64,000 bases of DNA from an uncultured Acidobacteriota bacterium (GTDB taxonomy: Bacteria > Acidobacteriota > UBA6911): contig CAWJKZ010000024.1 of the NCBI GenBank assembly GCA_963843575.1, forward strand, positions 128,001 to 192,000, in the 5' to 3' direction. The notes under the pieces were generated by a model. The model made no database searches. It worked only from the letters and a program-made list of their open reading frames with translations, and had not been told where the DNA came from. Positions 1 through 64,000 of this stretch are shown piece by piece. Within the stretch, counting starts at the first letter, position 1. Each line of letters starts with the position of its first letter. The position numbers and the translations under genes were made by a program.

Positions 1-532
1 CCGCGAGCACCAGAACGACCGCGATCAGGGTGAGACCGCGCGCCAATGGGAGTTTCTTGAGCACGAGCCCGACCAGGATCGGCATCAGGAACGCGCCCAG
101 CCCGAAGAAGACGTTGCCGAAGTTATTGGCAGCCGCAGGGTTGTCGGGGTTGATGGCCGGGACGATGAGGGTGTTCCCGCCCGTGTTCAGCCCGCTCCCC
201 CCGATCCCGAGGACGATGCAGCCCAGGGCCGCCGAGCCGTACGACTTGGCGTTGCCGATGATGAGGATGCCGATGCAGGTGATCACGAACCCGAGCAGAA
301 TGGTCAGCCTGTGCCCGAACTTGTCGAGGAAAGGACCCGAGACCAGCACCATGATCAGGCTGGTGAACAGGAGCGCCGAGATCAACTTGCCGACCTGCGC
401 GTCGTTCAGGCTGAGCTTCTGCGCCAGCTTTAGCTTGATGGCGCCTATGAGCGACATGACGATACCAAAGCCGAAAACGCTGAGCAGAGCAACCCACGTC
501 ACCGCATGAGCAAACGGAGATCCAGGACCCAT
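1..532 (-). CDS. MFS transporter (5' part; runs off window start)
   Basis: Hand translation from ATG at 532 (RBS AAGGAG ~539-544): MGPGSPFAHAVTWVALLSVFGFGIVMSLIGAIK...GPFLDKFGHR (MFS motif A-like) with several hydrophobic helices; not in ORF track because it is open at the edge. Confidence 0.8.
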   Translation of the reverse strand, partial: MGPGSPFAHAVTWVALLSVFGFGIVMSLIGAIKLKLAQKLSLNDAQVGKLISALLFTSLIMVLVSGPFLDKFGHRLTILLGFVITCIGILIIGNAKSYGSAALGCIVLGIGGSGLNTGGNTLIVPAINPDNPAAANNFGNVFFGLGAFLMPILVGLVLKKLPLARGLTLIAVVLVLA

Positions 533-808
533 AACGCGCTCCTTGTCACGGTAAGAATGACTGCAGTTCCTGTAACGGCAGCACTATAGCGATCCCCCCC
601 ATCCCAATCCACATATTTCGTTTCGGGGCCGCGCCGGGCACGCTTGCGGGCATTTGCATGCCCTTCCCGGCCGGGCCAGGCGCGGGCGGACGGGACCCCT
701 CAGCGAGGCGGGCGAGGGCGCGGTCGTCACCCGCATTTTCTGAGGACGGGTTACGTTCATTCTGGTATAAGTACCCCCGGCAAACGCACATCAGAATAGG
801 GCGAGTAG

Positions 809-1825
809 ATGCAGAGCGACCTGATCCTCGTAGCGGGTGTTATTGGTGTTGCCCTTATCTTTGACTTTATAAACGGGTTCCACGACGCGGCGAACTCGAT
901 TGCCACGGTGGTGTCGACTCACGTACTGTCCCCCCGGGCGGCGGTGGCGATGGCGGCATTCTGGAACTTCGCCGCCGCTTTCTTCCTCGAGACGCGCGTG
1001 GCCGCGACCATCGGCAGAGACATCGTGCACCCCGAGTTCCTGGACCCGTACATGGTGATGTTCGGCCTCCTGGGCGCGATCATCTGGAATGTCATCACCT
1101 GGTACTACGGGCTGCCGTCGAGTTCGTCGCACGCCCTGGTGGGCGGTTTTGCGGGTTCGGCCGTCGCGCACGCCGGGCTGGCGGCGCTGAAGCCGGAGGG
1201 CTTCCTGAAGGTGGTCCCGTACATCGTGATCGCGCCGGTCGTCGGCCTGGTGCTGGGGCGCGGCATGATGGTGCTGATCAACTTCCTTTTCCGGGACTCG
1301 ACCCCCGGCAAGGTGGACCACATCTTCCGCCGGGGCCAGCTGGTCTCCGCTTCCATCTTCAGCTTCAGCCACGGCATGAACGACGCTCAGAAGACCATGG
1401 GCATCATCCTGGCCCTCCTGATCTCGGCGAATCTCGTTCCCGGGGGCGCGGGGGCGGCCTCCGCGCACGTGCCGCTGTGGGTGATCCTGTCGTGTCACGC
1501 CGCCATCGCGCTGGGCACGTACTTCGGCGGCTGGCGCATCGTGAAGACTCTCGGGATGCGACTCACCCGGCTGCAGCCGGTGGGCGGGTTCTGCGCGGAA
1601 ACCGGCGGCGGCGTCACCATCGTGTTCCTCTCCCTTTTCGGCATCCCCCTGAGCACGACCCACACGATCACCGGGGCCATAGTCGGGGTCGGTTCCACGC
1701 AGCGCCGAGGGGCCGTCCGCTGGGTCGTGGCGCGCAACATCATCTGGGCCTGGATCCTCACGATTCCGTGTGCCGCGCTGTTCGGGGCGCTCCTCGAATT
1801 CTGCATCAGGCCCCTGGTGCGCTAA
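809..1825 (+). CDS. pit: PiT family inorganic phosphate transporter
   Basis: GFHDAANSIAT and HGMNDAQKTMG signatures, PLSTTH; 338 aa hydrophobic. Confidence 0.93.
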   Translation: MQSDLILVAGVIGVALIFDFINGFHDAANSIATVVSTHVLSPRAAVAMAAFWNFAAAFFLETRVAATIGRDIVHPEFLDPYMVMFGLLGAIIWNVITWYYGLPSSSSHALVGGFAGSAVAHAGLAALKPEGFLKVVPYIVIAPVVGLVLGRGMMVLINFLFRDSTPGKVDHIFRRGQLVSASIFSFSHGMNDAQKTMGIILALLISANLVPGGAGAASAHVPLWVILSCHAAIALGTYFGGWRIVKTLGMRLTRLQPVGGFCAETGGGVTIVFLSLFGIPLSTTHTITGAIVGVGSTQRRGAVRWVVARNIIWAWILTIPCAALFGALLEFCIRPLVR

Positions 1826-1924
1826 CCCGTGGAGTGCGGCCCCCCCCGAGATAACGGTGCCGAGCTGCCCTTCATCGATGAAACCCTGGTGTGAACCGCG
1901 ATCTCCGCTGATAGAATCCGCCGG

Positions 1925-3310
1925 ATGAGAGCCCGGTTGACCCTTTTTGCCGCGGCGGCCGTGACCCTGGCCGCCGCCCTGACAGTGGCGAACGAGTACG
2001 GTCCGCTCGCCTTTCCTCCCGTCGTGACGCTGGCCTCGCGCTGGCTGGCCCTTGCGGCGCTTGCGCTGCACGCCGCGCAGCGCAAGTCGCTCACGACCTG
2101 GATACTGGTCAGCATGGTGATCGGGGCGGAACTCGGGCACGACTGGCCGGCAGCGGCGGTCAACCTGAGGGTGCTCAGCCTCGTCTTCCTGCGCATGATC
2201 AAGACGATCATCGCGCCGCTACTGTTCGCCACGCTGGTCGTGGGGATCGCCGGGCACCACGACCTGCGCCAGGTCGGGCGCATGGGCGTCAAGGCGCTCG
2301 TCTATTTCGAGGTCGTCACGACGATCGCCCTGTTCATCGGGCTCGCGGCCATCAACATGAGCAAGGCGGGGATGGGGGTTACGTTGCCGCCGGCCGCGAA
2401 GGCCGAACCGTTGACCGCGGTCAAGCAGACGCCCACCGACGTCATCCTGCACGTGTTCCCGGAGAACATCGCGAAGTCGGTCGCGGAAGGTCAGGTGCTC
2501 CAGATCGTGGTATTCAGCATCGTGTTCGGGATCGCACTGGCCATGCTGAGCGAGAGCAAGAGACGGCCCGTCCTGGCTTTCTGCGAGAGCCTGTCCGAGA
2601 CGATGTTCAAGTTCACGAACCTCGTCATGTATTTCGCGCCCGTCGGGGTGGGAGCCGCCATCGCGTACACGGTCGGGCACATGGGGCTGGGAATCCTGGT
2701 CAACCTGTTCAAGCTCCTCGCGACGCTCTACGTGGCGCTGGCGGTTTTCCTGCTCGGGGTGCTTTTGCCGGTCGCCCTGATGGCTCGCGTCCCGATTCGC
2801 CGGTTCGTCAAAGCCGTCGCCGAACCCGTGTCGATCGCGTTCGCCACGACCAGCTCCGAGGCGGCGCTGCCGCGCGCCATGGAAGCGATGGAGGCCCTCG
2901 GCGTTCCCCGCCAGATCGTAGCCTTCGTGATGCCTACCGGCTACAGCTTCAATCTGGACGGCACCACCCTCTACCTCTCGCTCGCCTCCGTGTTCGTGGC
3001 CCAGGCGGCGGGGATCCACATGACCTGGGGACAGCAGCTGCTGATGGTGTTCACCCTGATGCTGACCAGCAAAGGGGTGGCGGGGGTGCCGCGCGCGTCG
3101 CTCGTCATCCTGCTGGGCACGGCCGCGTCGTTCAATCTGCCGGTCGAGCCGATCTTCATCATCCTTGGCATCGACGAGCTGATGGACATGGCGCGCACCT
3201 CGGTCAACGTGCTGGGCAACTGCCTGGCGACGGTGGTGATCGCGAGGTGGGAAGGGGAATTCGGCCGCGAGCGGCCATCCGCGGTCGTTCGGGAGGCGCT
3301 CCCCGAATAG
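1925..3310 (+). CDS. Dicarboxylate/amino acid:cation symporter (GltP/DctA family)
   Basis: FATTSSEAALP, PTGYSFNLDGT, DMARTSVNVLGN motifs. Confidence 0.92.
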   Translation: MRARLTLFAAAAVTLAAALTVANEYGPLAFPPVVTLASRWLALAALALHAAQRKSLTTWILVSMVIGAELGHDWPAAAVNLRVLSLVFLRMIKTIIAPLLFATLVVGIAGHHDLRQVGRMGVKALVYFEVVTTIALFIGLAAINMSKAGMGVTLPPAAKAEPLTAVKQTPTDVILHVFPENIAKSVAEGQVLQIVVFSIVFGIALAMLSESKRRPVLAFCESLSETMFKFTNLVMYFAPVGVGAAIAYTVGHMGLGILVNLFKLLATLYVALAVFLLGVLLPVALMARVPIRRFVKAVAEPVSIAFATTSSEAALPRAMEAMEALGVPRQIVAFVMPTGYSFNLDGTTLYLSLASVFVAQAAGIHMTWGQQLLMVFTLMLTSKGVAGVPRASLVILLGTAASFNLPVEPIFIILGIDELMDMARTSVNVLGNCLATVVIARWEGEFGRERPSAVVREALPE

Positions 3311-3334
3311 CCTGTGCCCGTTCCAGGGCCGGGA

Positions 3335-4458
3335 TCAGGCGAACAGTTCCTGCGCCCTCCGCAGCCGGCGCACTACGTCCACACCGTTGCGGCACCGGAC
3401 GGCGCACGAGGAACAATCGCCGCAGTTCACGCTGCGGATGGCGGCGGGCAACTTGAGAAAGTGCTCCCGCCCCAGTGCGAACTGGCCGTAGCCGTCCGCA
3501 TAGGCGACATAGCGCAGCATGTCGGTCACCGGCAAGCCCTTCGGGCACTGGCCCGCACAGCGGTAGCACATGCGGCAGTACTCCGGCCGGATCTCATCCA
3601 GCCGCCGGGCCAGGAGCCGCTCCTCGGCCGGCTCCAAGGGCCCCGCCATGGCCTGGAAGTTCTCCTCCAGCTGTTCCATGTCGGTCATGCTCGGAATGGC
3701 CGTTGCGAAGTACGGTTTGCGGATCGCCCATTTCAGGGCCGCCAGGCCGGCCATCGGCCGCTTCATCTGGGGCCGCGGGTTGCGCGTTTTCAGCCCGCCC
3801 GCCATCACCTTCATCGCCACCAGGCCCAGCCCGGCCTTGCTGATGCGCTCAAAGGCGGCGTCGCGCGTGTCGCCATGGTGAAATTGTAGGTGGACAGCAC
3901 CACTTCGATCTTCCCGGTCTCCAGGATGCGGTCCACCATGTCGTTGGGCGAGTGCGTGCTCAACCCGATGTGGCGGATCTTGCCCTGCTGTTTGGCCTTG
4001 CACCAGGCCTCCACCAGTTCGTCCGGCACCTGCGCCGGTTTGTCCTTGCTGTGGATGTACCAGATGTCCAGGTAGTCGGTACCGATCTCCTTCAGGCTGG
4101 TTTCGAGCTCGGCGGTTGCCTCGGCGGCCGTCTCGGCCTCGGACTTGCTCGACAGCACGATGTCCTTGCGCCGGCCCTTCAACGCCGCACCCACCATGCG
4201 CTCGTTGTTGCCGCTCTGATAGCCGCGGGCGGTGTCGAAATAGGTGATGCCCATGTCGAGGGCCCGTGCGATCACGCTGGGGTCGGTGGTGATCATGGCG
4301 CCGAATCCCACCGTCGTTACCTTCAACCCGGTCTTGCCCAGCACGCGGTAGCTCAATTTCCCGGCTTCGGCCGGCGCCGCCACGGCGGGTAATGCCGCCG
4401 CAGCCGGCAGTGCCGCCGCACCCGCCAGGAAACTTCTGCGCGATTGTTCCAGTGCCAT
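3335..4458 (-). CDS. Tat-signal aldo/keto reductase with C-terminal Fe-S dicluster domain (one frameshift near 3875)
   Basis: N-half (ORF 3811..4695): SRRSFL, YRVLGKTGLKV, DTARGY. C-half (ORF 3335..4504): AMKVMAGG, CRMCYRCAGQCP, CGDCSSCAVRC. RBS AGGAG before ATG 4458. Confidence 0.85.
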
Positions 4459-4640
4459 GTCCAATCTCCTCGGTTGCTCTCGCTTCTCCGTGGCCGACCA
4501 GCAAAGCTGAACCTGCTCGCCGCTGCCCGACCTCTGGCGTCCCCCCGCTCCGACCGCCGGACCGGGAAGGATTATATCCCGGAACGCGCGAGGTACGATG
4601 AAATCCGCGGGTCCGCCCCGCGGCTCGGTTCGAGCCCGGT

Positions 4641-5864
4641 TTACGGGGTTTTTCCCGTCAGGCGGTCGAGCCGGTGCTGCAGTCGCGCGTGCCATTGACG
4701 GTACTGCTGCTGGGAGACGCGTCCCCCCTGGAGCGCCTCGCTCAGTTTGACGAGCGCCTCGCGCGTCAGGACGGCGGCCTGGCGCGCGTCCCGTGCCCGG
4801 TGCTCGTGGTATATGGCGAGCTGCTCGTAGGCCTCGATGCCGCCGGGCGCATCACCCAGGAGGTCGAGCCACAGGGTGTTCGCACGCTCGTGCTGCCCCG
4901 AGCGCTTCAAGATGCGGGCCAGCTCCCGTCGCGCGGAGCGTTCGGCGGCGCAGGGCAGCCCGGATTCCAGGGCGCGCTCGAACAGGCGGCCCGCCGTCTG
5001 CACTTCGCCCCGCCGCTGCATCAGCCGGGATATGCCGTAGAGCTCCGGGCCATCGCACGGCCCGGCGTCCGGCCGATCGAGCAGGGCGAGGAGGCGTACC
5101 GACAACGCGGCCAGCCCCTGCAGGTCGAGCTCGTTGTGGCGAAAGATCTCGGCCACGGGTTCGGCCGGGCCGCCGCGCAGGAAATCGAAATAACGGCGGG
5201 GAATCGTCTCCGACGGGATATCTCGTCCCCGGTCGAGCGCAAGGACGTGGCGCTCCAGCTCCGCGAGCGCCACCGAACGGAGGCGGAGGCGCCAGAGCTG
5301 GCGCGCGGGGTGGAGGAGGTCCAGGTGGACGGCGGGCGTGCGCTCGGGGCGCATCCGGTTCAGCCTGAAGCGGGTTTCGAGCAGCGGCCAGTCGAAGCAC
5401 TTGCCGTTGAAGGTGACCAGCACGCTGTGGGCGGCGAGTCGCCCGCTCAGCTCCGCGAGCAGCGACGGTTCCTCGCCGTGGTCGCGCATGAAGAGCTGTT
5501 CGACCTCGAGCCCGCCGTTTTCCCACCAGGCCAGTCCCACAAGGAACGCGTAGGTCCCGCTCCCTCCGGCCAATCCGGTCGTTTCCGTGTCCAGGAACAG
5601 CCACGTGTGCGGGTCCGCCGCCTCTTCCGCCCGGGGCGTGAGCAGGCGCAGGGCCTCGGGAGTGACGCGACCGGCGTAGGGGTGCGTCAGCCGGCGGCGG
5701 ACGGCGAGGTGCGGGCCCAGGCCGTTGAGCCGCTCTTCGGCCGAAAGGATCTCGGCCAGGCGCGTGCGGGATGCCGAGGGCGGCTCGGTGGGCGCCTGGG
5801 GCGCCCGCGGGGTTGCGGGGCGAAGCGCCAGTATTCGGGATAGCCTGTCGCTTGTGCCGGTCAT
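4641..5864 (-). CDS. RNase H-like (RNase_H_2) exonuclease with TPR-like C-terminus, YprB/MrfB-like
   Basis: FLDTETTGL, TFNGKCFDWP, HLDLLH, HNELDL (DEDD-type); ATG 5864 overlaps the helicase stop (ATGA). Confidence 0.88.
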   Translation of the reverse strand: MTGTSDRLSRILALRPATPRAPQAPTEPPSASRTRLAEILSAEERLNGLGPHLAVRRRLTHPYAGRVTPEALRLLTPRAEEAADPHTWLFLDTETTGLAGGSGTYAFLVGLAWWENGGLEVEQLFMRDHGEEPSLLAELSGRLAAHSVLVTFNGKCFDWPLLETRFRLNRMRPERTPAVHLDLLHPARQLWRLRLRSVALAELERHVLALDRGRDIPSETIPRRYFDFLRGGPAEPVAEIFRHNELDLQGLAALSVRLLALLDRPDAGPCDGPELYGISRLMQRRGEVQTAGRLFERALESGLPCAAERSARRELARILKRSGQHERANTLWLDLLGDAPGGIEAYEQLAIYHEHRARDARQAAVLTREALVKLSEALQGGRVSQQQYRQWHARLQHRLDRLTGKTP

Positions 5865-8229
5865 GGTTCGATCAGGCATGCGAGCAGGGCCAGGGCCGCC
5901 TCTTTGGCGCGGTCCCCGGTTTCGCCGGCGGGCCCGACGCAGGAAGGGCATCCCTTCTCGCACGGGCACGCCACGATCAACTCCCTGGTGCGGCGGACGA
6001 GCGCGTCGTGCATGCCGTACAGCGGCTCGCTCAACCCTATCCCGCCGGGGTAGGCGTCGTAGAGATACAGCGTCGGTTCGAAAAACTCCTGGACGGCTCC
6101 GGGACCGCCGCCCCCGCACGCGCCGGGCGGGGATCGGGACCGCCGGCGTCCTCGCCTCCCTCTCCGATCGCCGTCCCGAGGTCCCGCCGGTCGCACATGA
6201 GCAGCAGGCTGGCGATGGATTCGAGAGCGTGCAGCAGGCCGAACATCCCGTCCTGGCGTTCGGACACCGTGAAGGGAAGCGAGACGAGCATGCTCCGGCT
6301 CAGCTTGATCCAGTAGGCGGTGGTGTGCATCTCGTTCTCGGGCAGTTCCAGCTTGCCCGAGCCGACGTTCTCGAGGGTGAAGAACTTGATTTTCTTGAAA
6401 CCGACGACCTGCGAGCGCACCAGCACGTCGCCGTGGGCGCGCAGCGCGGGGCCGGCTACGCCCTCCTGCTGCTCGACCTCGAGCGGTTTGACCTGGGTGT
6501 AACGGATCGCGTCGGTGAAGTAATCGACGTCCACTCGCCGCACGTAGGCCTTGCGCTGATCGAAGTCGAGGCGATCGACGTGGTACTGCTGGCCGTCGTG
6601 AATGTAGATCGCCTTCGGGTGGACGGTCGTCAGCGCGCTGGTGAAGTCGACCTCGCCGATCACCTCGGGGGCGTCGGTTTCGTCGATGATCACGAAGTTG
6701 TCCGACGAGATCGAGCGCAGGCTGATAGTGTCGGCGGGGTAGGCGTCCTGCGTCCAGTACCAGAACGCACCGGTGCGGTGCAGGTAGCCCGCTTCGGCCA
6801 GCCGCTCGCAGAGAGCCTCCAGGTCGGCCGCGCCGAACTTCTCGGTGCCCTGCAGCGGTAACTCGAAGGCGGCGCACTTCAGGTGATTGACCAGGATCTC
6901 GAGGTTGTCGGGCTGGATGTAGGCGTGTTCCGGGGTGCCGCCGAAGAAATAGTCGGGATTCTTGACGATAAACTGATCGAGAGGGCGGGAAGACGCCACC
7001 AGCACGGCGCAGGAGAGCCCGGAGCGTCGGCCCGCGCGCCCGGCGCGCTGCAGGGTCGACGCGATCGTGCCGGGGTAGCCCGCCATGACCGAGATGTCGA
7101 GCGAACCGACGTCGATGCCGAGCTCGAGCGCGTTGGTCGCCACCACGGCCCGGATCTGCCCGTTGCGCAACCCCTGCTCGATCTCGCGACGCTGCAGCGG
7201 CAGGTAACCGCCGCGGTAGCCCCGCACCGTTTCGTGAGCGCCCGGGGACACGGGGTTGGCCTGCTTCAGATAGGTCAGCAGCACCTCCGTGTGCAGCCGG
7301 CTGTTGGCGAACACGATAGTCTGGAGGCCCCGTTTGACGAATTCCTGCGCGAGCCGCCACGTCTCGTTGATGTAGCTCCTCCGAATGCCCAGGAACCGGT
7401 TCACCACGGGTGGATTGTAGAAAACGAAGTACTTCTCCGCCGAAGGGGCACCGTTGCCCTCAACGACCTCGACCTCGGTCTCCAGCAGCCGCCGCGCCAG
7501 GTCTCCCGGGTTGGCTATGGTCGCCGACGAGCAGATGAACTGGGGCTGTTGCCCGTAGAAGTCCGCGATCCTCTTCAGCCGCCGGAGCACGTTGGCTAGG
7601 TGGCTGCCGAAAACGCCCCGGTACATGTGCAGCTCGTCGATGACGACGTAACGGAGATTCTCGAACAAACGGGTCCACTTCGTGTGGTGGGGCAGGATGG
7701 CCGAGTGCAGCATGTCCGGGTTGGTCAGGACCACGTGCCCGCGCTGCCGGATCGACTGGCGCGCGTCGGTGGGGGTGTCGCCGTCGTAGGTGAAAACCCC
7801 AAAGGCGTCGTGGAGGCGCTTTCCCAGGTCCTGCAGCTCGCCCAACTGGTCCTGCGCCAGCGCCTTGGTCGGGAAAAGGTACAACGCGCGCGTGTCGGGG
7901 TTCTCCAGGATCGAGTTGAGTACCGGCAGGTTGTAGCACAGCGTTTTGCCGGAGGCGGTCGGCGTGATCACGACCAGGTTGCGGCCGCGGCGCGCGAGGT
8001 CGGCCGCACGCGCCTGGTGCGAGTAGAGCTGAACGATCCCCTTGGCGCCGTAAGCCTCGGAGAGCTCCGGGCGGACCCAGCCCGGGACCGGCGCCCATTC
8101 GGCTTCCCGGGCCGGCTGGTGGCGCACCGCCGTCACGACCTCGTTCGTGTGATCGCGCGCCGAGATTTCCTGTAGCGCTTCCCGGACACCGAGTTGGGTC
8201 GAGCCTCGTTTGGAGGGGACAGTTGACAT
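5861..8229 (-). CDS. DEAD/DEAH-box helicase with DUF1998 Zn domain, YprA/MrfA/Hrq1-like (frameshift near 6100-6140)
   Basis: TPTASGKT, PTKALAQDQ, DELH, SATIANP, QRAGRAGR; C-terminus YDAYPGGIG...CPCEKGCPSC lies in the shifted frame ending 5861. Confidence 0.92.
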
Positions 8230-8233
8230 CTCA

Positions 8234-8248
8234 CTTCACCTTTTGTTC
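8234..8248. promoter_or_regulatory. Candidate LexA (SOS) box, GTTC-N7-GTTC type
   Basis: CTTC-ACCTTTT-GTTC (one mismatch) just upstream of the helicase ATG; minus-strand TTGACA at 8267-8272. Confidence 0.5.
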
Positions 8249-8650
8249 ACCCCAAGGTAACACGCGTGTCAAGCTGCCGGAACGACGCTGGACACCGGCA
8301 GTCCGCCGCGTGCCCTAACGGATGAGGTAAAACCCGGTCTGGCGGCCGTCGACCCACTGCCAGCCGCCGCCGAGCTGCAGGGCGTCGGATTCTAGCACAG
8401 CGGCCGGCCCCGGGAATGAATTGAACCATCGGAGCCGCCGGCATGATCTGACTAACAGAATTCTGATATGCTGATAACTGCGGAGCCTGAGTCAGGGAGG
8501 ATAACTCCGAGCTTCATTGAAAACCCTGGTAACCCTCGAGGCGAGTCCCGCGGCTCACCTCCGGACTCGAAGCGCCCGCGAAATCACCGGTCCGGTTGTG
8601 GCCGCCGGCCGCGCTTGAACCGCTTGAAATCCATACCCAGGAGGGCTCAG

Positions 8651-9877
8651 ATGGACTCGAGACACGTTTGCGTTTTTCGCACTCTTTTTTTGTCGGTTGT
8701 CCTGTCCCTGGCCGTGCCGCTGCTGGCTCAGGGCGACAAGGTTGTTCCCCAGGTGCCCGACGGTGTGGGTTCCGACGGCACCGTGTTCCGCACGAAATTC
8801 GACATCACCAATCTCAGCCCCGTGGAGAGGATCACGAAGACCAAGATTCTGTTCTTTCAGCAGAATGGGTCGGCGTGGACCGTACCGACCAACTTCGGTA
8901 ACGTCAGCGAGATCTCCTTCGACCTCGGAGCGTTTCAGACGATCCGGGTCGAGACGCTGGGGACGCGCAGCCTCGCCTCGGGCTACGCCATCGTGCGCAG
9001 CCTGGAAGGGGCGACGAAGTACCCGGAGGACTTCCAGTGTTCTGTCACCGTGTTTTACGAGATCCTGAAGGGGACCAGCGTGATCGACACCGTGAGCGTA
9101 CCCGTCGGGCAGCCAACCCGCGCGTGGATTTTCCCCGCGGAGACCGAGGTCGGCCGGAACCTGCTGACCGGTTTCGCCATCGTCAACCTGAGCAACCAGC
9201 AGAATGCGGTGAAGCTGTCGTTGTACGGCGCGACGACTCCGACTTCCGGCGCCGCCTCACAGGTGGCCAAAGACGTGGCCCTGCAGCCGGTCCTGGCTGC
9301 CCGGGAGCAGCGGGCGGCCTTCCTTAACCAGCTCGTTCCCGCCGCCGGCTCGTTCAAGGGCATGGTGCTGGGATTGTCGGACGCACCGGTCGCGATCCTG
9401 GCGCTGCTGCAGAGCCCCACGCCGACCGGGGTGCAGTACGCGACCATGGTCCCGTCATACGCCGACGCCCTGCGCCGCAACACATTGACGTACCTGAGGG
9501 AAGGGCTTTCGCTCGACGCCGACGTCCCCATTTCGGATTATTTCGAGACGACCGACGACGATTTACCCTGGGACGTGCTCTACCAGACCATCAGCACCAC
9601 TACGCGCCGGCTGATGCCGTGGGCGGGTGGCTCGGTCGCCGTGATCGGCGAACGCACCAGTCCGCAGTTCGACACCGAGGTGACGCTCCCGTATCTGCAG
9701 GGCCTCTCGTACACGCAGAACCCGATCGACATGAGCAACGGCTCCTCGTCACTGAAGGAAAGCGTCACGCTGGCGATCAAGACCGGTCTGGGGCGGTTCG
9801 TCAAGATCCGGATCGCGAACGTGGTCGAGCGCGGCACCGCGCGGGATCTCGTGCTCGAGGTTTTCGTCTACCGCTAG
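8651..9877 (+). CDS. Secreted hypothetical protein
   Basis: RBS AGGAGG before ATG 8651; signal peptide LFLSVVLSLAVPLLA-Q; beta-rich segments (FDITNLS, TGFAIVNLS). Confidence 0.75.
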   Translation: MDSRHVCVFRTLFLSVVLSLAVPLLAQGDKVVPQVPDGVGSDGTVFRTKFDITNLSPVERITKTKILFFQQNGSAWTVPTNFGNVSEISFDLGAFQTIRVETLGTRSLASGYAIVRSLEGATKYPEDFQCSVTVFYEILKGTSVIDTVSVPVGQPTRAWIFPAETEVGRNLLTGFAIVNLSNQQNAVKLSLYGATTPTSGAASQVAKDVALQPVLAAREQRAAFLNQLVPAAGSFKGMVLGLSDAPVAILALLQSPTPTGVQYATMVPSYADALRRNTLTYLREGLSLDADVPISDYFETTDDDLPWDVLYQTISTTTRRLMPWAGGSVAVIGERTSPQFDTEVTLPYLQGLSYTQNPIDMSNGSSSLKESVTLAIKTGLGRFVKIRIANVVERGTARDLVLEVFVYR

Positions 9878-9929
9878 AAGCGTGGGCCGCGGCGGCCCGC
9901 CGCAGCCCGGGGTTGGTTGCGTCGGTATT

Positions 9930-10436
9930 TCAGCCGGCAAGGGCGCGCAGGATGGCGGGCGTGAGCAGCCACGCCAGGCTCCCCTTCGGCACGGGCTGGG
10001 TTTCGTCGAGGTCGATCGCGCAGGCCCCCCCCTTCTTCAGCTCGACATAGTGCTCTGCGGAGCCCCAGGCGACCTCACCGGCGATCTCTCCCAGGGAAGG
10101 CTGGTGGCCGACGAGTACGACGCACTCGAGGTCGCGGCCGGCCGCCAGGGCGCGGTAGACCTCCGGCCGCCGCCCGCCGGGGGCCAGGGCGTCGAGCGTT
10201 TTCAGCGGGGGCTTGTGCTTCACTGAATAGGCTTGCGCCAGGATATCCGCCGTCTGTCGGGCGCGCGCCAGGGGACTGGTCAGGATCAGGCCGGGTGCGG
10301 GCTCGAGCATGCGGAGCCCGCCCGCCACCTTGTGCATTTTGGCCATGCCTTCCGCGGTGAGGGGACGGTCTTCTTCCGCAACTCCGGGAGTGCCGTGCGC
10401 GACCGCGATGCCGTGTCTCAGAATCACGAGTCTCAT
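9930..10436 (-). CDS. sixA: Phosphohistidine phosphatase SixA
   Basis: MRLVILRHG, RPLT, SPLARARQTA, LVGHQP; start overlaps CHAD stop. Confidence 0.9.
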   Translation of the reverse strand: MRLVILRHGIAVAHGTPGVAEEDRPLTAEGMAKMHKVAGGLRMLEPAPGLILTSPLARARQTADILAQAYSVKHKPPLKTLDALAPGGRRPEVYRALAAGRDLECVVLVGHQPSLGEIAGEVAWGSAEHYVELKKGGACAIDLDETQPVPKGSLAWLLTPAILRALAG

Positions 10437-11434
10437 AGTCCATCTTCCTGGCCGGTTTCCGCGACCTCCGCGCCTGGTTTCCGCTCGGGAGTGGCGTCGA
10501 GCCACTGCCGCACGCTCTCTTGCACGGCGACCAGCGCGGGCAAGATACGGGCGCGCAACTGACGTTTGCCATCCTCGACCTGCTGCAGGACTCTGCCCGT
10601 CTGAAAAGCGAGGTTGCCGGTCTTCTGCCGCGTGAGCCGCCGGATTTCCCTCCGGAGGTGTTCCCTCAGGACCGCCCAATCCTGGTGCCGGCCCGCCGCG
10701 TCCTGCAGGGCGCGCGCGTCGGCAATCTGCGACTGCAGTTCGCCCGGCTGTATCTCAGCGAAGATCTCCATGGCGTAGCGGAGCTTCTTGACGGCGATCC
10801 GCAACCGGTGGAGATGGGCGTCGCCGGCGCGCGCGAACGAACGCTGTGTCCGGAAAGTCAGGGCGGGCTCCGCGAGAGCGGTGATAATCCGGTGGCGCCT
10901 CTCCGGCAGCCCGCCCGGCACCGGCGGACATTCCTGCGACTCCAGAGCCGCGAGCAGTGTACTGGCCTGCGATCGAAGCTGCTTGACCTTGATCTCGCGC
11001 AGGGCTGCCCTGAATCTCCTGCGCTGCTTTCGATTGTCCCGGTCGAACCGCTCCTGGAGATACTCGCGGCACAGACGCACGGCCGGGTCGGGGCCGACGT
11101 CGAGCTCTTCGAGCAGGGACGACGTGACCTCCGTCTCCCGCATCCTGCCGAGCGACCTGGTCACGGCGCGCACCGACGCGTACAGCGCGCCCCACGGGCC
11201 CGAGGGGCAGAGGTCCTCAAAGGCCTCCAGCGCGGCCCTCAGCCGGCGGGACTGCACCCGGGTGTCGTGAACGGCGTCCTTCCCGCCATGCCGCTTGAGG
11301 GCGGCGAGCTCGCCGAGCAGGGCTTCGGCCCGGCGCCGCAAGACCGAGGTGCCGAACGCAAGCTCCGCATCTTCCGGGCCGATATCCATGACGTGATCCA
11401 AATCGTTCCCAAAGGGGGTGAACTCTTGTAACAT
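10433..11434 (-). CDS. CHAD domain (polyphosphate-binding) protein
   Basis: VHDTRVQSRRLRA, LGRMRETEV, LHRLRIAVKKLRYAMEIF, LQDAAGRHQD. Confidence 0.9.
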   Translation of the reverse strand: MLQEFTPFGNDLDHVMDIGPEDAELAFGTSVLRRRAEALLGELAALKRHGGKDAVHDTRVQSRRLRAALEAFEDLCPSGPWGALYASVRAVTRSLGRMRETEVTSSLLEELDVGPDPAVRLCREYLQERFDRDNRKQRRRFRAALREIKVKQLRSQASTLLAALESQECPPVPGGLPERRHRIITALAEPALTFRTQRSFARAGDAHLHRLRIAVKKLRYAMEIFAEIQPGELQSQIADARALQDAAGRHQDWAVLREHLRREIRRLTRQKTGNLAFQTGRVLQQVEDGKRQLRARILPALVAVQESVRQWLDATPERKPGAEVAETGQEDGL

Positions 11435-11620
11435 CAGGAGGATCGCAGATCAAGGCCCGCGTTCCGTTGTCTTTGAGACCGCGCGGGTTCTTCCGCCCCC
11501 GCTGGGACGGCAAGGCGGCGCCGGTGCCGGCGTGCCCGGGCGCAGCTCCAGGGCGCGTGGGGTTTGCCGGAGCAGCTTCTGCGTTGATTCCAGGCGGCAG
11601 AGCCGCAACAATGGTCCTTT

Positions 11621-13213
11621 ATGAGAGTCGCAGCGATCGACCTCGGGTCGAACTCCTTCCACATGATGATCGTCGAAATCCAGGGGCCCTCGTCGTTTGA
11701 GATCGTCCTCCAGGACAAGATGATGATCCAGCTGGGCAAGACCGCGCTGGTGACCGGCCGGCTGGACCCGCAGACGATGGAGAAGGGGTTGCGCTGCCTG
11801 GAGGAGTTCCGCCGCATGGCGCTGGCGCGCCGCGTGGAGCGCACCCTGGCGGTGGCCACCAGCGCTATCCGGGAGGCGGAAAACGGCGCCGAGTTCGTGC
11901 GTCGCGCCAGGGAGGAGTGCGGCCTGCCGGTTCGACTCATCTCCGGCAGGGAAGAGGCACGGCTGATTCACCGCGCGGTCACCCGTCACGTCGACCTGCG
12001 CGCCGAGAAGGCGCTGCTGGTCGATATCGGCGGCGGAAGCGTGGAACTCACGGTGGGGGATGCGGCCAGGATGCTCTACTCCACGAGCGCCCGCCTGGGA
12101 TTCCTTCGCCTGCACGGCCGCTTCGTCGCCTCGGACCCGATGTCCAAGGCCGAGAGGCGCGCGCTGACCGCGTTCCTGCAGGAATCGCTGCGGCCGATCG
12201 CCGGGCGCATCGGCCGCCACAGGCCCAGGAGGGCGGTCGGCACCAGCGGCTCCATCACCACCCTGCTGCGTCTGGCCGAGCAGCACCGGTCCGGCGTGAG
12301 CGGCGCGCAGGCGTCCGGTGCCGCGGTGACGCGCGACGAGTTGCGGGAGATACAGGAGGCGTTGCTGACGCTGCCTGCCGTCGAACGCGCGCGCAAGTTC
12401 GACCTGGACCCGTTGCGCTCGGAGTACCTGCCGACCGCGCTCCTGTGCCTCGACGCCGTGCTTGAGGCCGCCGGCATGTGCGAAATCACGGTCTGCCCCG
12501 TTGCGTTGCGCGAAGGCCTGGTCTACGATTTCGCCACCCGCGCGCAGCCGTCGCCCGGTCCCGTCATGCCTGCGGGGGACCTTCGACTGCAGGCGGTGGT
12601 CGACCTGGCGGTCCGGTGTGGTTACCCGGTCGAGCACTCGGAGCGCGTCGCCCGGCTCGCGGGACAGATCTTCCGGCAGACGGTGGCGCTGCACGGCCTC
12701 GGCGATGAGGAGGAGCGGCTCCTGCTCTACGGGTCGCTCCTGCACGACATCGGCTATCACATCGGGTACGCCAAGCACCACAAACACGCCTATTACCTGG
12801 TCATGAACTGCGATCTCCGCGGCTTCAGCGCCGAGGAGCGCGACCTCCTGGCCAACCTCGTCCGGTATCACCGCCGGGCCGCGCCGAAGCCGTCGCACCC
12901 GAACCTGGCGGCGCTCCCGGCGCGCGGCCGCAAGACGGTCAAGGCGCTGGCCGCCATCCTGCGCATCGCCGACGGGCTGGACCGAAGCCACTTCTCGCTG
13001 GTCGAGGAGGTGAAGTGCGCGCTCGGCAGGAAGAAGGTGCACTTCCAGCTGACCACCGCCGTGGGAGCGTCGGGCGCGGATCTGGACGTGTGGGCCGCGC
13101 GGCAGCACGCCCGCTATTTCGAGAAGCTCTTTCGCGTCGACACGGCATTCACCGCCAGGCGGAAACCGCGGAATGCCGCGGCGGCTCCGACGGCACCGGA
13201 GAACAAGCCATGA
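11621..13213 (+). CDS. ppx: Ppx/GppA exopolyphosphatase with HD domain
   Basis: IDLGSNSFH, ATSAIREA, GREEARL, DIGGGSVE, LLHDIG. Confidence 0.93.
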   Translation: MRVAAIDLGSNSFHMMIVEIQGPSSFEIVLQDKMMIQLGKTALVTGRLDPQTMEKGLRCLEEFRRMALARRVERTLAVATSAIREAENGAEFVRRAREECGLPVRLISGREEARLIHRAVTRHVDLRAEKALLVDIGGGSVELTVGDAARMLYSTSARLGFLRLHGRFVASDPMSKAERRALTAFLQESLRPIAGRIGRHRPRRAVGTSGSITTLLRLAEQHRSGVSGAQASGAAVTRDELREIQEALLTLPAVERARKFDLDPLRSEYLPTALLCLDAVLEAAGMCEITVCPVALREGLVYDFATRAQPSPGPVMPAGDLRLQAVVDLAVRCGYPVEHSERVARLAGQIFRQTVALHGLGDEEERLLLYGSLLHDIGYHIGYAKHHKHAYYLVMNCDLRGFSAEERDLLANLVRYHRRAAPKPSHPNLAALPARGRKTVKALAAILRIADGLDRSHFSLVEEVKCALGRKKVHFQLTTAVGASGADLDVWAARQHARYFEKLFRVDTAFTARRKPRNAAAAPTAPENKP

Positions 13214-14757
13214 GCGCCGACAATACCCTGATCGCTGCCATCGACATCGGGTCCAGCGCCATCCGGATGGACATCGCCGAGCACCGGCCCGACGGAGCGC
13301 TTCACATGCTCGATGCGCTGACGAAGGGCGTCCAGCTGGGCAAGGATGCGTTCAACGAGGGCTACATCGGCGAGGAGACCATCAGGGCGGCGTGCGACGT
13401 CCTCAGGGACTTCAAGAAGGTGATGGATTCCTACGGCGTGGTGCGTTACCGGGCCGTCGCGACCAGCGCCGTCCGGGAGTCGTCCAACAGCGACACGTTC
13501 CTCGACCGGGTGCTCATGGGCACTGGCCTCGACGTCGAGGTGATCGACGGGCCGGAAGAGAACCGGTTGACGCTCTCGGCCGTGCTGGAGTCGCTGCGCT
13601 CGGGGGCCGATCTCGACAAGGGCAAGGCGCTGCTGGTCGAGGTCGGGGGCGGAAGCACCGACGTGACGCTGCTGGAGGCCTCCGAACCAGTCCAGTCCGG
13701 CACCTTCCCCATAGGCTCGATCCGGCTACGCGCGGGCGTCGCTGCCGCCGGCACCCACGACCAGCAGGTCCGCCTGCTGAAACGCCAGGTCTCGAACCTG
13801 CTCGCCAACGTGCGGCACTCGATCGCCGTCAAGGAGGCCTCGAGCTTCATCGCCATCGGCGGGGACGTCCGGTTCGCCGCGGCCGCGCTCAGGGGCGGGA
13901 CCCGCGAGCCCGGCCCGGTCGCTATCCCGCGCGACGCGTTCCTGGAGCTCGTCGACGCCGTCGCCCGCCTCACGGTCGAGGGCCTGGTCAAGAAATATGC
14001 GATTTCCTACATGGAGGCCGAAACCCTGGCGCCGGCGCTTCTGGTCTATGCCCAGCTGCTGAAGGAAACCCTGGCCCAGGGCGTCGTCATCAGCGGGGCG
14101 AACATCCGGGCCGGCGTGCTCCAGGACCTCGTCCCGGCGGAACAGGGGAAGCGGGTCAAGAAGCTGGCCCACCAGATCCTCTCGGCCGCGCGCAGCGTCG
14201 GACGCAAGTACCAGTACGACGAGAGCCATGCCGAACGGGTGCGGGAGCTGTGCGAGCTGCTGTTTGACGAGCTCAAGTCCGAGCACCGCATGAGCGACAC
14301 CCAGCGGCTCTATCTCCAGGTCGCCGCGCTGCTGCACGACATCGGCCTGTTCATCAGCTCGCGCGGGCACCACAAGCACTCGCAGTACCTGATCAGCGCC
14401 TCGGGCCTGTTCGGCCTGCGCCAGCGGGAGCTCGACATCATCGCCAACGTGGCGCGCTACCACCGCCGCGCCCTGCCGCAGCGGTCGCACCTGACCTACA
14501 TGTCGCTGGAACGCGACGAGCGGGTGCTGGTGTCCAAGCTGGCCGCTATCCTCCGGGTGGCCAACTCGCTGGACAAGGAACACCTGCAGAAGGTGACGGA
14601 CCTCAAGGTCACCCGGGAAGGGGACCAGATCGTCCTGCTCGCCCAGAACATCTCCGACCTGACGATGGAGCGGGTCGCGCTGGCCGACCGCAGCGACCTC
14701 TTCTCGGAAGCGTTCGGAAAAAAGATCGTGTTGAGAGAGGCGGCAAAAAGCGCATGA
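13210..14757 (+). CDS. Second Ppx/GppA family protein with HD domain
   Basis: IDIGSSAIR, ATSAVRES, GPEENRL, EVGGGSTD, LLHDIG; ATGA overlaps at both ends. Confidence 0.9.
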   Translation: MSADNTLIAAIDIGSSAIRMDIAEHRPDGALHMLDALTKGVQLGKDAFNEGYIGEETIRAACDVLRDFKKVMDSYGVVRYRAVATSAVRESSNSDTFLDRVLMGTGLDVEVIDGPEENRLTLSAVLESLRSGADLDKGKALLVEVGGGSTDVTLLEASEPVQSGTFPIGSIRLRAGVAAAGTHDQQVRLLKRQVSNLLANVRHSIAVKEASSFIAIGGDVRFAAAALRGGTREPGPVAIPRDAFLELVDAVARLTVEGLVKKYAISYMEAETLAPALLVYAQLLKETLAQGVVISGANIRAGVLQDLVPAEQGKRVKKLAHQILSAARSVGRKYQYDESHAERVRELCELLFDELKSEHRMSDTQRLYLQVAALLHDIGLFISSRGHHKHSQYLISASGLFGLRQRELDIIANVARYHRRALPQRSHLTYMSLERDERVLVSKLAAILRVANSLDKEHLQKVTDLKVTREGDQIVLLAQNISDLTMERVALADRSDLFSEAFGKKIVLREAAKSA

Positions 14758-16868
14758 GCCCCCGTAGCCCGAATCCGTTCATCAATCGCGAAGCCAGCTG
14801 GCTCGAGTTCAACAGCCGGGTCCTGGAAGAGGCGCGGGACCCGAAGAACCCGTTGCTCGAGCGGCTCCGGTTCTACTGCATCTTCTATTCCAACCTCGAC
14901 GAGTTTTTCATGGTGCGGGTGGCGTCCGTCTTGCGGCGCATCGGCGAAGGCGATGCCAAGCCGGACCCGTCCGGGCTGACCCCACTCCAGGAGCTCGAGC
15001 TGATCAACGCCAAGGTCCGCGCGCTCGAGGCCGCGGCCGAGGCGCTGTACGAGCAGGAGCTCCTGCCTGCCCTGGCGAAGGAGAGGATAACGGTTCTCGA
15101 TGCGGCCCAGCTCGGTCCGGCGCACCAGCAGTATCTCGATTCGGCTTTCGAGCGCGAGATCTACCCCGTCCTCACCCCTGTCGCCGTCGATCCCGAACAG
15201 CCGTTCCCGCGCCTCGTCGCGCTGGCGCTGCACCTGGCGGTCCTGCTGGAGCCCGGTGAGGGGACGGGCGCGCAGGAGCGGCGGCTCGCCCTGCTGCAGA
15301 TTCCCGGACGCATGCCGGGGTTGCTGCGGCTGCCCGAGAGCGGCGGGATCGAGCTGTGCTGGCTCGCCGACGTGGTGCGCAAGCGCGTGTCGGCGCTGTT
15401 TTCGGGGTACCGGGTCGTGGAGGTCGCTGCCTTCCGACTGACACGCGATTCGGAACTCGAACTCGACGACGAGGGGTACCGCGACTACGTCCGGATGCTC
15501 GAACTTGAGCTGAAAAAGCGGGCCAAGGCCCGGCCGATCCGGCTCGAGTGCGAGAGGAGCATGAGCGCCGAGCTGCTCGACCGCATCGAGAGCGGGCTCG
15601 GAGTCAGCCCGTCCGGGCTCTTTTCCGTGCAGCGCCCGCTGGAGCCGCGCGCCCTGATGGCGCTGGTCGACCTGGCCGGCTACGACAAGCTGAGGTATGC
15701 GCCGCAGCCCCCGCTGATGCCGGCCGTCTTCGAACAGCAGCGCAGCATATTCGAGATCATCGCAGAGCGCGACGTGCTCCTAAACCAGCCGTACGATTCG
15801 TTCGACCCCGTCGTGGAGTTCGTCGAGGCCGCCGCCCAGGACCCCGACGTGCTGGCCATCAAGCAGACCCTCTACCGGACGAGCGGCAAGGCGTCCCCCC
15901 TGATGAAGGCGCTGGTGAGCGCGGCCGAAAACGGCAAGCAGGTCACCGTGCTGCTCGAACTGACCGCGCGGTTCGACGAGGACCGGAACATCGACTGGGC
16001 GCGCGACCTGGAGGACGCCGGGGCGCACGTGCTCTACGGCACCGCGGGCCTGAAGGTGCACGCGAAAATCGCGCTGGTGGTGCGCCGCGAGGCCAGCGGG
16101 ATCCGCCGCTATCTGCACCTGGGCACCGGCAACTACAACGAACGCACCGCCCGCCTGTACACGGATTTCGGGCTGCTCACCGCGGCCGAGGACTTCGGTC
16201 GGGACGCCTCGGGCGTCTTCAACACCATCACCGGTTACTCCGAGCCGCCCGCCTTCAGCCGCCTGATCATGGCCCCCGTCGGCATGCGCGAGCGCATCCT
16301 CGCGCTCATCGGGCGCGAGGCCGACCGCGCCCGCTCCGGCGAGCCGTCGGGCATCGTGGCCAAGATGAACTCGCTCGTCGATCCCCAGATCATCCGCGCG
16401 CTGTGCGAGGCGGGCAGCGCGGGGGTGGAGGTCAATCTGAATGTCCGCGGCATCTGCTGCCTCAGACCGGGGGTGCCCAACCTGAGCGAGAACATCCGGG
16501 TCGTGTCGATCGTCGACCGCTACCTCGAGCACAGCCGGGCGTTCGTCTTCCGCAACGGCGGGAACCCCGAGGTCTACCTGTCGAGCGCCGACTGGATGCC
16601 CCGCAACCTCGACCGGCGCATCGAGCTGATGTTCCCGGTCCTCGAGGAAACCGCGCGGCAGCGGGTCATCGACGTGCTCGAGGCGTCGTTCGCCGACAAC
16701 CGCAAGGCGCGGCTACTGCGCCCCGACGGCAGCTACGAACGGGTCGCCCCGGGCCGCTCCGACGCGGTGCGGCTGCAGGAGTACCTGTACCGCCGGACCG
16801 CCCAGGAGCGGGAGCGGGTGCGCTCGGTCACCCCCGTCCGGTTCACCCCGATCGAGGCGAAGGAGTGA
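14754..16868 (+). CDS. ppk1: Polyphosphate kinase 1
   Basis: NREASWLEFNSRVL, SNLDEFFMVRVA, KQTLYRT, KVHAK, GTGNYN, LEHSR, SSADWMPRNLDRRIE. Confidence 0.97.
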   Translation: MSPRSPNPFINREASWLEFNSRVLEEARDPKNPLLERLRFYCIFYSNLDEFFMVRVASVLRRIGEGDAKPDPSGLTPLQELELINAKVRALEAAAEALYEQELLPALAKERITVLDAAQLGPAHQQYLDSAFEREIYPVLTPVAVDPEQPFPRLVALALHLAVLLEPGEGTGAQERRLALLQIPGRMPGLLRLPESGGIELCWLADVVRKRVSALFSGYRVVEVAAFRLTRDSELELDDEGYRDYVRMLELELKKRAKARPIRLECERSMSAELLDRIESGLGVSPSGLFSVQRPLEPRALMALVDLAGYDKLRYAPQPPLMPAVFEQQRSIFEIIAERDVLLNQPYDSFDPVVEFVEAAAQDPDVLAIKQTLYRTSGKASPLMKALVSAAENGKQVTVLLELTARFDEDRNIDWARDLEDAGAHVLYGTAGLKVHAKIALVVRREASGIRRYLHLGTGNYNERTARLYTDFGLLTAAEDFGRDASGVFNTITGYSEPPAFSRLIMAPVGMRERILALIGREADRARSGEPSGIVAKMNSLVDPQIIRALCEAGSAGVEVNLNVRGICCLRPGVPNLSENIRVVSIVDRYLEHSRAFVFRNGGNPEVYLSSADWMPRNLDRRIELMFPVLEETARQRVIDVLEASFADNRKARLLRPDGSYERVAPGRSDAVRLQEYLYRRTAQERERVRSVTPVRFTPIEAKE

Positions 16869-17634
16869 TCGGCTGGCCGGGCTCGTGCTCCGCCAGGTAA
16901 GCCGTCAGGAAGACGCGCAGGCTGACCCGCGCACGGGCCGAGTGGTCGCGCCAGCCCCGGTAGCGGTCCACCCACTGCCCCGCCGCCAGGACCGCCGCCA
17001 CACGCGCCGCGGCCCCCTGCCCGGGCGCGTAGGCAAGAGGGGCCAGGAGTTCATCTGCCGCCTCGTCGCTGACGGCCCGCACGCAGGAGACCGGGATGCC
17101 GCGCAGGGCGGCCGCCCGCGCGAGCGCCGCCGTTTCCATGTCCACCACCGCCGCCCCGTGGGCTGTCCGCAGCAACTGCTTCTGGGCGGGCGCGCCGATG
17201 ATGTGGCGGGAAGTCAGGATGTCCCCCACCACCGCAGTCAATCCCGACGAACCGGCGACGGCGACCAGGGACTCGGACCCCGCAAGTGCCCAACGCCCCT
17301 CCAACGGCAGCCGCCCCAGCGGGAGCGGGCTGCCCCCTTCCCCCAGCAACAAGGCGCTCCTCCCTACGACCAAGTCCCCCAGCCGCAGCGCCGGGTCCAG
17401 CGCGCCGCCGTACCCGACGATCAATACCTCCGACGGCGTGTGCAGGTCCAGGAAGGCGCGAAACTGCCGGTCTGTGCGGACCGGCCCCACCCCGGTCTTG
17501 AGAAAATGAAACCTCTCGGCCCCGCGGCACCCCTCCCAGGCCGTGGCTCCCGCGACAGGAAGCCGCACGACTCGCCGGCAGAGTTGCAGCGCGATGCCGA
17601 GTTCCTGCTGCAGCGCAGCCGCTATCAGGCGCAT
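16843..17634 (-). CDS. Nucleoside phosphorylase family protein (PNP_UDP_1, HpnG/MtnN-like)
   Basis: TGVGP, GYGGALDPALRLGDLVV, VVDMETAALA, VRAVSD; start 17634 or 17646. Confidence 0.8.
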   Translation of the reverse strand: MRLIAAALQQELGIALQLCRRVVRLPVAGATAWEGCRGAERFHFLKTGVGPVRTDRQFRAFLDLHTPSEVLIVGYGGALDPALRLGDLVVGRSALLLGEGGSPLPLGRLPLEGRWALAGSESLVAVAGSSGLTAVVGDILTSRHIIGAPAQKQLLRTAHGAAVVDMETAALARAAALRGIPVSCVRAVSDEAADELLAPLAYAPGQGAAARVAAVLAAGQWVDRYRGWRDHSARARVSLRVFLTAYLAEHEPGQPITPSPRSG

Positions 17635-17879
17635 GCGCGAGAGCATAGCAGAAGGCTGGCCGCTCCCGCACCCGCGCGCGTGAAAATCGTGCAGGCTTCC
17701 CGGGACGCGGATCTTCATGGGCCCGCGCGGATGTGCGGGTGGGACGGCTGGTTGCCCGGTTCCATGTTCTCGTCCAGGAAACGTCCGAGGTATTCACCAA
17801 CCGGATACCGGCCGATGCACCTTCGCTTCCGCGTCGCCGCTTGCGGGGGGCGTACCCATCGGCTAAAGTAAAGCCCATA

Positions 17880-19106
17880 ATGAAGAAGATTCTTATAGTT
17901 ATGCTCTCGTTGGCCGCCATCGGAGTAGTCGGGGGCGCGGTCTACTGGTCCGCCTCGTCGTCGACCTTGACGGTGCGTCTGACCGAGGTGCGAGCCTCCA
18001 GCCTGCAGGCGAGCATCGACACCAACGGGAAGATCGAGGCGGAGCGGGAGTTCGAGGTGCGGGCGCCGCTCGCCGGGATCTGCGGCAGGATCCTGGTCAA
18101 AGAGGGAGACAGGCTCAACGCCGGACAGCCCGTCCTGGCCATAGACAGTGCGGCTCTCCGGTCGGAAGCCGCCGGCGCGCAGGCGGAGTTGGAGGCCGCG
18201 GAAGCGGACCTCCGCAACATCCGGCGGGGCGCAGCTCCCGAGGAAGTGAACCAGGCGGAGTCGGAGGTGGCCCGCTACCGGCTGGAACTCGACGGCGCGC
18301 GCAAGGTCCTGGAAACCAACGAGTGGCTCCTCAAACGGGAGGCCGTCGCGCGGGCCGAAGTGGATCAGAGCCGCCGCGAGGTCGCTCGTGTGCAGCAGTT
18401 GCTGGATGCGGCGACGACCCGGCGCGACGACATCGGGAACCGTTTCGGCGAGGCCGACCGCAAGCGCGCCGCAGCGCGCGTCGAGGCGGCGCGCTCCAGG
18501 ATATCGTATCTGCAGTCGAGCATCGCCAGGTCGACGGTCCGATCCCCCGCGGAGGGCACGCTGTACCAGTTTTCGGTAAAGGACGGGGCCTTCGTGAACA
18601 CGGGGGACCTGCTGGGGCTGGTGGCCGACCTCTCCAAGCTGAGGGTGCGCGCGTACGTCGACGAACCCGAACTCGGCCGCATCACGCCCGATTCCGAGGT
18701 CGTCATCCAGTGGGACGGCCGCCCGCGCGAGAGCTGGCGCGCCTCCATATTGCGGATCCCCTCGCAGGTGGTCCCGCGCGGGACGCGATCGGTCGGCGAG
18801 GTGCTCTGCGCGCTGCGGGACCCGTCAGGGGTCCTGCTGCCCAACCTGAATGTCGACGTCGAGATCCGCGTCCCGGACGGGGCGCTCGTCCCGGCGCTGC
18901 CCAGGGAATCCGTGCTGTCGGACGGGAAGGGGCACTACGCCTGGGTCGTGCGCGACGGCCGCGCCGCACGCATCGGTCTCGAAACCGGCAAGAGCACCTC
19001 GCGGCTGATAGAAATCGTCCGCGGCCTGAAGGTCGGCGACCCCGTCGTCGTCCCGGGGGACGAAGCCATAAAAGAAGGCTCCAAGCTCCGGGTCGCCCAG
19101 GAATGA
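17880..19106 (+). CDS. Efflux periplasmic adaptor (HlyD/MacA family)
   Basis: N-terminal TM, VRAPLAG..ILVKEGD, long coiled coil, VRSPAEG, GLKVGDPVV. Confidence 0.9.
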   Translation: MKKILIVMLSLAAIGVVGGAVYWSASSSTLTVRLTEVRASSLQASIDTNGKIEAEREFEVRAPLAGICGRILVKEGDRLNAGQPVLAIDSAALRSEAAGAQAELEAAEADLRNIRRGAAPEEVNQAESEVARYRLELDGARKVLETNEWLLKREAVARAEVDQSRREVARVQQLLDAATTRRDDIGNRFGEADRKRAAARVEAARSRISYLQSSIARSTVRSPAEGTLYQFSVKDGAFVNTGDLLGLVADLSKLRVRAYVDEPELGRITPDSEVVIQWDGRPRESWRASILRIPSQVVPRGTRSVGEVLCALRDPSGVLLPNLNVDVEIRVPDGALVPALPRESVLSDGKGHYAWVVRDGRAARIGLETGKSTSRLIEIVRGLKVGDPVVVPGDEAIKEGSKLRVAQE

Positions 19107-20056
19107 CCATGAGCCCAATGCCTGCCGCCCTCCTGCTGCTTCTCCCACTGCTGCAGCCCTTCGACCTTGCGCCGGCCATCCGGCTCTACCAGACGGGCGA
19201 GTACCAGAAGGCCGTGGACCTCCTGCAGGCGGCCCCCGGCGGGCCGGGCGGCGACGCCAATCTCTGGCTTGGGAAGTCGTACCTGCGCCTGCGGCGGTGG
19301 GACGACGCAATCAAGGCGTTCGGCCTCGCCGCAAAACTCACGCCCGACAGCGGGACTCCCCACCTCTGGCTCGGACGAGCCTACGGAGAGAAGGCCTCCC
19401 GCGCATCCTTCCTCACCGCTTTCGGATGGGCCCGCAAGGCGGTCGCCGAATTCGAGAGCGCCGTCAAGCTCTCGCCCGCCGACCTGGATGCCCGCTTCGA
19501 CCTTCTCGAGTTCTACCTGCAGGCGCCAGGCATCGTCGGGGGAGGGAAGGACAAGGCGCAGGCCCAGGCGCAGGCCATAGCCGCGCTGAGCCCGCGGCTG
19601 GGTTACACGGCGCGCGCCAGGATCTGCCAGGAGGACAAGAAGTGGGACCTCGGCCGGGCGGAACTGGTCAAAGCCACCGCCGAGTTTCCGGGCGACGCCG
19701 GGGCGTTCGTCGATTTGGCCGAGTTCCTGATTGGCCGACGCGACTTCGCCGCCGCAGAAACGAACGCTGCCCGGGCCGTCGAGCTCGACGGCGACAACGC
19801 GAACGCGCTCCTGGCGCTCGCGGCCTGCCGCGTCGAGCTGCGCCAAAACCTCCCCGCGGCCGAAGCCACCCTCAGGCGCCTTAGCGCAGGGCCGGTGAAC
19901 GAAAGCGGACCGGCTTTCGAAGACATCTACTTCCGGCTCGGCCAGGCGCTGCTGGCCCAGTCCAAGCGGGCCGAAGCGCGCCAGGCCTTCGAGAGCGCAC
20001 TCCGGTTCAACCCGGACCACTCCGGGGCGAAGGCCGCCCTGGCATCCGTCCGCTAG
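19103..20056 (+). CDS. Secreted tetratricopeptide repeat protein
   Basis: Signal-like LLLLLPLL; TPR patterns HLWLGRAYG, YFRLGQALL, ALRFNPDH. Confidence 0.85.
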   Translation: MTMSPMPAALLLLLPLLQPFDLAPAIRLYQTGEYQKAVDLLQAAPGGPGGDANLWLGKSYLRLRRWDDAIKAFGLAAKLTPDSGTPHLWLGRAYGEKASRASFLTAFGWARKAVAEFESAVKLSPADLDARFDLLEFYLQAPGIVGGGKDKAQAQAQAIAALSPRLGYTARARICQEDKKWDLGRAELVKATAEFPGDAGAFVDLAEFLIGRRDFAAAETNAARAVELDGDNANALLALAACRVELRQNLPAAEATLRRLSAGPVNESGPAFEDIYFRLGQALLAQSKRAEARQAFESALRFNPDHSGAKAALASVR

Positions 20057-20101
20057 AGCGGCGGCCGAAGCCCGCGGCCACCAGCGGACACGTTGCTCAA
20101 T

Positions 20102-21298
20102 ATGAATGTCCTCGAATCCGTCACCTTCATCTACCAGAGCCTGATGGCGAACAAGATGCGCGCCGGGTTGACCATGCTCGGGATGGTCATCGGGACCGCC
20201 TCGATCATCCTGGTCGTCACGATCGCCCTCACCGGGCGGGAGTACATCCTGCAGCAGATCGAAGGGGTGGGCTCCAACCTTATCTACCTGTATTACGAGG
20301 CCGGCGGGACGGTGTCGGGCAGCAAGACCCTCTCCGACGACCTCACCGTCGGGGACATGACGGCGATATCGGAACTGGTCGGCGTGTCCTACGCCACCGC
20401 GATCGTGGTCAACAACGACCACCTGGTCATCGACGGCAAGGAGCGGCAGATCTCGGTGATCGGCACGACCCCCGACTACCTGCCGGTGCGGAACCTGAGG
20501 ATCCTCTCGGGCCGGTTTTTCGACAGGTCGGACGACCGCTCCTTCGGGAAGGTCTGCGTTCTCACCGAGGAACTCGCCCGGCGGCTCTTCGGCAGCCTCG
20601 ACGTGGCGGGAAAGCACATCAAGCTTTTCCAGGTCCGGTTCGAAGTCATCGGCGTTTTTCGCGAAGGGGTCGAGACGTTCGGGACGTCCGAGGTGTCGCT
20701 TTACTCCGCCGTCCTGCCGCTGTCGGTCATGCAGCAGTTCAACATGAGCGACAAGGTGGACCTGATCTACGCGTCGGCCCGCACGGCCGACCTCGTCCCG
20801 GCGACCACACGGCGCATCGGGGAACTGCTCGAGACCCGCCACCGGACCGGCGCCGCCTACCGCATCGAAAACCTTGCCGAGATACTGAGCGCGGCCGCCC
20901 GCATCGCAACGGCCATCACCCTCGTCCTGTTTCTGATCGGGACCATCTCGCTCGTCATCAGCGGGATCGGCATCATGAACATCATGCTCGTCACGGTTAC
21001 CGAGCGCACGCGCGAGATCGGCCTCAAGATGGCCGTGGGGGCGCGGCGCCGCGAGATCCTCCTGCAGTTCCTCGCCGAGGCGGTCTTCATGGCGACCGCC
21101 GGCGGCGTGCTCGGGATCCTGGTCGGCGTCTCCGGCCCGCTGGCGGCCAAGTGGCTGGCCGGGTTCGATGTGCCCGTTTCCTGGGTGTCCATCGTGATCG
21201 CGTTCATGCTGTCCTTCGTGGTCGGGGTAACCTTCGGGATGATTCCGGCCAACCGTGCCGCAAAGCTGAATCCGACGGAGGCATTGAGGTATGAGTAA
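20102..21298 (+). CDS. MacB/FtsX-like ABC transporter permease
   Basis: RAGLTMLGMVIG, GIGIMNIMLVTVTERTREIG, PANRAAKLNPTEALRYE; no NBD. Confidence 0.93.
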   Translation: MNVLESVTFIYQSLMANKMRAGLTMLGMVIGTASIILVVTIALTGREYILQQIEGVGSNLIYLYYEAGGTVSGSKTLSDDLTVGDMTAISELVGVSYATAIVVNNDHLVIDGKERQISVIGTTPDYLPVRNLRILSGRFFDRSDDRSFGKVCVLTEELARRLFGSLDVAGKHIKLFQVRFEVIGVFREGVETFGTSEVSLYSAVLPLSVMQQFNMSDKVDLIYASARTADLVPATTRRIGELLETRHRTGAAYRIENLAEILSAAARIATAITLVLFLIGTISLVISGIGIMNIMLVTVTERTREIGLKMAVGARRREILLQFLAEAVFMATAGGVLGILVGVSGPLAAKWLAGFDVPVSWVSIVIAFMLSFVVGVTFGMIPANRAAKLNPTEALRYE

Positions 21299-22604
21299 AA
21301 CCGCTGGGATTCTCGTTCTGCTGCTCGCCGCGTGCGCCGCCGCCCCCGTCAGGGGGGCGCAGGCCCCGGGACCGGGCTCCACCGTCACCTTGACACTCGA
21401 AGACACCCTGCGACGCGCGCTCGCGCGCGCCCCGGAAGCCGCCCTGGCCCGGGCACAGGCCGACAGGGCCGTCGCGGCGGTCCGCGAGACAAGGTCGGCC
21501 AACCTCCCCCAGATCCTCACCGGGACCGGGCTTGCCTACAACAACGGTTTTCCGCTAAGCATCGAAGGATCCGCGCCTTCCCTGTTTCAGGTCGGCTTCA
21601 CGCAATCGATACTCAGCCGACGCAACAAGAACCTGATTCTCGAGGCCGAGCAGAGCCGCGACGCCAGCCGCATCGCGCCCGAGGCCGCCGAAAACGACCT
21701 CGCCGCACGCTGGGCCCTGGTCTATTACGCGCTGCACCACGCGCGCAAGGCGGAGGCGCTCTGGGAGGCGCGCGTGCAGTCGGCCGTCGAGCAGCAGCGC
21801 ATCGCCGCCAGCAAGCTCGAAGCCGGGAAAATCCGCCCCGTCGACGTGACCCTGGCCGAGGCGGCCGTATTGGAGTCGGGCCAGCAAGCCTTGGTCGCCC
21901 GCGAACAGGCACGAGTGGCCGAATCGGAACTCAGGGCTGCGGTCGGCTTGCCCGACGGAACGCGCCTGCGAACCGTCGAGCCGCAATTCGACCCGACCCC
22001 GGCGTCCGGGTCGCCCGAAGAGCTGTACCGCCGCGCGCTCGAGGCCCACCCGGAGGTGCGCCAGGCCGAAGCCCGATTGCGCGCCCGCGAGCTACACGTC
22101 GAAGCCGAAAAAGGGGAATTCCGTCCGCGCCTGGAACTCGTGAGCCAGTACGCGCTGTTCAGCCGGACCAACAACTACCAGGATTTCTTCAACCGCTTCA
22201 CCCGGAATAATTTCCTGTTCGGCCTCTCGGTCCAGGTCCCCGTGTTCGACGGCTTCCGGTCCAGCGCCCGCGTCGCGCAAAGCCGCCAGGAGGCTGCCGA
22301 GTCCCGCCTGGAGCTGGAGCGGCTGCAGAATGAACTCCGCCTCGGCATAGAACGCGCCGTGAGCGCCCTGTCCATCTCCCGCGGTGCACGCCAGCTCGCC
22401 GACCGCCAGCTGTCCGCCGCAAGGCAGTTGCTCGCGGTCAACGAATCCCTGTTCGAAGGGGGCCGCATCGCCCCCGGGGAACTCGACGAGGCGCGCACCC
22501 AGGTGCGCGAAAAGGAACTCGCCGAGCTGGAGGCGAGGCGCGCCCTGTTCGAACGGGGTATCGAACTGCTGCGGGTGACGGGGAATATGAAGTCAATACT
22601 ATGA
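21291..22604 (+). CDS. TolC family outer membrane efflux protein
   Basis: Signal peptide, LTLEDTLRRAL, HPEVRQA, GLSVQVPVFDG. Confidence 0.88.
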   Translation: MSKTAGILVLLLAACAAAPVRGAQAPGPGSTVTLTLEDTLRRALARAPEAALARAQADRAVAAVRETRSANLPQILTGTGLAYNNGFPLSIEGSAPSLFQVGFTQSILSRRNKNLILEAEQSRDASRIAPEAAENDLAARWALVYYALHHARKAEALWEARVQSAVEQQRIAASKLEAGKIRPVDVTLAEAAVLESGQQALVAREQARVAESELRAAVGLPDGTRLRTVEPQFDPTPASGSPEELYRRALEAHPEVRQAEARLRARELHVEAEKGEFRPRLELVSQYALFSRTNNYQDFFNRFTRNNFLFGLSVQVPVFDGFRSSARVAQSRQEAAESRLELERLQNELRLGIERAVSALSISRGARQLADRQLSAARQLLAVNESLFEGGRIAPGELDEARTQVREKELAELEARRALFERGIELLRVTGNMKSIL

Positions 22605-22613
22605 AGGTTTTGC

Positions 22614-22645
22614 AGATTCTTTGAGCTCTTAGAGACTTGGAGGTG
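22614..22645 (-). repeat. Arm of CTCGAAG-type palindromic repeat (family D)
   Basis: Reverse complement CACCTCCAAGTCTCTAAGAGCTCAAAGAATCT matches 44312-44343 at 26/32. Confidence 0.7.
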
Positions 22646-23461
22646 CGGCGGGCCTATTCTCAAAGTGGAGACTCTGGCGGTAAACGCAACGCCAGGCCTA
22701 TGTCTTTGACAGAGACTCCGCCTTGTCCGTTCCCGACTGGCGCTTTCCCTCCAACATGGCACTGTGGCGACTTTGCAGGGATCGTTTTACGCCACGGGAC
22801 GGATCATGATGTCGTTACTCGCTCATCGTCGTACCCCTCTTTGAAACGCAAACAGTGTTGTGCCACCACCGCCACCTTGCGCGCCAGGTTCCGCTTCAAG
22901 CGTTCAGGCGATACGCCGGCCTCCAGCCCGTCGCGCCACATCCGGGTCAGCGCATTGTCCGCCTCCGGCCGGGACGCGATCGCGGCAGCGGCCGTCATCA
23001 GGACATTCTTGGTGTAGCGGTTGCCCTGGCGGGACGCTCCCCGATGACCTTTCCCATCCGACTCATGCTTTCGTATCCCCACCCCGCAGTACTGCCACAG
23101 CTGGCGTTTGTTCCTCAAACGCCAGCCGTCTTCAAGTTAGGCAATCAGGGTACACGCCCCGATAAATCCCACTCCGGGTACCGTTTTCAGACGGAGCTCC
23201 TGTTCCCGAAAGGGTTTGACCAGTTCCCTCAGGATATTGATGTGGGCCGCCTTCCTGCCCCGGAAAGATCCACTTCCCGTGTCCGGACCTTCTTGTACTC
23301 CACCTCCCGGCCGCGGTCGTTCAATACGCTGATGTGAGTTGTTGAGCTGTGTCCGTCCAATCCTATATGCTTCATCTAGGGCCTCCGGTTTCATGGTTGC
23401 CAAGGAATCCGATCCTTGCCGGTAACCATGTCAGTTTACCGCGAGGCCCGTTCTGTCATAG
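22646..23461 (-). mobile_element. Internally deleted IS110-family element (boundaries approximate)
   Basis: Transposase remnant with ~86-nt upstream and ~158-nt downstream non-coding ends, between two inverted family-D arms; visibly lower GC than flanking genes. Confidence 0.75.
22804..23375 (-). pseudogene. IS110 transposase pseudogene
   Basis: ATG 23375 with GGAGG RBS: MKHIGLDGHSSTTHISVLNDRG (DEDD N-terminus), joined out of frame near 23260 to LKTVPGVGFIGACTLIA*LEDGWR..LWQYCGV..HESDGK..SRQGNRYTK..LARKVA (Transposase_20); in-frame TAA at 23137-23139. Confidence 0.88.
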
Positions 23462-23463
23462 TT

Positions 23464-23503
23464 TCTCGAAGGCTCGAAGAATCTCGAAGGCTCGAAGAAT
23501 CTC
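23464..23503 (+). repeat. Family D arm with perfect 18-bp tandem duplication
   Basis: TCTCGAAGGCTCGAAGAA x2 (23464-23481, 23482-23499) then TCTC. Confidence 0.85.
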
Positions 23504-24377
23504 AGAGAGGAATCCTCTGCGGTTTGTAGCGCATCGCGAGTGCTCGCACCGCGATGGCGGCTTTTTCGGGGCCGGACAGGCGTACGCTCGTCCCGAACAC
23601 GTCGTAACGCCTGCGGATGATTTTCTTCAGGATGCGCCCGTAGATTTCCATCATCGCCCAGAGTGCCGGCCGGCTTGCCGGCTCGATCATGGGCAGGAGC
23701 CTGCGCCCGTTTGCGTAATACTGGGCTGCGCGGGCGCTCTCGAAGCTCATGAGGCTGCGGAACCGCTCGTCGACCAGGGCGCGCTTCAGGTCCTCGGGGG
23801 GGTAGCCGAAGCGTTCCAGGTCCTCGAGCGGCAGGTAGATGCGGCCCATGGCGGCGTCTTCCTTGAGGTCTCTGAGGATGTTGGTGAGCTGGAAGGCGAT
23901 GCCGCAGTGTTCGGCGTGTTCCTTGGCGCACTCCTGCGCGAACCCGAAGATCTGCAGGCAGACGAGCCCGACCGAGGAGGCCACGTTGAAGCAGTAGCGG
24001 TAGAGGTCCTCGAAGGTCCGATAGCTGTCGATGTCGAGATCCATTTCGGCGCCGTCGATAATCCAGTGGAAGTACCGGGCGGGGATGGCGAAGCGCTCCA
24101 GGGTGTCGTAGAAGGCGGGCAGGATGGGGTCTGCCCCGAGGTCCCCGCGGAGCGCGGCGTCGAGCCGGTCGCGCCAGCGGCGCAGGAGGGCGCGCTTCTG
24201 GGCGACGGCCTCGGTGCCGTCGGATATGTCGTCGCAGTAGCGCATGAAGGCGTAGACGGCGCAGAGGCCGCGGCGCTTTTCCGGGGGGAGCACGACGAAG
24301 GAGTAGTAGAAGTTCCGGGCGCGGCTGCGGGCGACGGTTTCGGCGCAGCGGTAGGATTGTGCGAGTTCTGAGTTCAT
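23502..24377 (-). CDS. hpnD: Squalene/phytoene synthase family, presqualene diphosphate synthase HpnD-like
   Basis: NFYYSF, YAFMRYCDDISD, QLTNILRDLKEDA, GRIYLP; hopanoid neighbourhood. Confidence 0.82.
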   Translation of the reverse strand: MNSELAQSYRCAETVARSRARNFYYSFVVLPPEKRRGLCAVYAFMRYCDDISDGTEAVAQKRALLRRWRDRLDAALRGDLGADPILPAFYDTLERFAIPARYFHWIIDGAEMDLDIDSYRTFEDLYRYCFNVASSVGLVCLQIFGFAQECAKEHAEHCGIAFQLTNILRDLKEDAAMGRIYLPLEDLERFGYPPEDLKRALVDERFRSLMSFESARAAQYYANGRRLLPMIEPASRPALWAMMEIYGRILKKIIRRRYDVFGTSVRLSGPEKAAIAVRALAMRYKPQRIPL

Positions 24378-24410
24378 GCCCGGTCGCCTGCGGGAAGCGG
24401 ACAATGGCTG

Positions 24411-25472
24411 TTAGGGAATGATGGCGATCTTCAGATCCCCGTTTCGGTTCAGGAGCCGTTCCAGGACGTTGCGCAGGGAGTCGAGCCGCTCCTCGCCCGT
24501 GATCAGGGACGATGCGCGCAGCTCGCCGCGGTGGATGACCTCGAGGGCCTCACGGATGTGGCGCGGCGTGTGATGGAAGCTGGCCTTGATCGTGATTTCC
24601 GAATAATGGATCAGGGTGGTGTCGAGCGGGATGTGGGTGCCTGAGGGGCAGCCGCCGAACAGGTTGATGGTTCCGCCCCGGCGCACCATCCCCATTGCCT
24701 GCTGCCAGGTCTCGGTCGTGCCGACCGCTTCGACGACCACGTCGGCGCCGCGCCGGCCGCTGGTGATGCTGCGCACCTGGTCGACGATGTTGCTGTTGGC
24801 CGTACTGAGCACGTGGTCGGCGCCCATCTGGGAGGCGACGGCGAGCTGGTTGCTGCGCTTGCCGGCGGCGATGACGGTGGCGCCGAGCGTCTTGAGCACC
24901 TGGACGAACATCAGGCCGATCGGGCCCATCCCGATGACGACCACCGTGTCCCCCTCGACCACCCCGGTCTCCTCGACGGCGCGCAGGACGCAGGCCAGGG
25001 GCTCGACGAGGGCCGCTTCGTGAAACCCCACTTTTTCCGGGAGGATCAGCAGGTTCTGGCGGACGATGCGCTCCGGGATCTTGATGTACTCGGCATAGGC
25101 CCCGTTGATGAACTGCAGGTCCTCGCAGAGGTTCGCCAGGTGCCGCTCGCAGAAGAAGCACTTGTTGCAGGGGCCCGAGTTGGCCGAAACGACCCGCATC
25201 CCGGGGGTGAAGCTGTCCACGCCGCTGCCGATTTCCTCGACGATCCCGGCGAGTTCGTGGCCGAAGACGGCGGGCGGGACGATCATGCGGGCGTGAAATC
25301 CCTGGCGGTACACCTTCAGGTCCGTGCCGCAGGTCAGGGCCGCCTTGATGCGGACCAGCACTTCGCCGGGACCGACGCGCGGGACCGGTATCTGCTCGAT
25401 CCGGACGTCGCGCTTCCCGTAAAGCACTGCGGCGGTCATCTTCTCTCTGCTGACCTTGATAAGCTCTCTCAT
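24411..25472 (-). CDS. Zinc-binding medium-chain dehydrogenase
   Basis: CGTDLK, GHELAG, CNKCFFC..C, GMGPIG. Confidence 0.9.
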   Translation of the reverse strand: MRELIKVSREKMTAAVLYGKRDVRIEQIPVPRVGPGEVLVRIKAALTCGTDLKVYRQGFHARMIVPPAVFGHELAGIVEEIGSGVDSFTPGMRVVSANSGPCNKCFFCERHLANLCEDLQFINGAYAEYIKIPERIVRQNLLILPEKVGFHEAALVEPLACVLRAVEETGVVEGDTVVVIGMGPIGLMFVQVLKTLGATVIAAGKRSNQLAVASQMGADHVLSTANSNIVDQVRSITSGRRGADVVVEAVGTTETWQQAMGMVRRGGTINLFGGCPSGTHIPLDTTLIHYSEITIKASFHHTPRHIREALEVIHRGELRASSLITGEERLDSLRNVLERLLNRNGDLKIAIIP

Positions 25473-26566
25473 GGCTGTATTATGATCTTCAGCGAAGTTT
25501 CGGAAGGGTGGGACGCGAGCGCGATACCCTCGGCCAGACGCTCCAGGCCCAACCGGTGGGTAATGAGTCTCGCGACGTTGATCCTGCGGCCGAAAACCAG
25601 CGCTGCCGCCTTTTCCTGAAGCTCCACGGACGAACTGTAACTGCCGATCAACTGTTTCTCCTCGACGCACACGCGCGAGGCGTCGACCTGGATCATTTCT
25701 CCCTGCATCGTCTGCGCAAAGAGCAGGACGCGTCCGCCCCGACGCACGATTTTCTGGGCCGAGGCGATGGCCCTTGGGGCGGCCGTGGCCACGATGGCGA
25801 GGTCCGCTCCGCGCCCCTCGGTCAGCCCCGCCACGACGTCCTCGACCTCGTCCAGCTCCGGATTCAGCGCAAACCGGGCTCCCAGCTCGCGGGCCGCCTC
25901 CAGGCGCCGCGGCATCAGGTCGAGCCCGACGACCTCCGCCCCCGCGCACACGGCGGACTGCGTCATGAGCAGGCCGACGGGGCCCTGGCCGAACACGACG
26001 ACGACCTCGCCCCGCCGCAACCCGGCCGTTTCCAGCGCCTTGAGGCACGTGTTGAGAGGTTCGAGAAAGCTGGCCTCCTCGAAGCTGACGTCGTCGGGTA
26101 TCGGGACGATACCGTCCGCCACCACCCAGTCCATCACACGCACGTATTCGGCGAAGCCCCCGCCTGCGGGCTCGAACCCCGCCGTGGTGCCGGTCCGGCG
26201 GTAGACGGCGCATTGCGAGAAGAGCTTCCTTTCGCAGTAAAAACACGAACGACACGGGACGTGGTGGTGCACCACGACGCGGTCGCCCGCCTTGTACCGC
26301 GCGCCGGCGCCCGTCCGGGCCACCGTTCCGGCGATCTCGTGCCCGAAGATGCGGGGCGGCGTCACGAGGCCGTGCTCGATTTTTTTCAGATCCGTGCCGC
26401 AGACGCCGCACGCGCGCACGCGCACCAGGATCTCGCCGGGGCCTATGGCCGGGACGGGGACGTCCTCGATCGACACCTCGTTCGGTCCGCGATACACGGC
26501 CGCCCGCATCTGCGCGGGAATCGTCCGCGGGTCCCGGTTGAGGATTGCGCTCCGGCTCTCTGCCAC
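25469..26566 (-). CDS. Zinc-binding medium-chain dehydrogenase (paralog)
   Basis: CGVCGTDLK, GHEIAG, CRSCFYC..C, GQGPVG; GTG start 26566 uncertain. Confidence 0.88.
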   Translation of the reverse strand: MAESRSAILNRDPRTIPAQMRAAVYRGPNEVSIEDVPVPAIGPGEILVRVRACGVCGTDLKKIEHGLVTPPRIFGHEIAGTVARTGAGARYKAGDRVVVHHHVPCRSCFYCERKLFSQCAVYRRTGTTAGFEPAGGGFAEYVRVMDWVVADGIVPIPDDVSFEEASFLEPLNTCLKALETAGLRRGEVVVVFGQGPVGLLMTQSAVCAGAEVVGLDLMPRRLEAARELGARFALNPELDEVEDVVAGLTEGRGADLAIVATAAPRAIASAQKIVRRGGRVLLFAQTMQGEMIQVDASRVCVEEKQLIGSYSSSVELQEKAAALVFGRRINVARLITHRLGLERLAEGIALASHPSETSLKIIIQP

Positions 26567-26591
26567 GTCCTTGAAGCTCCGTGTCGCGTCG

Positions 26592-27632
26592 TCAGGCCGC
26601 GTCGGGGCGAGGGTTCGAAACTCGTCCCGGCGCGGGGTGCGGCCGCCACTCCGTGCGAAAATACTCCACCGCCTCGCGCAGCGCGTCTTCGACGGGCCCC
26701 GGGCGGTACCCGAGTTCCCGACACGCCTTTTCGCTGCTGACAAACATCTTGTGCCGCGCCATCCGCACCCCGTCGAGGGGTATGAACGGCTCCCGGCGCA
26801 GGATCGTGCCGGTGACAAACTGGTCCATGTACCCGGCCAGCAAGGCCACGGTCCACGGCATCCTGACCGGCGGGGTCCGCCGGCCGCAGATCCGCGACAA
26901 CGTCTCCAGGATCTGGACGAGGGACCAGTTTTCGCCGCCGAGGATATAGCGTTCCCCGACCGTCCCCTTCTCGTCCGCCAGGAGGTGGCCCGTGGCCACG
27001 TCCTCGACCGGGACCAGGTTCAGGCCGGTGTCGACGTAGGCCGGCAGGCGCCCCCGGATGAAGTCCAGGATGATCTTCCCGGTCGGTGTCGGCTTGACAT
27101 CGCCGGAGCCAACCGGCGTCGTCGGATTGACGATCACCACGGGCAGCCCCGATCTGGCGAACTCCAGCGCGACGCGCTCGGCCATGAATTTCGAGCGCTT
27201 GTAGTGCCCGATCATGTCGTCCAGCTCGACCGGGCCGTTCTCGTCAGCCGGCGGTCCCTTGTCGGCCATCCCGATGGTCCCGACCGTGCTGGTGTAGATG
27301 ACACGCTCGACCCCGGCTTCGCAGCACGCCGACAGCAGGTTGCGCGTCCCCGCGACGTTGCTGTCGTAGATCTCCTGCGGGTCCCTGGCCCAGAGACGAT
27401 AATCGGCGGCGACGTGGAACACCCTGCGACAGCCCTGGACACAGCGCACGAGAGAGGGCGCGTCCTTGAGATCGCCGATCACGATCTCGCAGTGCAGCCC
27501 TTCGACGTCCGCCTTCCGGCTGGAGCTCCGGGCCAACAGACGCACCCGGTCGCCGCGCTTCAGCAACTGGCGGACGACGCGTCGCCCCACGAACCCGGTC
27601 GCCCCCGTTACGAATGTCAGGTCGTCTGTCAT
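26592..27632 (-). CDS. hpnA: Hopanoid-associated NAD-dependent epimerase/dehydratase HpnA
   Basis: TGATGFVG, FHVAADYRLW, YKRSK, VNPTTPVGSGDVKPTPTG. Confidence 0.88.
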   Translation of the reverse strand: MTDDLTFVTGATGFVGRRVVRQLLKRGDRVRLLARSSSRKADVEGLHCEIVIGDLKDAPSLVRCVQGCRRVFHVAADYRLWARDPQEIYDSNVAGTRNLLSACCEAGVERVIYTSTVGTIGMADKGPPADENGPVELDDMIGHYKRSKFMAERVALEFARSGLPVVIVNPTTPVGSGDVKPTPTGKIILDFIRGRLPAYVDTGLNLVPVEDVATGHLLADEKGTVGERYILGGENWSLVQILETLSRICGRRTPPVRMPWTVALLAGYMDQFVTGTILRREPFIPLDGVRMARHKMFVSSEKACRELGYRPGPVEDALREAVEYFRTEWRPHPAPGRVSNPRPDAA

Positions 27633-27751
27633 GATTTGCCGCGGCCCGGCTCAGCCTCACCCCCGCATGGAAACATTGAAAACCTAGAAGTATAACCGAA
27701 ACAGACGGCTAATTCCAACGAGTGCCATCCGGCTATCCGGCGCCGGACGGG

Positions 27752-28723
27752 TCACGTCCTTTCCCTGGCGATCTCGGGCGGCAGGGCGAACTCCACGTTC
27801 TCGATGGTATTCCCGAGGCTTTCGACCTGCCCGAATCCGATTTCACCCAGGAAACCGATGACGCGCTCGACGAGTTCCTCGGGAGCCGAGGCCCCGGCCG
27901 TCAACCCGATCACCTGGATTCCGCTCAGCCACTCGAGCCGGATGTCGTCTATGTCGTCGATCAGGTGGGCCCGCACGCCGGCCCCCTCGGCGACCTCCAC
28001 AAGACGCCGCGAGTTCGAGCTGTTGGCCGATCCGACCACGAGGATGAACTCAGCCTGCTGTGCCAGCTCCAGCACGGCCGCCTGGCGGTTCTGCGTGGCG
28101 TAGCAGATGTCCTCCGAGGCGGGCCCCTTAATGTAGGGAAACCTCTCCCGAAGCCTGGAGATCACTTCGCGGGTATCGTCCAGGCTCAGGGTCGTCTGTG
28201 TCAGATACGCCACCTTCTCCGGGTGGGTTACCTCGAGAGCTGGGACGTCATCGACGGAACTCAGGACGTGGATCCGCCCCGGGGCCTCGCCGACGGTCCC
28301 GATGACCTCGTCGTGTTCCTCGTGGCCGATCAGCACGATGCTGTAGTCCTCGCGGGCATACTTCAGCGCCTCGTTGTGCACCTTGGTGACCAGCGGGCAG
28401 GTCGCGTCGATCACCTTGAGGTTGCGCTGCGCGGAGTCCCGGCGCACCTCCGGCGACACCCCGTGCGCGCTGAATATCACGCGCCCGCCCGTGGGTACCT
28501 CTTCCAGCGACTCGACGAAGATGACCCCCTTCTGGCGCAGTTCGTTGACCACGTACTTGTTGTGCACGATTTCGCGCCGGACGTATAGCGGCTGCCCGAA
28601 TTTCTCTAGGGCGATGTTGACGATGTCGATCGCGCGCACCACCCCGGCACAGAAACCGCGCGGGAAAGCCAGCAGCACCTTTCCGCGTGTCGCGGGTAAT
28701 TTACTCCCGTTGCCGTTGTTCAT
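27752..28723 (-). CDS. ispH: 4-hydroxy-3-methylbut-2-enyl diphosphate reductase
   Basis: PRGFCAGV, HNKYVV, DATCPLV, ICYATQNRQ, SSNS, TAGASAP. Confidence 0.96.
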   Translation of the reverse strand: MNNGNGSKLPATRGKVLLAFPRGFCAGVVRAIDIVNIALEKFGQPLYVRREIVHNKYVVNELRQKGVIFVESLEEVPTGGRVIFSAHGVSPEVRRDSAQRNLKVIDATCPLVTKVHNEALKYAREDYSIVLIGHEEHDEVIGTVGEAPGRIHVLSSVDDVPALEVTHPEKVAYLTQTTLSLDDTREVISRLRERFPYIKGPASEDICYATQNRQAAVLELAQQAEFILVVGSANSSNSRRLVEVAEGAGVRAHLIDDIDDIRLEWLSGIQVIGLTAGASAPEELVERVIGFLGEIGFGQVESLGNTIENVEFALPPEIARERT

Positions 28724-28748
28724 AGGCTCCCCGAGCTGCGGAATCATT

Positions 28749-29687
28749 CTACACCATCGGCCCCGGGGACTCACGGTCCGCCGGGACGCCTGCAGTCCCG
28801 GGCCCGCGTGCCTCCGGCTGCGTGATGATGGTGACGGAGGCGACCAAGAGTGCCGCCCCCAGGAGCTGACTGGGGGTGAGCTTGATGCCGAGAAGAAGCC
28901 AGTTGGCCGTCACGGCCGTGAGAGGGAAGGCGAGCTCTCCTATCGAGGCAAGCGACGCGCTGGTCGAACGCAGGCCCCTGTAGTACAGAGCCAGTGCCGC
29001 CAGCCCGGGGATCAACGCCATCCCGGCGAGCGCCGCCATGGCGCCGGCGCCCGCCGGCAGCTCCCTGGCACCCGCCGGCTGCACCGCGTACAGAGCCGCG
29101 AGCACAGGCAGTGCCACGGCAAACCGCAACCCGGTCAGAATCAGGACGGGGAGGCGCGTCACGACGTAGCGTCCGAAGACCGTCGAAGCTCCCCAGAGAA
29201 GCGCCGCGCCGACGGCCGCGCAGACGCTCACGGCATGGCCGGGCGCAAACGCCAGCCCTTCGCGCCAGTCCGGGGCCGAGAGCAGATAGCCTCCGGTCAA
29301 GGCGGGAAGGAGGCAAGCCCAGTATCGGCGGCCGGGCCTCTCCCCCAGCAGCGCGCGGGCCAGCAGGACCGTGAAAAGCGGTTGCGATTTCTGCAGCAGC
29401 ACCGTGACGCTCGGGTTGCCGTACTTGATCGAGTAGGTGAACAGGCTCGTGGCCGCGACGGAGCCTCCGACGGCGATGAAAGACAGCGCCACCCACTCCC
29501 GGCGCTTCAGCCCGAGGATCTCCCTGCGGCCGAGGATGAGCACCGGGAGCACGACCGCCGAGAGCACGACGTGTTCGAGAAAGACGATCGTGACCGGGGA
29601 CAGATGCTGGCTCAAAGGCAGACGGAACAGCGAATCCGTACCCCAGAGCATCGAGCCCGCGATTACGAAAAGGATGGCCCTGTTCAA
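28749..29687 (-). CDS. DMT/EamA family transporter
   Basis: Ten hydrophobic segments in two EamA halves (LWG.., LQKSQPLF, YYRGL). Confidence 0.85.
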   Translation of the reverse strand: MNRAILFVIAGSMLWGTDSLFRLPLSQHLSPVTIVFLEHVVLSAVVLPVLILGRREILGLKRREWVALSFIAVGGSVAATSLFTYSIKYGNPSVTVLLQKSQPLFTVLLARALLGERPGRRYWACLLPALTGGYLLSAPDWREGLAFAPGHAVSVCAAVGAALLWGASTVFGRYVVTRLPVLILTGLRFAVALPVLAALYAVQPAGARELPAGAGAMAALAGMALIPGLAALALYYRGLRSTSASLASIGELAFPLTAVTANWLLLGIKLTPSQLLGAALLVASVTIITQPEARGPGTAGVPADRESPGPMV

Positions 29688-29768
29688 AATATCACCCGCC
29701 GGGAAAAGGCGAATGATGGTAGCACAGATCCCGAGGCGGAGCAGGCGCGACCGCCCACCGTCATGCCG

Positions 29769-29797
29769 TTGACGGGTGCGGGGGCCTCTGGTAGTAT
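29769..29797 (+). promoter_or_regulatory. Sigma70 promoter of tRNA-Glu
   Basis: TTGACG-N17-TAGTAT with extended -10 TG. Confidence 0.7.
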
Positions 29798-29813
29798 GAG
29801 CAGCCTGAAACGG

Positions 29814-29889
29814 GGCGCTATCGTCTAGGGGACTAGGACGGGTGGTTCTCAGCCATCAAACCAGGGTTCGAATCCCTGTAGCGCTACCA
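29814..29889 (+). tRNA. tRNA-Glu (anticodon CTC)
   Basis: Acceptor GGCGCTA/TAGCGCT, anticodon arm GGTGG-TTCTCAG-CCATC, T arm CAGGG-TTCGAAT-CCCTG, encoded CCA; 76 nt. Confidence 0.97.
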
Positions 29890-29925
29890 ACATTTGCAGG
29901 TTTCCCAAAAACAGGTGAACCCCTC

Positions 29926-30015
29926 TGGAGTGCGGCGCCTGGGCGCCGCTTTTGCTTAGTTCCTAGGGCCGGGAATACCCGGCGCCTAGGCGCCGGGTCT
30001 AGCCGCCGCACTCCA
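29926..30015. repeat. REP-like palindrome family B (TGGAGTGCGGCG...CGCCGCACTCCA)
   Basis: 12-bp terminal inverted repeat and internal CCGGCGCCTAGGCGCCGG; other copies at 54999-55100 and 42751-42798. Confidence 0.8.
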
Positions 30016-30045
30016 TGCCTGGTCGGCCTCCCCTCCCGTTTTTCG

Positions 30046-30169
30046 TTGCCTCCGCGTGTCCGGGGGCAATAGAATAACCGGTTTTCCCAGGGCACCCCTA
30101 CGGCTCCTGGGAACGACTTCATATTGCCATCCTGGGGATCCGTAGGGGGTCCTGGAAAAGGAATTTTCC
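30046..30169 (+). promoter_or_regulatory. sucC promoter and structured 5' leader
   Basis: TTGCCT-N18-TAGAAT, followed by a leader with overlapping inverted repeats around the RBS (see findings). Confidence 0.55.
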
Positions 30170-31327
<1,158 letters not shown>

Positions 31328-31338
31328 GGAGAAACACG

Positions 31339-32215
<877 letters not shown>

Positions 32216-32223
<8 letters not shown>

Positions 32224-32635
32224 AAGAACACTGGCGATCATCAAGCCGGACGGCGTGGCCCGCAACCTGATCGGGGAAGTGATCCGCCGCATCGAAGCCA
32301 GCGGCTTGAAAGTTTCCGCGGTTAAAATGGTCCGGCTCTCCAGGAAAGAGGCGGAGGGCTTTTACGCGGTGCACAAGGAGCGCCCTTTCTTCGGCAGCCT
32401 CACCGCGTACATGTCCGAAGGTCCCGTAGTCCTGATGATCCTTTCAGGTGAACGGGCCATTCAGAAGTGGCGCGAACTGATGGGCGCGACCGATCCGGCC
32501 AAGGCGGCGAAAGGCTCCATCCGTAGCGATTTCGGCCTCTCGATCGAGCGGAACACGACGCACGGATCGGATGCGCCCGAGACTGCCGCGTTCGAGACCG
32601 GCTACTTCTTCGGCCAGATCGAGGTGTGCAACTGA
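32216..32635 (+). CDS. ndk: Nucleoside diphosphate kinase
   Basis: [31 protein letters not shown]. Confidence 0.97.
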
Positions 32636-32663
32636 CGCCCCTGCCCGGGGGCGGAGGATCACT

Positions 32664-32879
32664 TTGCTGGGTAGGAGCCTGATCGTGATAGGGGCAGTCC
32701 TGCTCGTTGCAGGACTGCTCCTGACCTATACGAACTTCTTCTCGTGGTTGAAGCTCGGGCGGCTCCCCGGCGACCTCGTCTTTCGCAAGGGGAGCGTATC
32801 CTTTTATTTCCCGCTGGCCACATCGATTCTGCTCAGCCTGGTCATCACCCTGCTGCTGTACCTCCTCCGCAAATGGTGA
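32664..32879 (+). CDS. DUF2905-like small membrane protein
   Basis: LGRLPGD..FYFPLATSILLS; TTG start after GGAGG. Confidence 0.8.
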   Translation: MLGRSLIVIGAVLLVAGLLLTYTNFFSWLKLGRLPGDLVFRKGSVSFYFPLATSILLSLVITLLLYLLRKW

Positions 32880-32895
32880 CAACCGCCAAAACCCA

Positions 32896-32945
32896 GCCAC
32901 GGAATCCACGGAATTCATATGGCATTTTTCCGTGTCCTCCGTGGC
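32896..32945. repeat. Palindromic repeat family A (CACGGA units)
   Basis: GCCACGGAATCCACGGAA ... TTCCGTGTCCTCCGTGGC, 15/18 inverted. Confidence 0.75.
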
Positions 32946-33054
32946 GAGTTGTTTTTGTCTGTCTGTCGCCTCCCGGCCGCCGGTACGCCGCGCTCCACGG
33001 GTTTGACTCTCCTGCGTGCCAAAGCTATAGTTCAAGGTTATTCTCTACAGCGGG

Positions 33055-34137
33055 GTGGAAGCCTTGAAGCAACTTGAAAAAGCCGTTCTCGACGCCCTCC
33101 GGACGATCAAAGATCCGGACCTTCACAAAGACATCGTCGCCCTGAACTTCGTCAAGGACCTCAAGATCGAACAGGGGAAAGCCAGCTTCACCATCGAGCT
33201 GACCACGCCTGCGTGCCCGGTCAAGAAGGAGATGGAGGAGTGGGCCCGTTCGGCGGTCCTGCAGGTGGATGGCATCCGGGAAGTGGAGATCAGGATGACC
33301 TCCGCCGTAACTCCCGGCGGGCAAGCGCCCGGCAAACAGGGCATACCCGGCGTCCGCAACATCGTCGCGGTCGGCAGCGGCAAGGGCGGGGTGGGCAAGA
33401 GCACCGTGACGGTGAACCTCGCGGTCGCGCTGGCCAAGTCGGGAGCTGCGGTCGGGTTGCTCGACTCGGACGTGTACGGCCCGAACGTTCCCCTCATGAT
33501 GGGGATAACCGGCCGGCCCGAGGCCGTGGACAACCGCATTCAAGTGCTGTCCAATTACGACGTCCGCGTGATGTCGATGGGTTTCCTGACGGGGGGCGAA
33601 GACACCCCGCTGATCTGGCGTGGACCGATGCTGCACAGCGTCATCCAGCAGTTCATTCACCAGGTCGATTGGGGCGAGCTGGATTACCTTCTGGTGGATC
33701 TGCCTCCAGGGACTGGTGATGTTCAACTGAGCCTCACCCAGACCGTCCCGCTGATGGGCGCCGTGATCGTGACGACGCCTCAGGACGTGGCGCTGCAGGA
33801 CGCCCGCAAGGCGATCATGATGTTCCGGCAGGTGCGCGTCGAAGTCCTGGGCATCGTCGAAAACATGTCGTTCTTCGAGTGTCCCTCGTGCCACACCCGC
33901 ACCGACGTTTTCGGTCATGGGGGCGGACGCGAGACGGCCGAGCGCTATGGGGTGCCCTTCCTCGGCGAGGTGCCCCTGGAGCTCGCCGTCCGAAACGGAG
34001 GGGACGAGGGCAAGCCCGTTGTCCTGCGGGAGCCGGACTCTGCCGCCGGCCGTGCCTTCGCCGAAATCGCCTCCAGGGTCGCGGCCCAGGTGAGCGTCGC
34101 GAACGCGAATAACCTGAACTCGATGATCATCCAGTAG
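33055..34137 (+). CDS. mrp: Mrp/NBP35 (ApbC) Fe-S cluster carrier ATPase
   Basis: LTTPACP, GKGGVGKST, DVYGP, DLPPGTGD, ENMS..CPSC. Confidence 0.95.
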   Translation: MEALKQLEKAVLDALRTIKDPDLHKDIVALNFVKDLKIEQGKASFTIELTTPACPVKKEMEEWARSAVLQVDGIREVEIRMTSAVTPGGQAPGKQGIPGVRNIVAVGSGKGGVGKSTVTVNLAVALAKSGAAVGLLDSDVYGPNVPLMMGITGRPEAVDNRIQVLSNYDVRVMSMGFLTGGEDTPLIWRGPMLHSVIQQFIHQVDWGELDYLLVDLPPGTGDVQLSLTQTVPLMGAVIVTTPQDVALQDARKAIMMFRQVRVEVLGIVENMSFFECPSCHTRTDVFGHGGGRETAERYGVPFLGEVPLELAVRNGGDEGKPVVLREPDSAAGRAFAEIASRVAAQVSVANANNLNSMIIQ

Positions 34138-34148
34138 ACGGGCACGTC

Positions 34149-35141
34149 GTGGCGGGCATCCTCGTACTCCATCCGGGGGCTCTGGGGGACGTCATCCTCG
34201 CCCTGCCGGCGTTGGCCCTGCTGCGGGAGCGCTTTCCGGGAGTGCCGCTGACTCTGGCGGGGAACACCGATTACCTGCCTGCGGTTGCGTGCGGCCACGC
34301 GGAACACGTGACCGCGCTCTCTACCTTACCCCTGCACCGACTCTACACCTCCGAGCCGCTCCCTGCGGACCACGTAAGCTTCTGGAGATCATTCGACAGG
34401 ATCGTCGCCTGGACGGGATTCGGCGATCCTGTTTTTGGGGAGCGCTTGGCCCGGCTGAATCCGGGAAGCATAGTGGCCGGATGGCGCCCGGGTCCGGACG
34501 AGGTGCGGCACGTCTCACGCATCTTCGTCGACACGCTCGAACGCTGGCTGGGGGACGTCGCGGACATACCGCTCCCGGCGATCACGGTTGCGCCGGAGAA
34601 CCAGGCAGCGGCCGACCGCTGGCTCGACGGGCGCGGCTGGGGGCGGCATCCGATCGTCGCCGTGCATCCCGGGGCGGGGAACCGGGGAAAGCGCTGGCCC
34701 GGTTCCGCCGCCGTCGTCGAACGCCTCATCCGTGAGGGGGAGTGCAGGGTGGTGGTCATCGAGGGCCCGGCCGAGCCCGAAGCCGGGGCCACCGTGGTCC
34801 GCGGTCTCGCCGCGGAGAACGTCGCGGTGGCGCGCTCGCTTCCTCTCCAGATCGTTGCCGGAGTGCTGTCGCGCTCCGAGGGGTATGTGGGGAACGACTC
34901 GGGCATCTCGCACCTGGCCGCCGGTCTCGGGGTTGCCTCGGTTGTCGTGTTCGGGCCGACGTCGGCTGGGACCTGGGGACCGCGCGGGCCGCGCGTGGAG
35001 ATCCTGCAGGATGCCCGAGGGTGTCCGGCGTGCGAAGGCTCGACGCCTGTGTCCCACCGGTGTCTCGAGAATGTCCGGCCCGAAACGGTGCTCGAGCGCC
35101 TCTCCGGGTTGCGGCGCGTCCCCCGGACGGCAACTGCATAA
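34149..35141 (+). CDS. Glycosyltransferase family 9 (heptosyltransferase-like)
   Basis: PGALGDVIL, HPGAG..KRWP, VGNDSGISHLAA, FGPT. Confidence 0.9.
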   Translation: MAGILVLHPGALGDVILALPALALLRERFPGVPLTLAGNTDYLPAVACGHAEHVTALSTLPLHRLYTSEPLPADHVSFWRSFDRIVAWTGFGDPVFGERLARLNPGSIVAGWRPGPDEVRHVSRIFVDTLERWLGDVADIPLPAITVAPENQAAADRWLDGRGWGRHPIVAVHPGAGNRGKRWPGSAAVVERLIREGECRVVVIEGPAEPEAGATVVRGLAAENVAVARSLPLQIVAGVLSRSEGYVGNDSGISHLAAGLGVASVVVFGPTSAGTWGPRGPRVEILQDARGCPACEGSTPVSHRCLENVRPETVLERLSGLRRVPRTATA

Positions 35142-35160
35142 ACCTGCGGGTTGAAGGGCT

Positions 35161-35197
35161 CACCTCGAAGGCTTCAAAACTCGAAGAAGCTCGAAGG
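35161..35197 (+). repeat. Solitary family D arm between convergent genes
   Basis: CACCTCGAAGGCTTCAAAACTCGAAGAAGCTCGAAGG. Confidence 0.6.
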
Positions 35198-35203
35198 GCG
35201 CAC

Positions 35204-35971
35204 TCACTCCATCAGCATCCCCCCGTTCGCCTCGATGCACTCCCCGACGAGGTGGGACGATTCGTCGGAGGCGAGAAACGCGACAACCTTAGCCATCTCC
35301 TCACTCGTCCCCAGCCGCTGCTGCGGAATGGCGGCGACGAACCTGTCGAGCATCTCCCGGGTGCTGAATCGTTCGTGGAAAGGGGTCCGGATCACGCCGG
35401 GGTTCAGGCCGTTTACCCGGATGCCGAGCGGCATCAGTTCCTTCGCCATCGACTTGGTCAGGGCGATCAGCCCTCCCTTGGCGGCCGCATACGCCGCCGC
35501 CCCCGGCCCGCCGCCGTTCCTGCCGGCTATGGACGCCACGTTTACGACGATTCCCCCACCCTGCTCGATCATGCGGGGAAGGAAGGCGCGGGTCACAAAA
35601 AACACGCTGTCGAGGTTCAGCGCCATCACGCGGCGCCAGAGGTCGAGGTCCATCTCCCGCAGCGTTCTTCGCTCGATGAGGGACCCGGCGTTGTTCACCA
35701 GGACGTCGACCCGGCCGAAATCGGCGAGGATGTCGCCGGCCATCCGCGCCACTTGCCCGGGATCCCCCACGTCGCATGCGTACACCCTCGCCTTGCCCTG
35801 CGGGAGCGCCCGGATCCGGTCGAGGGTTTCTTCCGATCCCTTTTCGTTGCTGAAATAGTGCACGGCCACCTGATATCCCCGCGTCGCCAGTTCGATGGCC
35901 GTGGCCTGGCCTATCCCCGAACTTGCGCCCGTGACAACCGCTACCTTAGCTCCCCTGTCGCTCTCCGGCAT
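35204..35971 (-). CDS. Short-chain dehydrogenase/reductase
   Basis: TGASSGIG, NNAG, YAAAK, PGVIRT. Confidence 0.93.
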   Translation of the reverse strand: MPESDRGAKVAVVTGASSGIGQATAIELATRGYQVAVHYFSNEKGSEETLDRIRALPQGKARVYACDVGDPGQVARMAGDILADFGRVDVLVNNAGSLIERRTLREMDLDLWRRVMALNLDSVFFVTRAFLPRMIEQGGGIVVNVASIAGRNGGGPGAAAYAAAKGGLIALTKSMAKELMPLGIRVNGLNPGVIRTPFHERFSTREMLDRFVAAIPQQRLGTSEEMAKVVAFLASDESSHLVGECIEANGGMLME

Positions 35972-36060
35972 GTTGCCCCCGTTGCGGATTGCAGAATCCG
36001 GAATACGGGTCGATAATGAACCGACCCGATCTGTTGTTGAACCTGGTCGCGGAGGTGCTG

Positions 36061-38061
36061 ATGCTCTGCCGCCCGATGCCTGTCGCCGCACTCCTGCTGA
36101 TTTTGGGTTCGGTGCAGTCCGGCCTCGCCCAGACGGCCGACGCGCTGAGTTCGCGCAACGCCAACTATACCATCGAGGTTAAGCTCGATCCGGTCCGAAA
36201 AACGCTCGAGGGGCACGAGCGGGTCTCGTGGCGCAACGATACGGGCACCCCCGCGGCGGAACTCCGTTTCCACCTGTATTGGAATGCCTGGAAAGACAAC
36301 AGGAGCACCTGGATGCGCGAGGCCGCCCTGGGCTCGAGGCGCAACCGCACCGACCCGCGGCCGGAGGACTGGTCGTACGCCCGGGTGCAATCGATCCGGT
36401 GGCTTGCGGCCGCAGGGGGCGAAGCAGCCGACCTGACCCGCGGGATGCGATTCCTCGCACCGGACGACGGGAATCCCGACGACCAGACCGTCATGGCGGT
36501 GACGCTGCCTCAGCCCGCCGGGCCGGGAGAGACTGTCACGGTCGAGTTGTCCTGGCAGGGCAAGATACCGCGCACCTTCGCCCGCACCGGTTTCCGGGGC
36601 AATTATTATTTCATCGCCCAGTGGTTTCCTAAACTCGGGGTGTTGCAGCCGGACGGGCAGTGGAACTGCCACCAGTTTCACGCAGGGACCGAGTTCTTCT
36701 CCGACTACGGCGTGTACGACGTCAGGATGACGGTGCCCCACGGTTGGCTGCTCGGGGCCACCGGCGTCCAGCAGAAGATCGAAGAACACCCGGACGGGAC
36801 CTCGACCCACCACTACCGCGAAGCCGACGTGCACGACTTCACCTGGACCACCAGCCCCGACTACCGCGAAGCGCGGCGCGACTTCGTCCATCCGGGACTC
36901 CGGACCGTCCAGATGAGGCTGCTCTACCAACCCGAGCACGAGGCACAAGTCGAGCGGCACCTGCGCGCCACGGCGGTCGCCCTGCGGTATTACGGCACGT
37001 GGTACGGCCAGTACCCCTATGGGCACATCACCGTGATCGATCCGGCCTGGGGCAGCGGCGCCGGCGGGATGGAGTACCCCACCCTATTCACCTGCGGTAC
37101 GCGCGTTTTCAACCCGCAAGGCGGTGGTTCGCCCGAGGGAGTGACCGTGCACGAAGCGGGGCACCAGTTCTGGTACGCCATCGTCGGGAACAACGAGTTC
37201 GAAGATGCCTGGCTCGACGAAGGGCTGAATACCTTTTCCACGGCGCGGGCAATCGATGAGGGCTACGGCGAAGAATTCTACGTCCGGCGATTCTTCAGGG
37301 GATTCCTGCCGGTATCCGCACCCGCGATCCGGCTGCACCGCATGACACAGGGGAACGGTCTCGACGGCTACCGTTACGACGCGCGCTCGGACGTCGAGGC
37401 AACCCCGAGTTACCTCTACTTCCCCGGGACCGGAGCCAGCATCACGTACAGCAAGACCGCCCTCTGGCTCGCCACGCTCGAGCGGACGCTCGGCTGGCCC
37501 GCGCTGCAGCGCGTCATGTCCGTGTTTTTCCAGCGCTGGAGCTTCAGGCATCCGAAGCCCGACGATTTCTTCGCCACCGCGTCCGAAGTCTCTGGGGAGG
37601 ACCTGACCCCATTCTTCGATCAGGTGTACCGGAAGGCCGCCGTCTTCGATTACGCCGTCGGGTCCGTGACCAGCGACCCGGTCGAATCGCGGGGTTCCCC
37701 TGACCGCAACGGCAAGTCGGCAGGGGAGGGAGGCGGCGCCGGCCTGTACGAGACTGCCGTCGTCGTGCGGCGCCTTCAGGACGGCACCCTGCCGGTGGAC
37801 ATCCTGCTCAGGTTCGAAAATGGCGAGGAAGTGCGCCGTCCCTGGGACGGCCAGGCCACCTGGACTCTGGTCCGGGTGGTCAAGCCCGCGCGCCTCCTGT
37901 ACGCGGCAGTCGATCCCGAACGCAAAATCCTCCTCGACGTAAACTACACGAACAACACCATGCTCCTTGCGCCCCGGCCCGGGTTTGCGTCGACCAAGTG
38001 GGCGTCGAAGTGGATGATCTGGTTGCAGGATTATATCCAGACGCTCGCATTCCTTGTCTGA
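36061..38061 (+). CDS. M1 family metalloaminopeptidase, secreted
   Basis: GGMEY, HEAGH..WLDEG, AQWFPK; signal peptide; RBS GGAGG before 36061. Confidence 0.92.
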   Translation: MLCRPMPVAALLLILGSVQSGLAQTADALSSRNANYTIEVKLDPVRKTLEGHERVSWRNDTGTPAAELRFHLYWNAWKDNRSTWMREAALGSRRNRTDPRPEDWSYARVQSIRWLAAAGGEAADLTRGMRFLAPDDGNPDDQTVMAVTLPQPAGPGETVTVELSWQGKIPRTFARTGFRGNYYFIAQWFPKLGVLQPDGQWNCHQFHAGTEFFSDYGVYDVRMTVPHGWLLGATGVQQKIEEHPDGTSTHHYREADVHDFTWTTSPDYREARRDFVHPGLRTVQMRLLYQPEHEAQVERHLRATAVALRYYGTWYGQYPYGHITVIDPAWGSGAGGMEYPTLFTCGTRVFNPQGGGSPEGVTVHEAGHQFWYAIVGNNEFEDAWLDEGLNTFSTARAIDEGYGEEFYVRRFFRGFLPVSAPAIRLHRMTQGNGLDGYRYDARSDVEATPSYLYFPGTGASITYSKTALWLATLERTLGWPALQRVMSVFFQRWSFRHPKPDDFFATASEVSGEDLTPFFDQVYRKAAVFDYAVGSVTSDPVESRGSPDRNGKSAGEGGGAGLYETAVVVRRLQDGTLPVDILLRFENGEEVRRPWDGQATWTLVRVVKPARLLYAAVDPERKILLDVNYTNNTMLLAPRPGFASTKWASKWMIWLQDYIQTLAFLV

Positions 38062-38086
38062 CCGGCAGGCATATCGGAGGACATCC

Positions 38087-39193
38087 ATGACGATCGGCGA
38101 ATCTTACATTTCGGGCCTGAGGAAGGTCGGGCGCTCTCCTTCGCTTGTTTTCTGGATCTATGGCGCAAGCCTGACCCTGGCCCTCCCGCTGGCTTTTGCC
38201 ATGGGCGGCGTACTGGCCGGATCGATCGGCGGGAGTCTCGTGCACGAGTCGCTGCGGCAGGGGTTCGACATGGACTGGTACGGCGAGTTCAGCGCCCACG
38301 CCTCCGGTCTCGCCGAGACCTTCGGCCCCGAAGTGGCAGGGATATTTCCGGTCGTGAGCAACCTCCAGCGCCTGGCCGACGGGGAGATCCTCGGCCTGGG
38401 CGGTGTCGTGCTCCTGGCGGGCATCTCCTTCATGCTGGCCTGGGCGTTCCTGGGCGGCGGCATCCTGGGCCGGTACGCGCGCGCCGGCGATAATCCGGAC
38501 CGCAGGGTTTTCTTCGGGGATTCCGCGGTCTACTTCTTCCGATTTGTGCGCCTGACGGCCATTTCCCTGCTGCTCTACGCGGGGTTGTTCCGCTGGGTCG
38601 GCGATCCCCTCCACGCCCTTGTCGAGCGGGCGACGCGCGACGTGACCGCGGAGCGCACGGCCATGACATATACCCTGCTGGTGTACGCGATCGTGGCCGC
38701 AGGCATCGGCCTGATCAGCCTGATCGGCGACTATGCGAAGATCGCCATGGTCGCCGAGGAACGCTCGAGCGCCGTGCTGGCGTTCATCCGAGCCGCGCGA
38801 TTCGTGTTTTCGGGCAGGGCGCCGGCCATCGGGTTGTATCTCGCGCTGGCGCTGACCGGGTTGGCCCTGTTCGCCCTGTACTGGATCGTTGCCCCCGGCC
38901 CGGGGCAGCAGGGCGTCTTCGGCCTGTCCGTCGCTTTCCTCGTCGGCCAGGCCTACCTGATCTGCCGCATCGTTCTGAAGCTCTGGTTTCTCGCCGGCCA
39001 GACCCTGATGTTCCAGTCGGTCAATTTTGGAACGGAGCTGGTCACCGATCAACACAGCAAAACGCGGATTCCCGCGGATTTGACGGATTCCCGCTGGGAG
39101 GAATGCCGGGCGCGGCCTGTCACCAAGCCAATGTCCGCGTGCCTCCGTGTCAATCCGCGTCCCGGGGACTCTGAGCCACAGGGAATCTCATGA
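38087..39193 (+). CDS. Polytopic membrane protein of unknown function
   Basis: RBS GGAGG; about six TM segments; C-terminus reads through a palindromic repeat. Confidence 0.75.
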   Translation: MTIGESYISGLRKVGRSPSLVFWIYGASLTLALPLAFAMGGVLAGSIGGSLVHESLRQGFDMDWYGEFSAHASGLAETFGPEVAGIFPVVSNLQRLADGEILGLGGVVLLAGISFMLAWAFLGGGILGRYARAGDNPDRRVFFGDSAVYFFRFVRLTAISLLLYAGLFRWVGDPLHALVERATRDVTAERTAMTYTLLVYAIVAAGIGLISLIGDYAKIAMVAEERSSAVLAFIRAARFVFSGRAPAIGLYLALALTGLALFALYWIVAPGPGQQGVFGLSVAFLVGQAYLICRIVLKLWFLAGQTLMFQSVNFGTELVTDQHSKTRIPADLTDSRWEECRARPVTKPMSACLRVNPRPGDSEPQGIS

Positions 39194-39256
39194 ACCTGCG
39201 CGCTGGTTCGCGGTGCGGCTAATGGGTTCCTTCCGTGTCTTCCGTGTCGAGTTGTT
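39062..39256. repeat. Family A palindromic repeats (two adjacent units)
   Basis: ACGCGGATT...AATCCGCGT (39062-39160); TTCCGTGTCTTCCGTGTCGAGTTGTT at 39231 is 24/26 identical to 32928. Confidence 0.7.
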
Positions 39257-39301
39257 CTATCCCCGCCCTGGTGTTCAAGACACACGGCGCCGCACTCCGG
39301 C

Positions 39302-40261
39302 TCAAAACCGGAATGGCTGGAGATCCGGGGTGGCGACGGCATCCTCGGGGATACCGAGGAGGGCGAGCGGGTTCGTAAACCCGGCCTGCCAGGCTTCCTC
39401 CTCGCTCAGGAGCCCGTGCTCGCGGAGCCGGCGCATGCACTCGGCGAGGTTCAGCCCCGAGCCGACCAGGTGCATGCGGTCCAGGTTCTGGATTCGGCCC
39501 GACTGCGTGAGGCGCACCCTGTTGCCCAGCGTTTCGTATTCGCCCGGTGGAAAGCCCGCGATTGGGGCGCAGTCCGACACGATAAAGACCTTCCCGATCC
39601 CTTTGCAGCGCAGGGCCACCCGGATGAAGTCGTCCGGCAGGTGGTGGCCGTCGCCGATCAGACCCGCGTGGAGAGTGTCGTCCGCGAGCTGGTAGACCAG
39701 GATGTTCTCGTGCCGCGGGAGCATATTCGGGCAGCCGTTCCCCAGGTGGGTGACCATGGTCGCGCCTGCCGAGGCGGCGGCGCGCAACACATCCCGCGGT
39801 GCGAGGTGATGACCGAGCGAGACCAGGGTGCGATGGTGCGCGACGATGTGGCCGATCAGCGGGATTGCTCCGGGCAATTCGGGTGCAAGCGTCAGGAGCG
39901 CGATCCTTCCCCTTGCCCACTCCTGGAAACGATCGAACTCGCCGGGATTCGGGAGGCGCATCAGTTCGGCGGCGTGGGCCCCGCGCGCCCCTTCCTCCCG
40001 GGAAAGGTAAGGCCCTTCCATGTGGATCCCGAGCAGGCGCCCCCGGATGCCGGGTTCCTCCATGGCTTCGGCGATCAGCGGAAGGTTGCGCCGGTAGATC
40101 GCCATGTCCGAAGTCACAAGGGTCGCGCAGTACCCGATCACCCCCCGGGCCACCATCTCGTTGGTTATGCGACGCACGTCGTCGCGCGTCAGGGCGGGGG
40201 AGACGAAGTCCACCCCCAGGTATCCGTTCACCTGCAGATCCACGAAGCCCTTGTGTTTCAT
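39302..40261 (-). CDS. nagA: N-acetylglucosamine-6-phosphate deacetylase-like amidohydrolase
   Basis: GFVDLQVNG, GIHMEGPYL, GAH, TLAPE, THLGN, DGHH, VSD. Confidence 0.82.
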   Translation of the reverse strand: MKHKGFVDLQVNGYLGVDFVSPALTRDDVRRITNEMVARGVIGYCATLVTSDMAIYRRNLPLIAEAMEEPGIRGRLLGIHMEGPYLSREEGARGAHAAELMRLPNPGEFDRFQEWARGRIALLTLAPELPGAIPLIGHIVAHHRTLVSLGHHLAPRDVLRAAASAGATMVTHLGNGCPNMLPRHENILVYQLADDTLHAGLIGDGHHLPDDFIRVALRCKGIGKVFIVSDCAPIAGFPPGEYETLGNRVRLTQSGRIQNLDRMHLVGSGLNLAECMRRLREHGLLSEEEAWQAGFTNPLALLGIPEDAVATPDLQPFRF

Positions 40262-40325
40262 GTGACCCCCGTTTGTTTACCATCGCCTGCGTATATCACG
40301 CCGCAGCCCTGAGCAACCCCCTCAA

Positions 40326-40429
40326 GTGGGTCCGGGCTTCAACCCGGACGCTGTTTGCGGTCGCTATAACGTGCGCTTGTCGCCACATAGATCAGACCCA
40401 AAGACGTCCGGGCTGAAGCCCGGACCCAC
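40326..40429. repeat. REP doublet (REPIN-like), family C
   Basis: GTGGGTCCGGGCTTCAACCCGGACG (40326-40350) and inverted copy at 40405-40429, 24/25; each unit internally palindromic. Confidence 0.85.
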
Positions 40430-40452
40430 GTCTCTTGCGGGCAGGCCGGGTC

Positions 40453-41328
40453 TCAAAAGAACCCCGGAAGGCTCAGCAGGGGGTACGTCCTCCACCCGTC
40501 TCGATATAGGCGGTGGTGGTGCACCGAAACGGCCGTGCCGTCCAGGGTCATCTCGAGCAGGGTTGCCCGCGCCCCGGACCGGCGGCCCGCCTTCAGGGCG
40601 GGCCCCGGGATTGAGGCAGAGGGTCCGGGGCAGGGCGCTCGGGACAAAGCACCATGTCGAGTGGATGTGCCCGCAGCAGTATATGTTCGGCACCTGATCC
40701 CGAAGGAACCGCCTGAGGTCGTCAACGCCGCGCAAGCGGTGCCACCGCCCCTCGACAATCCCGTCAGGCAACTCGACCGGATAGTGGCAGGCTACCACAA
40801 GCCTTTCGAGGCGTGGTCCGAAACCGTCGATGAGCGTCTGAGCCCTGTCGAGCTGGGGTCGCGGAGATCGTCCCAACCGCCGAGAACGCATTCGGGTGGG
40901 TGGGATCGAGACCCAGCAGGGCGGTCCGGGCGTCGAGTTCCTTCAGCCACGGATAATCGGACGACGGGGCGAACGGGGCGAAATACTTCTCGAACAGATG
41001 TTGCCGCGCCGCCGGGCGCGTGTACCGGTCGTGGTTTCCCGGGATCACGCTGGTGTTCCCGCGAACCTGCGCCGAGCCCGGCAAGCGCGGCCGAGGCGGC
41101 CGCGAACTCCCGGTCCAGGGCGGTGGTGGTCATGTCCCCGGTCACGAGAAGGTGATCGGGGGCGGTCGCCCGGATGCGGTCGATCAGGGCCGGAGCGGTC
41201 GAGAGGCGGTACTTCCACGCTCGGTTCAAGATGAGGTTGCTCATCCCCAGGAGGCGTTTTCCTGCGAGCCGCGCCGGATTGAGGGTAATGTGCCAGAAGT
41301 GCAGGTCTGAGATTTGGACGATGCGCAT
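40453..41328 (-). CDS. Calcineurin-like metallophosphoesterase (about three frameshifts)
   Basis: ISDLH, TGD, PGNHD, CHYP, GHIH motifs spread over four ORF fragments. Confidence 0.8.
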
Positions 41329-41346
41329 CGGTTCACAAGGGGAAGG

Positions 41347-42724
41347 TCACAGGGGAATACGCAGCAGAGCCCTGCATCCTGGACTGCCGGCCCGGTTGGC
41401 GAGGGCGAGGCTGCCGCCGTGGGCTTCGGCAATCTGCCGGCAAAGCACCAGGCCGATTCCCGAGCCGTGAGGCTTGGTGGTAAAGAACGGCACGAACAGG
41501 TTGGCGGTGTTCGACAGGCCGGGGCCCTCGTCGTCCACCCACACCTCCAGGCGGGTGGGGGACCGGCTCCAGCCGGCGGCCACGCCGCCGCCCGTCGACT
41601 GCACCGCGTCGACGGCGTTGCGGAGCAGGTTGATGAGCAGCTGATCGAGTTGGTCGCCGTCTGCCTCGATCTTCAGCTCCGGTCCCTCGACGCAGGTGAC
41701 GTGGAGGCGCGTCTCGAGCCGCACCACGCGTCGCACCCAGGCGCCCACGTCCATGGGCTGCTTGCGCGGCGGCGGCAGTTGGGCCAGCCGCGAGTATCCT
41801 TCCATGAAGCGGCTCAGCGCCTCCCCACGATTCCCGATCACCGCCAGCCCCCTGCGCATGTCGTCGAGCCAGTCCTCGGGGCGAGGTTCCTTGGTCAGGA
41901 GGCTGTCCAGGCTTGCGGCGATCGACTTGATCGGGGTCAAGGAGTTGTTGAGTTCGTGTCCCAGGACGCGGATGAGGCGCTTCCACGCCATCCTCTCCTC
42001 CTCGCGCAGGGCACGGCTCAGATCGGACATGACCAGGAGCTGATGCGGCAGGCCGGCCTGCCGAAAGGTGGTGCGCCGTATTTCCCAGCGCCCGGCGCCG
42101 CCCGACAGCGAAAACTCGACGACACGGGACTCCTCTCCCTGCAGGCAGTCGGCGAGCCCAAGCTCGCCGGCCGTCTTGCCGCGGAGGCGTTCGGCGGGCT
42201 GCCCGAGCAGGCGCTCCCCGGTCCTGTTGACCAGACGAAGGTTCGAATCCTGATCGAACGCGAACACTGCGACGTCGATTTCTTCCATCACCTTGGTGAG
42301 GAGCTTGGTTGCCTCCAGCGCCCCCAGCCGCTGTTCGCGCAACGTCGCCCCCAGCGCGTTCACCTCGAGGGCTACGCCGCCCAGCGTGTCCTCGGGATCC
42401 GCCTCCCGCGCCCGGATGGAAAAATCCCCTTCACGGAGCGCGGCGAGGAGGTTGGAGATCGTCTTGAGCGGCACTACCACGCGGGCCCGCAGCCCAAAGG
42501 AGAAACCGAGCCAGCAGGAAACCACAAGCACGCCCAAGAGTCCACTGCACCTTGGGGCTGAAACCGCCCAACCACAGAAGGACGAGGCAGACAACCACCG
42601 CGGGCAATCCGGCGGCAAGCGCCAGCATCACGATGGTCGAATCGTGCCTGAGGTGTACCCAATGGTGTCGCCCGCGCTGCGGCGCGGCGGAAGTCGCAAC
42701 AGCGCGGGGCGCTTGCGCCCTCAT
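41347..42724 (-). CDS. Sensor histidine kinase with HAMP/PAS (frameshift near 42540)
   Basis: LGHELNNSLTPI, NLLRNA, DEGPG, FFTTK, GSGIGL. Confidence 0.88.
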
Positions 42725-42750
42725 AGGAACTCACCTCGGCAAGTTGGATA

Positions 42751-42798
42751 GCGGCGCCCAGGCGCCGCCCCAAAGCGGCGTCGAGCCGCCGCACTCCA
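42751..42798. repeat. Family B half element
   Basis: GCGGCGCCCAGGCGCCGC..AAAGCGGCGTCGAGCCGCCGCACTCCA. Confidence 0.75.
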
Positions 42799-42800
42799 CA

Positions 42801-44174
42801 TTACATCCCGAAGCGCTGGAGCCTGCGGTAAAGGGCGCTGCGGCTCAGCCCAAGCGCTTCCGCCGCGCGGAGGACGTTGCCGTCGTAGCGCGCGAGCGTC
42901 TTCTTAATCAGGTAACACTCCACCTCTTCGAGGCTCATGTCCTCGAGCCGGGAGGACACCTCCCGCGCGGGTCTCACCGCGAGATCGGTCGGGCGGATCG
43001 CGGGGCCCTGTGCCATCAGGACCGACCGTTCCACCGCGTGGTCCAGTTCGCGGATGTTGCCGGGCCAGTTGTGCTCGAGCAGGATCTGGAGGGCCGCGTC
43101 GTCGAAGCCCGTCAGGATCTTCCGGTAGCGCATCGAGTGCTGGCGCAGGAAGTGCTGGGCCAGCAGGGGGATGTCGGCCCGCCTCTCCCTCAGTGGCGGC
43201 AGGCGGATCTCGATCGTGTTGAGGCGGTACAGGAGATCCTGCCGGAACCGGCCGGCGCTCACCTCCTCCCCGATGTCCGCGTTGGTCGCGGAGAGGATGC
43301 GCACGTCCGCTTTCCGGGTCCTCGAGGAGCCGACCCGTTCGAACTCGCCTGTTTCCAGGACCCGCAGCAACTTGTTCTGCAGGTTGAGGGGGACGTTGGC
43401 GATCTCGTCCAGAAACAGGGTGCCGCCCTCGGCCAGTTCGAACCTGCCCACCCTGTCCGCCTTCGCGTCCGTGAAGGCCCCTTTGATGTGCCCGAACAGT
43501 TCGCTTTCGAACACCCCCTCCGACAGGCCGCCGGCGTTGACCGTAACCATCGGTTTGGAGGCGCGGGCCGAGACCGCGTGCAGCGTCTGCGCCACGACCT
43601 CCTTGCCTGTGCCGTGTTCGCCCGTTATCAGCACGTTGGCGTCGGAGGGGCCGACCCGGGCGATCAGATCCAGGATCGGTCTCATGTTGGCCGACTCGGC
43701 GATGAGTCGTGGCCGCCCCTCGCTCCGCAGGAGCTTGTTTTCGGCTTCGAGGCGCTGTCCCTTGCGCAGCGCCCGGCTCAGCTCGACCTGGGTTCTCAGG
43801 ATCGAAAGGAGGCGCGCGTTGTCCCACGGCTTCTGCACGAAGTCCCTGGCGCCGCGACGCATGGCTTCGACCGCGACCTCAACGCTGCCCCAGGCGGTCA
43901 TCACGACGATCGGCAGGGTATTGTCGATCATCTGGATCCTCGACAACAGGTCCAGCCCTTCCTGCCCGGATGTCGTGTCGCGCGCGTAGTTCAGGTCCAT
44001 CAGGACGGTGTCGAACTCGCGCGTTTCCAGCGCCTGGAGTATCCCGGCAGGGGAAGCCGCCGCCTCGGTCCGGAACCCCTCCCCTTTGAGCAGCATCCGC
44101 AGGGCTTCGAGCACGTCAGGCTGGTCGTCCGCGATCAATATTCTCGAAGTGCTTGTTGTATCGTGATAGGTCAT
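42801..44174 (-). CDS. Sigma54-dependent response regulator (NtrC family)
   Basis: REC (IADD, MDLN, QKPW), GEHGTGKE, GAFTDA, FLDEI, WPGNIREL, Fis HTH. Confidence 0.95.
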   Translation of the reverse strand: MTYHDTTSTSRILIADDQPDVLEALRMLLKGEGFRTEAAASPAGILQALETREFDTVLMDLNYARDTTSGQEGLDLLSRIQMIDNTLPIVVMTAWGSVEVAVEAMRRGARDFVQKPWDNARLLSILRTQVELSRALRKGQRLEAENKLLRSEGRPRLIAESANMRPILDLIARVGPSDANVLITGEHGTGKEVVAQTLHAVSARASKPMVTVNAGGLSEGVFESELFGHIKGAFTDAKADRVGRFELAEGGTLFLDEIANVPLNLQNKLLRVLETGEFERVGSSRTRKADVRILSATNADIGEEVSAGRFRQDLLYRLNTIEIRLPPLRERRADIPLLAQHFLRQHSMRYRKILTGFDDAALQILLEHNWPGNIRELDHAVERSVLMAQGPAIRPTDLAVRPAREVSSRLEDMSLEEVECYLIKKTLARYDGNVLRAAEALGLSRSALYRRLQRFGM

Positions 44175-44261
44175 GCGAGCCCTGCCTGCGCACGTGCCAC
44201 TGTGCGAATCAAAAGTATAGGGCGGATGGAGGTCTTTGCGGTAGCACTCCTTTGGGCGGCA

Positions 44262-44348
44262 CTCGGAGATTCTTCGAGTCCTTCGAGCCTTAGAGGCAAA
44301 TTCCAGCAGCCCACCTCCAAGGCTCGAAGGCCTCGAGGAATCTCCGAG
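44262..44348. repeat. Complete family D palindrome
   Basis: 35-bp arms 44262-44296 and 44314-44348, 32/35 inverted, 17-nt spacer, ~9-bp CTCGAAG periodicity. Confidence 0.85.
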
Positions 44349-44480
44349 GTTTTTGTTCAAAAAGGTGCGGCGGGGTCCGGGCACAACGGCCGAGGGCGGC
44401 CGGGAAAAGACCGCGAGATCCGGGAGTGCGCGATTATATCGGCGATCGTAAAACCTGAACGCGGAGGTTCAGCTCAGATG

Positions 44481-44511
44481 GAAAAGGCCGGGCAGATCGC
44501 CCGGCCTTTTC
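44481..44511. terminator. Rho-independent terminator after TonB receptor gene
   Basis: GAAAAGGCCGGGC-AGATC-GCCCGGCCTTTTC, perfect 13-bp inverted repeat. Confidence 0.75.
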
Positions 44512-44539
44512 TCCGACACGGCGCGCTCGAACGTTCGGT

Positions 44540-47500
44540 CTAGAAGAAGTACTTCAACCCGAACTGGAGGTTGCGAGCGTTCTGGACTTGGGCCGTGATC
44601 TGGCCGAAGGTTCCGAGGTTGGTGATGTCGCGTCCCGGAGGGCCGAAGCTCACGTGGTTGAGGGCGTTGAAGAACTCGACGCGGAAGTCGAAACGCTGCG
44701 TTTCGGTGACGTGGAACTTCTTGCCGATGGAAAGGTCGAGGTTGAAGAAGCTCGGCGCGCGCTCGGTGCCGACGCCGGCGTTGCCGAACGAGCCGAAAGC
44801 CGGTATGCCGTACGCGCAGGTGCCGTTGTCCGCGCCCGCCCCACAGAAGGTCGTCGCGTCCACCGGCCCGAAGAACCGATCGACCGTGCTGGTCGAGACG
44901 TTGATCTTGCGATACTGGTTGGCCTCACGTTGCCGCGGACCGACTGCAGGGTGTTCGCCTGGTGGGCGCTGGCAAAGAGCGTGACCGGGAAGCCGGAGTG
45001 CGCGGACACCAAGTAATTGAGGTTCCACCCGCCGAGGATCAGATCAACCGCCTTCCCCATATTGCTGCCGAACATCTGGTTCTTGCCGAACGGCAGGTTG
45101 GCCAGACCGCCGAAGGAGACGTTGTGTGTGGCATCGAAGCAGGCAGGGCCGTAGTTGCCGCGTCGGTTGTAGGCATCCTGCCAGTAGGCGCCTTCGGCGC
45201 TGGTCGACCCGCAGCCGTAGTAGCCAAGGTTGTCGGTCAGGGTCTTGGAGAACGTGTATTGGCCGAGGAGTTCGAATCCGGCGCTCAGACGCTTACGTAC
45301 ACTGGTCTGCAGCGCGTTGTAGGCCATGGTTCCGCTGGATTCGGTCAGCGCGATATTGCCCAGGTTTGGCAAGACCTTGGCCAGCGGCCGGCGGGTATTG
45401 AGGGCGGCCCACGTCTTGGGATCGCCACTACCCGGCAGCGGCTGGTTGGCCTCGTGCGGCACCACCAGGTGAGTACCGTTCTGGCCGACATACGCCACGC
45501 TGGCCGAGGTGCTCTGGGAACCTGGTATTCGAGCGTGAAGTTGTACTGGCTGGTGAACTGCGGCCGCAGGTTCAGATCCCAGGCGCGCCCCTGATCGAGT
45601 AAGCCGTGACGCCCGCGCTGTCGAACTTCAGGCCCGGCGGGACATCGGAGAAACCGATGGCGATGTTGCCGGGGCACCGACGTCATAGTTGACATTGCTC
45701 TCGATTGAGAACGGAGGATTCAGCGGCAGGCGCAGGTTGGCGCCCGTGCCCTCCAGGAAGCTGGTAAACGCATATCCTGCGCGCACCACCAGCTTGTTCC
45801 TGAACATCTCGGGGTCCAGGCGATGCCGATGCGCGGCATGAACTGCTTGTAGTAAGGATTGATACAGCGCGCGGCCGAATTGCCGTCTTCGCCGGGATAG
45901 AGCAGCTCGCCGGTGTAGGTGTTGATGTTCACCTGGCGGTCGGCGACCTCGTAAATCGGGTGTCATATATTCCCAGCGCAGCCGAGATTCATGGTCAGAT
46001 TGCGCTTGGCCTTCCAGTCGTCCTGGAAGAAGAGGCCGTTGCGCCAGTGGCGATGGCCCCACTTGCCGGTGACCGCGCCGCGGCCCTTTATCGCGAGCTG
46101 GTTCAGCAGGAAGTCGGCATAGTCGAGGCCCGAAAAGCTCCCGTCGTAGGTGAAGAAACCCAGCGCGCCGTTGTTGCCGGCGTAGTAGCGGTTCTGCTGA
46201 TGCGCAGTATCTGTCCGCCCATCTTCAGCAGGTGGGCGCCGCTGGAATAGGTCAGAGTATCGTTGAACTGATACTTGTTATCCATGGTTGAGCCGATGGT
46301 GGCACCGGAACCGATGCTGGTCAGGCCGCCGCCGACGCTGACAGAACTGAGCCCGGGAATGGGCTGGCCGCCGGCGATGCCGAACTTGGAGTTGCCGTCC
46401 GAGCCCAACAACCCGGACCAATCGTAAGCGCTATCGTCGATGCCGATGCGGCTGTAGCCGATACGCATCTCGTTGACCACGCGCGGGGAGAACGTCCGGG
46501 TCCAGCCGACCTGGGTGCTCAGGGTCGGGCCATCGGTCCCGCCGGTCATCTGAACGGGCAGCACCGTGCGCGAAGTCAAGCTCTTGTAATACGCGCTGGA
46601 CCACCGCCCAAAGATAGGTCTTGTCGCTCAGCCGAAAATCGACTTTGGCATCGCCCTGGTGGTTGCGCAGAAGACTGGCCGTACCGGAGGCGTAGTTGCT
46701 GGTGACACCCAGAGCCCCGGTCCCGGTTGTTGGGCAGCGGATAGAGTTCGGGGTGCGTGAACAGCTCTTGGCCACCGGGTTCACGATGCGGTTCTCGGGA
46801 ATGATGTTGCCTGGGAACGGCTGGCCCGTAAGCGGATCTTAACGATCTGCGCTGTGGTCAGGAAAGCCGAGAGGTCGCCGGTGCGCCAGGCGGCGGGAGC
46901 GACGGTGGCCGTACCGGTGCCGGATCCGCGCTGCTCCGTGCCTTCGTAGTCGATGAAGAAGAACACCTTGCTCTTGACGATGGGGCCGCCGAAGGTGCCG
47001 CCGAAGATGTTGCGGTGAAAGGGAGCCCGCTTGCGGTCGCGGCCGACCGGTTGGTGAAGAAACCGTTGGCGTCCAACTGGTCGTTGCGCAGGAACTCGAA
47101 GACGTTGCCGTGGAACTTATTGGTGCCGCTCTTGATCGTCATGTTGACAATGGCGCCGCCCACGTTGCCGAACTCGCCACGCGCCGTTGCCGGTGATGAC
47201 CTTCACCTCTTCGAGCGCGTCCACGTTCGGGTTGTAGCCGATGCGGTTGTCGATCGAGTCGTTGACGTCGACGCCGTCGAGCAGGAAGTTGTTGGTCTGC
47301 TCGCGGTTGCCGTTCACCTGCGGACGGCTGCCGCTGCCCTGGAAGCGGCCCGACGTGTTCATCGCATTCGGGCTGGTGCTGATGGCGCCCGGGATCAGCA
47401 GCGTCAGGCTGGCGAAGTTGCGGCCGTTCAGAGGAATGGACTCGAGCTTCGTGGAGGTGAGCGAATCGCCGGTTGCCGTCGATTCGGTTTGCAGAATCGG

Positions 47501-47872
47501 GGCGACGGCCGTGATCTCGACGGTCTGCGCGGTACGCCGACCTCAAGCTTCACGTCCACGCGCGCAATCTGGTTGACTTCCAGGGCGAATGGGCCCAGGG
47601 CGGACCTTTTTGAATCCCTGCAGCTCTGCCTGGCCGCCACGGTGTAGTTGCCGACGGGCAGGAACAGCAGGTTGTAGAGACACCGGCCGCGTTGGTCGTC
47701 GCCTTAAATGTCAGGTTCGTGCCCGTGTTGGTCGCGACCACTGTGACGCCAGGCACGACGGCTCCGGTGGGATCTGACGCCGTACCCGTTATGGTGCCGG
47801 TAATCGTCTGTGCGATTGCCAGTCCGGTGCCGCACCACAGAGCACCAGCACTAATCCAATTGCTTTCTTCAT
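44540..47872 (-). CDS. Oar-like TonB-dependent receptor with carboxypeptidase-regulatory N-domain (many frameshifts)
   Basis: [11 protein letters not shown] signal; [47 protein letters not shown]-terminal [11 protein letters not shown]. Confidence 0.88.
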
Positions 47873-47953
47873 CACGTTTTTCCTTTCAGAAAAGTTGATG
47901 AGCCCCGCACAGAAATCGACTGTGTGAAAGCATTGGCATGCGTACTCCAGGGT

Positions 47954-47967
47954 TGTTAACGCTGCCA
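47954..47967. promoter_or_regulatory. Candidate LacI-family operator upstream of TonB receptor
   Basis: TGTTAACGCTGCCA, imperfect palindrome with central CG. Confidence 0.35.
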
Positions 47968-48082
47968 GGGCGCCCAAGCTGGATTCCCTCCAGGTCACCT
48001 GCAGACACATTCAGCTGAGCAGAGGCATCTTAGCACTTTTGCTTCGAGGTAGCCCGATTTTAGAGGCGATCACTGCGGAGCC

Positions 48083-48290
48083 CGTATTCGGGCGGGTTCG
48101 GCCGAATTCGTCGTGACGCAGCTGCGAATGCCCTGCTCCAAACTCGGGATTCGATTCGATCGTCCGGATATGGTCAAGCGCTTTCTTCGGAGCGGACGCA
48201 CGGGTTTCTATCTCAGGGTTCTTCGCGAGGGAGAAGTCGGAACGGGCGATAAGATCGAGTACGGGGATCCGCAGGACAAGGGACTGACCA
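48083..48290 (+). pseudogene. MOSC (YiiM-like) internal fragment
   Basis: RIRAGSAEFVVTQLRMPCSKLGIRF..RTGFYLRVLREGEVGTGD; no N-terminus. Confidence 0.75.
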
Positions 48291-48292
48291 TA

Positions 48293-48381
48293 CACGGCAT
48301 CCGCATCAACGAACGATGGCGGGTCTGCTTCGGTGGGAAGAGGGGAACGCCTTCGACGTCGAGATCGTCGATTACCACTGA
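48293..48381 (+). pseudogene. HigB (RelE-like) toxin C-terminal fragment
   Basis: HGIRINERWRVCF / WEEGNAFDVEIVDYH* with a 1-nt shift; N-terminal half absent. Confidence 0.75.
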
Positions 48382-48394
48382 GGGATTTGGCAAT

Positions 48395-48655
48395 ATGGGC
48401 AGGAAACTCCTGGACCCGATTCCACCTGGCGAGATACTTCTCGAGGAGTTCATGCGGCCTTTGGGTATCGGCATGAACCGGCTCGCCCGCGACATCGATG
48501 TGCCGCCCAAGCGGATCAGCGCCATTGTACGCGGCAGGCGGGCGATCACGGCAGATACTGCACTCCGGCTCGGGAAATATTTCGGCGTCTCACCGGAGAT
48601 CTGGCTGGACCTGCAGTCCGACTACGACCTCAGGGTGTTTCGCCGCACGGATTAG
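48395..48655 (+). CDS. higA: HigA family antitoxin (Xre HTH)
   Basis: PIPPGEILLEEFMRPLG, RISAIVRGRRAITADTALRLGKYFG, WLDLQSDYDL. Confidence 0.88.
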   Translation: MGRKLLDPIPPGEILLEEFMRPLGIGMNRLARDIDVPPKRISAIVRGRRAITADTALRLGKYFGVSPEIWLDLQSDYDLRVFRRTD

Positions 48656-48756
48656 ATCATGGGTCACGTTTCAACGTAAGTTCTCCACCAGCATCAGGTC
48701 GCTGCCGGTTCGATCCGGCGTCCAGGCTAGGGTCCCGGCCGCCGATCAGCGTTTAG

Positions 48757-49104
48757 TGGTGGAGGTGGCGGGAATCGAACCCGCGTCCGAAGGCCTTCAG
48801 CTAACAGAGCCTACATGCGTATCCGGTTCGTTGAGTTTCGCGAGCACTCCGTTCGAGCCCGGCAAGTGCGGAGCGTCGCTAGCCCCTTTAGTTTCGGCGG
48901 GCGTCCCAGGGCTCGAACGCCAACCTAGCCTGCTAGTGGCGTCTCGGCCCGACCTCGCAGGCAAGATCGGCGAGACGTGACCGCCTAAGCGGCCAGTGCT
49001 AACTGAGTGTCAGCAGTTGTGTTTTTTCCACGTTTTAACGAGTCGCGGAGCGCTCGGCATGCCTCTGTTGCCTCTATGACCCCCGTCGAAACCAGGTCAC
49101 CCCC
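48757..49104 (-). ncRNA. ssrA: tmRNA
   Basis: 5' GGGGGTGACCTGGTTTCGAC; 3' GCGGGTTCGATTCCCGCCACCTCCACCA with G3:U70; tag frame ADTQLALAA* at 49014-48985; TATAAT upstream at 49123-49128. Confidence 0.96.
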
Positions 49105-49226
49105 ATTTCATCTACCGGAATTATTATAGCGCACCATCCGCGCACGGCGCCACCCGGAGCCTCGTGGCCCGCGGCGGCTCGAGCGCCGCCCCCTGGCTCC
49201 GGAAATTCAAATTCTTGCATTAGTGG

Positions 49227-49255
49227 TTGACACGTCCGGCCCCGGTAAATAGAAT
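49227..49255 (+). promoter_or_regulatory. Sigma70 promoter of M23 peptidase gene
   Basis: TTGACA-N17-TAGAAT. Confidence 0.75.
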
Positions 49256-49366
49256 GCCGCAATCTAATCGAACGCCCGTCTTCTTACGGTCGGACCTCCA
49301 TTGGAGGTCAACTGGCTTTTCACGACCCTGGCAGCCAGTTTGTTCTTTTCATCGAAGGGGAATCCG

Positions 49367-50260
49367 ATGCTCAACAAAAGGCTTTATACGTTCATTGTAG
49401 CGAGCCATGCGGATGGCAGACTCTGGCGGCTGTCGCTTCCCTATCCGGCGCTCGTGGCAGTAGCGGGGTTTGCATTGATAGGCGTCGTCACCGCCGGTGT
49501 CGCCGCATATGATTACGGCAGAACGCTTTTAAAGCTTTCCGATTACACGCGCGTGCTTGCCGAAAACGATTTGTTTCGTTCTGAAAACCACAACTACCGG
49601 ATCCAGACCGCCCAGTTGGGCGAGAAGCTGGACTTCCTCGAGACCACCTACCGTAAGCTCGCAGTCATCACCGGGATGAACTCCGACAAGGGCGTGGGGG
49701 GTGTCGGCGGCTATTCGTCCAGCAGCTTCAGCCAGCCCCTGCCTGCATCGGCCGGGACCCTTCAGTCCATCGACGGCTACAACAGGAAGCTCGCCTCACT
49801 GGGCGACAAGTACAGGAGAATCGAAGACAGCCTTTCCTACAAGTCGCTGCTGGATTCGACGATCCCTTCCGTCTGGCCCGTGCGGGGATATGTGACGGGC
49901 GGACTCGGCCGCAGGGAAGATCCGATTACCGGCATCGGCACCGACATGCACACGGGCGTGGACATATCGGCCCCCTACGGGAAACAGGTGATGGCCCCGG
50001 CCGACGGCACGGTGATATTTGCAGGGTACCGCGCAGGATACGGCAACATCATCGTGCTCGACCACCGGTTCGACATCACGACGCGCTACGGCCACCTCTC
50101 GCGCTTCAACGTCCAGGTCGGCCAGCACGTCACCCGAGGCGACATCATCGGGTACGTGGGTACCTCCGGCAGGTCCACCGGCCCGCACCTCCACTTCGAG
50201 GTCCGGATCCACAACCAGCCGAAGAATCCCAAAGCGTTTATTCATTCAGCGAACGGATAG
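49367..50260 (+). CDS. M23 family metallopeptidase
   Basis: TM plus coiled coil; WPVRG, HTGVD, YGHLS, STGPHLHFEV. Confidence 0.93.
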   Translation: MLNKRLYTFIVASHADGRLWRLSLPYPALVAVAGFALIGVVTAGVAAYDYGRTLLKLSDYTRVLAENDLFRSENHNYRIQTAQLGEKLDFLETTYRKLAVITGMNSDKGVGGVGGYSSSSFSQPLPASAGTLQSIDGYNRKLASLGDKYRRIEDSLSYKSLLDSTIPSVWPVRGYVTGGLGRREDPITGIGTDMHTGVDISAPYGKQVMAPADGTVIFAGYRAGYGNIIVLDHRFDITTRYGHLSRFNVQVGQHVTRGDIIGYVGTSGRSTGPHLHFEVRIHNQPKNPKAFIHSANG

Positions 50261-50373
50261 CGCGTCGGTAGAAGTCCTTCCGCTGTCCTCCGGCTTTTTT
50301 CCCCGTATCCTCGTGGCGTTGTCTTTGTCCGTCTTTGCCCCGCGGCTCGAGATTTGTCAGGGGGACGGACGTC

Positions 50374-50625
50374 CAGCCGCCGCACTCCAAACTGCGATTC
50401 AGACAGTGCGCAGGCGACTCAAAATCCCTCGGACGCGGACGAACGCTGGCAAAGCTCGACGGAGCGCCCCGTCGAGCTTTGCACACGGCCGCGGGCTGCC
50501 ACCATGTAGAAATCCGCGTTCATCCGCGCAAATCCGCGTCCTGGAAACGTTAGCGTATTTCTGAACACGAGTACTTGGGGTTCGCGCAAGAATGAGTTCA
50601 CATTTTGGCGCGAGCCCCAAGCTAC
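50374..50625. repeat. Cluster of palindromic repeats upstream of secA
   Basis: Family B half (GCCGCCGCACTCCA ~50376); family A unit 50431-50541 enclosing a perfect 14-bp hairpin 50449-50482; GTA(G)CTTGGGG-type inverted pair 50571-50625. Confidence 0.75.
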
Positions 50626-50764
50626 AACGTAAGTCCGCGAGAACCCGCGTTCCAGGAAGTTTGCAGGATCCCCAGTGTCTGAATCGCCGACTCCAAACCT
50701 CTGAATTGACTGCACCATGCCCGTCTGTTAGATTAGCAAGTTTATACCGGGCGGAGCCTCCTTC

Positions 50765-53438
<2,674 letters not shown>

Positions 53439-53517
53439 GTGCCTGCGTCGGGTTTCCGCCGATCCCGCCCGGACAGGCTTCGAGGCCCGAACTTCATTCC
53501 GATCGACAGAAAAAGCC

Positions 53518-55735
<2,218 letters not shown>

Positions 55736-55757
55736 ACCTGAGTCCAGGAGCTGGTTT

Positions 55758-56315
55758 ATGAGATGCGAGGACGTCAAGGAACGATTTGTCGAGCTGTTGT
55801 ACGACGAGCCGGGTACCCCCCCGGCCAGTCCGGAACTGCGGGGCCACCTCGCTTCCTGCCCGGCCTGCCGGCGGGAGCTCGCGGAGCTCCAGGAAACCAG
55901 GTCGGCCCTGGCCGCCTGGACGGACGAGGCACCCCTGCGCCCGATCCTGCTGCCGCGCGCGGACCGCGCGTCGACCCCTCGCCGGCCGATGTTTTTCCGG
56001 TACCTGGGCTACGCCGCGGCCGCCGCCGCCGTCGCGCTGGCCTTCCTCGCGCTCGCCAACGCCGAGATAACGTGGAACCGCGACGGCCTGGCGTTTCGCA
56101 CGCACCTGTTTTCCAGCCCCGGCGTGCCGCGGGAAACCTACACCAAGGCCGAGGTCCGCTCCCTCCTCAAAGCCGTGGTCGACGACACCGAGAGCCGCGT
56201 TATGGAGACGAATTACCTGATGATGCAGCGCATGATGGACACCATCGAGGAGGACCGCCGGCTGGACTGGCGCCTGGTGCGCACGGAAACTGCCCGGAAT
56301 CACAACAAGAACTGA
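55758..56315 (+). CDS. zf-HC2 (ZAS) anti-sigma factor, single TM
   Basis: MRCEDV..HLASCPAC (HxxxCxxC), then TM AAAAAVALAFLAL. Confidence 0.85.
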   Translation: MRCEDVKERFVELLYDEPGTPPASPELRGHLASCPACRRELAELQETRSALAAWTDEAPLRPILLPRADRASTPRRPMFFRYLGYAAAAAAVALAFLALANAEITWNRDGLAFRTHLFSSPGVPRETYTKAEVRSLLKAVVDDTESRVMETNYLMMQRMMDTIEEDRRLDWRLVRTETARNHNKN

Positions 56316-56358
56316 AGATCCCGGCCTCAACGACCCCCGGGGCTCATGGAGACGAATA

Positions 56359-56946
56359 ATGAACGCGGAATTGAAGCGAGGGCTCTTTTCCAGTATTTTG
56401 TTGGTTGGGTTTTTGAGCGCGCCCCTGGCAGGCCAGGCCGGGCGGGGAGCACAGGACGGCGAGAAAGTAGACTTCTCCTCCGCCCGCCAGGAAATTCAGG
56501 GCTTTGAGTCCACCATCAACAACGTCATAAATGCTGCGTTCACGAGCCCGTTCGCTCTGAATCAGAAGGCAAAGGGCGTCTACCTGCCGGGGTATGGTTT
56601 TAGTTTCAACTTCCTGGTCAACATTCACCGGGCCCTGATCAACACGCCGTTCGGCGAACTCAGGAGCGGGGCGCAGATCACGCCGGAGCAGAAGAAGCGG
56701 CGCATCGAGGATCTGAAGAAGAAGCTCATCCGGACCCTGTTCGACGGCGGCGACGGCCTGCGACAACTGCCACGGGGCGAGGCGGTCACCATCGTGGCGT
56801 TTTTCGAGGACCGGAATTTCCCCGATGAGCCGAGTGAGAACAAGACCATCGTCCTGACCGTCCTCAAGAAGGACCTGGACGAACTTGGGCACAAGGAAGA
56901 CACGCTCAAGGAATTCGAGCAGAGGGTTAAGATCGTTGAGTATTAA
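56359..56946 (+). CDS. Secreted hypothetical protein
   Basis: Signal peptide; GVYLPGYGFSF; third gene of the ECF cassette. Confidence 0.75.
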   Translation: MNAELKRGLFSSILLVGFLSAPLAGQAGRGAQDGEKVDFSSARQEIQGFESTINNVINAAFTSPFALNQKAKGVYLPGYGFSFNFLVNIHRALINTPFGELRSGAQITPEQKKRRIEDLKKKLIRTLFDGGDGLRQLPRGEAVTIVAFFEDRNFPDEPSENKTIVLTVLKKDLDELGHKEDTLKEFEQRVKIVEY

Positions 56947-58666
56947 AGTCGAGGCGCTGAAGGCGAGGAAGCCGCTCGGCCAGGTCTTTCTGGAACGCGG
57001 CCTGGTGGATGAGGAGGAGTTGCGGACCGCGCTCAACCTGCAGGTCGAGTCGCGCGAAAAGATCGGCAAGCTCCTCGTCGACCTCGGGTACATCTCCGAA
57101 AAAGACTGCCTGGCAATCGTGTCCGAACACCTCGGGATTCCGTCGGTCACCGGGGCGGATTACCCGTCGGTGCCAGTGCTCGAGAACGTCCTGACTTACC
57201 GGTTCATGAAACAGTGCAAGTTCGTCCCCATGGCACTGGAAGACGACCTGCTGACACTGGCGATGACCGACCCGCTCGATTACGCCACGGTCGACTCCGT
57301 GCGGCAGGCGACCGGCTACCGCATCCGCGCGGTTGCTCGGGTGCCGAGAGCGAGATCATGGACGTCCTCGAGAAACTCTACGGCTCGGCCGCGAGCTCGT
57401 TCGGGCGCATCATCGAGGGCATCGACGACGGCAACATCGAGAGCCTCTCCGACGAGATCGAGGACATCGAACAGCTGAAGGATCTCGCCTCGGAGGCTCC
57501 CGTCATCCGCCTGGTGAACCTGATCATCTCCAAGGCGATCGAGGCCAGGGCGAGCGACATTCACATCGAGCCGTTCGAAAAGGACCTGAAGGTGCGCTAC
57601 CGGATCGACGGCATCCTGCACGACGTCGAGTCCCCTCCGAAGAAGCTGAAGGCCGCCGTGATCAGCCGCGTCAAGATCATGGCCAAGATCAACATCGCCG
57701 AGCGGCGACTGCCCCAGGACGGCCGCATCAAGCTGAAGGTGCTCGGCCGCGACATCGACCTGCGCGTCTCCACCCTGCCCACGCTCTACGGCGAGAGCGT
57801 GGTCATGCGTATCCTCGACAAGAGCAACACCAGCCTGTACGACATCCGCCGGCTGGGATTCCCCGAGGATGCGCTGCGCGATTTCGAAGGCGCTGATCCG
57901 GCGCCCGCACGGCATCATGCTCGTCACGGGGCCGACCGGCAGCGGGAAGACCACCACCCTGTACAGCGCGCTGGACACCATCAACCTCCCCGACAAGAAG
58001 ATCATCACGATCGAGGACCCGATCGAGTACCAGATGGACGGCATCAACCAGATCCAGGTCCAGGCCCAGATCGGGCTGACGTTCGCGGCCGGGCTGCGGC
58101 ACATCGTGCGGCAGGACCCGGACGTGATCATGGTCGGCGAGATCCGCGACCTGGAGACGGCCGAAATCGCCATCCGCGCGGCGTTGACCGGACACCTCGT
58201 CTTCTCCACGCTGCACACCAACGACGCCCCCAGCGCCATCACGCGCCTGGTCGACATGGGCGCCGAGGATTATCTCATCGCTTCCTCGCTCCTGGGCGTG
58301 CTGGCGCAGCGCCTCGTGCGCGTCATCTGCCCGCACTGCAAGGAGGAGGTTTTTCCCGTGCCGGAAATGCTGGACGAGATCGGGTTCCGGCGCGGGAACG
58401 GCTATCGCGGCCCGAACCGCTTTTTTGAAGGCAAGGGTTGCGAGCGCTGCAGCAACACCGGGTTCATCGGCCGCATCGGCATCTACGAGCTGATGATCAT
58501 GAACGACGAACTGCGCAAGCTCACCATCGGCAAGGCCGACTCCAACCAGATCCGCAAGAAAGCGGTCGAGTTCGGGATGCGCAAGTTGCGCGACGACGGC
58601 TGGCTCAAGGTCCGCGAGGGCACCACCAGCATCTCGGAGGTCCTGCGCGTAACGCAGGACGCCTGA
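56936..58666 (+). CDS. gspE: Type II secretion ATPase GspE (two frameshifts)
   Basis: KPLGQVF N-domain, [38 protein letters not shown], two CxxC. Confidence 0.92.
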
Positions 58667-58678
58667 GCCTGAGGTAGC

Positions 58679-59905
58679 ATGGCGGCATATATATACAAGG
58701 CATCGACGATCGACGGGAAGATCGTGGAAGGGACGATGGAGGCGGCCGACAACGGCGCGGCGTCCCTGAAGCTCCACGACATGGGCCTGCTGCCGATCCG
58801 GGTCGGCCCGGCCGGCGGCCGGAGCGCCCTCAATCGAGAGATCGAGTGGCCCTGGAAGCGCAAGCGCCGGGTGAGGCGCAAGGACCTGCTGGTGTTCACC
58901 CAGGAACTTCACACCCTGGTCGCGGCCGGATTTCCCCTGGACCGCACCCTCAGCGTCCTCGGTCAGCTTGCCGAGAGCCCCGCCCTCTCCGAGGTGATCC
59001 AGGGGGTGCTCAAAGAGGTCAAAGGGGGCAAGTCCTTCTCCGAAGGGCTGGGCAAATACCCCGAGGTCTTCCCCAAGGTCTACGCCAACATGGTCAAGGC
59101 CGGCGAGGTCGGCGGCGCGCTGCAGGAAGTGCTCGGCCGGCTGGCGCAGTTCCTCGAGACCAGCGAGAACCTGCGCTCCTACATCGTCGGCGCCCTCATC
59201 TACCCGGCGCTGCTGTCGGTGGTCGGCATCGCGAGCGTCACCATCCTCACCCTGTTCGTCGTCCCCAGGTTCGCTTCCATCTTCCAGGACATGGGGCTGC
59301 CGCTCCCGCTGCCGATGGCCATACTGAAGGGACTGAGCGACTTTCTCATGCAGCTACTGGTGGCTGGTGATCATCGCGGCGGGGCTGGTGATCTATTACC
59401 TGAAGCGCTTCCGTTCCAGCCCCGAAGGCCGCCTGAAGATGGGACCGCTGGCTGCTGCGCACTCCCCTGCTGGGGAAAGTGCTGCGCAAGGTCGAGGTGG
59501 CGCGCTTCTCCAGGACGCTCGGAACGCTCCTGCACGGCGGCGTCCCGCTGTTGCAGGGAATGACGCATCGTGCGCGATGTCGTCGGCAACCAGGGCATCG
59601 CGACCATGATCGACCCGATCCGCAACGGAATCAAGAAAGGGGAGGGGATCGCCCAGCCCATGAAGCAGAGCGGAGTGTTCCCGCCCCTGGCCATGCACCT
59701 GATCGAGGTGGGCGAGGAGTCGGGGAAGCTGGACGCGATGCTGCTCCAGGTCGCCGACGTCTACGACAACGAGGTGCGCGACGGCGTCAAGAACCTGATC
59801 GCGTTTTTCGAACCGGCGCTGATCCTGGTCATGGGCATCATCATCGGCACCATCGTCGTGTCGATGCTGCTGGCCATCTTCAGCATCAACGACATTCCCC
59901 TCTAG
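58679..59905 (+). CDS. gspF: Type II secretion platform protein GspF (frameshifts)
   Basis: FTQELHTLVAAG, AGEVGG, ALIYP, VGEESGKL, FEPALI. Confidence 0.9.
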
Positions 59906-60058
59906 CGGGCCCCTGGCGCCCGCCCGGGGGGAGGCGGTCCCTTGCCCGGACGCATTCGTCCGGATGGTATCATTACCGGGATAATCCCGAGCCCGAACGG
60001 GGAGTTCGTTCCGACATTCTCCGCCGCCTCAAGTGCACTGCGGAAAAGGGAGGCATTT

Positions 60059-60484
60059 ATGTCCGTCGATTCGAGGGATCGCAGGTCCGAGAAGGGCTTC
60101 TCTCTCATAGAGTTGATCGTGGTGCTCGTCATCCTGGGCCTGCTCGCGGCCGTGGTGGGCCCGCGCGTTTACGACAAGCTGGCAAAGGGCAAGGAGCAGA
60201 TCGCGAAAATCCAGATCAAGGAGCTCGAGGGGGCCCTGCAGCTCTTTTCCTTCGACGTCGGCCGATATCCGACCACGAGCGAGGGGCTCGAAGCGCTGAT
60301 CCACAATCCCGGCAGCATGGATTCCTGGAAGAGCCCCTACCTGAACAAGGCGGAGTTGCCCAAGGACCCGTGGGGCAAGCCGTACCTCTATCGTTCGCCG
60401 GGCCAGCACGGCGACTTCGACCTGCTGTCCTACGGACCCGACGGCGTCGAGGGTGGCGAAGACGACGTCGTCAGCTGGAAGTGA
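60059..60484 (+). CDS. gspG: Major pseudopilin GspG
   Basis: G|FSLIELIVV, DVGRYPTTSEGLEAL, PKDPWG, SYGPDG. Confidence 0.95.
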   Translation: MSVDSRDRRSEKGFSLIELIVVLVILGLLAAVVGPRVYDKLAKGKEQIAKIQIKELEGALQLFSFDVGRYPTTSEGLEALIHNPGSMDSWKSPYLNKAELPKDPWGKPYLYRSPGQHGDFDLLSYGPDGVEGGEDDVVSWK

Positions 60485-60490
60485 CCTGAT

Positions 60491-60973
60491 ATGAGGAGCG
60501 CAGGGCGGCAATCGGGGTTTTCACTCCTCGAGTTGATCATGGTCGTGGTGGTGATCTCCCTTGTCCTGGCGGTCACCTACCCCTCGCTGTCGCGCGGCAA
60601 CGCCACCCTGCACCTGCGCACCTCGGCCAGGGACGTGCTTAACGTCATGCGCTACGCGCGGGAGAAGGCCATCACGGAGCAGACGGAGATGAGGGTCGTG
60701 GCGCAGCGCGAAAGCGGGACGATCACGATGACCGATGGCTACGGGGACGGAGGCCGCCCGTATGTGCTCCCAACCGGGATCCATCTGGCCGGCCTGGCCC
60801 TGGGGGGCCAGGAGATCCTCGACGGACCGCTCGTCATCCGTTTTCTGCCCAACGGGAGCTCCGTGACGGCGGAGCTCGTGCTGGCTTCGGACAAGGGCGG
60901 AGCGCTGCGCATCGTGACCGACCCGGTGACCGGGGGCGCCCGCGTCGCGCGCCGCGAGGAGGGGATGCCGTGA
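60491..60973 (+). CDS. gspH: Minor pseudopilin GspH/FimT-like
   Basis: G|FSLLEL, IRFLPNG. Confidence 0.82.
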   Translation: MRSAGRQSGFSLLELIMVVVVISLVLAVTYPSLSRGNATLHLRTSARDVLNVMRYAREKAITEQTEMRVVAQRESGTITMTDGYGDGGRPYVLPTGIHLAGLALGGQEILDGPLVIRFLPNGSSVTAELVLASDKGGALRIVTDPVTGGARVARREEGMP

Positions 60974-61437
60974 CACTGCGCAAGACCGCGGACCCCGGCG
61001 GTTTCACGCTGCTCGAGGTGCTCGTCACGCTCGCGATCCTGTCGGTCGGGACCGCCCTGGCGCTGTCGCTCATCTCGGGCGCCCTGGGCAACATCCGCAA
61101 GGTGCAGCTCAGGACACGGACTATTCAGCACGCGGAGACGGTCATGGAGATGAGCCTGCTGGACGATTCGATCGTGCGGCCGACAACCCTCACGGGTGAT
61201 TTCGAAGACGGCACCCGTTGGGCCCTGAGGGTGGAAGAGGTGCTGACCCCGCCACCCGCGAACCAGACGACGCTGCAGACCCAGCAGTTCGAGATGCCCG
61301 TGAAGATGTTCAGCTACGCGGTCGAAGTCTCTGCCCCCGAGTCGAACACCGCGGACTTTCGCCTGCAGACGCTCAAGCTCGTCAACGTGCGACAGCAGGA
61401 GCAGCAACAACAACCACCACTCGGGTTGCCAAGATGA
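60970..61437 (+). CDS. gspI: Minor pseudopilin GspI-like
   Basis: G|FTLLEVLV; operon position. Confidence 0.78.
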   Translation: MTLRKTADPGGFTLLEVLVTLAILSVGTALALSLISGALGNIRKVQLRTRTIQHAETVMEMSLLDDSIVRPTTLTGDFEDGTRWALRVEEVLTPPPANQTTLQTQQFEMPVKMFSYAVEVSAPESNTADFRLQTLKLVNVRQQEQQQQPPLGLPR

Positions 61438-62311
61438 TATTCGGGACGCGCAGGCGGGATTCCAGATTCGCGGGCGGCGCCGCGGGGGCCGTTGCGCCGC
61501 CCCGCGTGCCTGCGGCCGCCCGTCGCCCGGGACCGAGGCCTGGCGGGATCGCGACCAGGCTCAGCCGGGATCGAGCCGCCGCACCGAGCAGGGGTTCACC
61601 CTGCTCGAGATGCTCGTCGCCGTCACTCTGGTCGCGGTCATGGCGGTCGCCCTGTGGGCCGTCTTTCGGATCAGCATCAATTCGTGGATCCGCGGCACGG
61701 AGTTTATCGACACCAACCAGCGCAACCGGAGCATCCTGGACCTGGTGAAGAAACAGATGGCCTCGATCTACGCGGTCAACGCCCCGGCCGACCTGCAGAG
61801 CCGGCGGGGCGGTCTACCCGATCTTTTTCGGGACCGACAGCGAGCGTGCAGTTCGTCAGCCTGAACTCGCTTCGCTTCCAGGACAACCCCGGGCCTGACG
61901 ATGGTCTCGTACGACGTCGTCGGCGACCGCCGCGGGCGGGTATTCGGTGGTCGAGCGGGAGAAGCAGTATCTGGGACTCGATCCGGGACGCGAGAGCATT
62001 TTCGACGAACGCAACGAGCCGGTGACCGTCATATACGACAACCTGATGTCGTTCATGTTCGAGTATTTCGACGCCGGGTCGCCCACGCAGCCGCCCCGCT
62101 GGGTGAAGGAGTGGAATCCCCGCGAGACCCGGGAGATGCCCACGGCAATATCGATGACGATGATCTCCCGCGACGGCAAGGGGGGACTTCTGAACAGGCA
62201 CATGGTCGTGCCGATCCTGGCGAAGGCCTACGACGCGCGCCTGAGTTCGTCAACCCCTTCGACTCGCGCCCAAGGAGGTACCGCGACGATGACCCGCGTG
62301 CGACGCGATGA
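61434..62311 (+). CDS. gspJ: Minor pseudopilin GspJ-like (frameshifts; start uncertain)
   Basis: G|FTLLEMLVAV at ~61592; fragments in several frames. Confidence 0.7.
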
Positions 62312-63291
62312 GCGCGGCGTGATTCTGATCGCGCTCCTCTGGATCCTGACGGCGATCGCCGTCATAGCGCTGAGCTTTTCCCGGGAGAGCTTCGTCGAGG
62401 TGGCCGCGGCCCGCAACGCCCGCGACCTGGCCGACAGCTACTTCATCGCCCGGGCCGGGATCTCGGCGACCGTCTACAAGCTGATCGAGAGACGGTACGT
62501 CCCGCGCGTGCGCCAGCTGCAGCTCGACACGGCCGCCCGAGCCGATCGATCTCGGGAGAATTTCCGAGCCGTTCGGCGACGGCGTGTACGATGTGGATAT
62601 CCAGGACGAATCGGGTAAGCTGAACCTGAATCTACGCGGACGAGGAACAACTCCGGCTGCTGATGGCTGCGGCGGGCATCGACAAACGGGACGGCGACGA
62701 TCATCGTCGATTCCATCCTCGACTGGCGCGACGCGGACAACCTGCACCGCGTCAACGGCGCGGAAGACGATTACTACCAGTCGCTACCCGACCCCGTACA
62801 AGACCAGGAACGGCCGATCGAAACGGTGGAGGAGTTGCTGCTGATACGCGGGGTGACCCGGGACTATTTTTACGGTCACCCCGAGAAGGCGCCCGGACGG
62901 GACGCCGGTGTACCGATACGGGCTCTGGCGGTTTTTCACCGTCTACGGGCCGCCGGGGCAGCGGGTGAACGTCAACTTCGCGCCCGTTCGAGGTGCTGAT
63001 GTCGATTCCCGGCATGCCGCCGCAGGCCGCACAGGCCATCATCGAACGCCGCAAGGTGAAGCCCTTCGCGACCGTCGAGGAGGTGACCAAGGAAGTGCCG
63101 GTGACGCTCCCGCCCGTCGGTCTGGCGCTACTCTGGACGGAGCAGACCGGCATCTACACGCTGACGGCGTCGGCTCATCGCGAGAGACTCCAAGGTGCGC
63201 CGCGTCATCCGGACCGTGCTCACCCTCGACCCCCGGGAGTCGAAGGGATACAAGGTTCTTTTACTGGAACGAGAATGTGCCTGTCCTGTGA
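62289..63291 (+). CDS. gspK: Pseudopilin GspK (frameshifts)
   Basis: ERG|VILIALLWIL (no E5), DESGKLNLN, ILDWRD, VNVNFAP. Confidence 0.85.
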
Positions 63292-63315
63292 GGCACGGTT
63301 AAGGCCATAGAAACG

Positions 63316-64000
63316 ATGATTTACCTCAAGACAAGCGTCGGGATGGAAATCAGGGACGACGACCTGCTGGTGTCGTCCCTGCAGAGCAACTTCGCCGCGG
63401 GAGTGTTCACGCATTTCGCGCGGATCCGCAATTTCCGCACCCGCGACCGGGCGGAGGTACGCCGCGAGCTGGACGCCTTTTTCAAGTCGAACCGGCTGAC
63501 GCGCGACAACGTCGTGCTCGGGATCCCCCGCCGCGACATCGTGATCCGCCACCTCGACCTCCCGGTCGAAGTGGCGGACAACCTGAAGCAGGTGGTCGAG
63601 TACCAGGTCCAGTCGTTCGAGCCCACCGAGGAGGAGCGGTTCAGCTACGATTTCGCCCCTCTTCGCTCGGCAAAAAACGCCAAGCGCCTCTCCGTCCTGC
63701 TGGTGATGGTCAAGAAGTCGCTGCTCGACGCGCAGCTCGACCTGCTGCGCGAGCTTGGGGTGCGTCCCGTGGCGGTCACGGGCGGCTCTCTCGGGCTGAT
63801 CAACCTGTTTCTGCACAACAGGAAGGATCTCGAGGGCAAGACCTTTTTCGTCGCCGACCTGACACCGACGGGCCTCGAACTGGCCGCCGTCCGCAACGGG
63901 TCGCTCGCCTACAGCCGCCACGCCGCGAAGCCCGAGGCCGCACCCTGGAAGGATGTCCTGCTCGCGGAAGTGGACCTCGCGGCCGGCAAGGTCGGGCTGG
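63316..64000 (+). CDS. GspL/PilM-like assembly protein (runs off window end)
   Basis: MIYLKTSVGMEIRDD..VVLGIPRRDIVIRHLDLP; position after gspK. Confidence 0.7.
   Translation, partial: MIYLKTSVGMEIRDDDLLVSSLQSNFAAGVFTHFARIRNFRTRDRAEVRRELDAFFKSNRLTRDNVVLGIPRRDIVIRHLDLPVEVADNLKQVVEYQVQSFEPTEEERFSYDFAPLRSAKNAKRLSVLLVMVKKSLLDAQLDLLRELGVRPVAVTGGSLGLINLFLHNRKDLEGKTFFVADLTPTGLELAAVRNGSLAYSRHAAKPEAAPWKDVLLAEVDLAAGKVGL

Follow-up and report, generated by a model that had tools for sequence, protein, structure and literature searches.

A probable guide-RNA gene of IS1111 type preserved in a decayed IS110-family element

Background

The closest described systems are the RNA-guided elements of the IS110 family, for which we follow the definition of the IS1111 group given in two published accounts, as far as their descriptions extend (PMC11187229, PMC11208160). 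According to the former, the seekRNAs of the IS1111 elements ISEc11, ISKpn4, ISPa11 and ISPst6 come in a short form of 70-100 nt and a long form of 145-170 nt (Siddiquee et al. 2024; PMC11187229). The bridge RNA of IS621, represented by 8wt6 and other structures, is described as having an internal loop, the two strands of which read two DNA strands around a 2-nt core, and its recombinase combines the DEDD and Transposase_20 domains (Durrant et al. 2024; PMC11208160). In Pseudomonas putida, the ISPpu9/Ssr9 system is portrayed as an IS110-family element that has inserted into REP sequences, its transposase gene being followed by a small-RNA gene (PMC12288879).

We sought to characterize a structured stretch at positions 22647-22803 (minus strand) of the window, i.e. 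of the entire 64,000-nt segment of DNA that was analysed. It consists of two closed domains located directly 3′ of the stop codon that ends a broken transposase gene of the IS110 family, and is, in our opinion, very probably the guide-RNA (seekRNA or bridge RNA) gene of an IS1111-type IS110-family element, preserved in a dead copy. An earlier note on this DNA had already proposed that the stretch represents the guide-RNA end of an IS110/IS1111-type element, a proposal borne out by the fold common to the family and by the matches between guides and flanks.

Remains of the element in the window

The C-terminal remnant of the transposase (22804-23118, minus strand) is a 104-aa ORF matching Pfam PF02371 (E = 2.3e-6) and 58-69% identical to its homologs in genomes G019 and G016; its stop codon at 22804-22806 (minus strand) is adjoined by the RNA. 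The N-terminal remnant (23229-23375, minus strand), recognized by frame translation as 48 aa beginning with MKHIGLDGH, is in a different frame from the C-terminal piece. About 500 bp of the gene has been deleted between the two (in a blastn comparison with the intact relative L066, positions 185-686 of L066 have no counterpart in the window), and the DEDD domain is mostly gone. The left end of the element (23452-23464, minus strand) is composed of an AAA extension (23464-23462) and, following it, the subterminal inverted repeat CTATGACAGA (23461-23452); it is conserved in L011, L013, L015, L016, L019 and further left ends, and its boundary was set by an empty site in G019. Next to it are the core dinucleotide (23465-23466, minus strand), assigned by homology, and the left target flank CCTTCG (23467-23472, minus strand), which is part of a REP-like array.

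On the opposite side, homology to relatives ends 4 nt beyond Domain 2, at 22643, and full-length relatives continue for another 244-494 nt to the right inverted repeat. The truncation point (22643-22646, minus strand) is formed by GCAC, the last 4 nt common to full-length relatives in a comparison with L057, and the truncated RNA end is adjoined by a REP-like repeat arm (22610-22642), similar arms being found elsewhere in the genome. A motif scan of the source genome, which is 88% complete and comprises 27 contigs, yielded one RNA copy and one left end; at that level of completeness the assembly gave neither a right end, nor an intact copy of the element, nor an intact cognate transposase, and it contains two further fragments. 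With its transposase gene disrupted and its right end missing, the window copy is a fossil that can no longer move. A second relic, L002, has the same six flank bases as the window copy (CCTTCG), diverging thereafter, as would fit guided insertion into like sites.

Relatives and family assignment

Protein similarity searches in 60 related genomes revealed relatives of the transposase in five of them: three intact copies, all identical, in G019, a tandem pair in G014, and partial copies in G016, G029 and G010. The 104-aa remnant, when used as a query against genome contigs, found no relative. In the G014 tandem (L016 and L012) the copies are related, and the first one has an in-frame TGA and is without the RNA region. 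The relatives among genome contigs are Terriglobia/Acidobacteriota MAGs, judging from record titles. In G019, G014, G016 and G029, all found by protein similarity alone, the gene is followed by a two-domain non-coding region, and in every homolog examined the RNA accompanies the transposase gene.

Intact ORFs are 340-343 aa in length in all ten elements checked. The non-coding ends extend about 400-650 nt beyond the 3′ end of the gene. PF01548 and PF02371 are both present in an intact 343-aa homolog, which scores 137.7 bits, just below the cut-off of 140, against the NCBIfam model NF033542 (‘IS110 family RNA-guided transposase’). It can be aligned to IS621, with HES placed over YES at the catalytic-serine motif, although this match (E = 7.5e-4) covers the C-terminal domain only. 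Relatives carry both subterminal repeats, the right end being TCTGTCATAG-A, and the window has only the left copy, AAA-CTATGACAGA. Assignment to the IS1111 group is based on the position of the non-coding region downstream of the gene, on long subterminal repeats that bear extensions, on the transposase length of 340-343 aa, on the order of strand matches, and on the RNA sizes of 76 and 157 nt. The lineage is a distant one: among plasmid records, tblastn gave nothing closer than a match of 26.9% identity.

Full-length relatives have two further features that the window lacks: all of them carry, directly after Domain 2, a conserved block (about 35 nt; …TGATGYC…ATATTTC…GCCGCCGCG; e.g. L023, 5983-6020), and an inverted repeat (…GGAAGTCAAG…CTTGACTTCC…) adjoins the right subterminal repeat.

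Fold and covariation of the RNA

The 164-nt minus-strand RNA folds with a predicted energy of -69.7 kcal/mol (z = -3.85), and none of 200 shuffled sequences folds as well. Domain 1 and Domain 2 together span 157 nt. Domain 1 (22726-22803, minus strand; 78 nt) forms a long, irregular hairpin comprising stems P1, P2 and P3, and the closing stem given for it in the earlier note, TCCGTTCCC (22726-22734) with GGGACGGA (22796-22803), is right for the window. Domain 2 (22647-22722, minus strand; 76 nt), delimited by the RNAalifold consensus, would constitute the target-binding module. All of the strings listed for it are present at their positions, including the closing GGCGG (22647-22651) and CCGCC (22718-22722), the frame GGCCTAT-N10-GAGACT at 22651-22673 and again at 22695-22717, and the hairpin CTGGCG-N10-CGCCAG at 22674-22695. 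An Rfam scan with E values up to 10 produced a sole match over the RNA, to RMST_3 (22552-22668, E = 4.8), which lies well under the gathering score and is chance-level.

In the window, the outer helix of Domain 2 (minus strand) joins GGCGG (22722-22718) and GUCU (22716-22713) to AGGC (22655-22652) and CCGCC (22651-22647), and the inner helix (minus strand) joins AGGC (22699-22696) and UGGCG (22694-22690) to CGCCA (22679-22675) and GUCU (22672-22669). Between them lies a symmetric internal loop of 13x13 nt. The RNAalifold consensus of the family has an outer helix RGGCGG/CCGCCY lengthened by GUCU/AGGC, and an inner helix AGGY/RUCU that stacks upon a hairpin stem of 5 bp. The twice-repeated frames are therefore the ends of two helices flanking the internal loop, and Domain 2 owes its pseudo-twofold appearance to the pairs of the GUCU/AGGC type that stand on both sides of it.

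A pattern derived from the shared frames retrieved 41 metagenome contigs, two of which (L041 and L064) turned out to be unrelated repeats and were left out; the same kind of pattern applied to genome contigs returned only G019, G014 and G029 again. After merging of identical rows, the alignment comprised 37 distinct sequences: the window, 32 from metagenomes and four from three genomes. Since the search pattern fixes the frames, their invariance in the 32 metagenome rows (out of 37) is circular by construction; they are nevertheless also present in the four lineages found by protein similarity, where circularity does not apply.

The helices tested in these 37 sequences, namely those of Domain 2 and stem P2 of Domain 1, are paired in 96.7% of 922 cells, and 10 of the 25 pairs are altered on both sides in a compensatory manner, e.g. 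columns 123-147, with U-A in 29 rows and C-G in eight. None of 500 shuffles reached the observed covariation score, and slid controls were paired in at most 48.8%. Helices 2 and 3 are 98.9% and 99.1% paired, with two and five pairs altered on both sides, respectively; P2 is 89.5% paired, with three such pairs. The check suggested in the earlier note, alignment of homologs followed by RNAalifold, came out in favor of conserved stems. Invariant G-U pairs at columns 104-166 and 122-148 are compatible only with the minus strand, that of the transposase, which identifies it as the RNA strand.

As MAFFT shifted stem P1 between subfamilies, Domain 1 was judged by single-sequence folds, in which a long P1-P2 stem with an inner P3 appears in 36 of the 37 sequences, L051 being the exception. 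Within the family, the pairing partner of its inner GUGGCG is the distal CGCCAG. Domain 1 may act as a scaffold or as a processing element of the long precursor.

One partial copy, L010 in G016 (around 1885-1925), lacks the Domain 2 hairpin and the second frame, retaining a single frame and one loop strand; it looks as if it had undergone recombination between the two identical frames.

Guide strands, core and target

The two strands of the internal loop are its variable part, with majority fractions of 0.59-0.63 in the guide columns as opposed to 0.90 in the rest of Domain 2. In the window, the loop 5′ strand (22700-22712, minus strand; N10 = UGUCAAAGAC, 22711-22702) would be the guide for the right flank, and the loop 3′ strand (22656-22668, minus strand; N10 = CACUUUGAGA, 22667-22658, then A) the guide for the left flank and core.

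Across the family, the reverse complement of loop strand 1 corresponds to the 8 nt that adjoin the core on its right (top strand, with a register of +/-1), agreeing in at least 7 of 8 positions in 30 of 31 distinct pairs, which contain 26 distinct loop sequences; L061 fails, with 3 of 8. Among 912 mismatched combinations of loop strand and right junction, 7.1% reach 7 of 8. Positions 3-9 of loop strand 2 correspond to 5 nt of the left flank and the 2-nt core in at least 6 of 7 positions in all 11 distinct pairs, compared with 4.5% of 88 mismatched pairs; this comparison leaves out the left end of L067, which had a spurious anchor. Loop strand 2 has the sense of the left flank, the core and the AA of the element’s left end, and would accordingly pair with the bottom strand. 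The variable N10 segments had been taken for guides in the earlier note, and this is how they behave, loop strands tracking flanks in both comparisons. The relatives are kin, so that the controls overstate significance; kinship notwithstanding, the guide effect is still seen across many different sequences.

It could be argued that the stretch is a structure unrelated to guidance, such as a terminator, attenuator or palindrome of the REP type, and only happens to lie beside a transposase remnant. REP-like flanks are indeed present, and the loop strands in the window are able to pair with each other over 6 nt. Such a structure would nevertheless hardly be expected to have loop strands that track flanks over 26 distinct sequences or to accompany the transposase gene so consistently, and no terminator-like site was found at the RNA. 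We find this explanation scarcely credible, and retain the guide-RNA reading.

The size and position of the core could be deduced from G019, where a REP of about 45 nt (AGCCCTGAAAGGGCGG...CCCTTTCAGGGCT) occurs in 313 copies versus one for the control pattern (L069-L098), and is the insertion target of all three intact G019 copies. Uninterrupted REP copies read ...GGCTGTGT-CG-CCCTTTCAGGGCT, and occupied ones ...GGCTGTGT-CG-AAACTATGACA...TGTCATAGA-CG-CCCTTTCA...; empty copies in L077 and L082 match the guide exactly. Comparison of empty and occupied sites reveals that the core is 2 nt in length and is duplicated upon insertion (CG in G019), and that the element has AAA followed by CTATGACA... 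as its left end and ...TGTCATAG followed by A as its right end. Our first model had the loop strands reading the circle junction, or else a core of 4-5 nt; it was dropped, the G019 empty site displaying a 2-nt core and the left-then-right order of flanks.

In L030, L042 and L066, which belong to the window’s subfamily, AG is found on either side of the element. Because of these AG/AG duplications and the G019 empty site, the window core is placed by homology at 23465-23466 (AG in the RNA sense, CT on the plus strand), and not at 23460-23461, where it had been sought initially. The left junction in the window reads CCTTCG-AG-AAACTATGACAGA, and loop strand 2 contains CUUUG-AG-AA, yielding 6 matches out of 7 (CUUUG-AG versus CTTCG-AG); the single mismatch could be accommodated by U:G pairing to the bottom strand. 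On the right side of the core, loop strand 1 would call for GTCTTTGA, a prediction made from the family rule, as the window’s own right junction has been lost. By analogy with described systems, a DEDD transposase would bind the RNA, which would align the target for recombination at the core, and the two As that follow the core in the 3′ loop strand may pair with the first bases of the element, both partners being invariant.

The earlier note relied on three short matches between the RNA and its surroundings. All three are exact as sequence matches, but two of them had been assigned to the wrong sites. When 5000 shuffled queries were compared with the same 240 nt, the level of 9/10 was reached by 45, that of 8/9 by 176 and that of 7/7 by 93. 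The only one backed by the family is the 8/9 match of CUUUGAGAA, which does read the left junction and represents the left guide. The inverted repeat TCTGTCATAG is matched 9/10 by UCUGUCAAAG, which, though unusual when taken by itself, we read as coincidence: the repeat is constant, yet 30 other distinct loop-1 sequences match it in only 3-8 of 10 positions, and loop 1 pairs instead with the right flank, which is lost in the window copy. The correspondence between UUGGAGG of Domain 1 and the flank finds no support in the family, UUGGAGG lying in predicted paired parts of the domain; the flank in question is the TTGGAGG-containing REP-like arm at the deletion breakpoint, rather than a true junction.

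Five independent insertions (L033, L036, L060, L062 and L053) share a hairpin, GCCGGCG-AGA-CGCCGG, that directly abuts the core on its left; in L053 it takes the form of a compensatory variant (GCCGCCG-AGGA-CGGCGG). A host repeat that serves as a target is the probable explanation, although the hairpin could alternatively be part of the element.

One loop or two

A second guide might be housed in Domain 1, in which case the RNA would be a bridge RNA with two loops as in IS621, with Domain 2 binding the target and Domain 1 binding the donor ends via a multi-loop. Domain 1 is, after all, conserved and structured. When Domain 1 was compared with the outermost 15-17 nt on both sides of 27 distinct elements, however, no consistent match of at least 6 nt, sense or antisense, was revealed; L061, the 28th row, had no Domain 1 sequence to offer, the ends vary little, and the reach of this comparison is contiguous pairing of that length or more. 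In addition, the short RNA of ISEc11 is described as sufficient for movement (PMC11187229, as far as that account goes). We regard the two-loop arrangement as rather unlikely, and the RNA is taken here as a target guide.

The opposite extreme would be a single-loop guide, in which the pseudo-twofold 13x13 loop would make all of the RNA-DNA recognition (5 + 2 + 8 nt), with the donor ends being read by the protein via the inverted repeats and the guide strands often being complementary to each other. We mention it as a speculation that is unlikely to hold. If it did, the preferred targets would be short direct repeats, the free RNA might hold its own loop closed, and the 34 natural guide pairs would amount to a rule set for targeting of the IS1111 type.

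Mutual complementarity of the guide strands over at least 4 nt is observed in 16 of the 34 distinct pairs, compared to 17% of shuffles, and extends to 6 nt in the window and 7 nt in L038. It implies that direct repeats of short length, e.g. ATCCGYG…ATCCGYG, make up many of the targets.

Host genome and REP-like arrays

The source genome contains REP-like palindromes made of 9-10-nt CTTNGAG units, with 108 tandem units as opposed to six in the reversed control, and the dead element sits within one such array (22610-22645 and 23467-23510 in the window; see also loci L004-L008). The joint 15-nt target predicted from both guide strands is found in the source genome at four sites with no more than one mismatch, one of which (C19) has the CTTCG variant seen in the window. 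It is not enriched in this genome over the reversed control (4 versus 3 and 22 versus 18). Predicted target sites suitable for the guide do exist in the source genome, and nothing beyond that is claimed.

Could the RNA have been kept as an orphan guide acting in trans on REP-like sites, e.g. with another recombinase? It retains every family-invariant position despite the decay of the transposase gene and the right end, the four near-matching sites would be available to it, and orphan copies of a small-RNA gene have been reported for ISPpu9 in the published account (PMC12288879). Against this, the 88%-complete genome yielded no intact cognate transposase, the other IS110-type ORFs are 34% identical, target-like sites are not commoner than in the control, and the intactness of the RNA may reflect nothing but recent decay. 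Retention for a function in trans appears very improbable to us, and the RNA is best viewed as part of a dead copy.

The source genome also harbors three intact-looking ORFs of 393 aa from another IS110-type lineage (C9:111039-111359, C9:120416-120736 and C10:618490-618810; L020-L022), 34% identical to the window remnant, which are its sole other IS110-type ORFs.

Comparison with known systems

With the window copy and its relatives, the RNA-guided IS1111 elements, a kind described in 2024, would gain a distant lineage from soil and sediment Acidobacteriota, and a structured intergenic stretch would be explained as a transposon fossil in a REP-like array, with no evident present function. The natural data set of 34 distinct guide pairs, 31 right junctions, 11 left junctions and one empty site relates loop positions to the target positions that they read, and could be of help in reprogramming such recombinases.

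The resemblance to ISPpu9/Ssr9, which is by description, extends beyond the REP location and the downstream small-RNA gene, in that RNA copies outlive the element; unlike in P. putida, only one RNA copy is present in our source genome (PMC12288879, within the limits of that account). Similarity to the bridge RNA of IS621 lies in the DEDD and Transposase_20 recombinase and in the internal loop with two strands reading two DNA strands around a 2-nt core, which in the window would be CT on the plus strand. As IS621 is presented in PMC11208160, the window family departs from it in having the RNA 3′ of the gene rather than 5′, a reversed order of guide strands, long subterminal repeats, and no identified donor-binding loop.

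Comparison with IS1111 seekRNAs, in which the named elements were compared by description, shows the window element to differ in belonging to a distant lineage with Acidobacteriota (Terriglobia) MAG hosts and in being a fossil copy. In other respects the likeness is close, as judged from the published text (PMC11187229). The window RNA, at 76 and 157 nt, fits the short and long sizes; the non-coding region is downstream of a transposase of about 340 aa; the subterminal inverted repeats have short terminal extensions; there is natural reprogramming among relatives, and the target is a repeated palindromic element. The top-strand match lies 5′ of the bottom-strand match, which is the published IS1111 order, and there is no need to invoke the variant architecture once suggested for this locus. 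The predicted layout is that of the published IS1111 seekRNAs.
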